A stretch of DNA of 64,000 nucleotides, from positions 520,391-584,390 of the forward strand of contig JAJTFA010000001.1 in the NCBI GenBank assembly GCA_021299635.1, written 5' to 3'. The stretch comes from Sphingobacteriales bacterium (lineage in GTDB: Bacteria; Bacteroidota; Bacteroidia; UKL13-3). This document shows positions 1 through 64,000 of the stretch, one piece after another. The number at the start of each line of letters is the position of its first letter. The first letter of the stretch is position 1. The notes beneath the pieces are model-generated. The model saw nothing but the letters and a program-made list of their open reading frames with translations. It was not told the origin of the DNA and did not search any database. The position numbers and the translations under genes are program-made.

Positions 1-281
1 AATGCGAAACGTTTGGATGCTTTTTTCTTTTTCTGAATATCGAGACACTTGTTCACTGCAATTCGGTATAGCCATGTTTGCAAGCTTGATAAACCTTTGA
101 ATGTTGAAGCCGACCTGAAGACCTCTATAAATACTTCCTGTGTGGCATCTTCTGCTTCCTCTGTTTGTTGCAGCATACCCAGGCAGGTATTGTAAACTTT
201 ATCGGCAAATACACGGTAAAGTTCCCTGAAAGCTTGTTCCTCTCCTGAAATGATTTTCGCTATCAGTTCTTTTTCATCCAT
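1..281 (-). CDS. ECF-type sigma-70 factor (5' part; runs off the window start)
   Basis: Not in the ORF track. Manual translation from ATG at 281: MDEKELIAKIISGEEQAFRELY...AEDATQEVFIEVFRSASTFKGLSSLQTWLYRIAVNKCLD, a typical sigma region 2. Confidence 0.9.
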   Translation of the reverse strand, partial: MDEKELIAKIISGEEQAFRELYRVFADKVYNTCLGMLQQTEEAEDATQEVFIEVFRSASTFKGLSSLQTWLYRIAVNKCLDIQKKKKASKRFA

Positions 282-398
282 GGTATAAAAAGCAATATGG
301 GACTTAGTTTCAATAAATGCAATGTTGGTAGGAACTGAGTACTATTTTAAGTGTTCAATTCAGTTAATAACATTCATACGGATGGCGTTATATCAATC

Positions 399-436
399 AA
401 AAAGCGGTATTGCCTGATCAGGCAATACCGCTTTTT
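399..436. terminator. Bidirectional intrinsic terminator (perfect 38-bp palindrome)
   Basis: AAAAAGCGGTATTGCCTGA/TCAGGCAATACCGCTTTTT, 21 bp downstream of the 458..889 stop. Confidence 0.8.
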
Positions 437-457
437 CTTACGATAGGAATGTAATGG

Positions 458-889
458 TTAATCGTTCAAAAACAATCCATCCTCTTGCAATTCTTCTTTC
501 TCTTTTCGTCTTTCTTCTGCTTTTTTCTTCATCTCCTTTTTACGTTCTTGTTTGTATGCAGCATATTTTTGCTTCTGCTCATCGGTTAATAAAGCATTAA
601 TGCTGGCATCGGTACTTTTCAGGATATTTTTCATGGCTGCCTTTCTGGATTCTGGTGTATGATCCGTTTTCTTTCTTTCCTTATGCAATTGTTCCTGTTG
701 TTCTTTCAACAAGTGTTTTATTTTTTCTTTCTGAACTTCTTGTACTCCTACCTTTTCACAGAACTCAGTAAACTTTTTCTCTCTCATTTCTTGTTTCTGC
801 GCTCCCTTTTCGCTCTTGACCTTTTGGCCCATTGCAGTTGTGGTAATGATTAAAGCCAGCAATGCGGCTATACATTTCATGGTTTTCAT
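458..889 (-). CDS. Secreted helical protein, Spy/CpxP (LTXXQ)-like
   Basis: Signal peptide, charged helical body, LLTDEQKQKY motif. Confidence 0.6.
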   Translation of the reverse strand: MKTMKCIAALLALIITTTAMGQKVKSEKGAQKQEMREKKFTEFCEKVGVQEVQKEKIKHLLKEQQEQLHKERKKTDHTPESRKAAMKNILKSTDASINALLTDEQKQKYAAYKQERKKEMKKKAEERRKEKEELQEDGLFLND

Positions 890-1086
890 CGGTTTTAATG
901 ATTTAGCATTGTTATGATGTTTTTATAAAGCAATGGTTTAATTACAATTCATTTTTTTACAAATATGCCAAACTTAGCCACAAGGACTATGCTTTTAGTA
1001 ATACATGAACTTTACTGCTTGATTTAATTACAGGACCAGATTGCGGCTGTTGTTAGGATACTTTTCGCCAAACAACTTTTCTGCAT

Positions 1087-1094
1087 TACATTTG
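1087..1094 (+). promoter_or_regulatory. Bacteroidota sigmaA -7 promoter element for mnmA
   Basis: TACATTTG matches TAnnTTTG, 10 bp before ATG at 1105. Confidence 0.55.
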
Positions 1095-1104
1095 TTTGCT
1101 TTTT

Positions 1105-2214
1105 ATGAGTAAAAACGGAAAAATACTGGTAGCCATGAGTGGCGGTCTGGATAGCACTGTTACAGCTGTAATGCTTGCTGAGCAGGGCTATGAAGTAGTG
1201 GGCATTACCATGAAAACCTGGGATTACAGCTCATCCGGAGGCAGTAAAAAAGAAACCGGTTGCTGCAGTCTTGATTCTATTAATGATGCACGGTCTATTG
1301 CAGTTAAGCATGGTATACATCACATGATATTGGATATAAGGGACGAGTTTGGTGATTTTGTTATTGATAATTTTGTGGATGAATACCTTGCCGGTCGCAC
1401 ACCCAATCCTTGTGTATTGTGCAATACGCACATTAAATGGGAAGCACTGCTTAAGAGGGCAAACCAGCTTGATTGCGAGTTTATAGCTACCGGGCACTAT
1501 GCTCAGGTGCGCGAGGAAAATAATCGATATGTTGTGTCTAAAGGGTTGGATGACAATAAAGATCAATCTTACGTTTTGTGGGGTTTAACCCAAACCAGTT
1601 TAGCTAAAACACGCTTTCCGCTTGGAAAATTCAGGAAAACGGAAATAAGGCAAATGGCATTGGATATGGGATATGAGGAGTTGGCTAAAAAAAGCGAGAG
1701 TTATGAGATTTGTTTTGTGCCTGATAACGATTATCGTGGTTTTTTGAAAAGAAGGGTGTCTGGCTTAGAGCAAAGGGTTGATGGTGGTGATTTTGTTACC
1801 ACAGATGGTAAAGTGTTGGGCAAGCACAGGGGCTACCCGTTTTATACAGTAGGTCAACGAAAAGGGTTAGAGATTGCTTTAGGCGAGCCAATGTATGTGG
1901 TGGAAATAGATCCTGAACACAATAAGGTGGTGCTCGGAAGAGAAGAAGAACTGCAGCGTAAAGGCATGTGGGTGCAAGGCCTGAATATGGGTAAGTATGC
2001 AACTTTAACTGAGCCAATGGAGGTTGTAGCAAAAATACGCTATAAAGATTCCGGTCAGATGGCAACCATCAGGCAGCATGGCAACCGCATGGAAGTGATT
2101 TTTAATTCAACCGTTAAAGCTATTGCACCAGGCCAGTCGGCTGTATTTTATGAAGGGAATGATGTAGTGGCCGGTGGATGGATACAATCCGCATTCGATG
2201 TGATCCATGCGTAA
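1105..2214 (+). CDS. mnmA: tRNA-specific 2-thiouridylase MnmA
   Basis: AMSGGLDS PP-loop, TPNPCVLCN, IATGHY, KDQSY, GQSAVFY motifs. Confidence 0.97.
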   Translation: MSKNGKILVAMSGGLDSTVTAVMLAEQGYEVVGITMKTWDYSSSGGSKKETGCCSLDSINDARSIAVKHGIHHMILDIRDEFGDFVIDNFVDEYLAGRTPNPCVLCNTHIKWEALLKRANQLDCEFIATGHYAQVREENNRYVVSKGLDDNKDQSYVLWGLTQTSLAKTRFPLGKFRKTEIRQMALDMGYEELAKKSESYEICFVPDNDYRGFLKRRVSGLEQRVDGGDFVTTDGKVLGKHRGYPFYTVGQRKGLEIALGEPMYVVEIDPEHNKVVLGREEELQRKGMWVQGLNMGKYATLTEPMEVVAKIRYKDSGQMATIRQHGNRMEVIFNSTVKAIAPGQSAVFYEGNDVVAGGWIQSAFDVIHA

Positions 2215-2265
2215 AACAATTCAAAAGCTATATTTGCGTTACCTTTATTTGTAAAGGTGTTTTGA

Positions 2266-2934
2266 ATGAAACAACTAAACGTTTTGCTTCTTTTTTGCTC
2301 ACTAGCCCTGATTGCATGCTCGGATGATGATGCCGCGCAGGGAACCATCGATCTGGGTTTAAGCTACACGCCTGTGGGCGTTGGAGCAGAGTGGATTTAT
2401 AAGGTCGACTCATTTTCTTATGACGATAATACCGGATCAACCAATATTGATACCTTTAACTATTGGTATAAAGAAGTTGTTGCCCAGAAACTGAGTGGCA
2501 GTGCCGATGAAACAGAAAGCTCCTTCCTAATTAACCGCTTTTTTAGGTATTCAGATTCGGCTGATTGGAAACAGGCCAACAGCTGGAGGTTGCTAAAAAG
2601 TAATATGCGTGTAGAAAAAATTGAGGAAAATATTTCATTCATTAAATTATTGTTCCCGCTTGCCTCCGGTAAAAGATGGAATGGTAATATGGCCAATAGT
2701 CGCGAGCGGGAAAATTATACCATTATTTGGTTAGATGCACCCTACTCATCTTATCAGCAAACCTGCAAGGTTGAGCAGTTTAAAGAGAAGAACTTGGTAG
2801 AAGAAATAACGCGTGAGGAAGTATTTGCCCGCAACGTAGGTTTGGTATTTAAAGTGTCAGACTCTCTTAACACGCAGGTAAAAGGCACCCGTGGATACCG
2901 ACTTCGCTATATCCTTCAAACATTTAAGCCCTGA
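2266..2934 (+). CDS. Hypothetical lipoprotein
   Basis: Lipobox LIAC followed by acidic SDDD; C-terminal EEVFARNVGLV motif; stop overlaps the next ATG. Confidence 0.7.
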   Translation: MKQLNVLLLFCSLALIACSDDDAAQGTIDLGLSYTPVGVGAEWIYKVDSFSYDDNTGSTNIDTFNYWYKEVVAQKLSGSADETESSFLINRFFRYSDSADWKQANSWRLLKSNMRVEKIEENISFIKLLFPLASGKRWNGNMANSRERENYTIIWLDAPYSSYQQTCKVEQFKEKNLVEEITREEVFARNVGLVFKVSDSLNTQVKGTRGYRLRYILQTFKP

Positions 2935-4613
2935 TGCGTTTTTTAGTATTACTATTTATTATAATTTCTTCTGCAGCACTTTTTGCGCAAACTTCTGCCC
3001 CAAATGAATTGTATGCCTATTGGATTACGTTTAAGGATAAAGACAGCAATTTACATATGCTGCATAAACCTCAGCTTTTTTTAGGTAATCGTGCAATCAG
3101 CAGGCGAAATAAATATGATATAGCAGTGGATGCAACTGACCTGCCTGTCGATCAGCATCACAGAAAATATTTTTTAGATAGAGACTATGCTATTTACAGC
3201 ATGAGCAGATGGCTAAACGCCATTACCATTTTGTCAAAGTATAAAAATTTGCCTGATTCTATTGGCAAACTGCCATTTATAAAGGAGTGCATCTATCTAG
3301 GTAAGATAAATGAAGCTTCTATTTTCAGAAAAGAGCAGGATATAAAGGATTTACTCAGCAATCTGGAGATGAGAACGGAAAGTCTCCGTAAAAAAAGCAT
3401 CGATACTTCATACTACGGTAAAGCCTTCTTGCAAAATGAAATCTTAAATATATCACCTCTCCATCAATTAGGTTATAAAGGCAAAGGCATACATATAGCT
3501 GTAATTGATGCCGGTTTTAAAAATATACCTGCAGTTTCGTTTTTTCGACATATTATGGATAGCGGACAACTCCTAGGTAGCTATGATTTTGTAGACAAAC
3601 AATTCAATGTCTTTGATGATGATGATCATGGCGGTGCTGTTTTTTCATGCATGGCTGCACAAAAACCCTATGAGTATGTCGGTATTTCACCTCATGCTTC
3701 TTATTGGCTGCTTCGCAGCGAAAATCCCACAACTGAGCAGCTACTGGAGGAGGCTCTATGGACAGAGGCTGCAGAGTTTGCCGATAGTGTGGGAGTAGAT
3801 GTGATTAACTCATCTCTGGGCTATTATGCTTTTGATGAAAAGCAGATGAATCATAAATCAAAACAACTGGATGGTAAAAGTACCATTATTAGCAGGGCTG
3901 CTTCCATTGCTTCAAGTAAAGGTATTCTCATCATAAATAGTGCAGGCAATGAAGGTGATACCAAATGGAAACAGATTGCTTTCCCTGCTGATGCTAACGG
4001 AGTGCTAACTGTTGGTTCGGTTGATAGGAATAAAAATCATTCTTCGTTTAGCTCTATCGGCCCAAGTGCCGATAATAGAATAAAACCTGATGTTGTGGCA
4101 ATGGGGCAGGAGGCTTATCTGGTTTCATCAAGTGGTAATTTATATCAAGGAAATGGCACCTCTTATGCCAGTCCTATGGTTGCGGCAGGCGCAGCTTGCT
4201 TATTGCAGGCAAGCAAGGAATCAAATCCGGCATCTATTATTTCTGCTATTCGTTTATCTGCGCATCAATATTTTCGCCCTGATAAATTATTGGGTTATGG
4301 CATTCCTGATTTTTTTCTTGCCTACCGCATGCTTTTGGCTCAACAAATAAAAGCGGATGATTGCATAGACATGCGTTGGTTGGATGACAAGCAATTACAT
4401 CTAACGATTTATGCTGCTCAGCCACAAAAAATTATTATTGCGTTTTATGATGAGGTAGGCAACCAAATTATGACGCTAACTGAGAAAATTAAGCAAACCG
4501 GAATTAGTCGCTTTTCTTTAAGGAAGGCGCAACAACTGCCAAAAGGAGTTTATGAGGCAAGGATTAACTTACTGAATGGAGGCCAAAGGTTTAGGATTAG
4601 CAAAACATTCTAA
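2934..4613 (+). CDS. S8 subtilisin-family serine peptidase, secreted, possible T9SS-like C-terminus
   Basis: Catalytic triad motifs VIDAG, DDHG and NGTSYASP; SAGNEG oxyanion motif; signal peptide; C-terminal LPKGVY segment. Confidence 0.9.
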   Translation: MRFLVLLFIIISSAALFAQTSAPNELYAYWITFKDKDSNLHMLHKPQLFLGNRAISRRNKYDIAVDATDLPVDQHHRKYFLDRDYAIYSMSRWLNAITILSKYKNLPDSIGKLPFIKECIYLGKINEASIFRKEQDIKDLLSNLEMRTESLRKKSIDTSYYGKAFLQNEILNISPLHQLGYKGKGIHIAVIDAGFKNIPAVSFFRHIMDSGQLLGSYDFVDKQFNVFDDDDHGGAVFSCMAAQKPYEYVGISPHASYWLLRSENPTTEQLLEEALWTEAAEFADSVGVDVINSSLGYYAFDEKQMNHKSKQLDGKSTIISRAASIASSKGILIINSAGNEGDTKWKQIAFPADANGVLTVGSVDRNKNHSSFSSIGPSADNRIKPDVVAMGQEAYLVSSSGNLYQGNGTSYASPMVAAGAACLLQASKESNPASIISAIRLSAHQYFRPDKLLGYGIPDFFLAYRMLLAQQIKADDCIDMRWLDDKQLHLTIYAAQPQKIIIAFYDEVGNQIMTLTEKIKQTGISRFSLRKAQQLPKGVYEARINLLNGGQRFRISKTF

Positions 4614-4614
4614 A

Positions 4615-4989
4615 TCACTTATGAAATTCAGCTAGAGGATTATCATACATATCACTCTGATCCTCGTTGGTATTATCCAAACACTTAAAATCTTTTTCTA
4701 TTAGCAGATAAAGCTTTTCCCCGCCAGGCAGTATCATGTTATTTTCATAACCTACTCGCTCTGTTTGCACCCAATTAGTTGCATCATGCTCCGGCATCAA
4801 CATTACAACCGTTTGTTTGGATAAGTCTGCACTGAGTTCATTTACCGTAGCATCTTTTTTTACTACGTAACTTAATTTGCCATTTGGCAGCAAGGTGTGT
4901 TCTTCAATATATCCGTCTTTCGCAAATTGATTTACCTCTGATTTGGTAAGGCGGATACGTATGCTATTTCCTTTTATTCTCAGTTTCAT
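4615..4989 (-). CDS. Conserved hypothetical protein associated with fdhD (DUF7009-like)
   Basis: MKLRIKGNSIRIRLTKSEV N-terminus and LLIEKDFKCL motif; overlaps the fdhD stop. Confidence 0.65.
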   Translation of the reverse strand: MKLRIKGNSIRIRLTKSEVNQFAKDGYIEEHTLLPNGKLSYVVKKDATVNELSADLSKQTVVMLMPEHDATNWVQTERVGYENNMILPGGEKLYLLIEKDFKCLDNTNEDQSDMYDNPLAEFHK

Positions 4990-5846
4990 AGGTCAGAAAT
5001 AATTTCGCTATTGCAATATATATTAAAACGATTAGGACGCAAGAAGCCAATCAACGTGATGCCAGATTCTTTAGCCATTTCAACAGCCAGGCTGCTGGGT
5101 GCGCCTACAGCACAAACCAATCCAATTCCGCACATCACTGCTTTTTGCATGAGTTCAAAACTGGCCCTTCCGCTTAAAAGTAAAATGAAGTTGCGCAAAG
5201 GCATTTCAATAAAGGTATTGCCACTCAACACGGCACCGGCAATTTTATCTACTGCATTATGTCGGCCTACATCTTCCCTAAGCAAGAGCAGCTCACCTTG
5301 TGCATTGAATAATGCAGCAGCATGTATACCTCCCGTATATTCAAAAACCGATTGCTGTTTTCGCAATATTTCCGGTAATTGAATAATGGTATTTTTTTGG
5401 ATTTTTAATTCATGCTTTTGCAGTGGAAACGGGCAAACCGTTTTAACGGCATCAATACTTTCTTTCCCGCAAACACCGCAACTGCTTGTGGTATAAAAAT
5501 TGCGTTGAAGTTTAGTAAAATCTAGATTGACGTTTTCATTTAACTCAACCCTAACGATGTTTTCTTTATTTTCTATCGTATTGGCTTCTGTGCAATACTT
5601 AATCGTATTAATGTCTGATGCATGTTGAATAATCCCTTCGGTATAGAGGAATCCCGCAGCCAGCTCAAAATCATTGCCCGGTGTGCGCATGGTTACTGAT
5701 ATGCTTTTTTGCATTCTGTTATGAGCAGAGCCAAATCCCAATCTTATTTCCAGCGGTTCTTCACATGCTACCAAATCTGCTTTATACGACTTCTCTTCGC
5801 CCTCTATTTTTTCGATATAAACATGCTGTACGCTTGCCTTGGTCAT
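4986..5846 (-). CDS. fdhD: Formate dehydrogenase accessory sulfurtransferase FdhD
   Basis: TMRTPG, SSCGVCG, TGGIHAA, EDVGRHNAVDK, SGRASFE, APSSLA motifs. Confidence 0.95.
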   Translation of the reverse strand: MTKASVQHVYIEKIEGEEKSYKADLVACEEPLEIRLGFGSAHNRMQKSISVTMRTPGNDFELAAGFLYTEGIIQHASDINTIKYCTEANTIENKENIVRVELNENVNLDFTKLQRNFYTTSSCGVCGKESIDAVKTVCPFPLQKHELKIQKNTIIQLPEILRKQQSVFEYTGGIHAAALFNAQGELLLLREDVGRHNAVDKIAGAVLSGNTFIEMPLRNFILLLSGRASFELMQKAVMCGIGLVCAVGAPSSLAVEMAKESGITLIGFLRPNRFNIYCNSEIISDL

Positions 5847-5904
5847 CTAGCGAAGTTATATTTTTATAATAAATGTTCTACGGTTTTTAGCGTGGCGCTA
5901 TTAT

Positions 5905-7311
5905 TTATAACAGCGAATAGCTGTCTCCATATTCCGGGATCTCTATTCCCGCTTTTATTTCACTTTTTTCCAAACTTTCTTTCATAGCAAGCAGGTTGGG
6001 CATATCTCCATGAACCAGAAATACCTTTTTTAAATGAGGCTGGTTGCAGGCAATAATGTAATTGTAAATTTCATCTTTATCCGGATGTGAACTGAATACA
6101 TCTGTGCGGCATATTTTTGAATACACCCGATAATCACGACCCTTTATGCTAATTTCCTGCTGGCCCAGCAAAAGTCGGTGTCCTAATGTGCCTTCAGCGC
6201 AAAAGCCTGCAATTAAAATTGTGCTAAACGGATTTTGAATATTATTTTTTACGTGTTCCTGTATTCTACCTCCCTCTACCATTCCGGCAGCTGATATAAT
6301 GATGCACGAATCGGTATAACCCATTAATTTCTCATGGTCATCATAGTCTTTTATCCAGTATAATTCTTCGAAATCAAAGAGGTTGCCATATTCTTTTAAA
6401 AATGCGGCTGCCTCGTTATTGAGCAGTTCCGGATATTTCTCATATGTGTGTGTTGATTTAACTGCAAGCGGGCTATCTACAAAAACTTTAACCGGAGGTA
6501 ATAATCCTTTCTTATTCAATTTGTTCAGCACATGCACAATGGATTGTGTTCTTCCAACGCTAAATGCCGGAATAATTAGCCTGCCTTTGATTCTGATGGT
6601 TTCATCAATATATTGAAGCAAATCATTTTCAGCGCGCTCAGAGCTGGTATGGTTGCGTCCGCCATAGGTTGTTTCCGTTATAAGGTAATCCAAATTATTC
6701 ATAGGACTTGGCGTTCGTATGAGTTCAGCATGGCTTCTGCCCAGGTCTCCGGTAAATCCGATTCTAACTGGTTTGCCATCTTTTTTGGTTTCTATAACAA
6801 CGCTTGCTGCACCCAGCAGATGACCTGCCTCTATCAATTCAATAGAAGTGTCTTCATTTACCTGCAACTTTTTATTAAAAGGTAGGGTAAGTATTTGCTC
6901 CATTGCTTTGGCAACACTTTTATCCGTATAAATCGGTTTAGGTACCAGATGTCTTTTTGTTTTTGATGCCCTGCCTAATTTACTCTTATATTCATCCAGC
7001 TGAATATTGGCACTGTCAAAAAGCAAATGTGCTGCAAGATCTGCAGTAGCCGGTGTACAGATGATATGACCTTTATATCCTTCCTGTGCAAGTGTAGGAA
7101 TATTTCCTGAGTGATCAATATGAGCATGAGTAAGAATCACAAGGTCAATTTCAACCGGATTAAACGGAAAGGAGAAAGCACGTTCATTTAACTCGCGTTT
7201 CTGCTCATAATTCATTCCGCAATCCAGAAGTATCTGATAGCCGTTATCTAACGTAATCAGGTGCATACTTCCTGTAACTTGTCCTGCTGCACCCCAAAAT
7301 GTAACTTTCAA
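5905..7311 (-). CDS. MBL-fold beta-CASP ribonuclease (YSH1-like)
   Basis: GAAGQVTGS, LTHAHIDHSG, AGHLLG, ETTYG, FSVGRTQ, FSSHPD, LVHG motifs. Confidence 0.92.
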   Translation of the reverse strand: MKVTFWGAAGQVTGSMHLITLDNGYQILLDCGMNYEQKRELNERAFSFPFNPVEIDLVILTHAHIDHSGNIPTLAQEGYKGHIICTPATADLAAHLLFDSANIQLDEYKSKLGRASKTKRHLVPKPIYTDKSVAKAMEQILTLPFNKKLQVNEDTSIELIEAGHLLGAASVVIETKKDGKPVRIGFTGDLGRSHAELIRTPSPMNNLDYLITETTYGGRNHTSSERAENDLLQYIDETIRIKGRLIIPAFSVGRTQSIVHVLNKLNKKGLLPPVKVFVDSPLAVKSTHTYEKYPELLNNEAAAFLKEYGNLFDFEELYWIKDYDDHEKLMGYTDSCIIISAAGMVEGGRIQEHVKNNIQNPFSTILIAGFCAEGTLGHRLLLGQQEISIKGRDYRVYSKICRTDVFSSHPDKDEIYNYIIACNQPHLKKVFLVHGDMPNLLAMKESLEKSEIKAGIEIPEYGDSYSLL

Positions 7312-7387
7312 TGTGTATTGCTATTTGTTGCAATTAACTAAATAAACACAAGAGTTGGTTAACAGTTTTAATGATTCAGGCATTCTA

Positions 7388-9793
7388 TCAGAAACCTGCT
7401 CTTAATGTTAGGGTAAGATTTCTGCCGGGAGCGCTAATGCCTGATGCAAAAACACGGTAATTTGTATCCAGGATATTATCGAGTGCCCCCATTACTTGAA
7501 TATGTTTATTTATGGCAAATGCACATCTGATATTTAATGTATACCATGCGGGTGTTCCGTCTACAGTCGCATATTGAGGATTATCTTCTCCGGTAATATT
7601 ATAGTCAGATATACTTTTCCAGCCGTTATACATCGCATAGAACTCGCCTTTAAATTTTCTTATTTTTAATTGAATTCCGGTTTTGCCAAACATCGGTGGT
7701 ATATGATCAAGCGGGTAGTCTGTTGAATCCGTTTTGATTCGGCCGTAAGTATAAGTAAGGGAAGAGTAGATGGCACATGCCGGTGTAATATCCGCCTGTA
7801 TGCCTGCAAAGCCACCGTATATATAGGCTTCACCTTTGTTTACAATGGTAAATACTGCGCTTTGCTGGCCTAAATAAGATATTGAATCTGCTCCGTTAAA
7901 AGTACTCTTGCCTGTCGTTAGCGCATCAACATAGCGAGTGTAAAATACTTGACCTTCCAGCTTAATTTGTTGCTTAATGATTTTGCTGATGCCCAGTTCC
8001 GCATTGCAGGTGTATTCAGGATTAAGTTGAGGGTTAGGTACAATTAGCATCCCCGCTCTCGAGTCGAATACTTTGGTCATGTCATCTATGTTTGGCGCAC
8101 GGAAACCACTGGCTGCATTTGCGGTAAAGCGCCAATCTTTACCCGGCATATATGCTAAACCGAAATTACCATTGAACGCTTCGTATTGTTGATTCAAATG
8201 ATTAAAAGGGAATGGGAAAAATGTTTTATCAATAAATTTTGATACGAGTGTTATATGGCTAAACCTAATTCCATCAGAAAGAATCAGTTTGGGATTTATT
8301 TCCCAACTATGTGTAAGATATGCAGCAATGCTTTGCATTACTGAACCTCCGTCTGGATATCGGGTATGAACAGGCAGAGTTACCTGGTTTAAAATATTTT
8401 CTTTTTGGGCTTTCGACTGCACATCATTATATGCCAGTTCAGTTCCGTATCTGATTTCGTGTTTACCCAAGTCTTTTTCAAAATCGGCATTTAATGCTGT
8501 TATCTTAACAGATTCTGCTCTTCTGTTAATGGTATCGCTTCTGAAACGCCTGTCGTGTCGGCTTTCTTCTATCTGCTGACTTGATAGGATAATATTGGCT
8601 TTGTCGTAAAACCAATTCTGATTGGTTAGGTTAATGGTAAATGCTCCCATCAGCCTCTTCTGCGGACCATAATACCATTCAGCAAATCTGGGTGCTGCGC
8701 CAGATGTTTCGGTTAGCCTGTCGTACCGGTCTATATTGGAAGAGTTTGATAATTGTAGATTCAACCCAAGTATTACTTTCTTGCTCGCCTTATATGATAA
8801 TTTTTCAATTAAATCATATTGCATATAACCCGATTGCTTTTGCAGGTTTACATTGGGATTATTAATGGCGCTGTCTTGCCCATTTATGCGTTCAACATAA
8901 AATAACCGTTTGCCCCAGTTGCCATAAAACGGATTTCTTTTATTGCCTTGCATTAAATCTTCAAAGCGGCTAATGGTAAAACTACCGGCATACGCCCATT
9001 TCTTTTCACCGTATTTTAAATCAATATGGGCTGTTCTTTCACCGCTTGCAGTGGCTTGTCGCACAAATGCATTTGCTGTTAAAACATCCTGGTTTCCTTG
9101 AGCAAATTGTGGCTGAATGGTGGTTAAATGCATCACACCGCCCAGTGCATCGCTGCCATAAACTGCAGATCCCGGTCCAAACAAAATTTCAGCCCTTTCT
9201 AACGAAGCGTTATCCAGCGTAATAATATTTTGTAAATGCCCTCCTCGGTAAATGGCATTGTTCATGCGCACACCATCAACTACAATTAGTACCTTGTTGG
9301 CTTCAAATCCTCTTAGTACAGGACTTCCGCCACCCAACTGACTTTTTTGCACGAATACGATTCCGGAGTTTTGTAATAAATCTGCACTGGTTGATTGATT
9401 CATGAATCCGATATCCTTGCTCCGCAGTATCAATATCTGTCTGGGTACATCCTTTTGGTTTTCTTCAAAGCGGGAAGCAGAAATAACCACATCATTCATA
9501 AGCATTTCTCTTTCCTGTAGCTCTGCTGTATAATTTATTTTTATTAAATCGAGCCAAGACAATTTCACGTCTTGATAACCCATAGCACGAATTACAACAG
9601 AATCGGGAAGGGGTGTGCTTAAAATATTGGCTTTCCCGTTTATGCCGGTTGTGAATAACGCATCGCCCGCCACTATTTCTGCCTTGGGTATGGGTTTTAG
9701 TGTTGTTTTATCTCTTACCAGAACTTGCTGCGCTATCGCTCCGCTTGCATTTAAAAGAAAAATAAAAAGGGCAAAAAGCACTTTTATATTCAT
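7388..9793 (-). CDS. TonB-dependent receptor (heme/hemoglobin receptor-like)
   Basis: Plug motifs (SPVLRGFEAN, ERAEILFGPGSAVYGSDALGG), FRAPN motif, C-terminal aromatic F. Start adjusted to MNIKVLF. Confidence 0.9.
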   Translation of the reverse strand: MNIKVLFALFIFLLNASGAIAQQVLVRDKTTLKPIPKAEIVAGDALFTTGINGKANILSTPLPDSVVIRAMGYQDVKLSWLDLIKINYTAELQEREMLMNDVVISASRFEENQKDVPRQILILRSKDIGFMNQSTSADLLQNSGIVFVQKSQLGGGSPVLRGFEANKVLIVVDGVRMNNAIYRGGHLQNIITLDNASLERAEILFGPGSAVYGSDALGGVMHLTTIQPQFAQGNQDVLTANAFVRQATASGERTAHIDLKYGEKKWAYAGSFTISRFEDLMQGNKRNPFYGNWGKRLFYVERINGQDSAINNPNVNLQKQSGYMQYDLIEKLSYKASKKVILGLNLQLSNSSNIDRYDRLTETSGAAPRFAEWYYGPQKRLMGAFTINLTNQNWFYDKANIILSSQQIEESRHDRRFRSDTINRRAESVKITALNADFEKDLGKHEIRYGTELAYNDVQSKAQKENILNQVTLPVHTRYPDGGSVMQSIAAYLTHSWEINPKLILSDGIRFSHITLVSKFIDKTFFPFPFNHLNQQYEAFNGNFGLAYMPGKDWRFTANAASGFRAPNIDDMTKVFDSRAGMLIVPNPQLNPEYTCNAELGISKIIKQQIKLEGQVFYTRYVDALTTGKSTFNGADSISYLGQQSAVFTIVNKGEAYIYGGFAGIQADITPACAIYSSLTYTYGRIKTDSTDYPLDHIPPMFGKTGIQLKIRKFKGEFYAMYNGWKSISDYNITGEDNPQYATVDGTPAWYTLNIRCAFAINKHIQVMGALDNILDTNYRVFASGISAPGRNLTLTLRAGF

Positions 9794-9912
9794 ATTTTTT
9801 TTAATGCATATTGAAAGCTGTACAGGCCTATTTAAGCTATCCATTTACAGAAGCAATATGTTAAAAATATTTATTTTTTTATCCCCATAGCATTTCTTAG
9901 TATCTTCGGCAG

Positions 9913-10560
9913 ATGCAAATAAATCTCCTCTCTAATCAGAACTCATTGTTGCATCAGTTTATAGCTGAGCTTCGTGATATTGAAGTACAAAAAGACCGTA
10001 TGCGTTTTAGAAAAAACATTGAACGCATAGGTCAATTGATGGCCTATGAAGTGAGCAAAGTGTTAGCATGGGAAGAGCAGTCTATTCAAACACCGCTGGG
10101 TAGGCATCAATCAAAAGTGCTGGCCGAGCAGCCCGTGCTTGCTACTATTTTGAGAGCTGGCCTTAGTATGCATCAAGGTGTATTAGATTGTTTTGATAAA
10201 GCAGATTGTGCATTTATTTCTGCCTACAGAAAACATCATGATAATCATACATTTGATATTGTGGTTGAGTACTTGGCTTGTCCTGTTATTCAAGATCGTA
10301 TTGTATTGCTTATTGATCCTATGTTGGCCACTGGACAATCTATTGAGTTAACCTATCAGGCTTTACTAAAGAGAGGCAATCCAAAGCAGTTGCATATATT
10401 AAGTTTGATAGCCTCAAAAGCAGGTGTTTCCTATCTACAGGAAAAGCTACCACAAGCCACACTTTGGATTGCAGATATGGATGACAGCTTAAATGAAGAT
10501 GGATATATTATTCCGGGATTAGGAGATGCTGGCGATTTGAGTTATGGTGAGAAACTCTAG
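9913..10560 (+). CDS. upp: Uracil phosphoribosyltransferase
   Basis: ILRAG, IDPMLATG PRPP loop, YIIPGLGDAGD. Confidence 0.96.
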   Translation: MQINLLSNQNSLLHQFIAELRDIEVQKDRMRFRKNIERIGQLMAYEVSKVLAWEEQSIQTPLGRHQSKVLAEQPVLATILRAGLSMHQGVLDCFDKADCAFISAYRKHHDNHTFDIVVEYLACPVIQDRIVLLIDPMLATGQSIELTYQALLKRGNPKQLHILSLIASKAGVSYLQEKLPQATLWIADMDDSLNEDGYIIPGLGDAGDLSYGEKL

Positions 10561-10565
10561 ATAAA

Positions 10566-10597
10566 CAAAAAAGGCTTCCTGAGAGAAGCCTTTTTTG
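10566..10597. terminator. Bidirectional intrinsic terminator
   Basis: CAAAAAAGGCTTC-ctgaga-GAAGCCTTTTTTG between convergent genes. Confidence 0.85.
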
Positions 10598-10612
10598 CGA
10601 AATATTTTATGA

Positions 10613-11677
10613 TTATTTCGGCACATTATTATCAGCATTGCTGGCATTCATATCAGTCCTTTTGCTGTTAAACTCGTCATCGACTGATATTTCAAAATTC
10701 ATAAAGCTGTTTTGGCCACATACCCATCCTTGGCCTTCACCGGTAAATAACACTTTGGTAAGTATATTACTTGTGAATTTATTGTTATTACAACTACTCC
10801 AATTTTTCCCTTCAAAACAAAACATAGTTCCTTTGTCACCTACAGCCCATGCCTTTTTATCATTTAACGCATACACACTTCTTAGTCTTAAACCTTCTGC
10901 ACCTCCGACTTGCATTTTACTCCAGATGCCGTTATCATAAACCAGGAAAGTACCATTTTCGCCAACAGCAAACCCATAGTTTTCATCTACCATAGAAACA
11001 GATCTAAGTTTACTAATAGTTGGTGTTCCCATTTTATTCCAAACGCCATTTTCATACTTGATAATTATGCCATTTTCGCCAACGGCAAACCCGATATTAT
11101 TTACAAATTGAATACTGTATAACTGTTCATTCACGCCTTCGCAGGTTGTTTTACGCCATTTTTTACCATCAAAATTATAAATATGTTGTCCATCAGCTAC
11201 CGCCCACGCGCTTGTTTTAGAAATGGTAAATACCCCTTTCAGGTCAATTAATACTTTATTGTCTTTGCTGATGTCCTTTTTGTCTATTTCTACATTTTTG
11301 AAGAACGTCCAAGAGTTGTTGCTTTTATTGTATTGATAGAAAGTGGCATTTTCTCCAATAATCCATCCGTTTGTATCTGCTGAGAAGCTAATGCCATAGA
11401 ATGCTGAGGCGGCATTACTTAGTGCTTGTTGCTTTTTCCATGATACACCGTCAAACAATAAAATGGTTGAGCGGTCACCTACTGCAAATCCGTAATTTGG
11501 ATTGAAGAAAAATAAATCATTGAAGTAAGTATTTTGGGCATGGGCATCATCAATATTCCCTATGGCGTCTCTCCATTGTGCTTGAACTTGCAAGCCATTT
11601 AAAAAAAGAGTTAACACAACTAAAGGCTTTATTAATTTCATAACTGATTTCATAAAGCCAAAATTAAAATACGTCAT
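10613..11677 (-). CDS. Secreted beta-propeller repeat protein (YCF48/BNR-like)
   Basis: About seven ~40-aa repeats of the form L.sv...n.G(F/W)AVG.ng....y.g..W; signal peptide; true start may be a downstream Met. Confidence 0.7.
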   Translation of the reverse strand: MTYFNFGFMKSVMKLIKPLVVLTLFLNGLQVQAQWRDAIGNIDDAHAQNTYFNDLFFFNPNYGFAVGDRSTILLFDGVSWKKQQALSNAASAFYGISFSADTNGWIIGENATFYQYNKSNNSWTFFKNVEIDKKDISKDNKVLIDLKGVFTISKTSAWAVADGQHIYNFDGKKWRKTTCEGVNEQLYSIQFVNNIGFAVGENGIIIKYENGVWNKMGTPTISKLRSVSMVDENYGFAVGENGTFLVYDNGIWSKMQVGGAEGLRLRSVYALNDKKAWAVGDKGTMFCFEGKNWSSCNNNKFTSNILTKVLFTGEGQGWVCGQNSFMNFEISVDDEFNSKRTDMNASNADNNVPK

Positions 11678-12064
11678 CAGCTATTATAAAATTACTTATC
11701 ACATTAATGTGAATAACTATACGCTAAAATGTAACTCACTAAACAATTATAGTTAACTTCTCTGTTTGTCAATCCCTTGTTATTCTTGAAAACGCAGTTC
11801 TGGGTTGGTATTTTGGATAAGGTTAGGCAGCAAACGGGTATATAATTTTTTAGACATTTTATTTGTAACTAAGCCATATTTCTTAGTCAATATTAAAATA
11901 TCGTTAATAAGCCTTTAGAATTTTTACACGTTTCGTTTTTATGAATTGAAAAGAAGGCAATAAAGATGTCACGAGGCAACTAGGTAGTTTAATGATTTAA
12001 AATCTTTCCACGTGGCGTCTTGTCTTATATTGCAAATCAAACGCTAATATGGTAATATTGACAC

Positions 12065-12643
12065 ATGGAAAAAGAATACTATGCGCACGAAACCGCCATA
12101 ATTGATGAAGGCTGTACCATTGGAAAAGGCTCAAAAATTTGGCATTTCTCCCATATTATGCCCAATTGTGTCTTGGGCGAAAATTGCAATATCGGACAGA
12201 ATGTTGTGGTATCGCCTGAAGTGGTTCTAGGTAACAATGTTAAGGTGCAAAACAATGTCTCAATCTATACTGGTGTAACTTGTGCCGATGATGTTTTTTT
12301 AGGTCCTTCTTGCGTGTTTACCAACGTTACCAATCCGCGAAGCGGTGTTAACCGCAGGGGTCAATATTCCAGAACGCATGTGGGTAAAGGTGCATCCATT
12401 GGTGCAAATGCCACTATTGTATGCGGACATGATATTGGTGATTTTGCCTTTATTGGTGCTGGTGCTGTTGTTACCAAAAATGTACCTGCCTATGCATTAC
12501 TGGTAGGTAATCCTGCAAGGCAAATGGGCTGGATGAGTGAATTTGGTCATCGACTTGTTTTTGATGAAACAGGAAAGGCTGTATGCCCCGAAAGTGATCA
12601 GGTTTATCAATTGTCTAATGGGTTGGTTAATCGCATCAGTTAA
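12065..12643 (+). CDS. Hexapeptide-repeat N-acetyltransferase (WbpD/WlbB-like)
   Basis: Left-handed beta-helix repeats, KIWHFSHI, KVQNNVSIY, VFTNV, GNPAR motifs. Confidence 0.88.
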   Translation: MEKEYYAHETAIIDEGCTIGKGSKIWHFSHIMPNCVLGENCNIGQNVVVSPEVVLGNNVKVQNNVSIYTGVTCADDVFLGPSCVFTNVTNPRSGVNRRGQYSRTHVGKGASIGANATIVCGHDIGDFAFIGAGAVVTKNVPAYALLVGNPARQMGWMSEFGHRLVFDETGKAVCPESDQVYQLSNGLVNRIS

Positions 12644-13005
12644 TGGCAGCAAAGTATATTATACAAAAAAATCCATTTGTGGTGCCAACCACAGATGGTA
12701 AACTAATAGAAGAACATTATGGTCGCGTAGCAACCTCTGATTCCGGTTTTTCCGTGGCTCATATGGTTGCACCTCCGGGTTGGTCAGAGCCATTTCAAAC
12801 TCCGCTGTTTGATGAAGTAACCATTATAATTAAAGGAAAGAAACAAATTGAGGTAGATGAGGAAAAGATTGTATTGAATGCAGGCGAGACCATACTTATT
12901 AAAAAAGGCACTCGTGTGCGATATGCCAATCCGTTTGAAGAGCCAACCGAATACTGGAGTTTGTGTGTGCCTGCATTTTCAATTGAAGCTGTAAACCGTG
13001 AATAG
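12643..13005 (+). CDS. Cupin-domain protein
   Basis: Cupin barrel pattern EPFQTPLFDEVTIIIKG...LNAGETILI. Confidence 0.8.
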   Translation: MAAKYIIQKNPFVVPTTDGKLIEEHYGRVATSDSGFSVAHMVAPPGWSEPFQTPLFDEVTIIIKGKKQIEVDEEKIVLNAGETILIKKGTRVRYANPFEEPTEYWSLCVPAFSIEAVNRE

Positions 13006-13008
13006 GAT

Positions 13009-13980
13009 ATGAGAACCGGCTTTCTCTTTATTGCTATGCTCTTATGCGTATGGGCCGGCAAGGGCTGGGGGTTTTACGGTCACCGAATGATTAACCGATT
13101 AGCGGTTTTTACCTTACCCGAGCAATTACTGGGTTTTTATAAAAAGCATATTGAGTATGTTACCGAACATGCTCCCGATGCCGACCGCAGGCGCTATCGT
13201 GACCCTGAAGAGGCCTGCCGGCATTATATTGATCTGGATGTTTATGAGAAATGCGCTCCTGTTGATACGGTTCCAAAGTTTTGGAAAGAAGCCGTAGCGA
13301 AATTCACAGAAGATACTTTAAAAGCATATGGCATTGTGCCTTGGCATATACAGGTGATGAAATTCAGATTAACACAGGCTTTTAAAGAGAAAGATGTGAA
13401 TCGCATTTTGCATGCATCTGCAGATATCGGTCATTATATTGCTGATGCGCATGTGCCTTTACATGCTACACAAAACTATAATGGTCAGTTAACAAATCAG
13501 CATGGCATACATGCTTTTTGGGAATCTCGTTTACCAGAAGTTTTTGCCGGTGATTATGATTTTTTTGTTGGCCGTGCAACTTATATTGATGATGTGTTGG
13601 CCGCTGCATGGCAAGCCAGTGAAAGCAGTTTTGCGGCAAAGGATTCTGTTCTTGATTTTGAACGAAAACTTAGCCTAAACTTTTCTCCTGACAACAAATA
13701 CAGCTATGAGCAAAAAGGACAAACCCAAATTAGAAATTATTCCAGAGACTATGCTTCCGCTTTTCATAATATGCTAACCGGACAGGTTGAGCGAAGAATG
13801 CGCGCTTCTGTATGGATGGTTGGCTCAGTATGGTATTCAGCATGGGTTGATGCGGGTCAGCCTGACCTCAGCGATTTAGCCGATAAAAATAAACCCATGT
13901 CAGACGAGGAAAGAAAACAGTTGATTGAGGAAAATCAAAAACTCAATGAACAAAAAATGATTGGTAGGCAGGAAGAGTGA
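13009..13980 (+). CDS. S1/P1 nuclease / Zn-dependent phospholipase C family, secreted
   Basis: Mature N-terminus WGFYGH, HYID, GHYIADAHVPLH, IHAFWE zinc ligands. Confidence 0.88.
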   Translation: MRTGFLFIAMLLCVWAGKGWGFYGHRMINRLAVFTLPEQLLGFYKKHIEYVTEHAPDADRRRYRDPEEACRHYIDLDVYEKCAPVDTVPKFWKEAVAKFTEDTLKAYGIVPWHIQVMKFRLTQAFKEKDVNRILHASADIGHYIADAHVPLHATQNYNGQLTNQHGIHAFWESRLPEVFAGDYDFFVGRATYIDDVLAAAWQASESSFAAKDSVLDFERKLSLNFSPDNKYSYEQKGQTQIRNYSRDYASAFHNMLTGQVERRMRASVWMVGSVWYSAWVDAGQPDLSDLADKNKPMSDEERKQLIEENQKLNEQKMIGRQEE

Positions 13981-16008
13981 CTATTTTACCTCATTTAACT
14001 TTTCCTGCAAGGCATAAAGTTCATCTCGCAGTCGTGCAGCTTCCATAAATTCCATTTCTTTTGCAGCTCTTATCATTCTTTTTTGGGTTTCATCAATTGC
14101 CTTCTGCAGTTGTTCCTTATTCATATACTGCACTATCGGGTCAGCAGCCATTGTTGCCTCTTCCGGTTCCACATAATAATTTGCTTCATTGCCTTGCTTG
14201 GCATCAGCCACACTCGTTTGTTTCATGATTTCATCCTTGCTCTTGATAACAGTTCGAGGCGTGATGCCATGTGCCAGGTTATACGCAAGTTGCTTCTCGC
14301 GCTTACGTTCATTATCCTCTAATGTTTTTCTTATACTCTCTGTGATGTGATCGGCATATAAAATTACCTTTCCTCTTTCATTTCTAGCAGCACGGCCAAT
14401 AGTTTGTATGAGCGAACTTTCACTGCGTAAAAATCCTTCCTTATCAGCATCCATAATAGCCACAAATGAAACTTCTGGTAAGTCAAGTCCCTCACGCAAT
14501 AAGTTAACACCAATAAGTACATCAAACTTGCCTAATCGCAGGTCACGCAGAATTTCAACACGGTCAAGTGTTTTTACTTCACTGTGTATATACCTGCATT
14601 TAATATTGAGCCTTGCAAGATATTTGGTTAATTCTTCAGCCATGCGCTTGGTAAGGGTGGTAACCAAAACACGATCGCCCATCTTTATTCGCTCATCAAT
14701 TTCATCCATCAAATCATCTACCTGATTAATGCATGGCCTGATTTCAATAACCGGGTCAAGTAAGCCCGTAGGACGAATAATTTGTTCAACCACCACACCT
14801 TCTGATTCTCTTATTTCATAATCGGCCGGTGTAGCGCTCACATAAATAGTTTGTCCAACCAATGCTTCGAATTCATTAAAGGTGAGCGGGCGATTATCCA
14901 ATGCAGAAGGAAGGCGAAAACCATACTCAACCAGATTCTCTTTTCTTGAGCGGTCGCCTCCATACATGCCCCGCACTTGCGGAATCGTAACATGACTTTC
15001 ATCAACCACCAAAAGAAAATCTTTTGGGAAATAATCCAGCAGGCAGAAAGGCCTTTCACCGGGTTTTCTTCTGTCCATGTAGCGGCTATAGTTTTCAATA
15101 CCGCTGCAATAGCCAAGTTCACGCATCATTTCCAGATCAAAATTGGTGCGTTCTTCCAAACGTTTGGCTTCCAAAAATTTCCCAAGCGATTTGAAATAGG
15201 CAATCTGTGCCACCAAGTCATCCTGTATATCTCTAATACTTTGTTGTAGTTGCTCCTTGGGTGTAACATAGATATTGGCAGGGAAGATGGCCACATCTTG
15301 CAAGGTTTCCATTTTCATTCCGCTCACCGGATCAATCATTTGAACATCCTCAATTTCGTTTCCAAAAAACAGGATGCGAAAAGCAAAATCTGCATAGGCA
15401 GGATACACATCCACGGCATCACCCTTCACCCTAAATGTGGCACGTTTAAAATCTGCCGTAGTGCGTGAGTAAAGTGAATCAACCAAGGCATATAACAGTG
15501 TGCTACGGGCTATTTTTTGCCCTTTGTGCAAACGGATAATACTGCTTTCATAATCTTTAGGATTGCCCGCACCATAAATACAACTTACCGATGCCACCAC
15601 AATTACATCACGCCTTCCGGATAAGAGAGAAGAGGTTGTTTTTAAACGCATCTTTTCTATCTCCTCATTGATGTTTAGGTCTTTTTCAATATAGGTATTG
15701 GATTGTGGGATGAATGCCTCAGGCTGGTAGTAATCATAATACGATACAAAATATTCTACCGCGTTGTCAGGAAAAAACTGTTTAAACTCCCCATACAATT
15801 GCGCAACCAGTGTTTTGTTATGGCTGATGATGAGTGTGGGTCTTTGAACTTTCTCAATCACATTTGCTACTGTAAACGTTTTTCCGGAACCTGTTACCCC
15901 CAGCAGCACCTGCGCCTCATCACCACGCGTTATTCCATCCGTCAGCGCTTTTATTGCTTCCGGCTGATCCCCGGTTGGCCGGTAGTCTGATGTGAGTTTA
16001 AAATTCAT
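13981..16008 (-). CDS. uvrB: Excinuclease ABC subunit B
   Basis: PTGDQP, GVTGSGKT, YYDYYQPEA, DESH, QTIGRAARN, C-terminal UVR domain. Confidence 0.98.
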   Translation of the reverse strand: MNFKLTSDYRPTGDQPEAIKALTDGITRGDEAQVLLGVTGSGKTFTVANVIEKVQRPTLIISHNKTLVAQLYGEFKQFFPDNAVEYFVSYYDYYQPEAFIPQSNTYIEKDLNINEEIEKMRLKTTSSLLSGRRDVIVVASVSCIYGAGNPKDYESSIIRLHKGQKIARSTLLYALVDSLYSRTTADFKRATFRVKGDAVDVYPAYADFAFRILFFGNEIEDVQMIDPVSGMKMETLQDVAIFPANIYVTPKEQLQQSIRDIQDDLVAQIAYFKSLGKFLEAKRLEERTNFDLEMMRELGYCSGIENYSRYMDRRKPGERPFCLLDYFPKDFLLVVDESHVTIPQVRGMYGGDRSRKENLVEYGFRLPSALDNRPLTFNEFEALVGQTIYVSATPADYEIRESEGVVVEQIIRPTGLLDPVIEIRPCINQVDDLMDEIDERIKMGDRVLVTTLTKRMAEELTKYLARLNIKCRYIHSEVKTLDRVEILRDLRLGKFDVLIGVNLLREGLDLPEVSFVAIMDADKEGFLRSESSLIQTIGRAARNERGKVILYADHITESIRKTLEDNERKREKQLAYNLAHGITPRTVIKSKDEIMKQTSVADAKQGNEANYYVEPEEATMAADPIVQYMNKEQLQKAIDETQKRMIRAAKEMEFMEAARLRDELYALQEKLNEVK

Positions 16009-16012
16009 CCTG

Positions 16013-16020
16013 CAAATTTA
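16013..16020 (-). promoter_or_regulatory. -7 promoter element for uvrB
   Basis: TAAATTTG on the minus strand, 4 bp before the ATG. Confidence 0.55.
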
Positions 16021-16200
16021 CTTTCATGTATTGATTAACACACTAAAAAAAATAAATAAAACAAAATACTACTTTCTAAATAGATACGCTACTCCCTTCA
16101 ATACTCTAGTATATGAGGTTCGAACTTCATACGTTGAACAAAATATACAGTTACCCTTTGCTGTGAACAAAGTAGGGGCAGGCTTTCTTAAAAAGCCTTA

Positions 16201-16208
16201 TATATTTG
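16201..16208 (+). promoter_or_regulatory. -7 promoter element for the ddl-like gene
   Basis: TATATTTG 6 bp before ATG at 16215. Confidence 0.55.
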
Positions 16209-16214
16209 ATGCCT

Positions 16215-18893
16215 ATGAAGGTAGGAATCTTTTTTGGTGGCATCTCCCGTGAACGGGAAGTGAGCTTTGCCGGTGGCCGCACGGTTTATGACAATCTTGA
16301 TAAAACCTTGTTTGAAGCCGTTCCCATTTTTGTGGATAGCTTTAATAATTTCATCCTGCTCGACTGGCATTTTATTTACAAAGGCAGTATACGCGATTTT
16401 TATCCGCCTGTTTCAGCTTTAAAATCGGCTAAGTATCCGGTGCAGATTTATGCCGAAAGTATCAAATCTGCTTATCAGGATAATGGCTTGAGCCTGGCTG
16501 TTAAACTGGGAAAAGTAATTAAGCCAGATGAACTGAAAGGGCTTATTGATTTTGCTTTTCTTGCCCTGCATGGCAATTTTGGCGAGGATGGTACCATACA
16601 AGGTTTGCTGGAGTGGATGCGCATTCCTTACAGCGGTTCGGGTATCATGCCTTCGGCATTGGGTATGAACAAGCGCTTGCAAAAAAGTTTAATGAAAGAG
16701 GCAGGAATGCATGTGCCCGCTACGTTTAGTTTTTCCAAGCAGGAGTGGTTGCATGGCAACCGCAAAAAGCTGTTTGCTTCGGTTCGCGCATTGTTCAACA
16801 ATCAATGTGTGGTGAAACCCGCCAATCAGGGTTCATCGGTAGGTGTTTCCGTAATCGCTACCGAGCGTTTTGCCGATTTTGAAAAGGCGGTAAACAAATC
16901 GTTTTTTATACAGGAAGTTGGGGCGGCCGAATGGGAAAAACTAAACCGTGAAGAAAAAATCAGTTTTGTGCAGAAGCTGTCTGATGTAAAGGAAGGCATT
17001 GGTTTGCCTTGCCTGGTTAACGATCAAATGATTTACCATCCGGATGAGTTATTTACCTTGTTTGATAAGCAGCTCACTGCTGCTAATAAAATTACCCTTG
17101 AAGGTTATTACAGCGAAACAGAATGTTTGATAGAGGATTTTATAGAGGGCAGAGAGTTTAGTTGTATCGTGGTGCGCAATACCGATGGCACACCTGTTGC
17201 ATTGCCGCCCACAGAAATTGTTAAAGGCAAAGAAGTGTTTGATTACCGCAGCAAATATTTGCCCGGCCTAAGCAGAAAAATTACGCCAATAGATTTGCCG
17301 GTTGCAGATATTGAACGCATACGCAAAGCTTGTGTGCAGTTGTTCGGGTATTTTGGTTTTCATGTATATGCACGCATTGATGGTTTTATAAACAAAGAGG
17401 GCAAGCTGTTTTTAAATGATCCCAATACCACTTCGGGTATGATGCCTTCTTCCTTTTTCTTTCATCAGGCTGCAGAAATCGGATTAAATCCTTCTCAGTT
17501 TTTAACCTATATCATTCGTACCTCGCTGGCAGAGCGCGTGGCTTCTTTATCTACACATGTGCATGAACAAGCCTTGTTAAGGCAGCTGGATGCCAAACTG
17601 CTTGCAGGTAAAAACAAAAAGAGCAGCAAAAAGCGTGTAGCGGTTTTTATGGGTGGCTACAGCACAGAACGACACATATCCGTTGAAAGCGGACGCAATA
17701 TTTATGAAAAGCTGGCTTCTTCTGCCAAGTATGCTCCATTCCCTGTTTTTGTTACCGGCAATGATGCAAAACATGAGTTGTATCTCATTCCCGTTAATAT
17801 CATGCTCAAGGATAATGCAGATGATATTCGCGAAAAGGTGATGCACTTTAAGCGCTCTCCGGTCATAGATAAAATTGCCAAAGAGTGTAAGGGTATTTTA
17901 CAGCAATTTGGCAACGATGCTGCATTGAGTGCACCTAAAAAAATTACCTATGCCGAGTTGGCCAAATTAACCGATGCGGTCTTTATTGCCCTGCATGGCA
18001 GGCCGGGTGAAGATGGTACCGTGCAGAAGGAATTAAACCGCTTGCGCATACCATACAACGGTTCAGGTGTGGCTAGCTCACAAATAACCATAAACAAGTA
18101 TGATACCAACGAGCTACTCAAACAAAAAGGTTTTTTGGTAGCCGATCATATGCTGGTGCACGAAGACAAGTGGAAACAGCAACGCGCAAAAGTTATTGAA
18201 GCTATTGAGAAAATTGGATATCCGCTTATTGCCAAACCTGCCGATGATGGTTGCAGCAGTGCAGTTAAAAAAATTAAAACCAGGGAAGATTTGATAAATT
18301 ATGCCGATGGCGTTTTCAGAAGTTCACTTGCCATCAGTCCTCAACTGGCAGCGCGTTTAAAGCTAAAACCCAAAGAAGAGTTTCCTAAGAAATCTTATTT
18401 TTTGATTGAGCGTTTTGTTGAGAAGGGTAACAAGGCCATACACTTTTTGGAAGTAACCGGTGGCATGCTTACGCATTATCAGAACAACCAGTTGTTGTTT
18501 GAAACCTTTGAACCCAGCGAAACACTGGCCGAAGGTGAAGTGCTGAGTCTGGAAGAAAAATTCCTGGCAGGGCAGGGGCAAAACATTACACCGGCCCGTT
18601 ATGCCAAAACACCTGCTGCACAAAAACTCATTAGCAAACAGGTGCAGCAAACATTAATGAAGGGTGCCAAAGTTTTGGGGGTAGAAGGATATTGCCGCAT
18701 TGATGCATTTGTGCGCGTGATGCCGAAAAACAAAGTTGAGGTAGTGTTTATTGAAGTCAACTCATTACCGGGTATGACTCCGGCAACGGCCATCTTTCAT
18801 CAGTGTGCCTTAAACGGATACAAGCCTTACGAGTTTATTGACCGCATATTGGAATTTGGCACAGCACGCACCCGTAAAAATAAAGTGAGTTAA
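16215..18893 (+). CDS. ddl: D-alanine--D-alanine ligase-family protein with two tandem Ddl modules
   Basis: Two copies of GG.S.ER..S, ALHG..GEDG, IPY.GSG, KPA..G.S, RID and N...GM motifs. Start adjusted to MKVGIFFGG. Confidence 0.88.
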   Translation: MKVGIFFGGISREREVSFAGGRTVYDNLDKTLFEAVPIFVDSFNNFILLDWHFIYKGSIRDFYPPVSALKSAKYPVQIYAESIKSAYQDNGLSLAVKLGKVIKPDELKGLIDFAFLALHGNFGEDGTIQGLLEWMRIPYSGSGIMPSALGMNKRLQKSLMKEAGMHVPATFSFSKQEWLHGNRKKLFASVRALFNNQCVVKPANQGSSVGVSVIATERFADFEKAVNKSFFIQEVGAAEWEKLNREEKISFVQKLSDVKEGIGLPCLVNDQMIYHPDELFTLFDKQLTAANKITLEGYYSETECLIEDFIEGREFSCIVVRNTDGTPVALPPTEIVKGKEVFDYRSKYLPGLSRKITPIDLPVADIERIRKACVQLFGYFGFHVYARIDGFINKEGKLFLNDPNTTSGMMPSSFFFHQAAEIGLNPSQFLTYIIRTSLAERVASLSTHVHEQALLRQLDAKLLAGKNKKSSKKRVAVFMGGYSTERHISVESGRNIYEKLASSAKYAPFPVFVTGNDAKHELYLIPVNIMLKDNADDIREKVMHFKRSPVIDKIAKECKGILQQFGNDAALSAPKKITYAELAKLTDAVFIALHGRPGEDGTVQKELNRLRIPYNGSGVASSQITINKYDTNELLKQKGFLVADHMLVHEDKWKQQRAKVIEAIEKIGYPLIAKPADDGCSSAVKKIKTREDLINYADGVFRSSLAISPQLAARLKLKPKEEFPKKSYFLIERFVEKGNKAIHFLEVTGGMLTHYQNNQLLFETFEPSETLAEGEVLSLEEKFLAGQGQNITPARYAKTPAAQKLISKQVQQTLMKGAKVLGVEGYCRIDAFVRVMPKNKVEVVFIEVNSLPGMTPATAIFHQCALNGYKPYEFIDRILEFGTARTRKNKVS

Positions 18894-18944
18894 TACAGCA
18901 CCTTGCCGCATGTTGCAAAGCATGCGGGTAAAGGCCTCTTTGGT

Positions 18945-19472
18945 TTATACAAAACGCGGATCGGTTTCCATTACATGTCCGCAGTTTTTGCAGGTGCGCA
19001 ATTCTTCCGAAGCATAATACTCCTTAAAGCGCGGCAAGAAATCTTTTTCAATATTGTGCAGCTCAAAATAAGTTTCATGCAAGGTGTTGTTGCATTTTTC
19101 ACAATACCATTGTAGTCCATCGGTGTATCCTTTGCCTTCGCGCACGCGCTCAATCACCAGTCCAATGGAGCCTTCGCTGCGCACGGGTGAGTGTGGTGTT
19201 TTAGCCGGGCATAAAAACATATCTCCGGGGCCCAGTGCAACGTGCTCTACCTTGCCGTCAACCTGAATTCTAACATCAATCGTGCCTTCCAGTTGATAGA
19301 AGAGTTCTTCTGTTTCGTTGTAGTGAAAATCTTTTCTGGCATTGGGTCCGCCTACAATCATCACAATATAATCCGTTCCTTCGGGATACATATTTTTGTT
19401 GGCCACAGGTGGTTTTAATAAATGGCGGTTCTCATCTATCCATTTTTTCAGGTTAAAGGCTGCGCGTATCAT
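18945..19472 (-). CDS. nbaC: 3-hydroxyanthranilate 3,4-dioxygenase
   Basis: LLKPPVAN, GGPNARKDFH, EELFYQ, PHSP, CxxC pairs of the rubredoxin-like site. Confidence 0.95.
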   Translation of the reverse strand: MIRAAFNLKKWIDENRHLLKPPVANKNMYPEGTDYIVMIVGGPNARKDFHYNETEELFYQLEGTIDVRIQVDGKVEHVALGPGDMFLCPAKTPHSPVRSEGSIGLVIERVREGKGYTDGLQWYCEKCNNTLHETYFELHNIEKDFLPRFKEYYASEELRTCKNCGHVMETDPRFV

Positions 19473-19518
19473 AATGCATGCTTATTTATGTTGCCAAGTT
19501 AATAAAATTATCAAAGTA

Positions 19519-20853
19519 TCAAGTTAATGCTTCTGTGCTTTCTTCAAAGGCCACGCCATAAGTTCGGAGTTCATCCAGTATGGGTTCATACAATTCTGCC
19601 TGCAGGGGCAGCTGCACACCTGTTAGTTTAATATTGCCCTGTAATACTTGTTTGGCAGCCATGCCCAAAGGCAGGCCAACCGTTTTAGCCATTGCCGTAT
19701 AGATTTCATCTTCGCCTTTCACCATCAGGTTGCAGGTAATGCGGTAATCTTTTTTACCAATACGGTATTCAATCCGGTGCTGCATTACAATCATATCCAG
19801 TTCACCTTTTTGTAGTTTCCATTTTTGCTGCAGCAGCCACTGCAAAATTTGTGCTGGTGTGCCTTCATTTAGTTTTATCATTTCCTCATCAAACAAACCC
19901 AGCCATTGCAATTGTTTAAATGCTTCATCGGTTGTTTGGATGCCCAGAAAATCTGCAACCCTTTGCTCCAGTTGTGCCAGGTTGTTTCCGGGTGTAAAGG
20001 CACTGGTAAATTTGCGGTAGCTTAATTTAGATGCATCCGTAATGGTGAATGAATCATCGGTGAGTCCAAGTTTAATAAGCATATTCCAGGCATGGCTGTA
20101 TCCTTTTCTTCGAAGCGTTCCGCGCAATACGGTGTGTGCGGTTTCAATGCCATATGGTTTAATATAACCCAAACTATCACGATTGGCATATGACTCAAAT
20201 GCTTCATTATTCATATACACCGGTTCTGTTTGGGTAAAGATGCGCGCCTGCGGAATAAACTTCAGTTCATGCTGCTCCAGATACTTGGCTGTTGCCTGCC
20301 CTGCCAGCACCACATTGCGTGGGTTCCATGTAAATTTATAATGCCATGGATTGGTATCATATTCCGGTGCAACCAGTCCACCGCAAAAAGATTTAAAAGA
20401 GGTAATTTCTGCACCAACGCCTTGCAGCCTGTGTATAACTTGCATAGCCGAAAGGTGATCAATGCCGGGGTCGAGTCCGCATTCATTTAAAAACAATACG
20501 CCTGCTTTCACCGCTTCCACATGCAGGTGGTGCATTTCTTCTGAAATATATGAGGCGGTAATGAGGTGTATTTTGTGCTTTAAACAAACCCTGGCCACAA
20601 TGATATGCATGGCAGGCGGCAATAAGGAAATAACCAGGTGATGCGTTGCCACCAGCTGATCAAGTTCAAAAGCATCTGATACATTTAAACCAATGGCTGC
20701 AGTGTTTGGGAGGTTACCTGTTTTTCTTTCAGCAGCACTTTTATCTGCATCTGCAACGCTGATAAACCAGTTTTCCTGCTGCGCATGAGCTGTAAGATAA
20801 TTAATGAGGTATGAAGCAGAAAGCCCTGCTCCCAGAACTAAAATTTTTTTCAT
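19519..20853 (-). CDS. Saccharopine dehydrogenase family protein
   Basis: Rossmann ILVLGAG, ITASY, ECGLDPGIDH, SFCGGL, YKFTWNP, RGTLR, AMAKTVG. Confidence 0.93.
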   Translation of the reverse strand: MKKILVLGAGLSASYLINYLTAHAQQENWFISVADADKSAAERKTGNLPNTAAIGLNVSDAFELDQLVATHHLVISLLPPAMHIIVARVCLKHKIHLITASYISEEMHHLHVEAVKAGVLFLNECGLDPGIDHLSAMQVIHRLQGVGAEITSFKSFCGGLVAPEYDTNPWHYKFTWNPRNVVLAGQATAKYLEQHELKFIPQARIFTQTEPVYMNNEAFESYANRDSLGYIKPYGIETAHTVLRGTLRRKGYSHAWNMLIKLGLTDDSFTITDASKLSYRKFTSAFTPGNNLAQLEQRVADFLGIQTTDEAFKQLQWLGLFDEEMIKLNEGTPAQILQWLLQQKWKLQKGELDMIVMQHRIEYRIGKKDYRITCNLMVKGEDEIYTAMAKTVGLPLGMAAKQVLQGNIKLTGVQLPLQAELYEPILDELRTYGVAFEESTEALT

Positions 20854-20917
20854 TTACCGGAAATATGACACACGCGAAACTACACAATACTGAAGAATTT
20901 TTATTATCATTGAATAG

Positions 20918-21406
20918 ATGGAAGAAATCAGAAGAGAATCGGTTGTAAAACGATATGCAAGTTATGCTGAGCTTAGCCATGAAGATGTGGCTTTGCTTAA
21001 AGAGGCAAAAGAGGCGGTGCATAACAGTTATGCTCCATACTCACAATTTTATGTGGGTTGTGCATTGCTGCTGCAAAACGGTGTTGTTATTAAAGGAAGC
21101 AATCAGGAAAATATGGCTTATCCCAGCGGGTTGTGTGCCGAGCGTGTGGCTATTTTCCATGCAGGTGCTACCTATCCGGATGTGCCGGTGATGGCAATGG
21201 CCATTACGGTTAAAGCAGCTGATTTTGAAGTAAAGGAACCCATTATGAGTTGCGGTGCATGCCTGCAAAGCATGAGTGAATATGAATTAAAATTCAATCA
21301 ACCCATACGCATTATTTTGCAGGGTGAAACGGGCGATGTATGGATAGCCGAAGGTTTGCGCACGTTTATGCCTTTTATGTTCTGGCTTGATGAGTTAAAG
21401 AAATAA
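20918..21406 (+). CDS. cdd: Cytidine deaminase
   Basis: SYAPYSQFYVG, NQEN, CAERVA, SCGAC zinc motifs. Confidence 0.93.
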   Translation: MEEIRRESVVKRYASYAELSHEDVALLKEAKEAVHNSYAPYSQFYVGCALLLQNGVVIKGSNQENMAYPSGLCAERVAIFHAGATYPDVPVMAMAITVKAADFEVKEPIMSCGACLQSMSEYELKFNQPIRIILQGETGDVWIAEGLRTFMPFMFWLDELKK

Positions 21407-21409
21407 TCC

Positions 21410-23002
21410 ATGATTATTCGGGCAAACCTCGTAGATATTGCATCCGCAACAATATTTGGTGCAGAGGTAAGTATCGAAAACGGCATGATTCATGCCATTA
21501 CCCCAACCAACCAAACATATACCCAATACATCTTACCGGGTTTTATTGATGCGCACGTGCACATTGAAAGTTCATTGCTGGTGCCATCTGAATTTGCGCG
21601 CATGGCAGTATTGCATGGTACGGTAGCAACCGTAAGCGATCCGCATGAAATTGCCAATGTATGTGGTTTGGCCGGTGTGGATTTTATGATGCAGAATGGC
21701 AAACAGGTTCCGTTTCATTTCTTTTTTGGTGCACCCGGTTGTGTGCCTGCCACACCCTTTGAAACTGCCGGTGCCTGTCTTTCTGCTGCCGATGTTGAAG
21801 CGCTGCTGAAACGGGATGATATCCGCTATTTATCTGAGATGATGAATTTTCCGGGAGTATTGCAGGATGATGCAGAGGTGTTGCGCAAAATAGCTGCTGC
21901 ACATGAGCTGGGTAAACCTATTGACGGGCATGCACCGGGGCTGAGGGGCGATGCGCTTAAAAAATATTTGGCTGCCGGAATCTCAACCGATCATGAATGT
22001 TTTACCCTTGAAGAGGCAGAAGAAAAATTAAAACTGGGCATGAAGGTGCTCATCAGAGAGGGGAGTGCTGCACGCAATTTTGATGCATTGATTCCGCTAC
22101 TGGATGCGTACCATGAGCAACTCATGTTTTGCAGTGATGATAAACACCCCGATTCACTTGCACTGGGACATATCAACCAACTGGTGGCACGTGCACTGGC
22201 TGCCGGTTGCAATTTTTTTAAAACCCTGCAGGTGGCTTGCATCAATCCGGTTCTGCATTATCAGTTGCCTGTGGGCTTACTTCAGGTTGGTCATCCTGCC
22301 GATTTTATTCTTACCTCCGATATTAAAAACTTTACGGTTGATGAAACCTATATCCGCGGCAATTGTGTAGCAAAAAAAGGCAAAACCCTTATTGCTTCTG
22401 TGCCGGTTGAGCCCATCAATCATTTCTCATGCAGTGCCAAACGTGTTTCTGATTTTGTATTGCAACCTAAGCCGCAGCAAGAGGTAATGGTTTGTTTGGA
22501 TGGGCAGCTCATTACAGAAAAAATATGGGTGCAGGCAGCCAATTGTGTACCTGAACAGGATGTATTAACGATAGCTGTTGTAAACCGTTATGCAGATGCA
22601 CCGGTGGCTTGTAGCTTTATTAAAAATATGGGAATTAAAAGCGGTGCCTTTGCTTCATCTGTTGCGCATGATAGCCACAATATAGTGGTGGTGGGAGTAG
22701 ATGCTGAAAGTATGTGCAGGGCAGTGAATCTGCTTATTAACGCAACAGGTGGATTGAGCGCAGTAAATGCAGCTGAGGAAATGATATTGCCGCTGCCTGT
22801 GGCAGGTTTAATGAGTGCAGCTGATGCATGGCAGGTGGAGCAGGATTATACCCGCCTTGATTTAATGGTGAAACAGATGGGTTCAGGTTTGCGGGCACCA
22901 TTTATGAGTTTATCCTTTATGGCACTTTTGGTTATTCCACACCTTAAACTAAGTGATAAAGGATTATTTGATGGAGATACTTTTATATTTGTTTCTTCAT
23001 AA
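21410..23002 (+). CDS. ade: Adenine deaminase
   Basis: DAHVHIESS, SDPHEIANV, DGHAPG, TDHEC, REGSAA, SDDKHP, AHDSHN. Confidence 0.95.
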   Translation: MIIRANLVDIASATIFGAEVSIENGMIHAITPTNQTYTQYILPGFIDAHVHIESSLLVPSEFARMAVLHGTVATVSDPHEIANVCGLAGVDFMMQNGKQVPFHFFFGAPGCVPATPFETAGACLSAADVEALLKRDDIRYLSEMMNFPGVLQDDAEVLRKIAAAHELGKPIDGHAPGLRGDALKKYLAAGISTDHECFTLEEAEEKLKLGMKVLIREGSAARNFDALIPLLDAYHEQLMFCSDDKHPDSLALGHINQLVARALAAGCNFFKTLQVACINPVLHYQLPVGLLQVGHPADFILTSDIKNFTVDETYIRGNCVAKKGKTLIASVPVEPINHFSCSAKRVSDFVLQPKPQQEVMVCLDGQLITEKIWVQAANCVPEQDVLTIAVVNRYADAPVACSFIKNMGIKSGAFASSVAHDSHNIVVVGVDAESMCRAVNLLINATGGLSAVNAAEEMILPLPVAGLMSAADAWQVEQDYTRLDLMVKQMGSGLRAPFMSLSFMALLVIPHLKLSDKGLFDGDTFIFVSS

Positions 23003-23010
23003 ACCAACCT

Positions 23011-23505
23011 ATGAAAACAATTGAAGCATTAGAACAACGCTTGTTTACCCATGCCATTGATTTGCTGGGTAACCTGCAGCCTGATACCAAGCCCCTTTGG
23101 GGCCATATGGATGCGCAACGCATGGTAGAACATTTGTCGTTGGGTTTGCGTATTTCCAATGGTGTAATTGATTTAACCATATTAAATGGCGATGAAGCAC
23201 GCGCCCTTAAAATGAAAAAGATTTCATTGCTTAGTGATAGGCCCTTACCCAAGGGTTTTCAAAATCCGGTGATGCCTGCAGAGCCTATGCCGTATGAAAC
23301 CGCAAATTTGCAGGAAGCCATCAACTTACTCAAAGAAAACTTGCACGCATGTAAACAATATTTTGCGCAAGCCGGAGCAGATGCCACCCGCATTCACAAT
23401 TTGTTTGGGCCACTAACTTATCAGGAGTGGTTGTTGTTTCACCACAAGCATTTCTCTCACCACTTTTCTCAATTCGGATTAATTAGCGAAGGTTCGTTTT
23501 TATAA
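23011..23505 (+). CDS. DinB-superfamily protein (DUF1569-like)
   Basis: WGHMDAQRMVEHL and FGPLT...HHKHFSHHFSQFG His motifs. Confidence 0.75.
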   Translation: MKTIEALEQRLFTHAIDLLGNLQPDTKPLWGHMDAQRMVEHLSLGLRISNGVIDLTILNGDEARALKMKKISLLSDRPLPKGFQNPVMPAEPMPYETANLQEAINLLKENLHACKQYFAQAGADATRIHNLFGPLTYQEWLLFHHKHFSHHFSQFGLISEGSFL

Positions 23506-24219
23506 CAGACCTGTTAAATCTTTTGTACCAATTGGGCGTTTCACCGTAAAGCCTTCACCGTATTGCGTGCCAATTAATCGGCCAAACTGAAGCGCACGGC
23601 CTTCCAGAAAATCAAAAAAATCTTTGCCTGAAATAGCCGATTCCGGTTCCTGCGAGTCCGGATTGTAAAACTGACTGCCAAATGCTTTGATGCATTTAAG
23701 TTTGGTTTTAAAATATGGCGTAATGTCAACAATCATATCAGGTTTGGTCCAGTAGTCTTGTATGTAATGATAAATGGCTTTAGGCCTCCATGCATCCTGC
23801 TCTTGTCCTTTGTAAATGGTTTCTATTTTTCTTAAGCCCGATAAAAAACAAGCCTCCTGTATCAAATCGCCTGCTTTGGCATGGTCGGTGTGGCGGTCAA
23901 ACTCAGCGTTGCACAATACAATATCGGGCTGGTATTTCCTGATCATCTCTATGGCTTTAAGCAGGTGGTGTTCATCTTTCACAAAAAAACCATCTCTAAA
24001 ACCCAGGTTCTCTCTAATATTAATGCCCATCAGGGCTGATGATTCGGCCGCTTCTTTTAATCTCAGTTCGGCATTGCCGCGTGTGCCCAGTTCTCCTTTG
24101 GTCAGGTCTACAATACCCACTTTTTTACCTGCAGCAATATGCGCAAGCAAGGTGCCGGAGGCAGCCAGTTCAATATCATCCGGATGAGCGGCAAAAGCCA
24201 ATATGTCAAGTTTTATCAT
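23500..24219 (-). CDS. bshB1: Bacillithiol biosynthesis deacetylase BshB1 (PIG-L family)
   Basis: LDILAFAAHPDDIEL, DLTKGELGTRG, RHTDH, QEACFLSGLRK, YHYIQ. Start adjusted to MIKLD. Confidence 0.92.
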   Translation of the reverse strand: MIKLDILAFAAHPDDIELAASGTLLAHIAAGKKVGIVDLTKGELGTRGNAELRLKEAAESSALMGINIRENLGFRDGFFVKDEHHLLKAIEMIRKYQPDIVLCNAEFDRHTDHAKAGDLIQEACFLSGLRKIETIYKGQEQDAWRPKAIYHYIQDYWTKPDMIVDITPYFKTKLKCIKAFGSQFYNPDSQEPESAISGKDFFDFLEGRALQFGRLIGTQYGEGFTVKRPIGTKDLTGLL

Positions 24220-24309
24220 ACCTTGTTGTTGAAAGCGTTGCGAAAGTAAGCAACTAATTGCGCTTAGCCGCAATGCTGCTGCTAAAATGTGTTTGTGCAG
24301 GTGTTGGGC

Positions 24310-24813
24310 CTACAGGTTTACTTCAATAACTTTCTTAACCTTAACCGACTCCGGTCTGGTAAAGGAGTAAAAAAAGTCAATCATCCTGCCGTTGCGGTCA
24401 ATCAGGTATTTATGAAAATTCCATTTAGGGTAACCGTTGCTTTTGGGGTTTAGTTTTTTATTGGCCAAAAAGGCAAATAACGGATGCGCAGCTACTCCTT
24501 TCACATGTATTTTTTGCGTAAGCAAAAAGCTAACAGCATAATTGGTTTTGCAAAATGCCTGTATGCCTTCATTGCTCAGCGGTTCTTGCTTGCCAAAATC
24601 ATTACTTGGGCACGCTATAATTTCAAGCCCACGATCTTTATACTGTTTGTATAGGTTTTCCATTTCTTTTAGTTGCGGTGTAAAACCACAGCCCGATGCA
24701 GTATTTACCACCAGCAGCAGTTTGCCTTTAAATTCAGATAGCTTCTTTACCTCACCGCTCATTGTTGTTACCTCAAACTGGTATAAAGAAGGTTCTAAAG
24801 TTGTTTCGCTCAT
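24310..24813 (-). CDS. Glutathione peroxidase-family protein
   Basis: VNTASGCGFT, PSNDFGKQEP, KWNFHKYLID. Confidence 0.93.
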   Translation of the reverse strand: MSETTLEPSLYQFEVTTMSGEVKKLSEFKGKLLLVVNTASGCGFTPQLKEMENLYKQYKDRGLEIIACPSNDFGKQEPLSNEGIQAFCKTNYAVSFLLTQKIHVKGVAAHPLFAFLANKKLNPKSNGYPKWNFHKYLIDRNGRMIDFFYSFTRPESVKVKKVIEVNL

Positions 24814-24889
24814 ATTATCTTAAACAAACTTTTTGGTAAAAAGATTTGAGGCCCGCAAGCCTGTCGCACCTAGGGGAATAAGTTTGCTG

Positions 24890-25564
24890 CTACAATTGCC
24901 AGTTAATGGGCGTAAGATGGTTTGCCTGCAAATAGGTATTGCATGCACTAAAGTGTTTACATCCAAAAAATGCGCCCCTGGCCAAAGGCGAAGGATGCGC
25001 TGCCGTTAATACCAAATGCCTGGAACCATCAATCAGGGTTTGTTTGCTTTGCGCATATTTGCCCCATAGCATAAATACCAGATGTGTTTGTGTGTGCGAT
25101 AAGGTTTCAATCATTTTATCCGTAAAGGTTTCCCACCCTTTGTTTTGATGAGAGCCTGCCTGGCCCGCCCTTACCGTTAAGGTAGCATTTAGCAACAATA
25201 CGCCCTGATCTGCCCACTTACGTAAATTGCCTGAAGCAGGAATGCTGCAACCCAAATCGGTTTTTAGTTCTTTAAAAATATTTTGCAAAGAAGGTGGGAT
25301 GTGTATGCCATCATTTACGCTAAAACACAACCCGTGCGCCTGCCCGGGTCCATGGTATGGGTCCTGACCCAGTATCACTGCTTTTATACGGTTTACCGGT
25401 GTATGGTTTAATGCAGCAAAAATCTGAGAGCCGGGTGGGTATATGGTATAGCCCTGCGCTTTTTCATCCAGTAAAAATTGTTTCAATTGTTTAAAGTACG
25501 GCTTCTCAAATTCATCAGCCAGCAGTTGCTTCCAGCTTTCATCCAATTTTATCTGATTGTTCAT
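24890..25564 (-). CDS. ung: Uracil-DNA glycosylase
   Basis: ILGQDPYH, GLCFSV, PPSL, GVLLLN, HPSPL. Confidence 0.97.
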   Translation of the reverse strand: MNNQIKLDESWKQLLADEFEKPYFKQLKQFLLDEKAQGYTIYPPGSQIFAALNHTPVNRIKAVILGQDPYHGPGQAHGLCFSVNDGIHIPPSLQNIFKELKTDLGCSIPASGNLRKWADQGVLLLNATLTVRAGQAGSHQNKGWETFTDKMIETLSHTQTHLVFMLWGKYAQSKQTLIDGSRHLVLTAAHPSPLARGAFFGCKHFSACNTYLQANHLTPINWQL

Positions 25565-25615
25565 GCGAGGAGAAAGAATGAGTTTTATATATTTGATTTA
25601 GCAAGTAAACCAATT

Positions 25616-27616
25616 ATGAAGGCAAGATATACTTTTTACCTGTTGTTTCTTTCTGCATGGTGCATGGCACAAACTGCAAAAGATTATGCCGTGCAGCTAA
25701 AGGCCGTTGTTTCTCCATCCACACCATCTATTACCATTAGCTGGCCTGCTGATACAAGCGGAGTAAACTATATCGTTTACCGCAAAGCTAAAAACACGGT
25801 TATATGGGCCAATCTATTGGCTACCTTGCCTAAAACCGCTACGCAATACACCGATAATGCGGTGGCAGCGGGCAGTGCTTATGAGTATTATGTGCGCAGA
25901 ACCTACAGCGTTACTACACGCGTGGCACACGGGTATATCTATGCCGGCATACAATTGCCTGAAACCACAACCAAAGGAAAACTGTTATTGCTGGTTGATG
26001 CCAACTATGCGCAACCCCTGGCCGATGAAATTAAAACACTTCAGTTAGATCTGGCTGCCGATGGCTGGGCTGTGCAACGCATGGATATTGCACGCAGCGC
26101 CTCCGTAGCTTCTGTAAAAAATATGATTGTGGCTGCACGTGCAGCCGATACCACACTCCATGCTTTGTTTTTGCTGGGCAGAATACCCGTGCCGTACTCC
26201 GGTGGGTTTAAAGCGGTGAGCGGACAAATTTACCCGCCTGACGGGCATCCGGAGCATGGGGGTGCCTGGCCTGCCGATTTATATTATGGCATGATGGAGG
26301 AAACTTACTGGACAGATACCGATGTAAATGATACCACACCGCAACGCCCGCAAAATGACAATGTGCCGGGTGATGGCAAGTTTGATCAGATGTATTTATA
26401 CCCGCAAGAGGTGCAGCTGCAGGTTGGCAGGGTAGACCTTACCAATATGGCCACCTTTGGAAACAATGATACGCTGCGCATGAAAAGATACCTAAACCGT
26501 GCGCATGATTATAAATATGGCAAACTCACTGTAAACAGGCGTGCGCTGGTTGATGATAATTTCGGGGCCATGAGTGGCGAAGCGTTTGCTGCCTCCGGCT
26601 GGCGCAGTTTTGCTACCATGTATGCCGATTCTGTTTTTGCACGCGATTATTTTGCTTCGCTCAAATCCGGCAATTATCAGTTTGCTTATGGCTGCGGTGC
26701 GGGCTCCTACACCTCATGCAGCGGTGTGGGCAATACCGCCAATTATAACAATGATAGCGTAAACGGTATTTTTAGCATGACCTTTGGCAGCTATTTTGGC
26801 GATTGGGATGCACCGAATAATTTTTTGCGTGCACCACTGTGTGCGCCCAAGCCTATGCTTGCCAGTATGTGGAGCGGCAGGCCGCACTGGCACCTGCACC
26901 ACATGGCCCTTGGCGAAAATATTGGCTATGCGGCCAGGCTCACACAAAACAACTATTTATCTGTTGCAGGTGCCGATGTGTTTGGTTATGTGCATAACAG
27001 TGCACCTACGTTTATACATATTGCACTCATGGGCGACCCCTCCCTGCGTTTGCACCCCATGCAAGCACCTGCGCAGGTAACGGCCACACCCACGGCCGAT
27101 TCTATGCAGGTACAATTAAGCTGGGCTGCTGCTGCCAATGCCGAAGGCTATGTAGTGGTGCGCGCCCGAAACCTGTTTGGCCCGTATAAACCTGTGGCAC
27201 GCATCACCACCACCGATACAGGCTGGACCGACCCTTCACCCGATAATGGCATGAATTATTATATGGTACGTGCCATGCGTTTGGAGCAAACGCCCAGCGG
27301 CAGCTACTACAATTTATCGTTGGGGGTGCCTGATTCTGCCTTTAGCAAAAGTTTTAATGCAGGGGTGCCTGCGCAGCAGGTGGCAGCGCCTGTGCTAACC
27401 GTTTACCCCAACCCCAGCAGCGGGCAGGTATATGTATGGCACAACCATATACCGTTTGCACTTGCGGCCTGGGTATACGACCTGCAGGGCAGGCTGGTGT
27501 TGAGCAAACAATTGCAGGCCGATGACAATAGCCTGCATATTGCCCAACCGGGCATTTATATACTAAAACTTAGCAACAGTGAAACGGAGCAATACAAAAA
27601 GATTGTGGTGAGGTAG
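25616..27616 (+). CDS. T9SS-secreted protein: FN3-like domains flanking a gingipain (C25)-like domain
   Basis: Signal peptide MKARYTFYLLF; LFLLGRIPVP, ADLYY, VGRVD, LMGDPSL C25-like motifs; C-terminal VYPNPSSG...GIYILK...KKIVVR CTD; TATATTTG promoter at 25588-25595. Confidence 0.75.
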   Translation: MKARYTFYLLFLSAWCMAQTAKDYAVQLKAVVSPSTPSITISWPADTSGVNYIVYRKAKNTVIWANLLATLPKTATQYTDNAVAAGSAYEYYVRRTYSVTTRVAHGYIYAGIQLPETTTKGKLLLLVDANYAQPLADEIKTLQLDLAADGWAVQRMDIARSASVASVKNMIVAARAADTTLHALFLLGRIPVPYSGGFKAVSGQIYPPDGHPEHGGAWPADLYYGMMEETYWTDTDVNDTTPQRPQNDNVPGDGKFDQMYLYPQEVQLQVGRVDLTNMATFGNNDTLRMKRYLNRAHDYKYGKLTVNRRALVDDNFGAMSGEAFAASGWRSFATMYADSVFARDYFASLKSGNYQFAYGCGAGSYTSCSGVGNTANYNNDSVNGIFSMTFGSYFGDWDAPNNFLRAPLCAPKPMLASMWSGRPHWHLHHMALGENIGYAARLTQNNYLSVAGADVFGYVHNSAPTFIHIALMGDPSLRLHPMQAPAQVTATPTADSMQVQLSWAAAANAEGYVVVRARNLFGPYKPVARITTTDTGWTDPSPDNGMNYYMVRAMRLEQTPSGSYYNLSLGVPDSAFSKSFNAGVPAQQVAAPVLTVYPNPSSGQVYVWHNHIPFALAAWVYDLQGRLVLSKQLQADDNSLHIAQPGIYILKLSNSETEQYKKIVVR

Positions 27617-27742
27617 GAGGGGATGTTATTGTGCTTTCTGAATGGTCGAGTCAAGTCGGACGTCTTGCAATTGAAAATCATGAGTACCGCTGAAAAACAG
27701 ATTACACCCGCGAATAAATGTAATTACACCTGTGCGTTGGCT

Positions 27743-27758
27743 TCCCGAAGTATCGGGA
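27743..27758. repeat. Short REP-like hairpin at the distal end of the array
   Basis: TCCCGA-agta-TCGGGA flanked by TGTG..GGCTT repeats. Confidence 0.4.
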
Positions 27759-27799
27759 CAAGTTGTGTGGCTTGCAAATGTGTATGACTGCTGCATGGG

Positions 27800-30010
27800 T
27801 TATTCGATTACTCTTTCAAAAATTCCAACAACTTTAAAATTCAACAGGTCGTCTTCCGATAAAACAATGTCTTCGTATTCTTCCAAATTAGATAATGGCT
27901 TAAGTCTTATGGAGTCGTGCTTCCATCCTTCATCAGAAATATTTTTTACACTATGATACTCTTTTACTGTATAGCCTGAACCAAATTCTGAATCATTAAT
28001 TGAGGTTGATTCAACTAATACTATTTTCCCATTTCTTGAACCGCCTTCATCTTGTTTAAATAAACAATATGAACCATTAGGAATTTTATTATTCATTGAT
28101 TCACCAACCACTTTACAAACAAAGTATCCTTTTTTCGCTGCAATATTGAAAGGTGGCTCTATCCATGTTAATTCAGAATGTGATTGCAAGTCGCTGAAAT
28201 TGCCTGCTGCTGCTGAAATGTCTACTAAAGGAATACTATTAACGTATGGTTTAACTTCGTCATTACGGAGAATTCTGAAGGGTATTTGCTTTTTATATGT
28301 TTCAATATTTTCCTTTAAATATTCTCGCAAACTCGGATTACATGCATAAACAAATGTTCCTTTTATGCCGCGATACATAATAGTTTTATAAATATTTATT
28401 ATGTAAGACTTTAGGATATTAATATCAGAAACGCCCTTCTTACCATTTATGTCAAAATATTTTTCTGGGTAAATTATTATAGAGTTTGTCTTTCGGTCAA
28501 AATCTATCTCTTTGCCAAATACCACAGCAGCATAATTTAAATCATATCCTTGTGTTGTATGAATACATCCTATTTCATTAAATGCATTCGATGAATTAAT
28601 CCAATCTTTATCGGTGGAATTCCATTTGAAATTTAAACCATCTAACTCAATGTCAGTTGTGGTAGGTGGTGGTGTAGGATTTAGTTTTGGATTTGATATC
28701 CATGGCCATGAATAACCTGCAATCATCCTGCAAAGGCCGAATTCATTTTCTTTCTTGCTCAACTCGACATGTAAGTCATTGAAATTATCGAAAACGAGCA
28801 ATTCGTAATTCTCTTCTTGATATTTCGTCTTACCTAGTCTATTTATATTTAGTAACTCATCAACAAATTGAATGTAATTGTTGCCTCCCTTGACACGCAT
28901 TTGGGATTTTAATTCAAGACGTAATGAATTTTTATCACTTACTAGTTTATTAAACTTTTCAGAATCAACATCCGAAGGTTTTACTGATTGGGCAGAATCG
29001 TAAAAGAATAACTGATTTTTACTGTTTGCAATTATCCAGTCTAATTCAGTACCACTATCATCTAATCCCAACTTTTGATTATTTTTTTTGAAAGCACCCA
29101 TCCAACTAATATTCTTATACTTCCTGAGTCTATGTGCTTCATCAACTATTAACAAATCGTACTTTTCATTCAACTTGAAAGTATCTGAGGGATTAATAAC
29201 CATAGATGATTTTAGGCCAGGGATTTTTCTAAATACTTTCTCAAGAGATTCTCGAAGAGATGTCATTGCGACCACTAAACCAATTTTGGCATTTGGATAT
29301 TTTGATTTAAATTCCTTTACAAACTTAATTTCTTTTACCTCATCCTCATTATAATCATCTGTTTGTAATTCATCAATATCTGAAGCTAGGAGTTTGATTA
29401 AGTATGCAGCAAGAATTGTTTTGCCAGTACCTGCACTTCCGCTTACAAATATTCTGTTCGATTTTTTAGTTGTAAGACCATCTAAGATTTCTAGAACCGA
29501 ATTATATTGATCTTCATTAAGTGCCTTATAAGGTGAATATTTAAATAGTTCGGAATTTTCAATTTCAGTTAACGATTTGGTTACAATTTTCCGCTCAATA
29601 AGTTTATTCCAAACCTCTTTAAAAAGATTTTTGTAAAGGTCTTGTTGATAATAGTTGTGGTTTATTAATCCATAATTGCCATTTTGAAGGTTGTACGTAC
29701 CTTCAGCTGTGATGTATTGAATTAGATTCGATTCGATGTCAAGTGTTGCAGATTTATTGAATTTGTCTGAACCTATAATTGAAATTGTATCGAGCTTGCA
29801 GCGTTCAGGATTTCCAAGATGGTTTTTAATTCGAAAGAGTGCATTGGTAGATTCACCTACATACGCAGCCTTTATTTTTTCATTTTGAATAAAATAAACT
29901 AAGGGCCATTGATTTTTTACCCAAGGATTCTGCTCAATTTTGTTGAGTGAGTCCTTGTGAAAAGGATATTGTTCCGAAACTTCAATTGATAATTCAAAAG
30001 ACAAACTCAT
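27800..30010 (-). CDS. GIY-YIG nuclease / DUF2075 (Schlafen group 3-like) helicase / S24 LexA-like peptidase fusion
   Basis: N-terminal LVY...YVGES...R.KNH; Walker A GSAGTGKT; DEAH; QMRV; HTTQGYD; YRGIKG; C-terminal AAG, GESM, TVK S24 motifs. Confidence 0.85.
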   Translation of the reverse strand: MSLSFELSIEVSEQYPFHKDSLNKIEQNPWVKNQWPLVYFIQNEKIKAAYVGESTNALFRIKNHLGNPERCKLDTISIIGSDKFNKSATLDIESNLIQYITAEGTYNLQNGNYGLINHNYYQQDLYKNLFKEVWNKLIERKIVTKSLTEIENSELFKYSPYKALNEDQYNSVLEILDGLTTKKSNRIFVSGSAGTGKTILAAYLIKLLASDIDELQTDDYNEDEVKEIKFVKEFKSKYPNAKIGLVVAMTSLRESLEKVFRKIPGLKSSMVINPSDTFKLNEKYDLLIVDEAHRLRKYKNISWMGAFKKNNQKLGLDDSGTELDWIIANSKNQLFFYDSAQSVKPSDVDSEKFNKLVSDKNSLRLELKSQMRVKGGNNYIQFVDELLNINRLGKTKYQEENYELLVFDNFNDLHVELSKKENEFGLCRMIAGYSWPWISNPKLNPTPPPTTTDIELDGLNFKWNSTDKDWINSSNAFNEIGCIHTTQGYDLNYAAVVFGKEIDFDRKTNSIIIYPEKYFDINGKKGVSDINILKSYIINIYKTIMYRGIKGTFVYACNPSLREYLKENIETYKKQIPFRILRNDEVKPYVNSIPLVDISAAAGNFSDLQSHSELTWIEPPFNIAAKKGYFVCKVVGESMNNKIPNGSYCLFKQDEGGSRNGKIVLVESTSINDSEFGSGYTVKEYHSVKNISDEGWKHDSIRLKPLSNLEEYEDIVLSEDDLLNFKVVGIFERVIE

Positions 30011-30336
30011 AATTCATTGTACTTTTTAGCATTACCCTTTGATTTGTCAACTGGATATTTCTCCCCATTCTTTTTTATTTTATCCATCACAATATCCTTT
30101 ATATCAAGCTGATATTTATCTGCAAGAAGAAAAGCATATGCAAAAATATCTGCCAACTCTTCTTTTACCTTTTCCTTGTTTGCTTCATCAGGGCTTTTCC
30201 ATAAAAACAATTCAAGCAACTCACCCGCCTCAACATTTATTGCAAGTGCTAGATCTTTTGGATTGTGGAATTGCTCCCAATCTCTTTCATTCCTGAATTG
30301 TAAGAGTGCTTGTATTATTTCTTTGCTTTCTTTCAT
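30007..30336 (-). CDS. MazG-like nucleotide pyrophosphohydrolase
   Basis: RDWEQFHNPKDLA, EAGELLE, EELAD, KYP; 4-bp ATGA overlap with the helicase gene. Confidence 0.9.
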   Translation of the reverse strand: MKESKEIIQALLQFRNERDWEQFHNPKDLALAINVEAGELLELFLWKSPDEANKEKVKEELADIFAYAFLLADKYQLDIKDIVMDKIKKNGEKYPVDKSKGNAKKYNEL

Positions 30337-30356
30337 GTTGGTATGTTTTTACGCTT

Positions 30357-30493
30357 GCTGGTACTGTTTTGGAGCTTTGCGTTCGGGCGGGCTTTTAAGC
30401 ACTACTCTTGATACGAAGTACCGCACTTCAATTATACACAAAATTGTCAAAAGAAGCACGTTACCCCGCCTGATACAATACCCTTATTATAGC
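30357..30493 (-). repeat. attC-like site 2 (degenerate)
   Basis: Minus strand GCTATAAT...TCAGGCGGGG...CCCGCCCGA...AAAACAGTACCAGC; homologous to site 1; both core boxes mutated. Confidence 0.65.
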
Positions 30494-31039
30494 TCGTTTT
30501 TATTAAGGTCGGCATATGTTTCATCAAGTTTCTTGTTAAATATTTCGTTGTCTAAATTTATGTATTTGTCAAGGTCGTAAGAATGTAATTTGTCCCAGAA
30601 TTTTTGTTCGTCAAAGTTTGGTTTTACTTTATACTCGTCAAACAGTCTCTGGGAGAAAGAAAAAAGTCTGTTTCTATTTCGTAAGGTAGTTATTGTCGTT
30701 TGAGTGTCTGCAGATATATAAACTTTTACCTTATCTGAACCTTTATGTTTGATTAAGAATTGGTCTGTCTTAATAAATACATTAATACTGTCGTCTTGCG
30801 ATTTGAACGCTGGTTTGGTTGCAAAGCTTTCCATTCCCAATTAATTTCTTTGCAGGAATGTGTCCGAAAATTTGTCCCCCTTTTTGAAAGAAATATTCAA
30901 CTTCAATTGTTGAGTCCGTATATGTCAAGTAGCAAATAGTAAAAGGCATTTTTTGTCCTTTGTAAATGCCTTCTTCTAAAGTCTGCCCAAACGAATTTGT
31001 CGTCCAAAGAATAGTTGCTATTAAAAGTATCTGTCTCAT
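30487..31039 (-). pseudogene. Frameshifted secreted hypothetical protein (cassette 2)
   Basis: ORFs 30782..31039 and 30487..30840 join into one 183-aa ORF with a signal peptide if one G of GGG (30836-30838) is removed (...AKKLI-GMESF...). Confidence 0.75.
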
Positions 31040-31060
31040 TTTCGTGTCGTCCTACCATTG

Positions 31061-31193
31061 GCTATAACGTTTTGCAGCTACCCGAAGGGCGGGACTTTTA
31101 CCAAAAAATTGATTTGAAAAACTAATGCTTGATTAACCACAAAACTGTCTTTGGATCTCGAAACCCCGCCTTTTGGGTAGGTGCTGTTATGCC
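31061..31193 (-). repeat. attC-like site 1
   Basis: Minus strand GGCATAAC-AGCACCTACCCAAAAGGCGGG...CCCGCCCTTCGGGTAGCTGC-AAAAC-GTTATAGC; upstream gene's TAA lies inside the first box. Confidence 0.8.
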
Positions 31194-32050
31194 TTCGTTG
31201 TTTTGTCATTCGTTTCAAATTCTTTGAGTGTCTTGCCGTCCTTGTTTTTCCATTCTGTCAGCCCGTTTGCATTACGTCCCATTACCATAACTGCTGCTGT
31301 CGATGGACTACTAAAAATGTAGTCGTCTGAAAATTCAAAGTATTCTCCTTTGTCAACAAGCACTCCTTCGTCAATAAGTTTTTGTCTGTATGTGATGAAG
31401 TTCGGAGTCATTGAATTTACAATTGTAGCTGCTGCTTTGGAGTTTTTGAAAACTACAAAACCATCAGAAGTCGGTTCTCCTTGTCCATCTGCACCACGAG
31501 CAGCTTTAATATAAAATGATTCTTGTTTTTGTTTAGGTTTAAATTCTCTTTTCTCGTCAAACACTTTATGTCCGAGTGTATTTACAAGCATTTTTATGTA
31601 CTCAATAAATTCTTCCATTTCAGCTCTGTCAGATTCAGAAATTGAAGATTGAGTCGGAATTATTGAATTGTCTACCGTGTAGCGATTAGCAGACTTTGCA
31701 ATATCGTGAAGGCGATTTTCTAAATATTTTATGTGAGCTTTGTTTAAGTTTTCGTCCTTGCTTATAAAAACAATTGCTTCGTTCCAGAAATCCTTTTGAG
31801 TCAACTGTTGATTTAGACGTTTTAAAATTGATTCGGCTTCACCTATATAAACTTGGTCTTTCCCCGTATCGTCTTTTCCAAAGAGTAAATAAACTCCGGT
31901 GCTAGTCAGGTCATCACGGTCTGCACAATCCTTAATTTTAATTCTCGGAATTTTATATGCTTTTCCAGACCAGTTGGAAAGTTCACAACTCATTCGTCCG
32001 TTAGGTTCTCCGTCAATGAGAAATATTTTTATTGTCTTTCCGAATTTCAT
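31187..32050 (-). CDS. GIY-YIG nuclease with C-terminal DUF4357 domain
   Basis: GVYLL...VYIGEAE..KRL; KYLE; C-terminal FSSPSTAAVMVMGRNANGLTEWK. Confidence 0.88.
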   Translation of the reverse strand: MKFGKTIKIFLIDGEPNGRMSCELSNWSGKAYKIPRIKIKDCADRDDLTSTGVYLLFGKDDTGKDQVYIGEAESILKRLNQQLTQKDFWNEAIVFISKDENLNKAHIKYLENRLHDIAKSANRYTVDNSIIPTQSSISESDRAEMEEFIEYIKMLVNTLGHKVFDEKREFKPKQKQESFYIKAARGADGQGEPTSDGFVVFKNSKAAATIVNSMTPNFITYRQKLIDEGVLVDKGEYFEFSDDYIFSSPSTAAVMVMGRNANGLTEWKNKDGKTLKEFETNDKTTKA

Positions 32051-32056
32051 TATTTA

Positions 32057-32767
32057 TTAAGTATTAAGTTCACAAATTACAGGCAGGTGATCGCTGTAGT
32101 TTATCCATTTTTCAATGTCCGCTACTTCAAAATTTCTCAGGCCTTTTTCAATTTCTCTTGATGCGAAAATATAATCAATGTGGTATGGTTTTGCTCTATT
32201 TCTTTGGAGAAAAAAAGTCGGTTTTGATTCTTTTCCTTGTTCTTCATTAAAATAGGAATGATACAAACTATTAATGTTCATTTTTGATAAATCATTTACT
32301 ACGTCCGAATGATTCCACCATCTATCCCATTCATCCCAAATAGTATTACTATTAAAATCCCCAGCAAGAATTATTTTCGTAAATTTTGATTTGTTTATTT
32401 CTAGATATTTCCACAATTGTCCGATGTAGCCAAAGTTCGGTGATTTGTTTTGACTTGTCCAAATACTCAATAATTGAAAATCATTATTCACAAGACAAGG
32501 CAAGAAGTGCTTTACTACATGGTCTTTATAGTTAGCACTCCAGTTAATTAATTCAATAGTCGTTTTGTTTTTTGCGAAGATCCCAAGTCCTTTATTTTTA
32601 TTGTCGCCTTTCCAAAGGTGATTTCCTGCCCAAGAAATATAATGTTGATGTTTTGATAATTCTGGATTTTCACATTCTTGGATAATATAAAGGTCAGCAT
32701 TAAGGTCTGAAAGATGTTCAAACTTATTCCTTAACGCACCATTACAATTCCAAGTCACTATTTTCAT
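32057..32767 (-). CDS. Endonuclease/exonuclease/phosphatase (EEP) family protein
   Basis: MKIVTWNCNG, IIQE, AGDFN, HIDYIF, SDHLP motifs. Confidence 0.9.
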   Translation of the reverse strand: MKIVTWNCNGALRNKFEHLSDLNADLYIIQECENPELSKHQHYISWAGNHLWKGDNKNKGLGIFAKNKTTIELINWSANYKDHVVKHFLPCLVNNDFQLLSIWTSQNKSPNFGYIGQLWKYLEINKSKFTKIILAGDFNSNTIWDEWDRWWNHSDVVNDLSKMNINSLYHSYFNEEQGKESKPTFFLQRNRAKPYHIDYIFASREIEKGLRNFEVADIEKWINYSDHLPVICELNT

Positions 32768-32791
32768 TAATTATTCTGTCTTTTTACAATG

Positions 32792-32900
32792 AGGCATAAC
32801 TAGCTTATTCACGCTATACATGTTCGTATATACATCCAAATTTGGGTGTATATGCGCTAATATGCATATGTTGTTTACCAATATGTATGCCTGTTATAGG
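32792..32900 (-). other. Array leader / attI-like recombination site
   Basis: GTTATGCCT box (32800-32792) preceded by a 26-bp near-perfect palindrome (32828-32853); not homologous to the attC-like repeats. Confidence 0.5.
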
Positions 32901-32985
32901 GTAGCTAAGCGCCCTTATCCCAAAAATACCATTTTTCGCATATAAACAATTAGGTTTATTTGCTGCAGTGGCTTTTACTTGCCAT

Positions 32986-33018
32986 AAAAAAAGCCACCCT
33001 GTTTATTGAGGGCGGCTT
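32986..33018 (-). terminator. Intrinsic terminator after tRNA-Arg
   Basis: AAGCCGCCCT-caataaac-AGGGTGGCTT-TTTTT on the minus strand. Confidence 0.8.
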
Positions 33019-33095
33019 TGGTGGTCTCGACAGGATTCAAACCTGTAACCTTCTGATCCGTAGTCAGATGCTCTATTCAGTTGAGCTACGAAACC
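33019..33095 (-). tRNA. tRNA-Arg(ACG)
   Basis: GGTTTCG acceptor stem pairs with CGAGACC; anticodon arm TCTGA-CT ACG GA-TCAGA; T arm GGTTTGAATCC; encoded CCA. Confidence 0.95.
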
Positions 33096-33109
33096 GTTTT
33101 TAAGAGCAG

Positions 33110-33117
33110 CAAATATA
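33110..33117 (-). promoter_or_regulatory. -7 promoter element for tRNA-Arg
   Basis: TATATTTG on the minus strand, 14 bp upstream of the tRNA. Confidence 0.6.
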
Positions 33118-33180
33118 GTGCAATTTCAACTTTATGCAATATTCAGCATCAAATCAGTTGGGCCTGCGGCTGCCTGCAAT

Positions 33181-33200
33181 AAAAAAGCCCCCCGGCTTTT
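33181..33200 (-). terminator. Probable intrinsic terminator of the peroxiredoxin gene
   Basis: AAAAGCCGGGGGGCTTTTTT on the minus strand; short stem. Confidence 0.5.
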
Positions 33201-33217
33201 GTATAATAGCATTGATA

Positions 33218-33703
33218 TTAGGCACCGGCTTGCACACCAAGTGCCTGCAGCGTATCGTTTATTGCCTGAAAATTGGGTAGTTCACCTGCATTTTCCAGTA
33301 CTTCGGCATATTGTATGGTTCCGCTGCCATCTACCACAAATGCAGCGCGTTTGGCCACACCTTTCAGTCCCAGAATCCAGTCTTCATAAATGGCACCATA
33401 AGCCCTGCTGGCTTCTTTGTTAAAATCAGAAAGCAAATCAAAATTTAGTTTTTGCTCTTCTTTAAACTTAGCCAGTGTAAAAGGCAAATCCACAGAGATG
33501 GCCACTACATTGGCTTTATCATTGCTGTATAGGCTAATGGCATCTCTCACGGTGCACAATTGCGTGGTGCAAACACCGGTAAATGCAGCCGGAAAAAAAT
33601 GAATAATCAGGTTTTTGCCTGCAAACTGTTCCAGTGTAACTTCTTTCTTGTCAGAATTAACCAGTTTAAATGAGGGGGCTTTATCGCCTTTCTTTAGTGT
33701 CAT
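33218..33703 (-). CDS. Peroxiredoxin (AhpC/TSA, AhpE/BCP-like)
   Basis: FFPAAFTGVCTTQLC, ISVDLPF, LLSDFN, KRAAFVVD. Confidence 0.9.
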   Translation of the reverse strand: MTLKKGDKAPSFKLVNSDKKEVTLEQFAGKNLIIHFFPAAFTGVCTTQLCTVRDAISLYSNDKANVVAISVDLPFTLAKFKEEQKLNFDLLSDFNKEASRAYGAIYEDWILGLKGVAKRAAFVVDGSGTIQYAEVLENAGELPNFQAINDTLQALGVQAGA

Positions 33704-33752
33704 ACGTGTTATTGTTAATGTATTTAAATAGCAAAGATGTGTTTAAATTGTT

Positions 33753-34499
33753 TTAGTTCACCATGCGTTTAATAAAGCGCAGCTTGTGTGAGTATTCATC
33801 GCGTTCGGCATCATAAATTCCATGTCCGTCAATCTTATCAATTCTTACCCTGCCTGAGGCATGTATAATTTCATCAGGGTTTAGCATAATGCCCACATGG
33901 GTAATGCGGCCTTCATCGTTATCAAAAAATGCCAGGTCACCGGCTTTGGCTTCTTCTCTAAAACCCAGTGTTTCGCCCGTTTCGGCCTGCTGCCATGCAT
34001 CTCTTGGCAGGTTTAATCCGCAAATGCGGTAAACAATTTGTGTAAGGCCAGAGCAATCAATACCAAAAGGGGAGCGGCCGCCCCACAGATAGGGCGCGTG
34101 TAAAAACTGTTTGGCCACATAAACAATATCTGATTTGCCGTAGGCAATATTGGGTAAATCCAGTTCGTAGCTTTGCTGGTTTATGTTGAAAATGCCATTG
34201 TTGTAATCGGGCAGCAGGCTTCCGGGTAAAATAAAAAAGGCATCGTTGCCTGCTTTTGCTTTATTAAACGGATAGCCAACAGAAACCACGGCACCGGCAG
34301 GCTCATGCATAAGTTTTTCTGTTTGCCTGCTGCTAATCCAACCTACATATTGGTCGGCATCGGTTTTAATATGAGTCCAGCCTGCTTCACTTTCTATCAC
34401 CGTATAGGTTTCGCCAAAAAGCAGCATGGTTGTCATTTCAGAGGTGCTGCTTGCTTCTTTGCGCACAGGTATGCAGGAGAGTTTACAAATGCCTTTCAT
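33753..34499 (-). CDS. SH3 + NlpC/P60 (C40) peptidase
   Basis: PYLWGG, GIDCSG, LPRDA, THVGI, IIHAS; N-terminal SH3b-like segment. Confidence 0.92.
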   Translation of the reverse strand: MKGICKLSCIPVRKEASSTSEMTTMLLFGETYTVIESEAGWTHIKTDADQYVGWISSRQTEKLMHEPAGAVVSVGYPFNKAKAGNDAFFILPGSLLPDYNNGIFNINQQSYELDLPNIAYGKSDIVYVAKQFLHAPYLWGGRSPFGIDCSGLTQIVYRICGLNLPRDAWQQAETGETLGFREEAKAGDLAFFDNDEGRITHVGIMLNPDEIIHASGRVRIDKIDGHGIYDAERDEYSHKLRFIKRMVN

Positions 34500-34564
34500 A
34501 TGTTCCCAAAATTATAAATAATACGGATATTGCCCAGGTAGCATAACGTTGAATACTGAGTTGG

Positions 34565-35260
34565 TTAGTTGCCGGTTTGCTTCAGTTGTTTAATCCAGGT
34601 CATTACCAAATCAAACTGTTCCTGTCTGTTAAGGTGTGTATTGTCCAGCTCAATGGCATCGGCTGCTTTTTTAAGCGGACTATCGGCACGGGTAGAATCA
34701 ATGCGGTCTCTTTTCTCCAGATTGGCCAATACTTCTTCAGCCGTGGTTTGTTGTCCTTTTGCTTTCAGTTCATCCAGCCTGCGCTGCGCTCTTACGGTGG
34801 GTTGTGCAGTAACAAAAATTTTCAGTTCGGCATCAGGAAAAACAACGGTGCCAATATCGCGCCCATCCATTACAATGCCTTTTTCTTTGCCTAATTCCTG
34901 TTGTTGTTTTACCAGAAACCTGCGCACTTCGCTAATGGCACTTACATCGCTTACCACACTTGCCACACGCGGGTTTATGCGTATTTCCTGTTCCACATTT
35001 TCTCCGTTGAGCAGGGTTTGCTGTGTTTGTGTATCGGCATTATAGCTAAAATCAATTTTTATAAAAGGCAGTGCCTCGGCTACCATTTCCGGATGATGAA
35101 TATCAATCTGATTTTTGAGGAGGTATAAGGCAACGGCTCTGTACATAGCGCCTGTATCAATAAACCGATAGCCCAGTTGTTTGGCTAATTGTTTGGCCAA
35201 TGTGCTTTTTCCGCAGGAAGAGTACCCATCAATGGCAATAATGATTTTTGATTCAGGCAT
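34565..35260 (-). CDS. cmk: Cytidylate kinase
   Basis: IAIDG.SSCGKST, DTGAMYR, MDGRDIGTVVFP. Confidence 0.96.
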   Translation of the reverse strand: MPESKIIIAIDGYSSCGKSTLAKQLAKQLGYRFIDTGAMYRAVALYLLKNQIDIHHPEMVAEALPFIKIDFSYNADTQTQQTLLNGENVEQEIRINPRVASVVSDVSAISEVRRFLVKQQQELGKEKGIVMDGRDIGTVVFPDAELKIFVTAQPTVRAQRRLDELKAKGQQTTAEEVLANLEKRDRIDSTRADSPLKKAADAIELDNTHLNRQEQFDLVMTWIKQLKQTGN

Positions 35261-35300
35261 TGCGTTGTTGTTTCAGCAAAGTAAAGCAACGCAGTGATAA

Positions 35301-36371
35301 TTACGAAGCCGTTTTTTTCTTTTTCAGGTATTCATTCATAAACACAATGAATGAGATATGGTTGGTGGAGTGGCCCACATGATAGCCTGTGCGTCCGTAT
35401 GCCACCTGAAATTTAGAGAGCCTTAGGCCAAAGCCCCAGGCAAAACCTGTCATACCACCGGTTTCTTCCAGTTTCATTTCCCACCTGCGCAAGTGGTTAT
35501 ATCCCAAGCCCACATAAAAGTTTTTGCCCAGCAGCAACTCACCGCTCAGGTTTATGTGGCTCAGCACCTGATCAAAGGCATTAAACGATTCGGGTATGGG
35601 TTGGCCGGTTTCCAGGTCTCTTTTTAAGCCCGGTTTGTTGGGGTTGTTATACAACAGGCCTCCCGGATTTTGCAGGTTATGCGCCACCAGTGAAAAACGA
35701 AACGGGGCATGCGCAAATTTTTTGCTTACGCCAACTTGTAAATTAAAAGGCAGCGTTTCGTTGTTGCCTGCACGGTATGTTTTAATCTGGGTTCCAAGAT
35801 TAGCGGCTACCACAGAGAGGGTAAACAGTTTTTCGGGATCGTAGTAGGTAGCAGCCAGATCGGTGGCAATACCCAGTGAGGTATAACTTTCAAGCGTGGA
35901 GTAAATAAATTTTAACTGCCCCCCAACGCTTAATTTATTAAATGTTTTGGCATAGCCTGCCTGAAAGCAATACTCGGCAGCAGTAAATTCTCCCAGCACA
36001 TCTCCGGTGGCACTGGTTTGCCTAAAAGTACCGTAGTTAATGTATTGCAAGCCTGCAGAAAAAGTGCCTACACTGTCTTTATGTTTGGCATAAGTAACAT
36101 AGCCGGCACCAATGCCATCAAAATAAAAAACATGGTTATAGCCCACCTGGTTATCCATTTCTTTAGTGAGCAATGCCGGATTTTGCGAAGCAAGGTTCAC
36201 ATCGTTTTCACGAGTGGCAATGGCGTAGCCACCCAGCGCGGCAATGCGTGCATTGGGTTGCAGGGTTAAAAACTGATAGGTTCCGGTGCCGCCAATTTGT
36301 GCCGATGTGTATGCGGCCAACGATGCAAATAGAATTAATAAATAAAATCTCACCGTTTCAAAAATATTCAA
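35301..36371 (-). CDS. porQ: Type IX secretion system protein PorQ
   Basis: QIGG..TYQFL, ARIAALGG, NPALL barrel N-terminus, GYNHLRR; located upstream of cmk as typical in Bacteroidota. Confidence 0.8.
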   Translation of the reverse strand: MNIFETVRFYLLILFASLAAYTSAQIGGTGTYQFLTLQPNARIAALGGYAIATRENDVNLASQNPALLTKEMDNQVGYNHVFYFDGIGAGYVTYAKHKDSVGTFSAGLQYINYGTFRQTSATGDVLGEFTAAEYCFQAGYAKTFNKLSVGGQLKFIYSTLESYTSLGIATDLAATYYDPEKLFTLSVVAANLGTQIKTYRAGNNETLPFNLQVGVSKKFAHAPFRFSLVAHNLQNPGGLLYNNPNKPGLKRDLETGQPIPESFNAFDQVLSHINLSGELLLGKNFYVGLGYNHLRRWEMKLEETGGMTGFAWGFGLRLSKFQVAYGRTGYHVGHSTNHISFIVFMNEYLKKKKTAS

Positions 36372-36405
36372 TTAAACGATAATTGATGCTAAAAAGTATG
36401 GCAAT

Positions 36406-36428
36406 AAAAAAGCCCCTTGCGGGGCTTT
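36406..36428 (-). terminator. Intrinsic terminator
   Basis: AAAGCCCC-gcaa-GGGGCTTTTTT downstream of the zinc peptidase gene. Confidence 0.8.
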
Positions 36429-36449
36429 AAGTATTGGTATTTAAAAAAA

Positions 36450-37139
36450 TTAGTCTCTTCTTCCCAGCAACATCATTACCCAGTAAAGCAAAGAGGCAAT
36501 GGCAGAAAGTGCAGCTACCACATAAGTCATGGCAGCCCATTTTAAGGCATCTTTGGCCATATCTCGCTCATCACTCATTACAATACCTTTATTGGTAAGC
36601 CATGCAAGGGCACGGTTGCTGGCATCAAACTCTACCGGTAAAGTAATTACAGAGAAAAGTGTAATTACACCCTGACAGGCGATGATGGTAAGCAATACAA
36701 TCTCAAACGGAAATGCTTTGAATAAAAACATACCACCAAACATCATCACCATGATGATGATATTGAGGATGCGTGCACTGGCATTTTGCATAGGCACCAT
36801 GGCTGAACGAAATTTGAGCATGCTGTAGGCTGTGGCATGTTGCACTGCATGTCCGCATTCATGTGCGGCAATAGATGCAGCAGTAATATGCCTGCCATGA
36901 TATACATCGTGACTTAAATTTACCGTTTTGTTTAATGGGTTGTAGTGGTCGGTTAAGGAACCTTCGGTGCTAATTACCTTCACGTCATAAATGCCATTAT
37001 CTTTAAGCATGGCCTCTGCAATTTCGGCACCACTCATGTCATGTCTTAATGACACCTGACTGTAACGGTTAACTTTAGAACGAAAACGCCAGCTAACAGC
37101 TAAGCTGAGCACGGCAAATACAATAAACAGGAATAGCAT
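36450..37139 (-). CDS. Membrane zinc metallopeptidase (YugP-like)
   Basis: LTDHYNP, AAHECGHAVQH, TLPVEFDASNRAL, AAMTYV. Confidence 0.92.
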   Translation of the reverse strand: MLFLFIVFAVLSLAVSWRFRSKVNRYSQVSLRHDMSGAEIAEAMLKDNGIYDVKVISTEGSLTDHYNPLNKTVNLSHDVYHGRHITAASIAAHECGHAVQHATAYSMLKFRSAMVPMQNASARILNIIIMVMMFGGMFLFKAFPFEIVLLTIIACQGVITLFSVITLPVEFDASNRALAWLTNKGIVMSDERDMAKDALKWAAMTYVVAALSAIASLLYWVMMLLGRRD

Positions 37140-37190
37140 AGTTATTTTTAAAATTTACGTGTAAGGTTCTTCAATAATTGTTCCAATTGC

Positions 37191-37373
37191 TCAGAAAGCA
37201 AATTTAATAATCATGATAATAACACCAATCAAAAACATCAGGATAGATATTTTATTGATGCCATGCATCATTTTTAAATTAAACGAGTGTGGAGCACCCG
37301 GTGCGGGTTTTTTCCAAAACGTGATATAGGACGCAAATTTTTTAATGATCATAATCTTAAAACAAACATACAT
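37191..37373 (-). CDS. Small membrane protein (DUF6728-like)
   Basis: FNLKMMHGINKISILMFL motif plus one transmembrane helix; start uncertain. Confidence 0.65.
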   Translation of the reverse strand: MYVCFKIMIIKKFASYITFWKKPAPGAPHSFNLKMMHGINKISILMFLIGVIIMIIKFAF

Positions 37374-37401
37374 ATATATAGTTTCAAAAGAAAAGCATGT
37401 G

Positions 37402-37453
37402 TTTAGGTATGTATAAAATTAATTTTTAGACATGCCTAAAAATACTATATTTG
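37402..37453 (+). promoter_or_regulatory. Tandem DtxR/MntR-type operator boxes plus -7 promoter
   Basis: TTTAGGTATGTATAAA (37402-37417), near-palindrome TTTTTAGACATGCCTAAAAA (37423-37442), then TATATTTG (37446-37453). Confidence 0.7.
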
Positions 37454-37457
37454 TGTG

Positions 37458-38117
37458 ATGTATTCGTTTACGGAAGAAAATTACCTCAAAGCTATTTACA
37501 AGCTTTCTGAAAACAACCGCCAATCCATCAGCACCAATGCCATTGCAGATTTGTTGCAAACCAAGGCTGCATCGGTTACGGATATGATTAGAAAGCTGGC
37601 TGAAAAAAAATTACTCAAGTATGAAAAATACAAGGGAGTGGAGTTAACCGAAAAAGGTAAGCGTGTAGCTGTTGATACGGTGCGCAAACACCGTTTGTGG
37701 GAAGTGTTTTTGTGCGACAAGCTTAAATTTGGGTGGGATGAGGTGCATGATATTGCCGAACAGTTGGAGCATATCAACTCTGCATTGCTCATTGATAAAC
37801 TGGATGCTTTTTTGGGTTATCCCTCGCATGATCCGCATGGAGATCCCATTCCCACCAAAAACGGTGATATCAAAAAATCTGAATTTGTATTACTTAATAC
37901 AGTAAAGGCATTACAACCGGTTATCATGTCGGGTGTGGCTGATCACAGCGTCCTTTTTTTACAGCACCTGGATAAAATTGGTTTACGGCTTGGTACCAGT
38001 TGTTTAATTGAGGAGATGAATGCCTATGATGGTTCCCTTAAATTAAAACTCAACAGCAAACAATCCATCAGCATTAGCAAAGACGTAGCAAAAAATATTT
38101 TAGTGAAACCGGTTTAA
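37458..38117 (+). CDS. mntR: DtxR/MntR metal-dependent repressor with FeoA-like domain
   Basis: TEENYLKAIY, RKHRLWEVFL, AEQLEH, DPHGDPIP. Confidence 0.92.
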   Translation: MYSFTEENYLKAIYKLSENNRQSISTNAIADLLQTKAASVTDMIRKLAEKKLLKYEKYKGVELTEKGKRVAVDTVRKHRLWEVFLCDKLKFGWDEVHDIAEQLEHINSALLIDKLDAFLGYPSHDPHGDPIPTKNGDIKKSEFVLLNTVKALQPVIMSGVADHSVLFLQHLDKIGLRLGTSCLIEEMNAYDGSLKLKLNSKQSISISKDVAKNILVKPV

Positions 38118-38120
38118 GTT

Positions 38121-40001
38121 ATGAGAGCAGAAAAATCATTAAGTGAGGTGCATGAGAGTGTACAGATTCCGGAAAAGAAAAACTTCTGGAAAACACTTTT
38201 TGCATTTATTGGTCCGGCTTATCTGGTAAGCGTAGGTTATATGGATCCGGGCAACTGGGCTACCGATATTGCCGGGGGTAGCAAATTTGGCTACCAGCTT
38301 ATTTGGGTGCTGCTCATGAGCAACCTGATGGCATTGTTGCTGCAAAGCTTGTCGGCCCGACTGGGTATTGTTAAAGGCTGGGATTTGGCGCAAGCCTCCA
38401 GACAACAATATCCGAAATGGGCCAATGTTTCATTGTATGTGTTTGCAGAGATTGCCATTGCTGCCTGTGATTTGGCCGAGATTATTGGTATGGCTATTGG
38501 TTTGCAGTTGCTGTTTGATTTGCCACTTGTTTACGGGGTATTAATTACAGCTCTTGATACTTTTCTTTTGCTTTTTCTGCTCAACAAAGGTATCCGCAAA
38601 ATGGAAGCATTTATACTGGTGCTGGTTGCCGTAATTGGTGTTTCTTTTGTGGCAGAAATGCTCATTGTTAAACCAAGTATGGCAGAAGTGGCCACAGGCT
38701 TTGTGCCCACCGGTTTATCGCATACTGCGCTGTATATTGCTATCGGCATTATTGGTGCTACCGTTATGCCGCATAACCTGTACCTGCACTCTGCTCTGGT
38801 GCAAACCAGAAAATTTCCAAAGGATGAAAAAGGGTTGGCGCGTGCCATTAAATTCAATTTCATTGATTCGGTAGTGGCCCTCAATCTTGCTTTTTTTGTG
38901 AATGCAGCTATCCTGATTTTAGCAGGAACAGCTTTTTACAGATTGGGCTATCATGAAGTTTCAGACATAAAGGATGCACATATCCTGCTTAAAAATATTT
39001 TTGGCGATTTGGCACCTGCCTTGTTTGCCATTGCACTTATTGCTGCGGGTCAGAGCTCAACCATCACCGGCACACTTGCCGGACAAATTGTAATGGAGGG
39101 TTATTTAAACCTGCGCATCAGCCCATGGCTCAGGCGGTTGCTCACCAGGTTGGTGGCCATCATCCCTGCCTTGTTTACCATTCTGTTTGTTGGTGAAAAC
39201 AAGTTGGGTGATTTGCTCGTACTGAGTCAGGTTGTATTAAGCATGCAACTGGGATTTGCAGTTATCCCGCTTATCCATTTTACCTCCAGCAAAAAACTCA
39301 TGGCCAAATTTGCCATTGGCAATACCCTTAAAATACTGGCATGGCTCTCTGCCATTATCATTGTTTCACTCAACGTTAAACTGGTTATAGAGGAAATACA
39401 ATCGTTTTTTATTTATCTGGAAAACGGTTTCTGGTGGCTCAAGTTATTGGTATTGCTTGCGGCTGCTTTTGCTGCGGTGCTGCTCATCTTCATTTGTGTA
39501 GAGCCATTTCTACATCCTTACACAGCGGAAAAAAACGGGGTGCCGCATGGCAAAGCCATTTCATTTACAGAAGTTGAAAAACCACAATACAGGCATATTG
39601 CACTTACAGTAGATTTTAGTGCCAATGATGAATCAACCATACAGCATGCATTATCTATGGGTGGCAAGCAGGCACGTTACCTGCTCATACATGCTGTAGA
39701 GTCGGCCGGGGCCTTGCGCATGGGCGAAGAAATCCTGGATAATGAAACCCGACATGATTTACTGAATTTAAAAGCCTACCAAAACCGCCTGGTAGAAATG
39801 GGTTATGAGGTAAGCATAGAACTGGGCTTTGGTAAATCGGCAAGGGCCATTACAGATATTATTAATAAAAATGAAATTGATTTGGTGGTGATGGCTGCAC
39901 ATGGGCATACCGGCATTAAGGATTTTATTTTTGGTTCAACGGTAGATAAAGTGCGCCACGCAGTGCGTCCGGCTGTATTTATTGTTAAAAGTTCATCCTG
40001 A
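38121..40001 (+). CDS. mntH: Nramp Mn2+ transporter with C-terminal universal stress (USP) domain
   Basis: YMDPGNW, GATVMPHNLYLHS, GQSSTITGT; C-terminal DLVVMAAHGHTG...GSTVDKV. Confidence 0.93.
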   Translation: MRAEKSLSEVHESVQIPEKKNFWKTLFAFIGPAYLVSVGYMDPGNWATDIAGGSKFGYQLIWVLLMSNLMALLLQSLSARLGIVKGWDLAQASRQQYPKWANVSLYVFAEIAIAACDLAEIIGMAIGLQLLFDLPLVYGVLITALDTFLLLFLLNKGIRKMEAFILVLVAVIGVSFVAEMLIVKPSMAEVATGFVPTGLSHTALYIAIGIIGATVMPHNLYLHSALVQTRKFPKDEKGLARAIKFNFIDSVVALNLAFFVNAAILILAGTAFYRLGYHEVSDIKDAHILLKNIFGDLAPALFAIALIAAGQSSTITGTLAGQIVMEGYLNLRISPWLRRLLTRLVAIIPALFTILFVGENKLGDLLVLSQVVLSMQLGFAVIPLIHFTSSKKLMAKFAIGNTLKILAWLSAIIIVSLNVKLVIEEIQSFFIYLENGFWWLKLLVLLAAAFAAVLLIFICVEPFLHPYTAEKNGVPHGKAISFTEVEKPQYRHIALTVDFSANDESTIQHALSMGGKQARYLLIHAVESAGALRMGEEILDNETRHDLLNLKAYQNRLVEMGYEVSIELGFGKSARAITDIINKNEIDLVVMAAHGHTGIKDFIFGSTVDKVRHAVRPAVFIVKSSS

Positions 40002-40492
40002 TGGAGCAGCGTTTTACGGAGTTAAAAGCCAAGGCAACAAAAGAGCTGGATGCAACTAAGAAATTCTTTGAGCGCCTGAAAAAGAAAACACCCAAAGACC
40101 TGGACGATCAGTTTCTGCAATTGCATGAGCAAGCATTTGGGCATATTGATTGTTTGAAGTGCGCCAACTGCTGCAAAACCACCGGTCCGCTTTTTTTGCA
40201 GAAAGATATTGAACGGTTGGCAAAGCATCTAAAAATGAAGCCGGGTGATTTTATTACACGTTACCTGCACATGGATGAGGACGGAGATTTTGTATTGAAT
40301 GTATTGCCTTGCCCTTTTCTGGGTGCCGATAATTATTGCTCGGTTTATGATGCCCGCCCCAATGCCTGCAGGGAATACCCGCATACCAACCAGAGAAAAA
40401 TGCATACCATTTTTAAAGAAACACTCAACAATACGTTGGTTTGTCCGGCTGTTTTTGAGATTGTAGAAAAATTGAAATCGGTTTATCCTTAG
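40001..40492 (+). CDS. YkgJ-family Cys-cluster (CxxCxxCC) protein
   Basis: CLKCANCC, PCPFL, CSVY..RP.ACREYP. Confidence 0.88.
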   Translation: MEQRFTELKAKATKELDATKKFFERLKKKTPKDLDDQFLQLHEQAFGHIDCLKCANCCKTTGPLFLQKDIERLAKHLKMKPGDFITRYLHMDEDGDFVLNVLPCPFLGADNYCSVYDARPNACREYPHTNQRKMHTIFKETLNNTLVCPAVFEIVEKLKSVYP

Positions 40493-40902
40493 TTTATCTG
40501 TGCATCTAAAAATCGGTCTTGCATGGCGGCTGTTGGCAAATAGCAGCTTTCGTGCTTACCAAACCAGCCATAACGGTTATTGGCAATAAACCGGTACACG
40601 GCATTTCTGATGAATGCAGGAATGGCAAATAATAACACAGCAAAAGCATAAACACCTCCAAGTTTTTGCAAGGCCCTGATGGCGGCACCAGAGCGCGTAT
40701 ACAGCTTGCCGTTGTCTTGCAACACAAAGGTGTTGGTATCGGTATCAGAAGGCAAGGCTTGCGCTGCATAAGCCGATTGCAGGGATGCAAAACGAAATAC
40801 TTTCTTACGATCACGCTTGAGTATAAACTGTACACTGCGGATGCATAAACCGCAATAACCATCAAAAAAAATAATCGGATGCCGGGTGGTAGTTGCCTTC
40901 AT
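40489..40902 (-). CDS. DCC-family thiol-disulfide oxidoreductase (YuxK-like)
   Basis: FFDGYCGLC, FASLQS, YRFIANNRY. Confidence 0.9.
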   Translation of the reverse strand: MKATTTRHPIIFFDGYCGLCIRSVQFILKRDRKKVFRFASLQSAYAAQALPSDTDTNTFVLQDNGKLYTRSGAAIRALQKLGGVYAFAVLLFAIPAFIRNAVYRFIANNRYGWFGKHESCYLPTAAMQDRFLDAQIN

Positions 40903-40953
40903 GATAATCTATGCTGCAAATGTTTATCTTCGCGCCTTCAAATTTAGTACAAT

Positions 40954-42282
40954 ATGTTTGAAAGCTTAAGTAGTAAACTCGATAAAGCCTTTAAAACACT
41001 TAAAGGGCAAGGTAAAATCACCGAAATCAATGTAGCCGAAACGATTAAGGAAATTCGCAAGGCATTGCTTGATGCAGACGTAAACTATAAAATTGCCAAA
41101 CAATTTACTGATACGGTTAAAGAAAAAGCACTTGGCCAAAATGTACTCACCGCGGTTTCTCCGGGCCAGTTGCTGGTAAAAATTGTAAACGATGAACTGG
41201 CTTTGTTGCTAGGCGGCCAAACGGCCGATGTTAACCTTAATGGAAACCCTGCTATTATTTTAATGGCAGGCTTGCAGGGTTCAGGTAAAACAACACACAC
41301 AGCCAAACTCGCATCTTTCATTAAGAAAAAAGGAAAAAGTGTGATGATGGCAGCGGCAGACGTTTATCGTCCGGCTGCTATTGAGCAGCTCAAAGTGTTG
41401 GGTGCGCAAATTGATGTGCCTGTTTACTTTGAAAATGAGAATAAAAATCCGGTAAGCATTGCCCAAAATGCATTGAAAAAGGCCAAAGAGGAAGGGGTAA
41501 AGGTGCTGATTGTGGATACAGCCGGCCGCTTGAGTATTGATGAGGAAATGATGGCAGAGATTGGCAATATCAAGAAAGCACTTTCGCCTCAGGAAATTTT
41601 ATTTGTGGTGGATGCCATGACGGGTCAGGATGCCGTGAATACAGCCAAGGCATTTAATGATGTGTTGAATTTTAGTGGTGTGATTTTAACAAAGCTGGAT
41701 GGTGATACACGCGGTGGTGCTGCGCTATCTATCAAGTCAATCGTTGATAAACCCATTAAGTTTATCGGTACAGGGGAGAAGATAGAGGCATTGGATGTGT
41801 TCCATCCGGATCGTATGGCTCAGCGTATTTTGGGTATGGGTGATATTGTGAGTTTGGTGGAGCGTGCACAACAGGTTTTTGATGAAGAAGAGGCAGAACG
41901 TATTCAGAAAAAATTACTGAAAGACCAGTTTACGTTTGAAGATTTTTATACCCAAATTCAGCAGATTAAGAAAATGGGTAATCTCAAAGATCTCATGGCC
42001 ATGATACCCGGAGTGGGTAAAGCAGTAAAAGATCTGGATATTAGCGATGATTCATTTAAACACATAGAGGCCATTATCAATTCCATGACGCCTGCTGAGC
42101 GTAAAACACCTGATATCATCAATGGCTCTCGCAGAAAGCGTATAGCCAGCGGCAGCGGAACCGATATTCAGAAAGTAAATCAGTTGTTGAAGCAGTTTGA
42201 GGATATGCGCAAAATGATGAAAACCATGAGTAAATTTCAGGGTTCAGGACGCGCCATGCCCAATCTGCCATTTATGAGGTGA
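40954..42282 (+). CDS. ffh: Signal recognition particle protein Ffh
   Basis: GLQGSGKTT, DVYRPAA, DTAGR, TKLDGD, Met-rich M domain with SRRKRIASGSG. Confidence 0.98.
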   Translation: MFESLSSKLDKAFKTLKGQGKITEINVAETIKEIRKALLDADVNYKIAKQFTDTVKEKALGQNVLTAVSPGQLLVKIVNDELALLLGGQTADVNLNGNPAIILMAGLQGSGKTTHTAKLASFIKKKGKSVMMAAADVYRPAAIEQLKVLGAQIDVPVYFENENKNPVSIAQNALKKAKEEGVKVLIVDTAGRLSIDEEMMAEIGNIKKALSPQEILFVVDAMTGQDAVNTAKAFNDVLNFSGVILTKLDGDTRGGAALSIKSIVDKPIKFIGTGEKIEALDVFHPDRMAQRILGMGDIVSLVERAQQVFDEEEAERIQKKLLKDQFTFEDFYTQIQQIKKMGNLKDLMAMIPGVGKAVKDLDISDDSFKHIEAIINSMTPAERKTPDIINGSRRKRIASGSGTDIQKVNQLLKQFEDMRKMMKTMSKFQGSGRAMPNLPFMR

Positions 42283-42314
42283 GAAGGTTTGCCTGAAGAA
42301 ACATCTGCCTAAAT

Positions 42315-43136
42315 TTAAGGCAAACTGTTTTTAAAATCCTGATAGCGCTGTTGAAAAGTTTGTCCCGTTTTGCTTCCCAATGCGTTCCATTCATTTTCAA
42401 TATTCACAATACGATTATCAGGGTTGGGATGTGTGCTCAAGAATTCAGGCGGACTGCTGCTTCCCTGACTAATAATTTTTTCGAAAAAGTATTTTGCACC
42501 ACGTGCATCATATTCGGTAGGGTACAGGTAAATCACAGAATATTTATCAGCTTCTGTTTCATTATCGCGGCTAAATTTTAAGCCAATTACGGCTGTTGCC
42601 ATTTCTGCTACCAATCCGGGGTTATTGCCCAATACCACGCTGAGTAGCGTTGTGATGCCATAAATCTTTGTAAGTTGATCGGTACTATGCCTGCGGTCGG
42701 CATGCGCTATTTCATGACCCATGACTCCGGCCAGCTGGGTTTCATTATCAAGAAATTTTATTAAACCGGTATACACATAAATATAACCGCCCGGTGTGCA
42801 AAAGGCATTGAGCACATTATCATTTTTAATGATCTTGGTTTGCCATTCAAATTTGTCCTTATAAAAAACTTTACCTCCATCAAGGATGGTTTTGGTAATG
42901 CGCCTTAAATGACCATAGGCAACCGGATACTGTGTTTCGCTGAGGATGGGATACTCTTGTGGATTTTTTTCAATCTCAGCAACGGTTTGTTTGCCTAACT
43001 GAATATCATCAGTCACGCTAAAAATATTAACGGAGTCATCATCCGGATTATCCTTTGAGCAGGAGGCTAATCCTAAGCTTAGCGAAAGGAGTAAAACCCA
43101 AATGGAATGTTTGAATATGCCTGATAGTTTCATCAT
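42315..43136 (-). CDS. M48 family metallopeptidase, lipoprotein
   Basis: Lipobox LASC; NAF.TPGG, GHEIAH, FSRDNETEAD, LSTHP. Confidence 0.92.
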   Translation of the reverse strand: MMKLSGIFKHSIWVLLLSLSLGLASCSKDNPDDDSVNIFSVTDDIQLGKQTVAEIEKNPQEYPILSETQYPVAYGHLRRITKTILDGGKVFYKDKFEWQTKIIKNDNVLNAFCTPGGYIYVYTGLIKFLDNETQLAGVMGHEIAHADRRHSTDQLTKIYGITTLLSVVLGNNPGLVAEMATAVIGLKFSRDNETEADKYSVIYLYPTEYDARGAKYFFEKIISQGSSSPPEFLSTHPNPDNRIVNIENEWNALGSKTGQTFQQRYQDFKNSLP

Positions 43137-43156
43137 CTTCTCAAAAATAAGGTTAT

Positions 43157-44563
43157 TTATTTAATTGGGGTAAGGCCATATTTTTTCCCCAGTTCAAGCA
43201 TAAACTTTACTGCTGCTTCTTTGGTATTGGCAATTTGTCCTTCCAGAATCTGTTCTCTAATTTCTGTTTTAATGAAACCCACTTCTCTTGATGGTCCTAT
43301 CCCAAAAGTTTTCATGATATCTTCACCTGTTACCGGAGGCTGCCAGTTACGTAACGCATCACGATCTGTTACATCAGCCACCATTTGTTCCACTTCCTTA
43401 AGCCGCTTGCGGTATAACTGCAACTTCTGAGGATTTTTGGAGGTCATATCTGCACGACAAAACATAAATAAGGCATCAATATCTTCTCCAGCATCTACAA
43501 TCAATCTTCTGATGGCAGAATCTGTAACACCGTCTTCCGCCAATGCTTTTGGACGGTGATGCATAGAAACAATTTTCTCTACAAATTTCATTTTCTCATT
43601 GAGCGGAAGCTTGAGTCGTCTGAAAATACCTGATACCATTCTGCCACCTTTGTCTTCGTGTCCGTGAAAGGTCCATCCATTGCCGGCATCAAAACGTTTG
43701 GTTACAGGCTTTGCAATATCATGCAGGATCGCAGCCCACCTCAGCCAAAGGTCATTGCTTTCTGTGCTAAGGTTATCAAGTACCTGCAAGGTGTGATAAA
43801 AGTTGTCTTTATGGGCTTTACCTTCTTTTGTTTCTATGCCTTGCATTGCCTGCAGTTCAGGAAAAATTAATTTTAATAGTCCGCATTCAAACAAGAGTTT
43901 AAATCCTACTGAAGGAACAGGAGCTAAAATCATTTTATTCAGTTCTTCACTGATGCGCTCTGTGGAAATAATTTTTATGCGTTCTCTATTGCGGCTAATG
44001 GCTTCAAAAGTTTTAGGGGCAATCGTAAAACCCAGTTGTGCTGCAAACCGGATGCCACGCAGCATGCGCAGTGGGTCATCACTAAAGGTGATATCAGGAT
44101 TTGTTGGGGTTTGTATGATGCCTTGGTTCAAATCATTAATGCCATTAAAAGGATCAACCAAAGTTCCGAAATCATCATTTAAACTAATGGCCAGTGCATT
44201 TATTGTAAAGTCTCTTCTGTTTTGGTCATCTTCTAGTGTGCCCGGTGTTACCTCAGGCTTTCTGGAGTCTCTGGAGTAGGATTCTTTTCTTGCGCCAACA
44301 AACTCTACTTCCCACTCCTTGGTTTTTACCATGGCTGTTCCAAAATTTTTGAAATACGCGTAGGTAGCATCTTTGCCGCAGGTTTGTGCAAATTGCTTTG
44401 CAAGGGCAATGCCATCACCAAGTACCACCACATCCACATCTTTTGTTTTTCTTTTTAAGAGCGTATCGCGCACATAGCCACCTACCACATATGCGGATAC
44501 ATTGCTTGCTTTGGCAATTGTTGCTATCTGTTTAAATATCGGATCTTGTAATGCTTCTTTCAC
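43157..44563 (-). CDS. cca: CCA tRNA nucleotidyltransferase with HD domain
   Basis: VGGYVRD, DVD, RRDFTINAL, DDPLRMLR, LHDIAK. Confidence 0.92.
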   Translation of the reverse strand: MKEALQDPIFKQIATIAKASNVSAYVVGGYVRDTLLKRKTKDVDVVVLGDGIALAKQFAQTCGKDATYAYFKNFGTAMVKTKEWEVEFVGARKESYSRDSRKPEVTPGTLEDDQNRRDFTINALAISLNDDFGTLVDPFNGINDLNQGIIQTPTNPDITFSDDPLRMLRGIRFAAQLGFTIAPKTFEAISRNRERIKIISTERISEELNKMILAPVPSVGFKLLFECGLLKLIFPELQAMQGIETKEGKAHKDNFYHTLQVLDNLSTESNDLWLRWAAILHDIAKPVTKRFDAGNGWTFHGHEDKGGRMVSGIFRRLKLPLNEKMKFVEKIVSMHHRPKALAEDGVTDSAIRRLIVDAGEDIDALFMFCRADMTSKNPQKLQLYRKRLKEVEQMVADVTDRDALRNWQPPVTGEDIMKTFGIGPSREVGFIKTEIREQILEGQIANTKEAAVKFMLELGKKYGLTPIK

Positions 44564-44583
44564 GCGGCTAAAATACTAATCAG

Positions 44584-46593
44584 TTATTGTTTTCTTTTCG
44601 GTTGAATACCTTCCAGCTGGAAAACAGCTGAAACAAACATTCGTAAGCCAATATTGGCACCCGCTGGGTGGTATATTTCATCCTGATTAAACACATTGCG
44701 CAGGGTGGCATTGAGTTGCAGCTTGTTTTTAAAAACCGACTTGCTTACTCCTACATCACACAAAAATAATTTCGGCATTTTTTGCATGATGGCATCACCT
44801 GCAGGGGTTGTCCTCATCCATTGCGTTTCGGATTGGTAATACCATCTGTTCCAAACTTTCAGTTGTTTGGGCAGGTTGCTTTCCAGTATCAAACTTAACT
44901 TGTTTTTAGGTATACTCAATGCAAGCATTTCATCACCAGTTATATTGCCGGTTCTCATGTAGTTTAAATACATCACCACATTATCTACTACATTATAATA
45001 AAGATTTATTCTGTTAATTAAATTGCTCATGCCTGCTCCCGTGCCGATGGTGCTTGAACTGTAATGAGGTAAGGTTAGGTTAGCATATTGTATAAGCTGC
45101 AATTGATCCCAAATATTTTTATACGCGATATTGTAGGTAAGTCTAACGTTATTACCAATAGTAAGCCCGTAATAAAAGTCGGTGGTAAACTGCTTTGGCA
45201 GCACCTGTTGAATATTGGTGAAAATACCACCGCTGCCAAAATTAGATAACAATATATTGGTGCTTAACACAGGAATCAGTTCCTCCTCACTGATGCGCTG
45301 ACTGTAGCCAAGTATCAGGTTCCAGTTTGTAATTAAATCAACCCGCTTGTAAATGCCGGTTGTTACTTTAAATCCTTCATTAAATCTGCCTACCACAACT
45401 TCAGCATCTGTATTCAGCATGGCTTTTCTGCTAATGGGAAGGTGTAGCGAGGAGTAAGGTTTAATCAGTGTTTGCTCAAACTGCTTGTTTGTAATGTATT
45501 CAAATTGGTTTAGTGAGGCTGCAATGCCATTCTTCCATAAGGCCGCTTTTTTTCTTTTGATAAATTGATAGCTGTGTGTAAAGTTTAGCAATACCAGTTG
45601 TGTGTTGCGAATTTCATAGCCGGGTCTTCCCAAAGCATTGGTATCATTCAATTGCCCGTTTACCGATAAACTTAGCCTAAAACGGTGTGCAGCATTCTTG
45701 CGGTATTCTACCAGATAGCCGGCCTGGTAATAGTTTTGTTCCTTATACAATTCTGTTGCAAGCGGCATAAAGAAATCAAACTCTGCCGCACGTGTATAAT
45801 ATCCGTTTAGCTGATGATACCAGTTTTTACCGGCATAGCTCAGTTCAGGTCTGATGCCAAGCAGGTTACTTTTGGTGGTTAGCCCGGGATTATTGGTTGC
45901 TAAAAATCGGTTGCCCACCTGCTGGCTTCGCGCAAAATAATCCTGATAGGTATAATTGATTTTACATTGCAGTTGCTTGTTTGCATAACCTGCGGTATGC
46001 GCATAGTTGAGCCCAATTTTATCAATATTATACAGATTGCTGTTCAGGTAGCGGTAAGGTCCCGGATCGCCCGTAACATTTCCCTGATTAATGAATGCTT
46101 TGTAAAAAAAGCCGGAAGGCATTTTTTTGGTGATGATATGAATGAGACCTTTATCAGCATATTCATTCAGATAAAGAATGGGGGTATTTATAATTTCAAT
46201 TCGTTCAATATCATGCACGGGTATACCCAGTGTATTGATGTGTGCGGCATCAAATGTATTTACAATTACCCGTTGCCCGTTTACCATCAATATCCAGTTT
46301 TGGTTGCCGTATGCGGATGTGCCATTGCTTTGCATATACCAGCGGTCGCCATTGATGGAAGAAAAGGTCCATGCATCGGCCAGTTGTAAAATATCACTAA
46401 GCCTGCTATATCCGCTTAACCTGATTTGTTCTGCGGTGATGATTTGTCTTTGTGAGCTTGCCGGATTTTGCAATTGCGTAATATTATCTCTGTTTGCTGC
46501 ATCAATCAAGGCACTGTCTGTTTGACCAAATGCAGGGAATCCAAAAGGCATTAGTAGACTAAAGATAGCAGCAATTTTATTTACTCCAGCCAT
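44584..46593 (-). CDS. TonB-dependent receptor-like outer-membrane protein
   Basis: Plug motifs IITAEQI, LMVNG, IERIEII; terminal NVFNQ...beta strand. Confidence 0.75.
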   Translation of the reverse strand: MAGVNKIAAIFSLLMPFGFPAFGQTDSALIDAANRDNITQLQNPASSQRQIITAEQIRLSGYSRLSDILQLADAWTFSSINGDRWYMQSNGTSAYGNQNWILMVNGQRVIVNTFDAAHINTLGIPVHDIERIEIINTPILYLNEYADKGLIHIITKKMPSGFFYKAFINQGNVTGDPGPYRYLNSNLYNIDKIGLNYAHTAGYANKQLQCKINYTYQDYFARSQQVGNRFLATNNPGLTTKSNLLGIRPELSYAGKNWYHQLNGYYTRAAEFDFFMPLATELYKEQNYYQAGYLVEYRKNAAHRFRLSLSVNGQLNDTNALGRPGYEIRNTQLVLLNFTHSYQFIKRKKAALWKNGIAASLNQFEYITNKQFEQTLIKPYSSLHLPISRKAMLNTDAEVVVGRFNEGFKVTTGIYKRVDLITNWNLILGYSQRISEEELIPVLSTNILLSNFGSGGIFTNIQQVLPKQFTTDFYYGLTIGNNVRLTYNIAYKNIWDQLQLIQYANLTLPHYSSSTIGTGAGMSNLINRINLYYNVVDNVVMYLNYMRTGNITGDEMLALSIPKNKLSLILESNLPKQLKVWNRWYYQSETQWMRTTPAGDAIMQKMPKLFLCDVGVSKSVFKNKLQLNATLRNVFNQDEIYHPAGANIGLRMFVSAVFQLEGIQPKRKQ

Positions 46594-47156
46594 GATTTTA
46601 CTTTTTTGGGTGTTTGTAAATAAAAGCGTGTTTGTACCTGCACCAAGTGTTGATCAAATCGGGTAGCGGTATAAATCCTGGAAAAATAATAGCCAACCAC
46701 TAAACCAAAACGCCCTTTATGCCATGAAACCTGAGGTGTGATGCTCATACATAATTCAGATTCGCCCTGCACATGTTTATTCACATTGTTGTCTTCAAAT
46801 TGCATATAGGCATTGCCTATCATTGTCGCAATATGAAATGTGAATGCGGCCCTTGTAGGAGCCCTAAACTCGTAGCCTGCGCTGATGGTGGTAAGACTAA
46901 AATCAGGGAAGGATGAAGTAGATTGGTAATTTGTATATTTAATATCAGCTAACAAGTAACCTTTCCAGTAACGTATGCCACTAATGAATTGAATTTGGGG
47001 ATTGCTCTTCCACTCAGGATTGATGCCTGCAGAAGAGGGGTGAAGGTAGCCAACACCAAAAAACACTTTATTAAAAATAGAATCTTTTTCAGCTGCAAAT
47101 AACGTGAGGTTACTTGCAAGCAGAATGAAAACCATGAGCAGCTTTTTGTGCACCAA
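46581..47156 (-). CDS. Hypothetical outer-membrane beta-barrel protein
   Basis: Signal peptide, alternating amphipathic strands; overlaps the downstream receptor gene; start uncertain. Confidence 0.55.
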   Translation of the reverse strand: MVHKKLLMVFILLASNLTLFAAEKDSIFNKVFFGVGYLHPSSAGINPEWKSNPQIQFISGIRYWKGYLLADIKYTNYQSTSSFPDFSLTTISAGYEFRAPTRAAFTFHIATMIGNAYMQFEDNNVNKHVQGESELCMSITPQVSWHKGRFGLVVGYYFSRIYTATRFDQHLVQVQTRFYLQTPKKVKSWLE

Positions 47157-47158
47157 TT

Positions 47159-47890
47159 CTATTTTTTACCAAAAACTTTTTTCAGTAAATCGGTAACCTG
47201 TTCCAGTGGATTGCTTCTGATGGCTTTTTCTTTTTCGGCAACTTTTAAAAACAAGCCATCCAGTCCTTTGCGCGTTACATGTTCACTCAGGCTGTTGGTT
47301 TTTATTTGTTCAAACAACAAACCGCCAAGTGATGCAGTATTGTATGCATTAATAAGGTCTTTGTATGATTGCTCTGCAGAAATACCCAGAATAATTGGTT
47401 TGGAAAGGGATGCACTGATTTTGGGTTGAAAGGCCACCCGAAGCGGGTCATAGGTTTTATCTTTCAGGTAAACGGTTGCAGCCGTATCGGCACCATTTAA
47501 AATATTCAGTCCGTCACCAATCGTCATGCTGGTAATGGCATCAATAAATATGGGTTTGGCCTCATCTGCCGCATCTTCCGCTGCGCGGTTAATGGTTAAT
47601 ACGGTTTGCTCTATGAGGGCAGAGCCACCCGGAACTTTTGAAATGTTGGTATAAATAGCCTGCGCCTCATCAGGTAAAAAAATCTTTACTGCGGCATCTT
47701 TATAATACCCGTCAACCTTTGAAAGCATGGTTGCAGATGAATCTGTGCCAACAGATAGCGCCTGTTTTAAACCGGCAATAACTTCTTCATTCGAAAGGCC
47801 ACCATCATTCAGCACCTTATCAATTTCTTCTTTGGTACAGGCCACTGTTAATGCAGCCATCAGGCATATGCTTGCGATAATTTTTTTCAT
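47159..47890 (-). CDS. DUF4197 family lipoprotein
   Basis: Lipobox TVAC; GLKQAL..G, NRAAEDA, GADTAAT.YL, LDGLF...EKAIR.NP. Confidence 0.88.
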   Translation of the reverse strand: MKKIIASICLMAALTVACTKEEIDKVLNDGGLSNEEVIAGLKQALSVGTDSSATMLSKVDGYYKDAAVKIFLPDEAQAIYTNISKVPGGSALIEQTVLTINRAAEDAADEAKPIFIDAITSMTIGDGLNILNGADTAATVYLKDKTYDPLRVAFQPKISASLSKPIILGISAEQSYKDLINAYNTASLGGLLFEQIKTNSLSEHVTRKGLDGLFLKVAEKEKAIRSNPLEQVTDLLKKVFGKK

Positions 47891-47976
47891 TTGTTTGTGT
47901 ATTTCAACTTATCCAAAAGTAATACCATTCGGCATATTTAAAAAGCAAATCAGATTGCTTTGTGCAGCTGCATGGT

Positions 47977-48314
47977 TTATCTTTTTATTTTTCGATTGCC
48001 ATCGGCATCAAACACTACATTTAAGTATTTCTCTGTTCGGTAAGTCACAACTGCCAGTCTGTTAAAAGCTGGAATCATAAGGTATGATTCAATTTTTTTA
48101 TATCCATAGGCCGGCTATACCAAAAAATAGAAACCATAAATAAAAACGCATGGATGCGAATGAGCCACGTTAATGCATTGGCATTGGCAAATTTCCATGT
48201 ATCGGCATTTTTCATGCTCATACCTGTTCTGTATCCGTAAAAAGCATTTATCTGTTTAGGAGGAACATATTTAAGGATGATGCCTGCCAGCAACAGAATG
48301 AAGGAGATAATCAT
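47977..48314 (-). pseudogene. SdpI/YhfL-family membrane protein, frameshifted
   Basis: N-part PPKQINAFYGYRT..SMKN.DTWKFAN; the family-like tail TEKYLNVVFDADGNRK lies in the -1 frame after an A7 run (48093-48099). Confidence 0.7.
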
Positions 48315-49180
48315 ATCACGTGTTTTTCCGCATGGTAAGATGAGCGCACCAGCGGACCTGATTCAACATGTATAAAGCCCATCTTCTTACCTTCTGCTTC
48401 ATAAAATGCAAATTCTTCGGGTGTAATAAAACGTTCAACCGCAAGATGCATTTTGGTTGGCTGCAGATATTGCCCCAGTGTAAGTACATCACATCCGTGG
48501 TTTCTTAAATCCTGCATAAGCTCCAGCACCTCTTCTGTGGTTTCACCCACGCCCAGCATGGCTCCTGATTTGGTTCTGCGGCCACGCTCTTTTGTTTTCA
48601 TGATTTGCTCCAGGCTTCGTTCATACTTTGCCTGCGGCCTTACTTTACGATACAATCGTTTCACCGTTTCCATGTTATGGGATACCACCTCAGGCTTTTC
48701 ATCAATTACCTGATACAGCAAATCCCATTTGCTCATAAAGTCGGGTATCAGTGTTTCCTGTGTGGTTCCGGGATTCAGTTCTTTTACCAGTCTGATGGTT
48801 TCTGCCCAAACCCAGGCACCTTTATCGGGTAATTCATCTCTGTTTACGGATGTAATCACTGCATGCTTTACACCCATTAATCGGATGGCTTCAGCTACGC
48901 GTTTGGGTTCATCTGTATCATATTCTTTGTTTCGGCCGGTTGCCACAGCGCAGAAGGAACAACTGCGTGTGCAGGTATTACCCAAAATCATAAAAGTTGC
49001 GGTACCTGCACCCCAACACTCACCCATATTGGGGCAATTGCCACTTTCGCAAATGGTATGCAGTTTATGGTTGTCTACAATTTTTCTAACGTTTCTGTAA
49101 TTTTCTCCGGTTGGGAGTTTTACTTTAAGCCAGTCGGGCTTCTTCACACGGGCATCTGCCAGGGTAGGTAATTCAATCAT
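48311..49180 (-). CDS. lipA: Lipoyl synthase
   Basis: [20 protein letters not shown] radical SAM motif, GQYLQP, VRSSY. Confidence 0.97.
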
Positions 49181-49182
49181 AC

Positions 49183-49941
49183 TTATTTATTCCATCCAAA
49201 ACTATATCCAATAAAAAATAAAACCACACTTCTTGTTTGCTCTCGTGCCACCATGCTCAATCCGGTTGGGAACACATCCAGAGAAACACCCGCTTCCAGT
49301 GTATGAAATTCATCAGGGTATGCCCCCCATTCAACGGCAAGAGAGGCTTTACCATAACCGCCAAACCGCGCTTGAGTATTACCTATGCCTTCAAAAAAAG
49401 AAGAGTTGCCATAAATCAAATTCTGATAAATGTGTACATCCGGATCGTAGCGTTCGGCACGCACAAATGCGCGGGTCTGATCATTTGAAATATTTAAAAT
49501 ATCAAGGTAAACAGGTTTTAATAATGCAGTGGCAATTCCTAAGGAATAATTAAAGTTTAACCCAACTGCATTCTTGTAAGGTCGTTCTGTTATAAAAAAG
49601 GTCTGACCATAACCCGTGCGTAGCATAAAAACCGAATTGAGCTTGCCATAGCTGTACTCCTGCGGATTCTGGGAAGCGCCATAAATATTGGTTTCTTTGG
49701 GGTGTCGCACGTATGCCAATTCGGTATCTAAAATACGTTTCTTTTTGCCGGTTTGATGCCAGCCATATTTAAAGTTGATACCTCCGCGCACAGCAGAGTT
49801 TATATGCGCGCCTAATTGTATACGTTTGGTATAGAAAAGCTGTGGTTCTGTTATCGCCTGATTTTGAGCAAACGCAGAGCCGCCTGCTAAAAGCAACAAG
49901 ATGAGCAATATGTTTTGTAATGCTTTCACTATTTTCGCCAT
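49183..49941 (-). CDS. Conserved hypothetical outer-membrane protein
   Basis: Signal peptide, RHPKE...YGKLN motif, beta-strand-rich; start uncertain. Confidence 0.65.
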
Positions 49942-49958
49942 TCAAAAATACAAATAAT

Positions 49959-50366
49959 ATGCACACTTCCGAATTGCGTTATGTGGGAGATTTGAGAACT
50001 GAATTGAAGCACGTTTTCTCCGGGTCAGTTATTTATACAGATGCACCACTGGATAACCACGGTAAGGCTCAGAATTTTTCTCCAACCGACCTTTTAGCCA
50101 CCTCGCTGGCTGCTTGTATGGTAACCATAATGGGCATTGAATCGCAACGCCTTGGGTTAGATTTTGCAGGAGCTGGCGCGGCAATTGTAAAAAAGATTTC
50201 GGCAAATCCCAGAAGGGTATCAGAAATTGGGGTAATGATTGAAATGCCTCCCGGAATCAGCATAGAACACAGGGAATTATTGGAACGGGCAGCGCATAAC
50301 TGTCCTGTTGCCAAAAGCATTCATGCAGAAATTAAGCAGGATATTGTTTTTAAATACCCGGACTAG
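49959..50366 (+). CDS. OsmC family protein
   Basis: TDAPLDNHG, FSPTDLLATSLAAC, CPVAKS. Start adjusted to MHTSE. Confidence 0.92.
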   Translation: MHTSELRYVGDLRTELKHVFSGSVIYTDAPLDNHGKAQNFSPTDLLATSLAACMVTIMGIESQRLGLDFAGAGAAIVKKISANPRRVSEIGVMIEMPPGISIEHRELLERAAHNCPVAKSIHAEIKQDIVFKYPD

Positions 50367-50501
50367 AAGCAAAGGCTAATGATAGGGAGATCAATACTAA
50401 ATTTAGGGCAGGTAGCTTTGCAGCTGGTCATTCCCATCATGATAAGAGACACACATCCAATGATTAGTAGGCGTTTCATTTAAAGTTATAGTTGATTACA
50501 A

Positions 50502-51701
50502 TTGCAAAAGTATACGAAAATATCTGATTCATTGCTACATGCGGGGCTAAAATTTTTTTTAGAAGCCAATCAATCCATTGAACAGTTGCTCCTGTCAAAT
50601 CAATTAAGCAACCTTTCCACTGAGGATAAGTATCTGCTTGCCAGTCAGATAAAGCTTTACCCAAAAGCGCTAAAGAAGTTACCATCCTTTGCAGCCGCTT
50701 ATTGTTTTTTTTCGGAAAAGGCTTTAGAACAAGCCAGTTCTGAAGCGCTGGCTAAGTATAAGAGCACAAAAATAAATGGTGAATTGTTGCTGGATTTGTC
50801 GGCCGGACTTGGTGCAGACGATTGGGCATTTTCAAATACATTTCATCAAGTCATAGGAATTGATCCTGATACGGATTTAAACATCCTGGTGCGCAAAAAC
50901 TTTGAATTGCTTGGCATCACCAATGTGAAACGTATGGATGACACGGCAGAAACCTTTTTGCAGCAGGCTCCTAAAGCAGATTGGGTTTATCTGGATGCTG
51001 ACAGGCGCAGCGGTGGTGGCAAAGCAGTGCATTTGTTTGAAGGGAGCCCCAATGTGATGCAATTGTTAGATACATTACCGCAAGTTACCAATCAGGTTCT
51101 ATTAAAATTATCACCCCTGGTTGATCTCACACATGTTATGAAAAACATAAGTGGCATCAGCCGTATAGAGGTGGTAAGCCTTTATAATGAAGTGAAAGAG
51201 GTATTGGTTTTTATTAAATTCGGCTATTTAGGTAACATAGAAATTTGTGCTACTGATATTAACAGGCAGCATAAGGCAATTTCGTTCGCAGCTACTCATC
51301 CTGTTCTTGCCTCTGTGGCTACCAGCAATTGCGGGCATTACTTTTATGAGCCTGCCTTAAGCATTATCAAATCCGGACTAACAGCACCCTATGCAGTTTC
51401 ATGCAATTTGAATCCGCTGCAGGTAAATGGAAACTATCTGATTGGCGAAAATCTGATACCTGATTTTATAGGAAGGGTATTTCAGATTAAAAAGATAATG
51501 CCATTTAAGAAGTCAACAGTAAAAGACTATCTGAAAAGTGCTGGCATTGCCAAGGCAAATATTGCGCGCAGAGATTTTAAGGCAGATGTAACCGAGCTTT
51601 ATAGCTTATTTAATTTGAAGGAAGGGGGGGATGATTATTTATTTTTTACCACTGCAGCCAATCAGGAGAAAATATTTGTGCATGGCATTAGGCCTTGTTA
51701 A
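50502..51701 (+). CDS. Class I SAM-dependent methyltransferase with THUMP-like domain
   Basis: LEQASSE, DLSAGLGAD, YLDADRR, LLKLSP, YEP, C-terminal LKEGGD. Confidence 0.82.
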   Translation: MQKYTKISDSLLHAGLKFFLEANQSIEQLLLSNQLSNLSTEDKYLLASQIKLYPKALKKLPSFAAAYCFFSEKALEQASSEALAKYKSTKINGELLLDLSAGLGADDWAFSNTFHQVIGIDPDTDLNILVRKNFELLGITNVKRMDDTAETFLQQAPKADWVYLDADRRSGGGKAVHLFEGSPNVMQLLDTLPQVTNQVLLKLSPLVDLTHVMKNISGISRIEVVSLYNEVKEVLVFIKFGYLGNIEICATDINRQHKAISFAATHPVLASVATSNCGHYFYEPALSIIKSGLTAPYAVSCNLNPLQVNGNYLIGENLIPDFIGRVFQIKKIMPFKKSTVKDYLKSAGIAKANIARRDFKADVTELYSLFNLKEGGDDYLFFTTAANQEKIFVHGIRPC

Positions 51702-52977
51702 TTCTTATTTTTAGCTTCTGGCCTGTTGCAATCTTGCTGCTTCTGAGTTTATTCCAGCGTTTCAATTCCTTTACAGTTACATCAAACTTGTCGGCAATGT
51801 TTGCCAACAAATCACCCTTTTTTACTTTATAAATAATGGTTTGACTACTACCTGTATTTTGCTTTTCAATGCTTACTTTTTTATTGAGCGCAATCAGGTT
51901 CACATCCTGTTTGGTTTTGAAGCTATCGGTATTGTTAAGTGCCGTATAAGTCATTGACTTATTGTAGGGCAGCGTAAGTGTTATTTTTTCGGTAGTAAAA
52001 GGTATCATTCCTCTTCGCAAGGATGGGTTGAATGCTTTTAATTCCTCCGGTGACATGCCCAATGATATTGCCAACTGATTTAAAGAGTAGCGGTTATCAA
52101 TATGCACCGTATCTGTATGAAGCGTCATTTGCACCTCTTCGGAAGGATAAATATTATGCTCCGAAGCATAGTTCATCATATAGGTAGCTGCAATAAATGC
52201 AGGCACATAACCTCTTGTTTCTCTTGGCAGATATTGCTGTACAGCCCAAAAGTTCTTAACTCCACCGGCACGTCTTATGGCTTTGTTTACATTGCCTGGT
52301 CCGCAATTGTATGAGGCAATAACCAGCAGCCAGTCTCCATAAATTCTGTAGGAATTGCGCAAGTATTTAATGGCAGCATCGGTAGATTTAATAAGGTCTC
52401 TTCTTTCATCGTAATTACCTGTTGTTTTAAGCCCATATATTCTTCCTGTTGGTGCCATAAACTGCCACATACCGGCTGCACCTACCGGTGAGGTAGCTTG
52501 TGGGTTTAGGGCTGATTCAATTACTGCCAAATATTTCAGTTCCATCGGCATTCCTTCTCTATCAAGCATCTCTTCAAAAACAGGGAAATAATATTTAGAC
52601 CATGACAGGATCTTTGAGCTGAGTTTTCTTCTTCTGATGGTGTATAAGTCAATATAAGGCCTTACGTATTGATTGTACTCAAGTGGTATTTCCGATTCAA
52701 GAATGGATAAGCGGTAAGCATAAACAGAGTCGGCATAAACCGGTATATCATTTTCCTCAAAACCATAAATATTAAGGTCTCCTGCAGGTATTTGCGGGTA
52801 TAATTTCCCTCTAATTTTCAGGGTATTGCTATCCACTATTGCCATCATTTCTTCATCAGCAGCAATAAAAGGTGTTCTTAATTGTGCATATACACCGCTA
52901 TTAAAAAAGGCAGGTGCCATCAGGCAAGTGAGGGTTGCCAAAGGAAGAAGTAAAGCAAAGCTCCTGATTTTTTTCAT
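51688..52977 (-). CDS. Lytic murein transglycosylase (MltD-like) with LysM
   Basis: LAVIESAL, AAGMWQFM, ASYNCG, ETRGYVP; C-terminal YKVKKGD LysM. Start adjusted to MKKIRSF. Confidence 0.92.
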   Translation of the reverse strand: MKKIRSFALLLPLATLTCLMAPAFFNSGVYAQLRTPFIAADEEMMAIVDSNTLKIRGKLYPQIPAGDLNIYGFEENDIPVYADSVYAYRLSILESEIPLEYNQYVRPYIDLYTIRRRKLSSKILSWSKYYFPVFEEMLDREGMPMELKYLAVIESALNPQATSPVGAAGMWQFMAPTGRIYGLKTTGNYDERRDLIKSTDAAIKYLRNSYRIYGDWLLVIASYNCGPGNVNKAIRRAGGVKNFWAVQQYLPRETRGYVPAFIAATYMMNYASEHNIYPSEEVQMTLHTDTVHIDNRYSLNQLAISLGMSPEELKAFNPSLRRGMIPFTTEKITLTLPYNKSMTYTALNNTDSFKTKQDVNLIALNKKVSIEKQNTGSSQTIIYKVKKGDLLANIADKFDVTVKELKRWNKLRSSKIATGQKLKIRINKA

Positions 52978-53095
52978 GAATAGAATAACAAAAATAGGCC
53001 ATATCAACCTATAATCAAAGCAAAACAAGCGCACAGCGGTTTTGTGACCAATATTTAGGTCAGTATGAATATTTAAAATGCTAATAAGCTGATGA

Positions 53096-54112
53096 TTACA
53101 GATTAGGACGCCCTGCATAGGGAGTTGCCTGTAAATCTGTAAACCGGTTCATGTTGTATTTGTGATAGGCAGCAATGGCAATCATAGCGGCATTATCGGT
53201 ACAATACTCAAAATCAGGTATAAAAACCTGCCAGCCGTTTTTCTTGCCTGCCTCCTCCACAGCATGTCTGAGGGTGCTATTTGCCGAAACACCACCCGCA
53301 AGGGCTACATGCTTAATTCTTGTTTCCATAGCTGCCTTTTCCAGTTTTTTCATAAGGTGCTTAATAATGGCATATTGCACCGATGCGCAGATATCTGCCA
53401 GATTTTTCTCAACAAAATCAGGATCAGTTTTTAGAGCATCTCTTACAAAATAGAGGACCGAAGTTTTTAGTCCGCTAAAACTAAAATCGTAGCCTGGTAT
53501 ATTGGGCACAGGAAAATTAAAGGCTCTTGGATTGCCCTTTTTTGCATATTGATCAATCAGTGGCCCCCCCGGATAAGGCAATCCTACAATTTTTGCTGTT
53601 TTGTCAAAGGCTTCTCCGGCTGCATCATCAATAGTTTTCCCAAGTGTGGTTTCTGTAAAATAATCATCCATTCGGGTAATCTGTGTATGCCCTCCGGAAA
53701 CAGTTAAGCACAAAAAAGGGAACTCAGGCTTTGGTGAAGAAATAAAGTGAGCCAATACATGAGCCTGCATATGATCAATCCCAATAAGCGGTATGCCCAA
53801 TGCATGTGCCATTGACTTTGCGAAAGACGAGCCAACTAGCAGTGAGCCAATTAAGCCGGGTCCTTGGGTAAATGCTATGGCATGCAATTGAGATTTGTTT
53901 ATGCCTGCTTTTTTAAGCGCGGCATCAACCAGCGGAACAATATGCTGTTGGTGTGCACGCGAGGCCAACTCCGGTACAACACCACCATATTGCTCATGTA
54001 TAAGTTGGCCTGCTACCAAATTGCACAATATCTCTTCGTTTCTGCATACAGCAGCACCTGTATCATCACACGATGATTCAATAGCCAATATATATATATC
54101 CTGTTGTGCCAA
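53096..54112 (-). CDS. tsaD: tRNA N6-threonylcarbamoyltransferase TsaD
   Basis: AIESSCDDT, GGVVPELASRAH, VSGGHT, DDAAGEAFDK, CTDNAAMI; probable TTG start at 54112. Confidence 0.96.
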   Translation of the reverse strand: MAQQDIYILAIESSCDDTGAAVCRNEEILCNLVAGQLIHEQYGGVVPELASRAHQQHIVPLVDAALKKAGINKSQLHAIAFTQGPGLIGSLLVGSSFAKSMAHALGIPLIGIDHMQAHVLAHFISSPKPEFPFLCLTVSGGHTQITRMDDYFTETTLGKTIDDAAGEAFDKTAKIVGLPYPGGPLIDQYAKKGNPRAFNFPVPNIPGYDFSFSGLKTSVLYFVRDALKTDPDFVEKNLADICASVQYAIIKHLMKKLEKAAMETRIKHVALAGGVSANSTLRHAVEEAGKKNGWQVFIPDFEYCTDNAAMIAIAAYHKYNMNRFTDLQATPYAGRPNL

Positions 54113-54166
54113 TTGGGTTATGAGTTGCTTAAAGCCAGCAAATTCTGTATTTTTGAACGATTGAGG

Positions 54167-57100
54167 ATGGTTAAACAAATAGCAAAATATGCAGCCTTGG
54201 TTTTTTTTACCTTGCTGGGCATTTTACTTTTGGGTATGTGGCTGCTGTTTAATAACAACTACGTTCAAAATAAAGTCACCGGCTATGTTACTGATTATTT
54301 AAGTGCGCAATTTAAAACAAAGATTCAAATAGGTCATATTTCCTATCATCCGCTTACGCAACTTAGTTTGGATCAGGTTTATTTTGGCGACCACAAAAAC
54401 GATACACTCTTTTATGTAGAACACCTTAAGCTCAATATAGGCAGTTTTAATGCCGACTCACTCAAACTAACTTTTACAGATGTTTTGGTTGATGGAGGCT
54501 TGTGTAAAATGGTAACCTACCCTGACAATAGTTTTAATATCGATGTTTTATTTAACATCGTTTCTGCCGATAAGATTCCTGATACAGCCTCACTGCCATT
54601 TAGCCTTGTTTTTAATCAGGTGGCTTGCACGCATACCCGGTTCAGGCTCATTGATTCAACCAGCGAATTGGGAGGTGAAGGCTTTAATGGTTTGGATGAG
54701 GATTTCTATGACGTAGCATTTGAAGCAACAAACTTCAGCATTATTGGCGACTCTCTGAATCTGAATATCAAAAAACTTAGTTGTTTAGAGAAAGGTGGTG
54801 CACAAATTAAGCGTATGGATTGCCAAGCTATATTGGCCTCTTCGGGTATGTATTTTAATGATTTGGATTTCGAGGCCAGATACAGTCATATCAAGGGAAA
54901 TTTTTCTATGGCTTATAAAGATTGGGATATGGCAGATTTTAACTATCGGGTTAACATGAAAGCCAATATCAAGGAAAGTAGGATTGATATGCGTGATGTG
55001 GCAGACTTTGCTCCTGCCCTGAAGGGCTGGAATCAGGTTGCATATTTAAGCGGAGATGTATCCGGAACAGTAAATCAATTAAGGGCAAAACGTATTGAAC
55101 TCAGAACGGGAGATAAAACATATTTTAGAGGCAACGTAAACCTATCGGGTCTTCCGGAAATTGATGAAACATTTATGGAGGCAAAAGTGGAGCAAGTCAT
55201 TTCAGACGGAACCGATATAGAGTATATCTGCCGTGAAGAACTGCCTGCCTTTATAGATAAGTTTGGCGAAATTAAATTTAAAGGAGCATTTACCGGTTTT
55301 GTAAAAGACTTTGTGGCGCATGGTAAATTCTCAACTGAAGCGGGCGATGTGCTTTCTGATTTTAATATCAAGCTAGCCGACTCAGTTATGCAATCAGCTT
55401 ATAAGGGCAAGATAGAGCTTGATAATTTCAATGTGGGTAAGGTATTTGATATGGAGCCAACACTTGGCCAGATTAAAATGCAAATAAATCTTGACGGAAA
55501 AGGTTTTGACCTTGAGCATATCGCTACCAATATTGGTTTGAATATAGATTATGCAAAAGTTGCCGGATACCGATACAGTGCACTAAACACTAGCGGACGT
55601 TTTGATACGAAAAGGTTTAACGGCAATTTTGTAAGCAATGATCCAAATGCCCGCTTTGATATTTCAGGTGAAGTTGATCTTTCTGAAGATGAGCCTACCT
55701 TCAGGGGTAATGCAAATATGCAGTATATTAATCTAACCTCACTTGGGTTAATTGATTCGGCAAATGTTACCCTAAAAGCTAAGCTCAATATCAATTTTGC
55801 ATTTAAAGATCTGGATCATAATAACGGAAGTATAGCGGCCAATCAGATTGAATTACTGAAAAACGGAAAAGACCTTGATTTGTCAATGTTCAGGTTATAC
55901 ACCGTTAGTCAGAAAAAAGAACGCATTATTGACCTTAAAACGGATTATGCCTCTTTAAATTTTAAAGGTGAATATTCATTTGACCAGTTGCCGGATAACT
56001 TCTATCATTTCATGCATCTGTTAGCCCCAGCGTATTTTAATAAAATAGTGCCTTTGCCGCAAAGGCAATTATTCAGCTATCAATTAAAAGTTGAAAAGGC
56101 AGCCATACTGAACGAATTGTTTATTCCTGATTTGCATATCAAAAAACTAGAGGCTAGGGGGCAAATTGATAGTGACAAGCAATCTATGGTGGCTGATCTT
56201 TCTGCCGATTTGCTGCATTATAATTTGATTAGTTTACATGAATTCCGCTTTCATTCAACCATAGAAAATGGTTCATTGGGAAAAGTTTCTTCAACCATCA
56301 GGGAGTTTAAAAACAATGATACACTTGTTTTTCACGAATTCTCCATGCATGGCAACCTTGCAAAAAACAAAGGCTTAATCAATTTGTATGTGTCCGATAC
56401 CGGAGGAATTGCAACGGGTAATATTGTATCAGAGCTTTTATTTACTAAGGACCAAATTCAATTAATGCTTGATTCCTCTTTTGTTGAGTTCAGAGATGCA
56501 ACTTTTAATATTATGCAAAACGGTGAGTTAACCTATCGCAATCAGCATATCGATATTAAAAATATCAGAATAGCCGGGCCAAAGGAAGATATTCTTGTAA
56601 ACGGATTTTATGAGACAGACGGGATTCATCTTATTAAAACAGAAATTAAACGACTTGATCTAGAGCTAGTCAATACTTTCGACAGGACCCAAACAATCGC
56701 ATTTAATGGAGAAACAGCAGGTACTATTGTTTTCAAAGGAAATACAGAGAATAACAATATCGATGCTTTTCTGAATATAAATGAACTGATACTGGATAAG
56801 GATACCATTGGAGATCTTTCCTTTACTTCCGCATATGATGATAAGCAAAAACGCCTGCTGCTATATACCCGATCGCTTTCAGGTAAGCTCAAGGAATTGG
56901 AGGCAGGTGGCTATATTGATATGCGTGCAGCGCCTTATGCACTTAAAATTAATGTAGCCTTTGCTGAGTCTGATTTAAAATCATTTCAGGCATTTTTAAA
57001 AGAGCAGGTATTGATTACTACAGGAACGGTTCAGGCTAAATGTATCATTGAGGGCACAATCGATGATATTGAAATTAACGGCAAAATTGAGGTTGCAAAT

Positions 57101-58549
57101 GTTGTGGCGCGTATCGAATATCTGAAATCAGTATATCGCTTTAATTCTGTTATAAATTTTAATGGATCAGAAATTGAAATTCCTGCATTTGAAATGTATG
57201 ATATAAATAACCGCAAAGCCATTATAGCAGGTAAAATTTTACACCACTCATTTTCAAAATTTTCCTATGATATAAATATACATGATTTAAACAGATTTCA
57301 GTTGCTTAGCACAACTGCAAAGGATAACAACCTTTTTTATGGCATTGCTTACGCCTCCGGTAATATTCATTTAAGCGGACCGCAAACAGAGTTGATGCTG
57401 GATGGAAACCTGAAGACAGAAAAAGGAACGGTGTTTAATATTCCACTTACTCAAGGAGAGAATGATGAGTCCACACTCATCAGCTTTGTAAATAGGGATA
57501 CAAATATAACCATTGAGAATATGGTAAAACCGGTTAAGCTTTTTGGTTTTATGATGAATATGATCGTAAATATAACCCCGGATGCAGAAATCAATATTGT
57601 GTTTGACGAGTTTAAAGGAGATAAGATATCAGGTGCAGGAGATGGTATGCTTAAGATGGAAATGACTAAACAAGGTTTGTTTAACATGTTTGGAGAGGTG
57701 AAAATTAGCAATGGTGAATACAAGTTTACGGCATTGGATTTTTTTACAAAGAAGTTTAACCTAAAGAAGGGAAGTGCCATTACATGGTCGGGAGATCCGC
57801 TTCAAGCCAGATTGGATATTACAGGCGCTTACAATGTACGAAGAACTTCGGTGGCCAATATCCTCACCACAGTTTCTGATGAGCAAAGAAAAGAAGCGCA
57901 AAATCAGCGTGTACCCGCAGAGTGCTTAATGTATATTAAAGGAAGCCTGCAGGAGCCGCAATATAAGTTCGACCTCGCCTTTACCGAAGTGCGCGGAATT
58001 CTGAGTTCATCAACAGTAAATGCACTGGAGAGCAGCCTGAATAGTTTGCGTGCTGAGCCTCAACAAATGGAGCAACAGGTAATTAATCTTATTCTGTTTG
58101 GTAATTTTTTACCACTTGGTGGCTCGCAACAGTTTGCAGGTAATTCCAGCCTGGCATCCGGTTTAAACAATACCCTTTCTGATATTGCATCTGCACAGGC
58201 CAGTAATTTTTTGGATCAGGTTATTCCTGGTCTTGATGTAAACATTGACTTGTCCAGAAACGATCAGCAAAATTTTCAGGCCATTATTTCTGCTTCAAAA
58301 AAATTGCTTGATGACAGGCTTGAAGTTCAGGGAAGTTTAAATTCAGTAAATAACAATAATAACCTCATGACTCAATACAACCTAACTAAAGAAGGTAACC
58401 TGAAACTAAGGGCATACAGCCGAAGCATAACCGATCCTATATACAACAGGCCAATAAATACACAAGGCTTAGGTTTGTTTTACCGCAAAGAATTCGACAG
58501 CTTTTTTAAGCAGACATCAAAAGATACTTCAGCAGTATCGGTTAATTAG
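54167..58549 (+). CDS. tamB: Translocation and assembly module TamB (DUF490)
   Basis: N-terminal membrane anchor, long beta-rich body, C-terminal WSGDP...QGLGLFYRKEFD; divergent from tsaD. Confidence 0.85.
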   Translation: MVKQIAKYAALVFFTLLGILLLGMWLLFNNNYVQNKVTGYVTDYLSAQFKTKIQIGHISYHPLTQLSLDQVYFGDHKNDTLFYVEHLKLNIGSFNADSLKLTFTDVLVDGGLCKMVTYPDNSFNIDVLFNIVSADKIPDTASLPFSLVFNQVACTHTRFRLIDSTSELGGEGFNGLDEDFYDVAFEATNFSIIGDSLNLNIKKLSCLEKGGAQIKRMDCQAILASSGMYFNDLDFEARYSHIKGNFSMAYKDWDMADFNYRVNMKANIKESRIDMRDVADFAPALKGWNQVAYLSGDVSGTVNQLRAKRIELRTGDKTYFRGNVNLSGLPEIDETFMEAKVEQVISDGTDIEYICREELPAFIDKFGEIKFKGAFTGFVKDFVAHGKFSTEAGDVLSDFNIKLADSVMQSAYKGKIELDNFNVGKVFDMEPTLGQIKMQINLDGKGFDLEHIATNIGLNIDYAKVAGYRYSALNTSGRFDTKRFNGNFVSNDPNARFDISGEVDLSEDEPTFRGNANMQYINLTSLGLIDSANVTLKAKLNINFAFKDLDHNNGSIAANQIELLKNGKDLDLSMFRLYTVSQKKERIIDLKTDYASLNFKGEYSFDQLPDNFYHFMHLLAPAYFNKIVPLPQRQLFSYQLKVEKAAILNELFIPDLHIKKLEARGQIDSDKQSMVADLSADLLHYNLISLHEFRFHSTIENGSLGKVSSTIREFKNNDTLVFHEFSMHGNLAKNKGLINLYVSDTGGIATGNIVSELLFTKDQIQLMLDSSFVEFRDATFNIMQNGELTYRNQHIDIKNIRIAGPKEDILVNGFYETDGIHLIKTEIKRLDLELVNTFDRTQTIAFNGETAGTIVFKGNTENNNIDAFLNINELILDKDTIGDLSFTSAYDDKQKRLLLYTRSLSGKLKELEAGGYIDMRAAPYALKINVAFAESDLKSFQAFLKEQVLITTGTVQAKCIIEGTIDDIEINGKIEVANVVARIEYLKSVYRFNSVINFNGSEIEIPAFEMYDINNRKAIIAGKILHHSFSKFSYDINIHDLNRFQLLSTTAKDNNLFYGIAYASGNIHLSGPQTELMLDGNLKTEKGTVFNIPLTQGENDESTLISFVNRDTNITIENMVKPVKLFGFMMNMIVNITPDAEINIVFDEFKGDKISGAGDGMLKMEMTKQGLFNMFGEVKISNGEYKFTALDFFTKKFNLKKGSAITWSGDPLQARLDITGAYNVRRTSVANILTTVSDEQRKEAQNQRVPAECLMYIKGSLQEPQYKFDLAFTEVRGILSSSTVNALESSLNSLRAEPQQMEQQVINLILFGNFLPLGGSQQFAGNSSLASGLNNTLSDIASAQASNFLDQVIPGLDVNIDLSRNDQQNFQAIISASKKLLDDRLEVQGSLNSVNNNNNLMTQYNLTKEGNLKLRAYSRSITDPIYNRPINTQGLGLFYRKEFDSFFKQTSKDTSAVSVN

Positions 58550-58624
58550 GCAGGTGCAGGAGTTGTTGGCAAGCAGATAATTGGTTATGTTCGTATTTTA
58601 CAACTAATGATTTAATAAAATAAT

Positions 58625-59581
58625 ATGGCTCATCAGGCAGGAATTCCATCTGTAGATTTATCAGACTTTTTATCAGGCGATGCAAACAAAAAAGCTGCAT
58701 TTGTAAATGAACTAGGCAAAGCCTACGAAGAAATTGGTTTTGTGGCAGTGCGAGGCCACTTCTTGAGTGATGCCTTATCAGCAGAACTTTATAATCAGGT
58801 AAAGTCTTTTTATGATATGCCGCTTGACATAAAGAAGGCTTATGAAGTTGCAGGACTTGCCGGACAGCGCGGCTATACATCTTTTGGTAAAGAGCATGCC
58901 AAAGGGAGAACCGTTGGTGACTTAAAAGAGTTCTGGCAATTTGGTCAGTGGGTAGAGGATGGAGACTCTGTAAAAGCAGAGTATCCGGATAATGTTTCGG
59001 TAAATGAATTGCCTGAATTTAATAAGTTGGGCAAGGAAGCCTACAGACGATTGGAGGAAACCGGTATGCACATGCTGCGAGCTATTGCCATTTATCTGGG
59101 CTTGGATGAATTTTATTTTGATGATAAAATACACAATGGCAACAGTATTCTCCGTGCCATTCATTATCCGCCAATTACGAACGAACCGCAGAGTGCTGTA
59201 AGAGCAGCAGAACACGAGGATATTAATTTAATTACCTTGCTAATGGGTGCCTCTGCCGAAGGTTTGGAAGTATTAAACAAGCAAAACCAATGGGTAGCTA
59301 TCACTGCTTTGCCAGAGCAGTTGGTGGTAAATGTGGGTGATATGCTGCAACGCTTAACCAACAATAAACTAAAATCAACCACACACCGCGTGGTGAATCC
59401 GCCAAAGGAAAAATGGGGAACATCACGTTATAGTATTCCGTTTTTTCTTCATCCAAAATCAGATATGAAACTGGATTGCCTCTCCTCTTGTATTTCTGAT
59501 GCCAACCCGCTGCAATATGAGCCTATTACAGCCGGTGCATATCTGGATGAACGTTTGCGTGAAATTGGCCTCAAGAAATAA
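58625..59581 (+). CDS. Isopenicillin-N-synthase-like 2OG-Fe(II) dioxygenase
   Basis: IPSVDL, IGF, HEDINLIT, NVGDML, STTHRV, RYSIPFF. Confidence 0.92.
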   Translation: MAHQAGIPSVDLSDFLSGDANKKAAFVNELGKAYEEIGFVAVRGHFLSDALSAELYNQVKSFYDMPLDIKKAYEVAGLAGQRGYTSFGKEHAKGRTVGDLKEFWQFGQWVEDGDSVKAEYPDNVSVNELPEFNKLGKEAYRRLEETGMHMLRAIAIYLGLDEFYFDDKIHNGNSILRAIHYPPITNEPQSAVRAAEHEDINLITLLMGASAEGLEVLNKQNQWVAITALPEQLVVNVGDMLQRLTNNKLKSTTHRVVNPPKEKWGTSRYSIPFFLHPKSDMKLDCLSSCISDANPLQYEPITAGAYLDERLREIGLKK

Positions 59582-59598
59582 ATCCTTTACGGTTGTTT

Positions 59599-61065
59599 AT
59601 GCAACCTGCCATTAAAAATATTCTTGCATTTTTATTCATAGCCTTGCTGGCTTATTTCAGTTTATTTCATCAGTTGGGAAAACTAAGTTTGCGCAACTGG
59701 GATGAGGCAAGCTATGCCCTCAATGCCTGGGAAATGCTGGAAACGGGTGAGTATATCAATTTGTATCAGTTTGGCAAAGCAGATTTCTATAATACCAAAC
59801 CGCCTTTTGCAATTTGGTGCATGGCACTTTCTATGAAAGCAGGTGGCATTCATGAAACGGCTTTGCGCCTGCCTGCTGCTTTCTTTGGTTTCCTTTCGGT
59901 TTGCTGGGTGTTTGTGTTTTGTCTATTTTATTTAAAAAACTATTGGGCAGGAGTATGGAGCGCCTGCATACTTATGACATCAAAGGGTTTTGTTGCTGAG
60001 CATGCTGCACGCACCGGTGATACCGATGCCATACTCGCTTTTTTTATTTTATTTTATCTCACCATTTTCTATGCATTTATTATTAAGCAGAAGGCTCGTT
60101 ACATCTGGCTGTGTGCCGCAGGTATGGTGCTTGCCTGTTTAACCAAAGGCATAGCAGGTTTGCAGGGTTTGCCGGCTTTGGCTGTTTTGGCAGCGGTATT
60201 TAGTCAGTGGAAATCTTTATTAAACAGCAAGCATTTTTATGCAGCTATTCTTGTATTTATTTTTATTGTAGGTGGCTATTATCTATGGAGAGAGCTCAAG
60301 GCACCGGACTTTTTAAGTTATGTTATTAAATTTGAAATTGGCGGAAGATTACACAGGCAAGAGTATTTAAATCCTGAATCAAGGGGATTCTTTTTCTATT
60401 TGCAAGAATTTTACTACAGCCAACGCTGGTGGCCATGGATTTTTTTACTGGTACTGTGGCCAATTGCACTTATAGTGGCACACAAAAATAAATCAAGCAT
60501 GCAGTGGTGGTATCTTGTACTTGCCTTTTGCGGTTTGTACCTGGCAGCAGGTATTTCATCAACTAAAAACTTTTGGTATGATGTGCCATTGTATCCACTA
60601 CTGGCATTGGTTACAGGTTATTGTGTAAGCGTTCTGTTTCAGCTAAACCATGCCATCAGATATGTTTTTATGCTGCTTTTTGCTGCTACTTTTATTTATA
60701 GTTATGCAAACATTGTGAACCGCAACTTAAGTCAGCCTGATGATTTAAAGTACAAATCATTTTTTAGTAGTATTCGGCAAAAAGATAGCAGCGCACTAAC
60801 AATTGTGAATGCCGATTTTATTTTTCCTATCAACTTTTATCAGAAACTGGATGCATACCGTGGTTTTACATCTTACCTTAAACATCCTGATGATTATTTT
60901 GTGCCGGGCGAGAAGATTATTGTATTTAAAGAGGAACGTGAGGCAGATATGAAGCGGAAGTATAGCTTAAAACTACTTATGGCCGATGAGGAGGCTAAAC
61001 TATTTGCTGTAGTTTCAATCTTAAACGATTCTACATTTCACAAAACTGACAATACCCCTCGTTAA
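59599..61065 (+). CDS. ArnT/PMT-like GT-C glycosyltransferase
   Basis: WDEASY, TKPP, LRLP, LTKG motifs, many transmembrane helices. Confidence 0.85.
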   Translation: MQPAIKNILAFLFIALLAYFSLFHQLGKLSLRNWDEASYALNAWEMLETGEYINLYQFGKADFYNTKPPFAIWCMALSMKAGGIHETALRLPAAFFGFLSVCWVFVFCLFYLKNYWAGVWSACILMTSKGFVAEHAARTGDTDAILAFFILFYLTIFYAFIIKQKARYIWLCAAGMVLACLTKGIAGLQGLPALAVLAAVFSQWKSLLNSKHFYAAILVFIFIVGGYYLWRELKAPDFLSYVIKFEIGGRLHRQEYLNPESRGFFFYLQEFYYSQRWWPWIFLLVLWPIALIVAHKNKSSMQWWYLVLAFCGLYLAAGISSTKNFWYDVPLYPLLALVTGYCVSVLFQLNHAIRYVFMLLFAATFIYSYANIVNRNLSQPDDLKYKSFFSSIRQKDSSALTIVNADFIFPINFYQKLDAYRGFTSYLKHPDDYFVPGEKIIVFKEEREADMKRKYSLKLLMADEEAKLFAVVSILNDSTFHKTDNTPR

Positions 61066-61129
61066 TTTCATTTATAATTGTCTTTCAAAAGAAACCCACT
61101 TTATGTATCCATTCCTAACTTTAAATTTT

Positions 61130-62995
61130 ATGAGAAAAATTACCCTCTTGCTGTGTTTGTTGTTAATCGGAATCTTACAACTCCATGCGCAGCATGCCAA
61201 ACGATTTAAACTACCTGCATATCGCACAGCACGCGAACGTGTATTAACACAGCAAAGCACACCTGTTAATGAGCAATTTGGCAAAGGTGGTTTTACCATG
61301 CCTGCCAATGTTCGTTTCCCCGGGGAGTTTGAAGAATCGCAAGCCATTGCCATCTCATGGTCGTTTGATTATGATATGGATGGAAATGTAATTGGGGTAG
61401 ATACATACTCCATTTACGGTTATATATCTGCACAGTGTGCAAAGTATATTTCAGATGAGTTACCCGTTTGGATACGGGTGCCTTTTGCTGCCGATACGCT
61501 TGCCATCAAAGCATTTATGAGCGATTTGGGATGGCCCCTCACCAAAAATTATAGTTTTATTGTTGCTGAAGGTGACGACTGGTGGATACGTGACTATGGG
61601 CCAAACGGTATATACTACGGCAATCAGGATAATATTGCTTTTGTAGACCTCAAATATTATGACGGCAGGGATAAAGACAACCTCTATCCCAAAGTACTAG
61701 CACAGAAACTTGGCTATCCAAATTATGAGTCAACCATGTATGCCGAAGGAGGTAACCTGGTTTCCGATGGATTTGGCAAATTGTTTTATAGCCGCATGGT
61801 TACCGATTTTAATACAGCCAATGGTATTCATTTTCCTCGCTGGAGTTTTAATCAGACCACAGATACCATGAAGAATCTGTTTAATGCCACGCAACCTATT
61901 AACCTGCCTTCACTCAAGTGTGACGGAGGCACGGAGCATATTGATTTATATATGAAACTAATTGATGAGCAAACCATGATTATGGCGCAATATCCGGCAC
62001 AGGTAACTGCAGTTGATAAGCAAACCATAGAAGATAACTATCAAACCATTGCTGCTATGAAAAGCACCTACAACAGGCCTTTTCGTATTTACCGCATTCC
62101 CATGCCTACCAATGATGATGGTACTTATTCCACCACCTGCGAAAAAATAGATTCAGATGCCAGAACGTTCATCAATGGCATTACTGCCAATACCATATTT
62201 ATTTATCCTTCTTATTCCGATGATGTAGATGGCAATCAAGCACAAACCGACTCGGTTACACAACTGTTTAAAAAACTGATGCCGGGTTATAAAATTATTC
62301 CTATCGACTCCAGGGCGATGACAACCGGAGGTGGTGCCATTCACTGCATTACCATGCAAATACCGGTTGAAAACCCCGTGTTGTTCTGGCATCCCAGCAT
62401 TGATGGCTTGCAACCCATTCAGCCTTCCTATCATGTTGTTTCCAAAATCACCAACAAAAGCGGCATTAAAAAAGCAGTGTGTAAATGGCGTAAAAAGCTG
62501 GATGCAGGCTGGAGTGTGGTAAATCTAACCGATAGTGCAGGCTACTTTGTTGGCGATATAAACCCGGGTGCACTTACACCAAACGACTGGTTTATTTACT
62601 TTATAGAGGCCGAAACCAATAATGGTAAAAGGGCAACAAAACCCATGAATGGTCCGGAGGGTTATTATCAGGTTTATTTTACTCCCAATCCTGATACTCT
62701 TACCCTGGGTACTGAAGCGTTACGGATAACCCCAAAAAACCACTTGTTTGCCGCTTATCCAAATCCTTCGCAGCAAAAGGTTTATATCCCTTTTAATTTA
62801 TTACAGCAAGCCGAAGTTACCTGTGAGATTCAGGATATAACTGGCAAGAAAATGGCTGCATTTACCGAAAACTATACTGCAGGCATGCACCAGCGCGAGT
62901 TCAATGTGGCCGAATGGCCTGCAGGCATTTACTTTTATACCCTTTACATCAATGGCGAAAAACTGGATACGCGCAAGCTATCTGTTTTAAAGTAA
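61130..62995 (+). CDS. Agmatine/peptidylarginine deiminase-family protein with T9SS CTD
   Basis: FPGEFE, WIRD, EGGN, HID, GGAIHCIT; signal peptide; C-terminal YPNP...GIYFYTL...RKLSV. Confidence 0.88.
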   Translation: MRKITLLLCLLLIGILQLHAQHAKRFKLPAYRTARERVLTQQSTPVNEQFGKGGFTMPANVRFPGEFEESQAIAISWSFDYDMDGNVIGVDTYSIYGYISAQCAKYISDELPVWIRVPFAADTLAIKAFMSDLGWPLTKNYSFIVAEGDDWWIRDYGPNGIYYGNQDNIAFVDLKYYDGRDKDNLYPKVLAQKLGYPNYESTMYAEGGNLVSDGFGKLFYSRMVTDFNTANGIHFPRWSFNQTTDTMKNLFNATQPINLPSLKCDGGTEHIDLYMKLIDEQTMIMAQYPAQVTAVDKQTIEDNYQTIAAMKSTYNRPFRIYRIPMPTNDDGTYSTTCEKIDSDARTFINGITANTIFIYPSYSDDVDGNQAQTDSVTQLFKKLMPGYKIIPIDSRAMTTGGGAIHCITMQIPVENPVLFWHPSIDGLQPIQPSYHVVSKITNKSGIKKAVCKWRKKLDAGWSVVNLTDSAGYFVGDINPGALTPNDWFIYFIEAETNNGKRATKPMNGPEGYYQVYFTPNPDTLTLGTEALRITPKNHLFAAYPNPSQQKVYIPFNLLQQAEVTCEIQDITGKKMAAFTENYTAGMHQREFNVAEWPAGIYFYTLYINGEKLDTRKLSVLK

Positions 62996-63020
62996 ACATA
63001 TTCATTGCAACCTTAAGAGC

Positions 63021-63055
63021 AGCAGCTTTACCTTTTAGGTAAGGCTGTTTGTTTT
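63021..63055 (+). terminator. Probable intrinsic terminator
   Basis: AGCAGCTTTACCT-ttt-AGGTAAGGCTGTT followed by TGTTTT. Confidence 0.6.
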
Positions 63056-63096
63056 ATCGGCTTATTTTAAGCAAATTCACACCGTAAATATTTTGT

Positions 63097-64000
63097 ATGA
63101 TTAAAATTTTTGTTTCTGTTTTATCTCTGGGTTTGTTTTTTCAAACCGCTTGTGCCGGCAATGCCGATAGTACATCCGTAAAACTTCTTAAGCCTGAGTC
63201 GCAACATGGTACTATTTTTCAAACTGTTACCCAGGCAGTAGCTTCTTATCATTTTAGTAAGCCGCAAATTAATGATGCATTCTCTGCCAAGGCTTTTGAA
63301 AACTATCTGAATAATATTGACCCAACACGCCAGTACTTTTTGCAGAGCGATATTGATGCATTTGAAAAATATCGATACACCATAGATGATGCCGTTTTTA
63401 CAGGAGATGTGTCGATGGCGTTTGAAATTTTTAATGTGTACCGCAAACGTTTGTATGACAGAATAGATTATGCGCTGGCCTTACTTAAAAACGATTTTGA
63501 CTATACCGAGAACGATTCTTTTGAATTTCAGCGCGAGAAAGCACCCTGGTGTAATGATTTTGCTGAGCTTGATTTGTTGTGGAAACGTAAGATTAAATAC
63601 GAATGTCTGGTGCTGCGCGCAACAGGAAAGGATTTTGCATCCTACAGTGAAACCGTGCGTAAGCGCTATGAGAACCTGAAAAAGTTTGCCGATAAAACCA
63701 AAAATGAAGATGTATTTGGTTTGTATATGAACTCCTTGCTTGAGCTGGCCGATCCGCATACCAATTATTACTCACCACGCAATGCCGAAGATTTTAACAC
63801 CAGTATGAGCCTTTCTTTAGAAGGTATTGGTGCCACCCTGCAAACCGAAAATGAATACACCAAAGTGCGCGAGGTGGTAAAAGGTGGTCCGGCTGATAAA
63901 AGTAAAAAAATATTTGCGGGTGATAAGATAATTGCCGTTGGTCAGGGTAAAGACAGTGATATGGTAAACGTGCTGGATTGGCGCATTGATGATGTGGTTT
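63097..64000 (+). CDS. prc: Carboxy-terminal processing protease Prc/Tsp (5' part; runs off the window end)
   Basis: Not in the ORF track. Manual translation: YH...INDAFS...IDP.RQYFLQSDI...DPHTNYYSP...SLSLEGIGATL...KGGPA...GDKIIAVGQG (PDZ). Confidence 0.92.
   Translation, partial: MIKIFVSVLSLGLFFQTACAGNADSTSVKLLKPESQHGTIFQTVTQAVASYHFSKPQINDAFSAKAFENYLNNIDPTRQYFLQSDIDAFEKYRYTIDDAVFTGDVSMAFEIFNVYRKRLYDRIDYALALLKNDFDYTENDSFEFQREKAPWCNDFAELDLLWKRKIKYECLVLRATGKDFASYSETVRKRYENLKKFADKTKNEDVFGLYMNSLLELADPHTNYYSPRNAEDFNTSMSLSLEGIGATLQTENEYTKVREVVKGGPADKSKKIFAGDKIIAVGQGKDSDMVNVLDWRIDDVV

Follow-up and report, generated by a model that had tools for sequence, protein, structure and literature searches.

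Integrons hold co-oriented, tightly packed gene cassettes, whose genes are diverse and often orphans. Cassettes are recombined at attC sites, imperfect hairpins with a 5′ ...TAAC and a 3′ GTTA... box that are used as bottom strands, and the stop codon often lies in the 5′ box. The primary site adjoins the recombinase gene. Crossover takes place within the 3′ box (G/TT), so that cassettes start with TT, and the insertion characteristic of IntI, an additional domain near patch III of the tyrosine recombinase, is thought to be essential for recognizing folded attC sites. Clusters of attC sites without an integron integrase are termed CALIN in the accessible part of Cury et al. (2016). As far as the available text of the literature goes, only In0 elements and one complete integron, in Salinibacter, have been described in Bacteroidetes, and the accessible part of a 2024 preprint places Bacteroidota among the clades previously found without integrons. 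The literature searched yielded no earlier description of the Bacteroidota cassette system reported below.

The DNA analysed here, a stretch of 64,000 nucleotides (the window), contains at positions 27618–33017 an AT-rich insertion of 5.4 kb that adjoins a tRNA-Arg gene. Its GC content is 0.32–0.38 (1-kb bins, 28001 to 33000) compared with 0.42–0.50 in the flanks, and all genes of the array region are co-oriented, with two homologous structured repeats of ~150 bp between them. We consider it very probable that this insertion represents an orphan cassette array, without an integrase, of a Bacteroidota-wide, integron-like site-specific recombination system. The array is short and partly decayed. 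It comprises an attI-like site, the 5′ edge of which lies about 140 bp downstream of the tRNA, and three cassettes (Table 1); cassettes 1 and 2 end in attC-like sites of about 126 nt from box to box, or about 150 nt as modelled. The order of tRNA-Arg, leader and cassettes with homologous spacers, read by the initial annotation from the sequence, is confirmed, as is the lack of a local integrase: no tyrosine recombinase was found within the window.

Table 1. Features of the cassette array and its borders (window coordinates)
Feature	Position	Strand	Basis or remark
tRNA-Arg, anticodon ACG	33019–33095	-	ARAGORN; Rfam tRNA, 65 bits
attI-like primary site (site 0)	32797–32880	-	Inside the 'leader' of the initial annotation
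Cassette 1	31068–32799	-	From TT of site-0 GTTA to G of site-1 GTTA
EEP-family gene, cassette 1	32057–32767	-	Pfam
DUF4357 / PDC-S14 gene, cassette 1	31187–32050	-	Pfam; PADLOC PDC-S14, 405 bits
attC-like site 1	31043–31195 (model match); box-to-box core about 31065–31190	-	Model R1, 144 bits
Cassette 2, coding part	30487–31039	-	ORF list
Signal-peptide ORF, cassette 2	30782–31039 (85 aa)	-	ORF list
Second overlapping frame, cassette 2	30487–30840 (117 aa)	-	ORF list
attC-like site 2, decayed	30340–30495	-	Model R1, 118 bits; alignment with site 1
Cassette 3, truncated	27763–30336	-	Pfam; own 3′ site missing in window
MazG-like gene, cassette 3	30007–30336	-	Pfam
SLFN-g3 helicase with C-terminal S24 peptidase, cassette 3	27800–30010	-	Pfam
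Distal junction of insertion	27618–27762	.	Common to neither the G033 cassette nor the G004 empty locus

Sites 1 and 2 can be aligned over about 155 nt with a mean column identity of 76% (the alignment tool's figure). The attC plan that had been ascribed to these spacers is borne out: the 5′ TAAC-type box contains the stop codon, a GTTA box follows about 126 nt further on and, as read from the sequence, the next ATG lies 26–30 nt beyond it. The boxes named in the initial annotation are present as such in site 1 (CATAAC and GTTA), while site 2 has them only as variants, TAAT and the degenerate AGTAC (versus CGTTA). Site 1 folds with z = -4.4 on the strand opposite the genes versus -1.1 on the other strand. 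Site 2 is decayed, with a broken outer stem and fold z-scores of -0.2 and -0.7. Copies of site 1 in other genera reach 96% identity. Read depth spikes at site 1, 20–50-fold in three of four lake metagenome runs and about 3-fold in the fourth (X18).

Only seven sites in the 2.3-Mb genome of this organism match the repeat model (R1; E 4e-20 to 5e-27); because of this small number and the covarying stem, the matches are more than chance. None of the seven has an Rfam 15 match at E ≤ 1. The covariance-model search proposed by the initial annotation found the family flanking varied genes elsewhere, in 55 of 61 relatives, with up to 40 copies per genome clustered into arrays, and, in a sample taken across the phylum, in 46 of 121 genomes. 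The repeats form a covarying hairpin family and, in keeping with attC sites, have AAC/GTT-type outer boxes and an imperfect stem of 23 pairs. In an alignment of 86 copies, which was fitted to the model and is thereby biased in favour of the modelled structure, compensatory changes occur in 19 of the 23 stem pairs, standard pairs fill 95.1% of pair cells compared with 70.0% in shuffles, and 425 cells are changed on both sides compared with 137.5. None of 500 shuffles reached any of the stem measures, and slid-control stems were 38–57% paired. The 95.1% applies to the strand opposite the genes, on which G:T cells outnumber A:C cells (249 versus 42) and two pairs are G:T in 86/86 copies; on the coding strand of the same copies the paired fraction is 84.6%. 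The strand preference of single-site folds is mixed across sites. The bias computed over the 86 copies is towards the bottom strand, the one used by integron attC sites. The sequence of the repeat is conserved as well, which is atypical for attC, where conservation of structure rather than sequence is expected.

Repeat arrays in the relatives lie directly downstream of one tyrosine recombinase family, on the same strand; the recombinase linked to other arrays that had been postulated does exist in other Bacteroidota, as a distinct family. Across 80 named loci fetched with this recombinase, all 82 model hits are on the strand that co-orients the cassettes, and 80 lie downstream of the recombinase despite about 2.3 times more upstream sequence searched. 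At least one hit was present in 32 of the 49 loci having at least 1 kb downstream of the recombinase, the remaining 17 having none, and the first hit is located 340–6307 bp past the end of the recombinase match. Sites occur in all 38 recombinase-carrying genomes among the 61 relatives, and the six relatives without sites all lack the recombinase. Sites are also present in 17 of the 23 recombinase-less relatives, just as integrase-less arrays are common in integrons. Recombinase-linked arrays reach Flavobacterium, Chryseobacterium, Pedobacter, Chitinophaga and Algoriphagus, with a plasmid-borne platform in Chryseobacterium. The family is not uniform, since in G184 the geometry appears divergent and the recombinase is shorter.

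The linked recombinase (345–405 aa) is a relative of Xer and IntI, with an additional domain at its N terminus, an extension of about 90 aa. Against the integron-integrase model TIGR02249 it scores 208–223 bits, below the cut-off of 265, and its match falls into two parts, with model positions about 182–237 left out; the region of the IntI-specific insertion comprises 15 residues, compared with 57 in VchIntIA (2a3v). TIGR02249 matches above the cut-off were found in 0/61 relatives. The assembly containing the window (94.5% complete) holds neither a gene nor a fragment of the linked family, and the locus is therefore an orphan array. Three tyrosine recombinases are located in this assembly at C1:80k, 405k and 439k, the window being C1:520391-584390; two of the genome's own genes are Xer-like (311 and 318 aa).

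An ordinary CALIN would account for the locus if standard attC sites had been left or were serviced by canonical IntI and the Xer-like neighbour in relatives were incidental. The sites do have the attC plan in common (TAAC/GTTA boxes, imperfect hairpin, bottom-strand bias and GTT crossover), integron reviews, in their accessible parts, count Bacteroidota among the integron-bearing phyla, canonical IntI is present in 38 of the 121 phylum-sample genomes, and R1 weakly detects sites beside such genes. These detections around 16 canonical IntI genes, however, amount to just 11 hits in 6 loci, at 17–35 bits with E up to 0.5, and in five of the 6 loci, which belong to other classes, they are on the divergent side of IntI. 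Strong sites (50–150 bits) are instead polar to the insertion-less recombinase in 80/82 cases, and genomes with both recombinase types (G160, G151 and others) have them beside the insertion-less one. Moreover, canonical IntI is found in none of the 61 relatives, yet sites are found in 55, and the attI-like site adjoins the gene of the insertion-less recombinase on its downstream side. We therefore regard a CALIN of the ordinary kind as unlikely.

The segment described initially as a leader contains a site of its own. Since a homologue starts 25–77 bp past the end of the recombinase match in 30/80 named loci, this site is attI-like; the hit is absent in the other 50 loci, some of which have too little downstream sequence. 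This site 0 shows an internal palindrome (about 32825–32856) followed by the GTTA box (32800–32797), and 60 nt of it are 88% identical to a stretch that abuts the recombinase gene of congener G004 (G004:C95:123-182). In relatives the site adjoins a recombinase gene; no recombinase neighbours the copy in the window.

As in integrons, the GTTA box is the point at which two natural junctions break. Congener G002 is 89% identical to window 32797–32935, up to the box, and diverges right after it, and the cassettes of G030:C6 and of the window are identical from the TT of the box (window 32799) over a 25-nt cassette start. Metagenome contigs that share site 1 part ways at its two boxes, with similarity breaking at 31065 and 31189–31191 in four runs. 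Among assembled contigs neither an excision circle nor a clean deletion joint turned up; in runs X18 and X19 one joint between 30396 and 31133, together with 35 other letters, is suggestive but ambiguous. These exact breaks at the boxes where differing genes join speak against a structured intergenic repeat without a recombination role (REP- or MITE-like, a terminator or an RNA motif) that accumulates between genes. Such an element would fit the high copy number, the abundance in lake metagenomes, the depth spike at site 1, the hairpin-forming sequence located between convergently packed ORF ends, and a conservation between genera unusual for attC. Yet it would not explain the strict strand and side polarity towards one recombinase family or the 38/38 co-occurrence at the genome level, and no Rfam family matches; we judge it very improbable.

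Cassette genes recur in differing contexts in other genera at 85–91% identity. The cassette start shared with G030:C6 leads there straight into the DUF4357 gene, EEP being absent (91% identity), and the EEP and DUF4357 pair is found in G065 at 78% identity. DUF4357 had been named together with GIY-YIG in the initial annotation; Pfam calls only the former. The secreted ORF proposed for cassette 2 keeps its signal peptide but is not a single ORF, as two overlapping frames are present. Neither has a Pfam or PADLOC match, and the 117-aa query gave no homologue at E ≤ 1e-5 in 118 other family genomes; the sequence is also present on contigs from independent metagenome runs. Cassette 2 is an orphan, and possibly one broken gene of a secreted protein. 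The MazG-helicase module occurs in another genus (G033) at 89% identity, with a shortened site copy about 110 bp past its stop (a weak R1 match of 16.7 bits), and in four further genomes at 67–73%; by this comparison it is a cassette that has lost its own site. Because the 5′ untranslated stretch is not common to G033, the 5′ boundary of cassette 3 maps to no box. Homology to G033 stops at 27763, and that to G004 restarts at 27617. Other cassettes of the genome encode lipocalin-like, SDR, TMEM175-like, DUF1801, transglutaminase-like and orphan proteins. Contrary to what had been supposed, content is mixed and not mainly defence: a strong match to a defence candidate (PDC-S14) is limited to the DUF4357 protein.

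Presence and content of the array differ among congeners: G004 has an empty locus of 466 bp compared with 5.4 kb in the window, and G002 has the same site 0 and then different genes. The initial annotation would have been refuted by a repeat family confined to this locus and by a locus invariant across strains, and neither was observed. The tRNA-Arg is an upstream neighbour outside the recombination system, and anchoring at a tRNA is not a property of that system. Least likely of all is a genomic island that a lost phage- or ICE-type integrase inserted at the 3′ side of tRNA-Arg, with the repeats as passengers, as an AT-rich block directly downstream of the tRNA and missing from G004 might suggest, since the tRNA 3′ end has no second copy anywhere in the window at ≤3 mismatches (only the tRNA itself matches), no integrase or remnant was found, different genes follow the same first site in G002, and a tRNA lies in the fetched flanks of 7/60 recombinase loci and within 1 kb of the recombinase in 0/60.

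For the integron-like array we propose the following mechanism. In relatives, the gene that directly precedes the attI-like site, on the cassette strand, encodes the recombinase, which probably joins the folded non-coding strand of a cassette site to the attI-like site or to another cassette site. Crossover at GTT within the 3′ box would lead to cassette insertion, excision and shuffling as in integrons. Gene neighbourhood points to the linked recombinase as the catalyst; the substrate is presumably single-stranded, and the direction of expression is likewise presumed. As its own assembly lacks the linked recombinase, the window array may be frozen and decaying, or may be serviced only by a recombinase from unassembled or incoming DNA.

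The locus is real, and the system is of the integron type, with the insertion-less recombinase as a new feature; it appears to be widespread in Bacteroidota. Apart from the recombinase, with its missing insertion, its TIGR02249 score and its N-terminal domain, the long sites, whose sequence including loop motifs is strongly conserved across genera, set it apart from integrons and CALIN, as does the recombinase gene, which is upstream of and co-oriented with the cassettes rather than divergent. In Treponema and Chlorobium, 'inverted' chromosomal integrons also have intI co-oriented with the cassettes, but their integrases, as generally described, carry the IntI insertion. Among solved structures the linked recombinase best matches Xer proteins (XerC/XerD and archaeal XerA; PDB 5hxy, 4a8e and 1a0p; XerA 141 bits), it scores 213–223 bits against NCBIfam NF040815, around the cut-off of 220, and it shares their simple architecture without the IntI insertion. 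Unlike Xer, it adjoins hairpin-site arrays and not a dif-like chromosome-resolution context, and it bears the N-terminal extension.

With slightly less than even confidence, we suggest that Bacteroidota possess an integron lineage of their own, in which hairpin-site cassettes are captured by an Xer-like recombinase that never had, or has lost, the IntI insertion, and in which the extra N-terminal domain and the conserved loop motifs may serve as arm-type contacts instead. This lineage, and not the canonical integron, would then be the principal platform for cassettes in the class, plasmid-borne copies included, and would have been missed by standard integron surveys because its recombinase and its sites both fail their models.

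If confirmed, integron-type gene capture would be far commoner in Bacteroidota than reported. The system would offer a natural test of the need for the IntI insertion in recombining folded sites, a question that bears on the origin of integron integrases from Xer-like ancestors, and with the model, cassettes could be retrieved by the thousand, among them defence candidates such as PDC-S14, from metagenomes of freshwater and other origin.

The array in the window is orphan and partly decayed; it consists of an attI-like site, two attC-like spacers and three cassettes, with every gene on the minus strand. GC content is 0.32-0.38 across 28001-33000 compared with 0.42-0.50 in the surroundings (1-kb bins). 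As determined by alignment, spacers 1 and 2 are homologous: both open with a TAAC-type box, within which the preceding gene has its stop codon, and are closed ~126 nt past this first box by a GTTA-type box, degenerate in spacer 2, with the ATG of the next gene 26-30 nt further on. The layout seen in the initial annotation, co-oriented AT-rich genes with homologous TAAC/GTTA-boxed spacers between them, is borne out. Folded as single-stranded DNA, spacer 1 yields z = -4.4 on the strand opposite the genes versus -1.1 on the other strand, and the fold of spacer 2 is no better than background.

Features of the array and its immediate flanks in the window
Feature	Position or extent	Strand
tRNA-Arg(acg)	33019-33095	-
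'Leader' between tRNA-Arg and EEP gene	250 bp	-
EEP-family protein gene	32057-32767	-
DUF4357 protein gene	31187-32050	-
Spacer 1	between DUF4357 gene and signal-peptide ORF	-
Signal-peptide ORF, two overlapping frames	30782-31039 and 30487-30840	-
Spacer 2	between signal-peptide ORF and MazG-like gene	-
MazG-like protein gene	30007-30336	-
SLFN-group-3 helicase, 736 aa, C-terminal S24 peptidase	27800-30010	-
T9SS-tailed gene, convergent to array	25478-27616	+

The spacers belong to a larger site family. BLAST and nhmmer identified seven copies in the genome under study (2.31 Mb in 13 contigs, completeness 94.5%). Two of them are those of the window, one lies at C1:585670 on the same contig, 1.3 kb past the window end, and four form an array on contig C8 that runs off the contig end. 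Their alignment gives a hairpin of 23 pairs, 14 of which show compensatory changes, and a covariance model of the family (R1) recovers exactly the same seven copies in this genome. A search of other Bacteroidota genomes with such a model, as the initial annotation had proposed, located the family in 55 of 61 relatives, with up to 40 mostly clustered copies per genome, and in 46 of the 121 genomes, each at least 90% complete, of a phylum-wide sample. In 86 copies from many genomes, standard pairs occupy 95.1% of the pair cells on the modelled strand, which is opposite the genes, compared with 70.0% in shuffled and 38-57% in slid controls and 84.6% for the complement, and both-sided changes occur at 19 of the 23 pairs; this alignment was fitted to R1 and so favours the modelled structure. 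On the modelled strand versus the complement there are 249 G:T cells against 42 A:C cells, and two G:T pairs are invariant. No matching family was retrieved when the sites were searched against Rfam. In the alignment of site copies (A6), a stretch of ~20 nt after the 3' box (window 31043-31064) is common to many, not all, copies, and a short, twice repeated loop motif likewise occurs in many but not all of them. Conservation of sequence outside the stem is not typical of attC sites; here it might reflect extra protein contacts.

A search with the integron-integrase model TIGR02249 gave no match over the cut-off among the 61 relatives. Many of their arrays are adjoined by a tyrosine recombinase of 345-405 amino acids. 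Two whole-protein examples, both with Phage_int_SAM_4 and Phage_integrase domains, score 208 and 223 bits with TIGR02249 (cut-off 265) and 213 and 223 bits with NF040815 (cut-off 220). The TIGR02249 match falls into two stretches, with model positions ~182-237 left out. Aligned to the Vibrio integrase 2a3v, the linked recombinase places 15 residues opposite chain residues 186-242, the location of the IntI-specific insertion, and its best match among solved structures is the archaeal XerA. Searching the species-representative genome collection with an alignment of 11 linked recombinases (A5) returned at least 593 loci. Named hosts include Flavobacterium (among them F. psychrophilum DSM 3660), Kaistella, Chryseobacterium, Pedobacter, Pseudopedobacter, Chitinophaga, Algoriphagus, Cyclobacterium and Galbibacter, and further loci lie in many Bacteroidales and other MAGs. 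The 80 recombinase loci kept contain 82 R1 matches, all on the strand that gives cassettes and recombinase the same orientation; 80 of them are downstream of the recombinase, even though the upstream sequence searched was ~2.3x larger. The initial annotation had suggested looking for a tyrosine recombinase beside other arrays, and one such family is linked to them. At least one R1 match occurs in 32 of the 49 loci with 1 kb or more of downstream sequence. Among the 61 relatives, the recombinase (A5, E<=1e-60) is present in 38, all of which also have sites; 17 of the 23 relatives without it keep sites and six have none. In the assembly under study the linked type was not found, the search returning only two Xer-like genes and an unrelated 372-aa recombinase. 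On the Chryseobacterium plasmid NZ_CP041688.1, the recombinase, annotated as 'site-specific tyrosine recombinase/integron integrase', has four sites behind it, interspersed with small co-oriented genes. Within this plasmid array, in the region 15759-17713 of the fetched stretch L137, there is also a group II intron reverse transcriptase gene on the strand opposite the cassettes that ends near a site at 17562-17713. Group IIC introns target attC sites, and the placement is reminiscent of them.

Window 32797-32880, within the 'leader', is homologous to a conserved sequence that begins 25-77 bp past the end of the recombinase match in 30 of the 80 loci. It comprises a palindrome, then a TATA-rich stretch and then GTTA. 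Two more loci carry it 0.9-1.1 kb downstream of the recombinase, a further copy lies 7 kb downstream in one locus, and no copy was detected in the upstream flanks of the recombinase loci. The congener G004 has a recombinase gene, abutted by a 60-nt stretch with 88% identity to the attI-like site. By this homology, the 'leader' contains the attI-like primary site of the array. A second orphan copy in the genome under study (C1:586964-587048) heads a one-cassette array at C1:585670-587048 (L002 7671-9049), 1.3-2.7 kb past the window end. Its cassette, which is closed by the strong C1:585670 site (150 bits), encodes a secreted transglutaminase-like protein of 373 aa. This array is divergent from a mltG-like gene; a short remnant ORF lies between its site and a convergent S41-type peptidase gene, and just upstream of its attI-like site (L002 9193-9275) there is a weak Flavo-1 match (25.9 bits, gathering score 42).

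Comparison of the tRNA-Arg locus across strains, as recommended in the initial annotation, disclosed an empty locus in G004 and different genes behind the attI-like site in a second congener, G002. The flanks are ~80% identical in G004, which has only 466 bp between the T9SS gene and tRNA-Arg; window 27618-33017 is therefore an insertion. In G002 the flank is 97% identical and the attI-like site is shared at 89%, and the two genomes diverge immediately past its GTTA box, beyond which G002 carries another gene (264 aa), then a site of the family (70 bits) and a T9SS protein of 449 aa. In G002 an extra 677 bp (L124 2572-3247) separate tRNA-Arg from the attI-like site; they encode a 138-aa small membrane-type protein that the window lacks. 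Other genera have copies of site 1 with up to 96% identity. In another genus (G030), a DUF4357 gene 91% identical to that of the window occurs without the EEP gene, preceded by 25 nt identical to the window after the attI-like site's box, with identity starting from TT. It sits right behind a housekeeping-type 448-aa gene and its site is truncated; the unit is a cassette on its own, not part of an array. In G033, also of another genus, the MazG-helicase pair has 89% identity and is followed by a shortened, decayed site copy. In the window R1 finds no third site after the helicase at E<=1, and homology to G033 stops 37 bp past the helicase stop, before the site; the third cassette has therefore lost its site. 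Anchoring at a tRNA, which the initial annotation had read as part of the system, is rejected as a general trait.

The presumption of mostly defence-like cargo was not borne out as a general trait either: content is mixed, as generally in integrons, and the strong defence-candidate match is that of the DUF4357 protein to the PADLOC candidate PDC-S14 (405 bits). In PADLOC the helicase has only weak defence matches, and among 118 family genomes no homologue was found for the 117-aa query from cassette 2. Further cassettes of the genome encode lipocalin-like, short-chain dehydrogenase, TMEM175-like, DUF1801, transglutaminase-like and unassigned proteins. The C8 array (C8:56135-59665; L001 11136-14666) has at least four sites, and its cassettes specify the lipocalin-like protein, the SDR, two small split secreted ORFs plus a 215-aa ORF, the TMEM175-like protein and DUF1801. 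It leaves the contig on the upstream side, where relatives have the recombinase gene; at its distal end (L001 10256-10533) it borders on tRNA-Leu(gag), and a tandem repeat (65-bp unit, 3.2 copies, 98% matches) overlaps the 5' end of that tRNA gene.

Half or more of the sampled words of the island were present in 19 lake or freshwater metagenome runs (~15 studies). Four runs yielded contigs with long stretches free of differences, none of the listed pieces spanning the whole stretch. Summed depth at site 1 is 20-50x that of the flanks in three of these runs and ~3-fold in X18, because many other contigs share site 1; these diverge at 31065 and 31189-31191, the two boxes. No clean excision joint was seen among the assembled metagenome contigs. 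In X18 and X19, a contig joins window 30396 (in site 2) to 31133 (in site 1) with 35 other letters in between. This ambiguous joint is either a variant without cassette 2 that carries a hybrid site or another locus resembling both halves. The remaining contig joints look like sites of other organisms.

A canonical IntI was found neither in the assembly under study nor in the 61 relatives. In the phylum-wide sample, 38 of the 121 genomes have a full-length TIGR02249 match over the cut-off, nearly all outside the window's class. Near 16 canonical IntI genes there are 11 weak R1 matches (17-35 bits, E up to 0.5), spread over six loci; in five of these they have the classical geometry and lie on the divergent side of IntI. 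Where a genome has both recombinase types, as G160 and G151 do, its strong sites are beside the insertion-less recombinase. The site family described here therefore has the attC plan in common with canonical integrons, yet it forms a subfamily of its own that is conserved in sequence and linked to another enzyme.

According to the IntegronFinder 2.0 preprint, Bacteroidetes earlier had In0 only, plus one complete integron in Salinibacter; a 2024 preprint places Bacteroidota among clades in which no integrons had been detected before, and reviews list them among phyla having some integrons. A tyrosine-recombinase classification calls the insertion 'not fully conserved' in the integron-like subgroup. 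A literature search outside most subscription journals, supplements and per-genome IntegronFinder tables, in which CALINs or In0 of the phylum might be recorded, gave no description of a Bacteroidota system of integron type that uses a recombinase of this kind. The integron-like reading of the initial annotation is supported by the boxes, the hairpin family, the linked recombinase, the attI-like site and the junctions at GTTA. These results also extend it, and they support the view that the array represents a Bacteroidota-type variant of the integron.

Follow-up and report, generated by a model that had tools for sequence, protein, structure and literature searches.

The DNA segment beside a tRNA-Arg gene of this Sphingobacteriales genome raises the question of how its genes arrived and which enzyme moved them. 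In the window, i.e., the whole stretch of 64,000 nucleotides that was analysed, it extends from position 32874 to 27617 on the minus strand, between the tRNA-Arg gene and a core gene. It has the layout of a small integron-type array: an attI-type site with its crossover point at G32800^TT and three units, namely cassette 1, cassette 2 and a former cassette fused to the latter. The region is thus very probably a short, decaying integron-type cassette array at an attI-type site without an adjoining integrase gene. With the same high confidence, we consider it part of a large cassette family of Bacteroidota, whose arrays lie behind the gene of a Xer-like tyrosine recombinase without the IntI-specific insertion.

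Content and surroundings of the array

The tRNA-Arg gene (anticodon ACG; 33019-33095, on the minus strand as are all genes and sites of the array) was detected by ARAGORN, matches the Rfam tRNA family with 65.1 bits and represents the core-genome flank upstream of the array. The same tRNA-Arg gene precedes the same attI in a sister species of the same genus (G002). When positions 27000-34000 were compared to Rfam with E-values up to 1, the tRNA alone passed and no family was found for the repeats. The attI-type site (32797-32874) has no adjoining integrase gene and comprises a near-palindrome at 32822-32852, followed by a sequence ending in ATAAGCTA G^TTA, the crossover falling between G32800 and T32799. 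The attI region contains one dif-like palindrome, and none lies between cassettes. No integrase remnant was found upstream of attI by tblastn with E-values up to 10, neither in the window nor in the sister species.

Cassette 1 (31068-32799; TT...G) carries two genes and the intact attC site 1, and its ends are complementary in 9/9 positions. The first gene (32057-32767, 236 aa) belongs to the endonuclease/exonuclease/phosphatase family (PF03372, 30.5 bits) and gave no match in PADLOC. The second (31187-32050, 287 aa) encodes a DUF4357 protein (PF14267, 86.9 bits). Given its match to the PADLOC model PDC-S14 (405.1 bits), it is a candidate anti-phage defence gene, and homologues with 81-91% identity are present in six other genomes of the family. 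Both genes occur together in genome G065, the endonuclease/exonuclease/phosphatase gene with 78% identity, and there they lie outside any attC context.

Cassette 2 (30365-31067; ends 7/8 complementary) consists of one broken gene and the decayed attC site 2. The gene (30487-31039) is small, has a signal-peptide-like start and is split by a frameshift into the open reading frames 31039-30782 and 30840-30487. Pfam assigned no family to it, and no homologue was found at the DNA level in 119 family genomes. Since a contig from one metagenomic run covers positions 30327-31060 without any difference, a misassembly in just this genome is an unlikely cause of the frameshift.

The former cassette that is fused to cassette 2 (27764-30364) comprises a MazG-like gene (30336-30007) and a gene for a 736-aa protein (30010-27800), in which Pfam detects a Schlafen-type helicase domain, an S24 peptidase domain and, weakly, GIY-YIG. 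Genome G033 carries this gene pair with 89% identity, and a decayed attC of 20.3 bits comes after it; the homology between both genomes stops near window position 27763. What remains at the far end of the array are 147 nt (27617-27763), which may comprise a scrap of a cassette and a decayed attC 3' half; by hand alignment, positions 27690-27775 match the 3' halves of attC sites weakly. Our own attC model R1, run with filters off over 26500-33500 and with E-values up to 10, gave no third attC below E 0.2 beyond the two described sites. Core homology to the sister species (97%) starts again at 27616, and in that species an attC adjoins the same core sequence.

A stretch of low GC content directly beside a tRNA gene might also be read as a genomic island (27617-33019) that was put into the 3' end of tRNA-Arg by a phage-type integrase, with the cassette look being secondary. 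Besides its position, the G+C content of 0.32-0.38 compared to 0.42-0.50 in the flanks and genes that resemble defence genes would fit such an origin. However, no integrase gene lies inside the stretch, and the 3' end of the tRNA is not repeated at the far end (the tRNA occurs in 0/19 direct-repeat families), so that both hallmarks of a tRNA-linked island with a phage-type integrase were looked for and neither was seen. In addition, the sister species carries wholly different content at the same attI and the same place, beginning exactly at GTTA, and the far end of its array is an attC. We therefore regard an island of this type as very improbable.

attC sites, cassette ends and crossover points

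Site 1 (31062-31192) is an intact attC with the R'' box GCATAAC at 31192-31186 and the R' box GTTATAG at 31068-31062, and it scores 147.9 bits with model R1. Site 2 (30362-30493) is decayed: its R'' box reads TATAAT, its R' box has AGTA instead of GTTA and its L boxes are unpaired. It still reaches 131.9 bits, but as site 2 is one of the seeds of R1 this score is not an independent one. Among 103 sites, TAAC is found in 85 and GTTA in 89, while the AGTA/TAAT pair of site 2 is unique. Apart from decayed site 2, the boxes follow the integron layout R'' (RYYYAAC) ... L''/L' ... R' (GTTRRRY). The attC of the family is conserved and about 138 nt long, and its spacers of 5 and 9 nt leave a 4-nt bulge between the R and L boxes of the bottom strand. 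At a second attI-type site of the same genome (locus B), the attC reads TTATAAC ... GTTAGCA, and its L boxes differ from those of site 1 in a compensating manner (CTACCC/GGGTAG vs TTGGC/GCCAA between site 1 and locus B).

The folding of these sites depends on the strand. The bottom strand of site 1, which is the plus strand of the window, folds with -23.8 kcal/mol (z -4.47; 0/200 shuffles as good), compared to -15.7 (z -1.42) for the top strand. The second intact site that was folded behaves alike (z -2.22 for the bottom and -0.81 for the top strand), and neither strand of decayed site 2 beats its shuffles (z +0.56 and +0.08). The bottom strand is the putative recombination substrate.

The initial annotation had located four boxes at the cassette ends on the minus strand and described them as mutually complementary. 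Reading the sequence, we found all four at their positions: cassette 1 starts with GTTATGCCT (32800-32792) and ends in AGGCATAAC (31194-31186), its reverse complement in 9/9 bases, and cassette 2 starts with GTTATAGC (31068-31061) and ends in GCTATAAT (30493-30486), matching in 7/8. The two boxes within site 1 indeed match less well, as had been noted; they agree in TAAC/GTTA and in only 2/5 further bases. A second locus of the same genome (L006) follows the same offset rule with 10/10 bases (start GTTATAAGCC, 6602-6593; end GGCTTATAAC, 5433-5424), and so, twice and each time with 10/10, does the sister species with other cassettes at the same attI.

For a quantitative comparison, we scored the matches over the six variable bases beyond GTTA/TAAC in two samples. 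The first comprised 103 non-overlapping attC sites from 26 sources. The two ends of one cassette matched in at least 5/6 bases in 58/77 cases (mean 4.77), whereas both boxes of the same site did so in 12/101 (mean 2.59), skip-one pairs in 6/52 and random pairs in 493/9871 (mean 2.27). The second sample was independent, since it was reached via the recombinase gene, and gave at least 5/6 matches in 50/64 cassettes, 9/104 sites and 448/10667 random pairs. By this measure, cassette 1 of the window scores 5/6 and cassette 2 scores 4/6. Moreover, the fourth box base moves with the cassette: cassettes ending in CAAC start with GTTG in 4/4 cases, while the boxes of the same site agree in 2/6. The offset complementarity is more than chance, and the rule is established for the family.

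This pattern is what circular cassettes would leave behind. Each cassette would once have been a circle closed at its own attC and would have entered by one site-specific crossover at a GTTA box, with the exchange between its G and TT. As such a crossover falls within the box, the integrated cassette would begin with the other half of the R' box of its own attC, and these first bases would be complementary to the R'' box at the opposite end. Integration of circles at G^TT would thus account for the offset complementarity of the ends. Cassette 1 with its intact attC should still be excisable if a recombinase were supplied, whereas cassette 2, with a decayed attC, and the former MazG/helicase cassette, which lost its attC, would be frozen in place.

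If circles integrate at G^TT, homology to other genomes should break at this very point, which the initial annotation had predicted and which holds for the edges of cassette 1. On the attI side of its left edge, homology to locus B and to genomes G002 and G004 stops at 32797, the A of GTTA. On the cassette side, a copy in another genome (G030:C6) contains a 100%-identical stretch from T32799 onward, preceded by a T and not a G. At the right edge, attC matches from other genomes, over 60 in number, stop at 31066-31064. Both edges of the proposed cassette 1 (31068-32799) are hence marked by homology breaks. For cassette 2, proposed to span about 30365-31067, the end is supported by the alignment of site 2 to the model, in which the equivalent of the crossover G is position 30365. 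The breaks argue for the view that these are integron cassettes whose circles would have integrated at G^TT, as far as sequence evidence goes.

Could the complementarity nevertheless be chance or plain hairpin pairing of R'' with R', and the repeats be intergenic terminators or immobile elements of the REP/MITE type? The boxes are short (8-9 nt) with a fixed TAAC/GTTA core, and the repeats follow stop codons, form hairpins and have no matching Rfam family. However, the pairing partner is the opposite end of the cassette and not the same site (58/77 vs 12/101 and 50/64 vs 9/104), homology to other genomes stops at GTTA/TT, and at the recombinase loci described below 106 of 106 sites lie downstream of the gene, all on one strand. 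In addition, the sites fold better on the non-transcribed strand, which is wrong for a terminator. We give such an explanation almost no credence and retain mobile cassettes as our interpretation.

The stretch was detected in 20 lake or freshwater runs with at least half of the sampled words. Contigs of four runs, which drop rare forms and hence speak neither for nor against rare excision, contained neither a 32800/31067 joint nor a circle junction. Four joints were present in run contigs (27622/27724, 28570/28697, 31360/31987 and 32338/32722), none of them at the boxes. As a side observation, contig ends and loose ends cluster at the box regions (31063-31065, 31191, 30327-30356 and 32810-32839); this clustering in metagenomes may perhaps just reflect the same repeat family in other organisms.

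The array-linked recombinase

Which enzyme could have moved the cassettes? The attI of the window aligns with locus B of the same genome and, in G004, G030 and G002 (contig C14), with the sites behind the stop codon of a recombinase gene. Locus B kept the last 45-60 nt of the family recombinase gene beside its attI, and its match to the integrase locus of the sister species is confined to the final 45 nt of the gene and attI. Thus, attI is kept without an integrase at two loci of this genome. Such an orphan attI may be served in trans, or it may be a relic. The family recombinase itself was not found in this assembly: tblastn gave at best 27% identity, and TIGR02249 scored no higher than 78.8 bits (cut-off 265). 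As the completeness of the assembly is 94.5% and contig C8 ends within a third array, this does not prove its absence from the genome.

In the family, the recombinase gene is followed by attI straight after the stop codon and then by co-oriented cassettes, each ending in an attC. Sites of model R1 are present in 53 of 61 related genomes, and in none of the 61 does a canonical IntI exceed the TIGR02249 cut-off. Among 80 loci that were fetched via the recombinase, 106 attC sites lie downstream (264,281 nt) and 0 upstream (484,669 nt), and each of the 106 occupies the strand on which the cassettes run in the same direction as the recombinase gene, which demonstrates a polar association. Of 46 loci with a downstream flank of 1.5 kb or more, 37 contain at least one attC. 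By eye, a GTTA box and a conserved ATATAA-like element follow the stop codon in 17/19 recombinase loci. The first cassettes obey the offset rule as well: in 28/41 loci, at least 5/6 of the bases behind the attI GTTA agree with the R'' extension of the first attC.

The recombinase differs from IntI in important aspects. It reaches 208.5 bits with TIGR02249, which is below the cut-off of 265, and its alignment falls into two parts, with profile positions 180-243 left out. Compared to VchIntIA (2a3v), it has 16 residues where the latter has 58; the additional domain around patch III, which marks IntI, is thus not present. PF00589 in turn is matched as a single unbroken stretch. Of 120 homologues, 119 have a spacing of 89-90 aa between the box I Arg and the box II His, as in Xer proteins. 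Archaeal XerA is the best match by sequence and fold (5hxy, 141 bits; Foldseek E 6e-16), and the NF040815 cut-off of 220 is exceeded with 223.3 bits. An extra N-terminal domain of about 95 aa has no family in Pfam, and AlphaFold2 confidently predicts a beta-beta-alpha-beta-beta-alpha unit at residues 19-71. A whole-chain Foldseek search named the recombinase core, XerA and IntI4, and nothing else. At E <= 1e-30 the family counts at least 7997 members, and in contigs of one genome per species it was confirmed at no fewer than 594 places; all of these recombinases lack the additional domain of IntI.

By its association with the arrays, the array-linked recombinase is the putative enzyme of cassette recombination. 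The cassettes might instead be moved by another enzyme, for example the housekeeping XerC/XerD pair or an unrecognised integrase elsewhere, while the adjoining Xer-like protein does another job, such as resolving or inverting DNA at the palindrome. The missing IntI insertion and the dif-like palindrome in the attI region would fit this scenario, as would a genome that retains Xer-like genes and not the array-linked recombinase. It is countered by the missing canonical IntI in all 61 related genomes, by the strictly polar arrangement, in which co-oriented attC sites come after recombinase and attI (106 downstream, 0 upstream), and by the first cassettes, which start at the GTTA behind the recombinase gene in 28/41 loci. 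Furthermore, the box beside the attI GTTA varies between genomes along with the arms of the palindrome, as expected of co-evolution with the adjacent protein. Another mover therefore seems unlikely to us, and the array-linked recombinase is the preferred candidate.

Relation to known integrons and significance

The family shares many features with sedentary chromosomal integrons and with their integrase-less remnants, called CALIN by IntegronFinder, namely tandem, co-oriented and mostly promoterless cassettes that each end in an imperfect palindrome with R''...R' boxes. As in sedentary chromosomal integrons, the crossover point is G^TT and the first bases of a cassette complement its own R'' box. 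Likewise, attC is highly conserved within the lineage, as are the Vibrio repeats. Cassettes of sedentary chromosomal integrons are reported to encode defence candidates (10.1101/2024.07.02.601686), and family cassettes carry such candidates, too. CALINs are defined by two or more attC sites and no integrase (PMC9024848). The window fits this wording with no integrase nearby, while its two sites were called by model R1 and not by the covariance model of IntegronFinder.

In contrast to sedentary integrons, the family recombinase lacks the IntI additional domain and has an extra N-terminal domain; its gene points the same way as the cassettes and has attI behind its stop codon. The 5- and 9-nt spacers and the 4-nt bulge of its attC differ from the unpaired spacer and single extrahelical bases of canonical sites, and attI is kept without integrase at two loci of one genome, unlike in sedentary integrons or CALINs. 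The archaeal integrons of Ghaly et al. are reported to have IntIs with the IntI-specific additional domain (10.1101/2022.02.06.479319). They resemble the family in an attI directly downstream of the integrase gene, the canonical insertion point, short co-oriented ORFs and folded attC sites, whereas the family recombinase lacks the additional domain.

Resemblance to Xer systems (XerA, XerC/XerD) is evident from the best match, XerA, and the dif-like palindrome in attI. However, the family recombinase is dedicated and array-linked rather than a chromosome-dimer resolvase, and it has the extra N-terminal domain. Xer-dependent modules are bounded by 28-nt dif-like sites with two 11-nt arms and a 6-nt spacer, on which XerC/XerD of the host act, whereas the folded sites that bound the family cassettes measure about 138 nt.

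The copy of cassette 1 in G030:C6 deserves a separate comparison. It directly follows an ordinary gene, has neither attI nor attC on its upstream side, starts exactly at TT and lacks the endonuclease/exonuclease/phosphatase gene. This resembles the attG events of 10.1101/2022.09.11.507474, in which integron cassettes insert at secondary sites of the genome. The G030:C6 copy, however, is a single natural example, and its attC is truncated.

The rule proposed in the initial annotation is textbook integron biology, and therefore the window alone adds just a new, rather worn example. The main interest lies in the family behind it. Surveys define integrons via the additional domain of IntI and list next to none in Bacteroidetes (sources including PMC9024848 and 10.1101/2022.02.06.479319). 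The authors of IntegronFinder reported only In0 elements for this phylum in 2016 and one complete integron (Salinibacter) in 2022 (PMC9024848). Such near-empty reports suggest that its models may miss the family. Our literature search, which covered openly readable text without supplements, yielded no paper on integron arrays native to Bacteroidota or Flavobacterium and none on an integron integrase devoid of the additional domain. CALINs in Bacteroidota could be listed in the supplementary per-phylum counts of IntegronFinder.

Taken together, we see an even chance that Bacteroidota, including many cultured Flavobacterium, carry an integron class of their own which the standard definition and software miss. 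It would comprise a Xer-like integrase without the additional domain and with a new N-terminal domain, attC sites with a 4-nt bulge and an attI of three co-varying boxes. Orphan attI sites, such as the one beside tRNA-Arg, may still exchange cassettes in trans. Such exchange would account for the different cassettes at one orphan attI in two sister species. The additional domain is called necessary for integron recombination in the literature, including 10.1101/2022.02.06.479319. If the recombinase moves cassettes, this domain would not be universally required for the recombination of folded attC sites, and a large reservoir of mobile cassettes with many defence candidates would have been omitted from integron censuses.

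Complementary cassette ends

Read again on the minus strand, the boxes lie where the initial annotation had placed them: GTTATGCCT at 32800-32792, AGGCATAAC at 31194-31186, GTTATAGC at 31068-31061 and GCTATAAT at 30493-30486. As it had also claimed, the two ends of cassette 1 (GTTATGCCT and AGGCATAAC) are reverse complements at 9/9 bases and those of cassette 2 (GTTATAGC and GCTATAAT) match at 7/8, while the pairing inside site 1, the attC-type repeat of cassette 1, is weaker, with TAAC/GTTA and only 2/5 further bases common to its two boxes. The offset pairing in the window is confirmed, and the interpretation of the array as integron cassettes is supported. Hall, Stokes and colleagues are said to have described in the 1990s that the first bases of a cassette complement its own inverse core site; this complementarity is a long-established integron rule.

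Does the rule hold beyond the window? A covariance model for the attC sites, R1, was built from three sites, the two of the window and that of locus B (L006), the second array of the same genome, where cassette start GTTATAAGCC and end GGCTTATAAC are complementary at 10/10. R1 detected sites in 53/61 related genomes, often arrayed, and four further sites in the window's genome (91.3, 38.6, 34.2 and 31.4 bits), all on contig C8. These belong to a third array with cassettes on the minus strand (C8:56151-59399; 6152-9399 of locus L056). The contig end interrupts this array and truncates a cassette gene; the attI of the array and a possible integrase would accordingly fall into the unassembled part.

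We scored six bases beyond GTTA/TAAC and accepted pairs with at least 5/6 matching. Sample 1 comprised 103 non-overlapping sites from 26 sources, after removal of five opposite-strand duplicates, and sample 2 comprised 80 loci retrieved via the recombinase, mostly from named Flavobacterium and other Bacteroidota. Paired ends of the same cassette passed in 58/77 cases (sample 1) and 50/64 cases (sample 2), the two boxes of one site in only 12/101 and 9/104, and random pairs in 493/9871 and 448/10667; skip-one pairs passed in 6/52 cases in sample 1. In sample 2, the bases past the attI GTTA match the R'' extension of the first attC in 28/41 loci. The offset complementarity rule is general across the family.

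Over 206 sites, the variable bases at the cassette start also tend to be followed by a leader of partly conserved sequence (GTTA nnn G c AA t.. TA, in many cases CCAATnGTAGGACGACAC), with a near-invariant A 7 nt past GTTA (for example window 31067-31045 and L006 5304-5282).

The array and its recombination sites

The box-bearing stretch has a G+C content of 0.32-0.38, compared with 0.42-0.50 in its flanks, and is bordered by tRNA-Arg(ACG) (33019-33095) and a convergently oriented secreted-protein gene ending at 27616. Every gene between these borders lies on the minus strand: an endonuclease/exonuclease/phosphatase family gene, the gene of a DUF4357 protein (PADLOC defence candidate PDC-S14, 405 bits), a small frameshifted ORF, a MazG-like gene and the gene of a helicase of 736 aa that bears an S24 peptidase domain. 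The last two (27800-30336) overlap at the start of the helicase gene, whose product combines a weak GIY-YIG match with a Schlafen-type helicase domain and the S24 peptidase domain and resembles PDC-S14 at its N-terminus (28.2 bits). Since at least six other genomes of the family have this pair with 67-89% identity, it may represent a two-gene defence module. In the related genome G033 the pair (89% identity) is followed by a decayed attC. In the window, the pair derives from a cassette that has lost its attC; the 147 nt at 27763-27617 are left without explanation. The window holds an ordinary-looking integron-type array that is integrase-less and partly fossil.

The two intergenic repeats of the window can be aligned, and a third copy, 35 kb off and just beyond the window, fits the same alignment. 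Their common plan begins with R'', which closes in TAAC, and a 5-nt spacer, continues with an L box of variable sequence whose complement is kept, GGCGGGG ... CCCGCC and a 9-nt spacer, and finishes with R', which opens with GTTA; the repeats are attC-type sites. As single-stranded DNA, the bottom strand has a much more favourable fold than the coding strand at site 1 (-23.8 kcal/mol, z -4.47, versus -15.7 kcal/mol, z -1.42) and at the locus B site (z -2.22 versus -0.81). At site 2, where boxes and L pairing are decayed, neither strand folds better than shuffles (bottom z +0.56, top z +0.08). In four lake/freshwater runs, the contig depths at attC site 1 add up to 140-420 versus about 5-30 beside it (window 30918-31319), and the attC family is thus abundant in those communities.

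About 60 nt ahead of the first cassette are common to the window and locus B: a near-palindrome, then ...ATAAGCTA GTTA, with the upstream homology stopping at GTTA(T). Allowing up to 7 mismatches, these are the only two copies in the genome. In the relatives G030, G004 and G002 (contig C14), a tyrosine recombinase gene precedes the element, which starts directly after its stop codon and is consequently the attI of the system. Locus B keeps the final 45-60 nt of a recombinase gene of this type; no remnant of it was found at the window locus. In 19 recombinase loci and in the window (32797-32874), a 10-16-nt box occurs three times in attI: twice as an inverted pair about a CCCAAAATTGGG-like centre and once in direct orientation beside GTTA. 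The box sequence varies between genomes, and in the 19 loci all three copies change in step; we regard the boxes as putative protein-binding sites.

Homology breaks and the crossover point

The initial annotation had proposed to examine whether homology to other genomes breaks at the GTT boxes, and this is where the breaks fall. On the attI side, homology to G002 and G004 stops at 32797, and at 31066-31064 lie the ends of more than 60 attC matches to other genomes. G030 (contig C6; L061 2446-1501) carries a copy of cassette 1 that begins exactly at 32799 with a 25-nt leader that is 100% identical, preceded by T, not G. This copy sits immediately behind an ordinary gene's stop codon and therefore looks like a natural secondary-site insertion; it lacks the nuclease gene, and its attC is truncated after about 60 nt. 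The fourth box base goes with the cassette (4/4, versus 2/6 for boxes of the same site). Together with the homology ends, this places the crossover after G and ahead of the fourth base, in agreement with G^TT, and the predicted cassettes 32799-31068 and 31067-30365 stand.

A recombinase family and its orphan sites

No recombinase of the family was found in the window's assembly, which is 94.5% complete and has one array running off a contig end. In relatives the enzyme comprises 345-370 aa and reaches 223.3 bits with NF040815 (XerA type, NCBIfam; cut-off 220), while TIGR02249 (integron integrase, NCBIfam) gives 208.5 against a cut-off of 265, in two stretches with the insertion skipped. Where VchIntIA has 58 residues, the family recombinase has 16. 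PF00589 (Pfam) is matched without a break, and the Arg-to-His motif spacing is 89-90 aa in 119/120 homologues. The predicted structure (pLDDT 80.4) has an additional N-terminal beta-beta-alpha-beta-beta-alpha unit, and its core is matched equally well by XerA and IntI4. Canonical IntI was found in 0/61 related genomes. The recombinase-array linkage is strict: 484,669 nt upstream of the recombinase gene contain no attC site, 264,281 nt downstream contain 106, all on one strand.

In the congeneric G002, tRNA-Arg and attI are shared with the window, the two cassettes are others (each 10/10), and on the far side an attC abuts the same core sequence as in the window. Thus one platform carries different cassettes in two species. 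The recombinase of G002 is encoded elsewhere, on contig C14 (L113), whose end coincides exactly with the GTTA of the attI there. Regarding the orphan attI, either an integrase was still present there when the species diverged, or one acts on the site in trans. Integrase loss seems to recur in the family: in G009 (contig C17; L090 6601-6826), a recombinase pseudogene, reduced to the last ~75 codons with stop and frameshift, lies beside attI and array. Where locus B lost its integrase gene, a GGGCTTTACGCT...ATCCCTAACGCG repeat is present (L006 about 6800-6850), found also upstream of the nuclease/DUF4357 pair in G065 (L081 about 6370-6440); this is possibly a dispersed repeat with a part in the deletions. 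Furthermore, less than 1.5 kb follows the gene in 34/80 recombinase loci (L115-L194); the repeats of the system evidently interrupt assemblies, which would hide arrays in draft genomes.

In surveys, IntI is selected by its additional domain, which is called necessary for activity (PMC2426708; 10.1101/2022.02.06.479319; 10.1101/542381). The IntegronFinder 2.0 paper gives one complete integron only in Bacteroidetes, in Salinibacter (PMC9024848), and a review names Bacteroidota among integron-bearing phyla without detail (PMC8618304). The literature searched, supplementary tables aside, yielded no description of this cassette/recombinase family and, as far as could be found, the family of the window array represents an undescribed integron variant.
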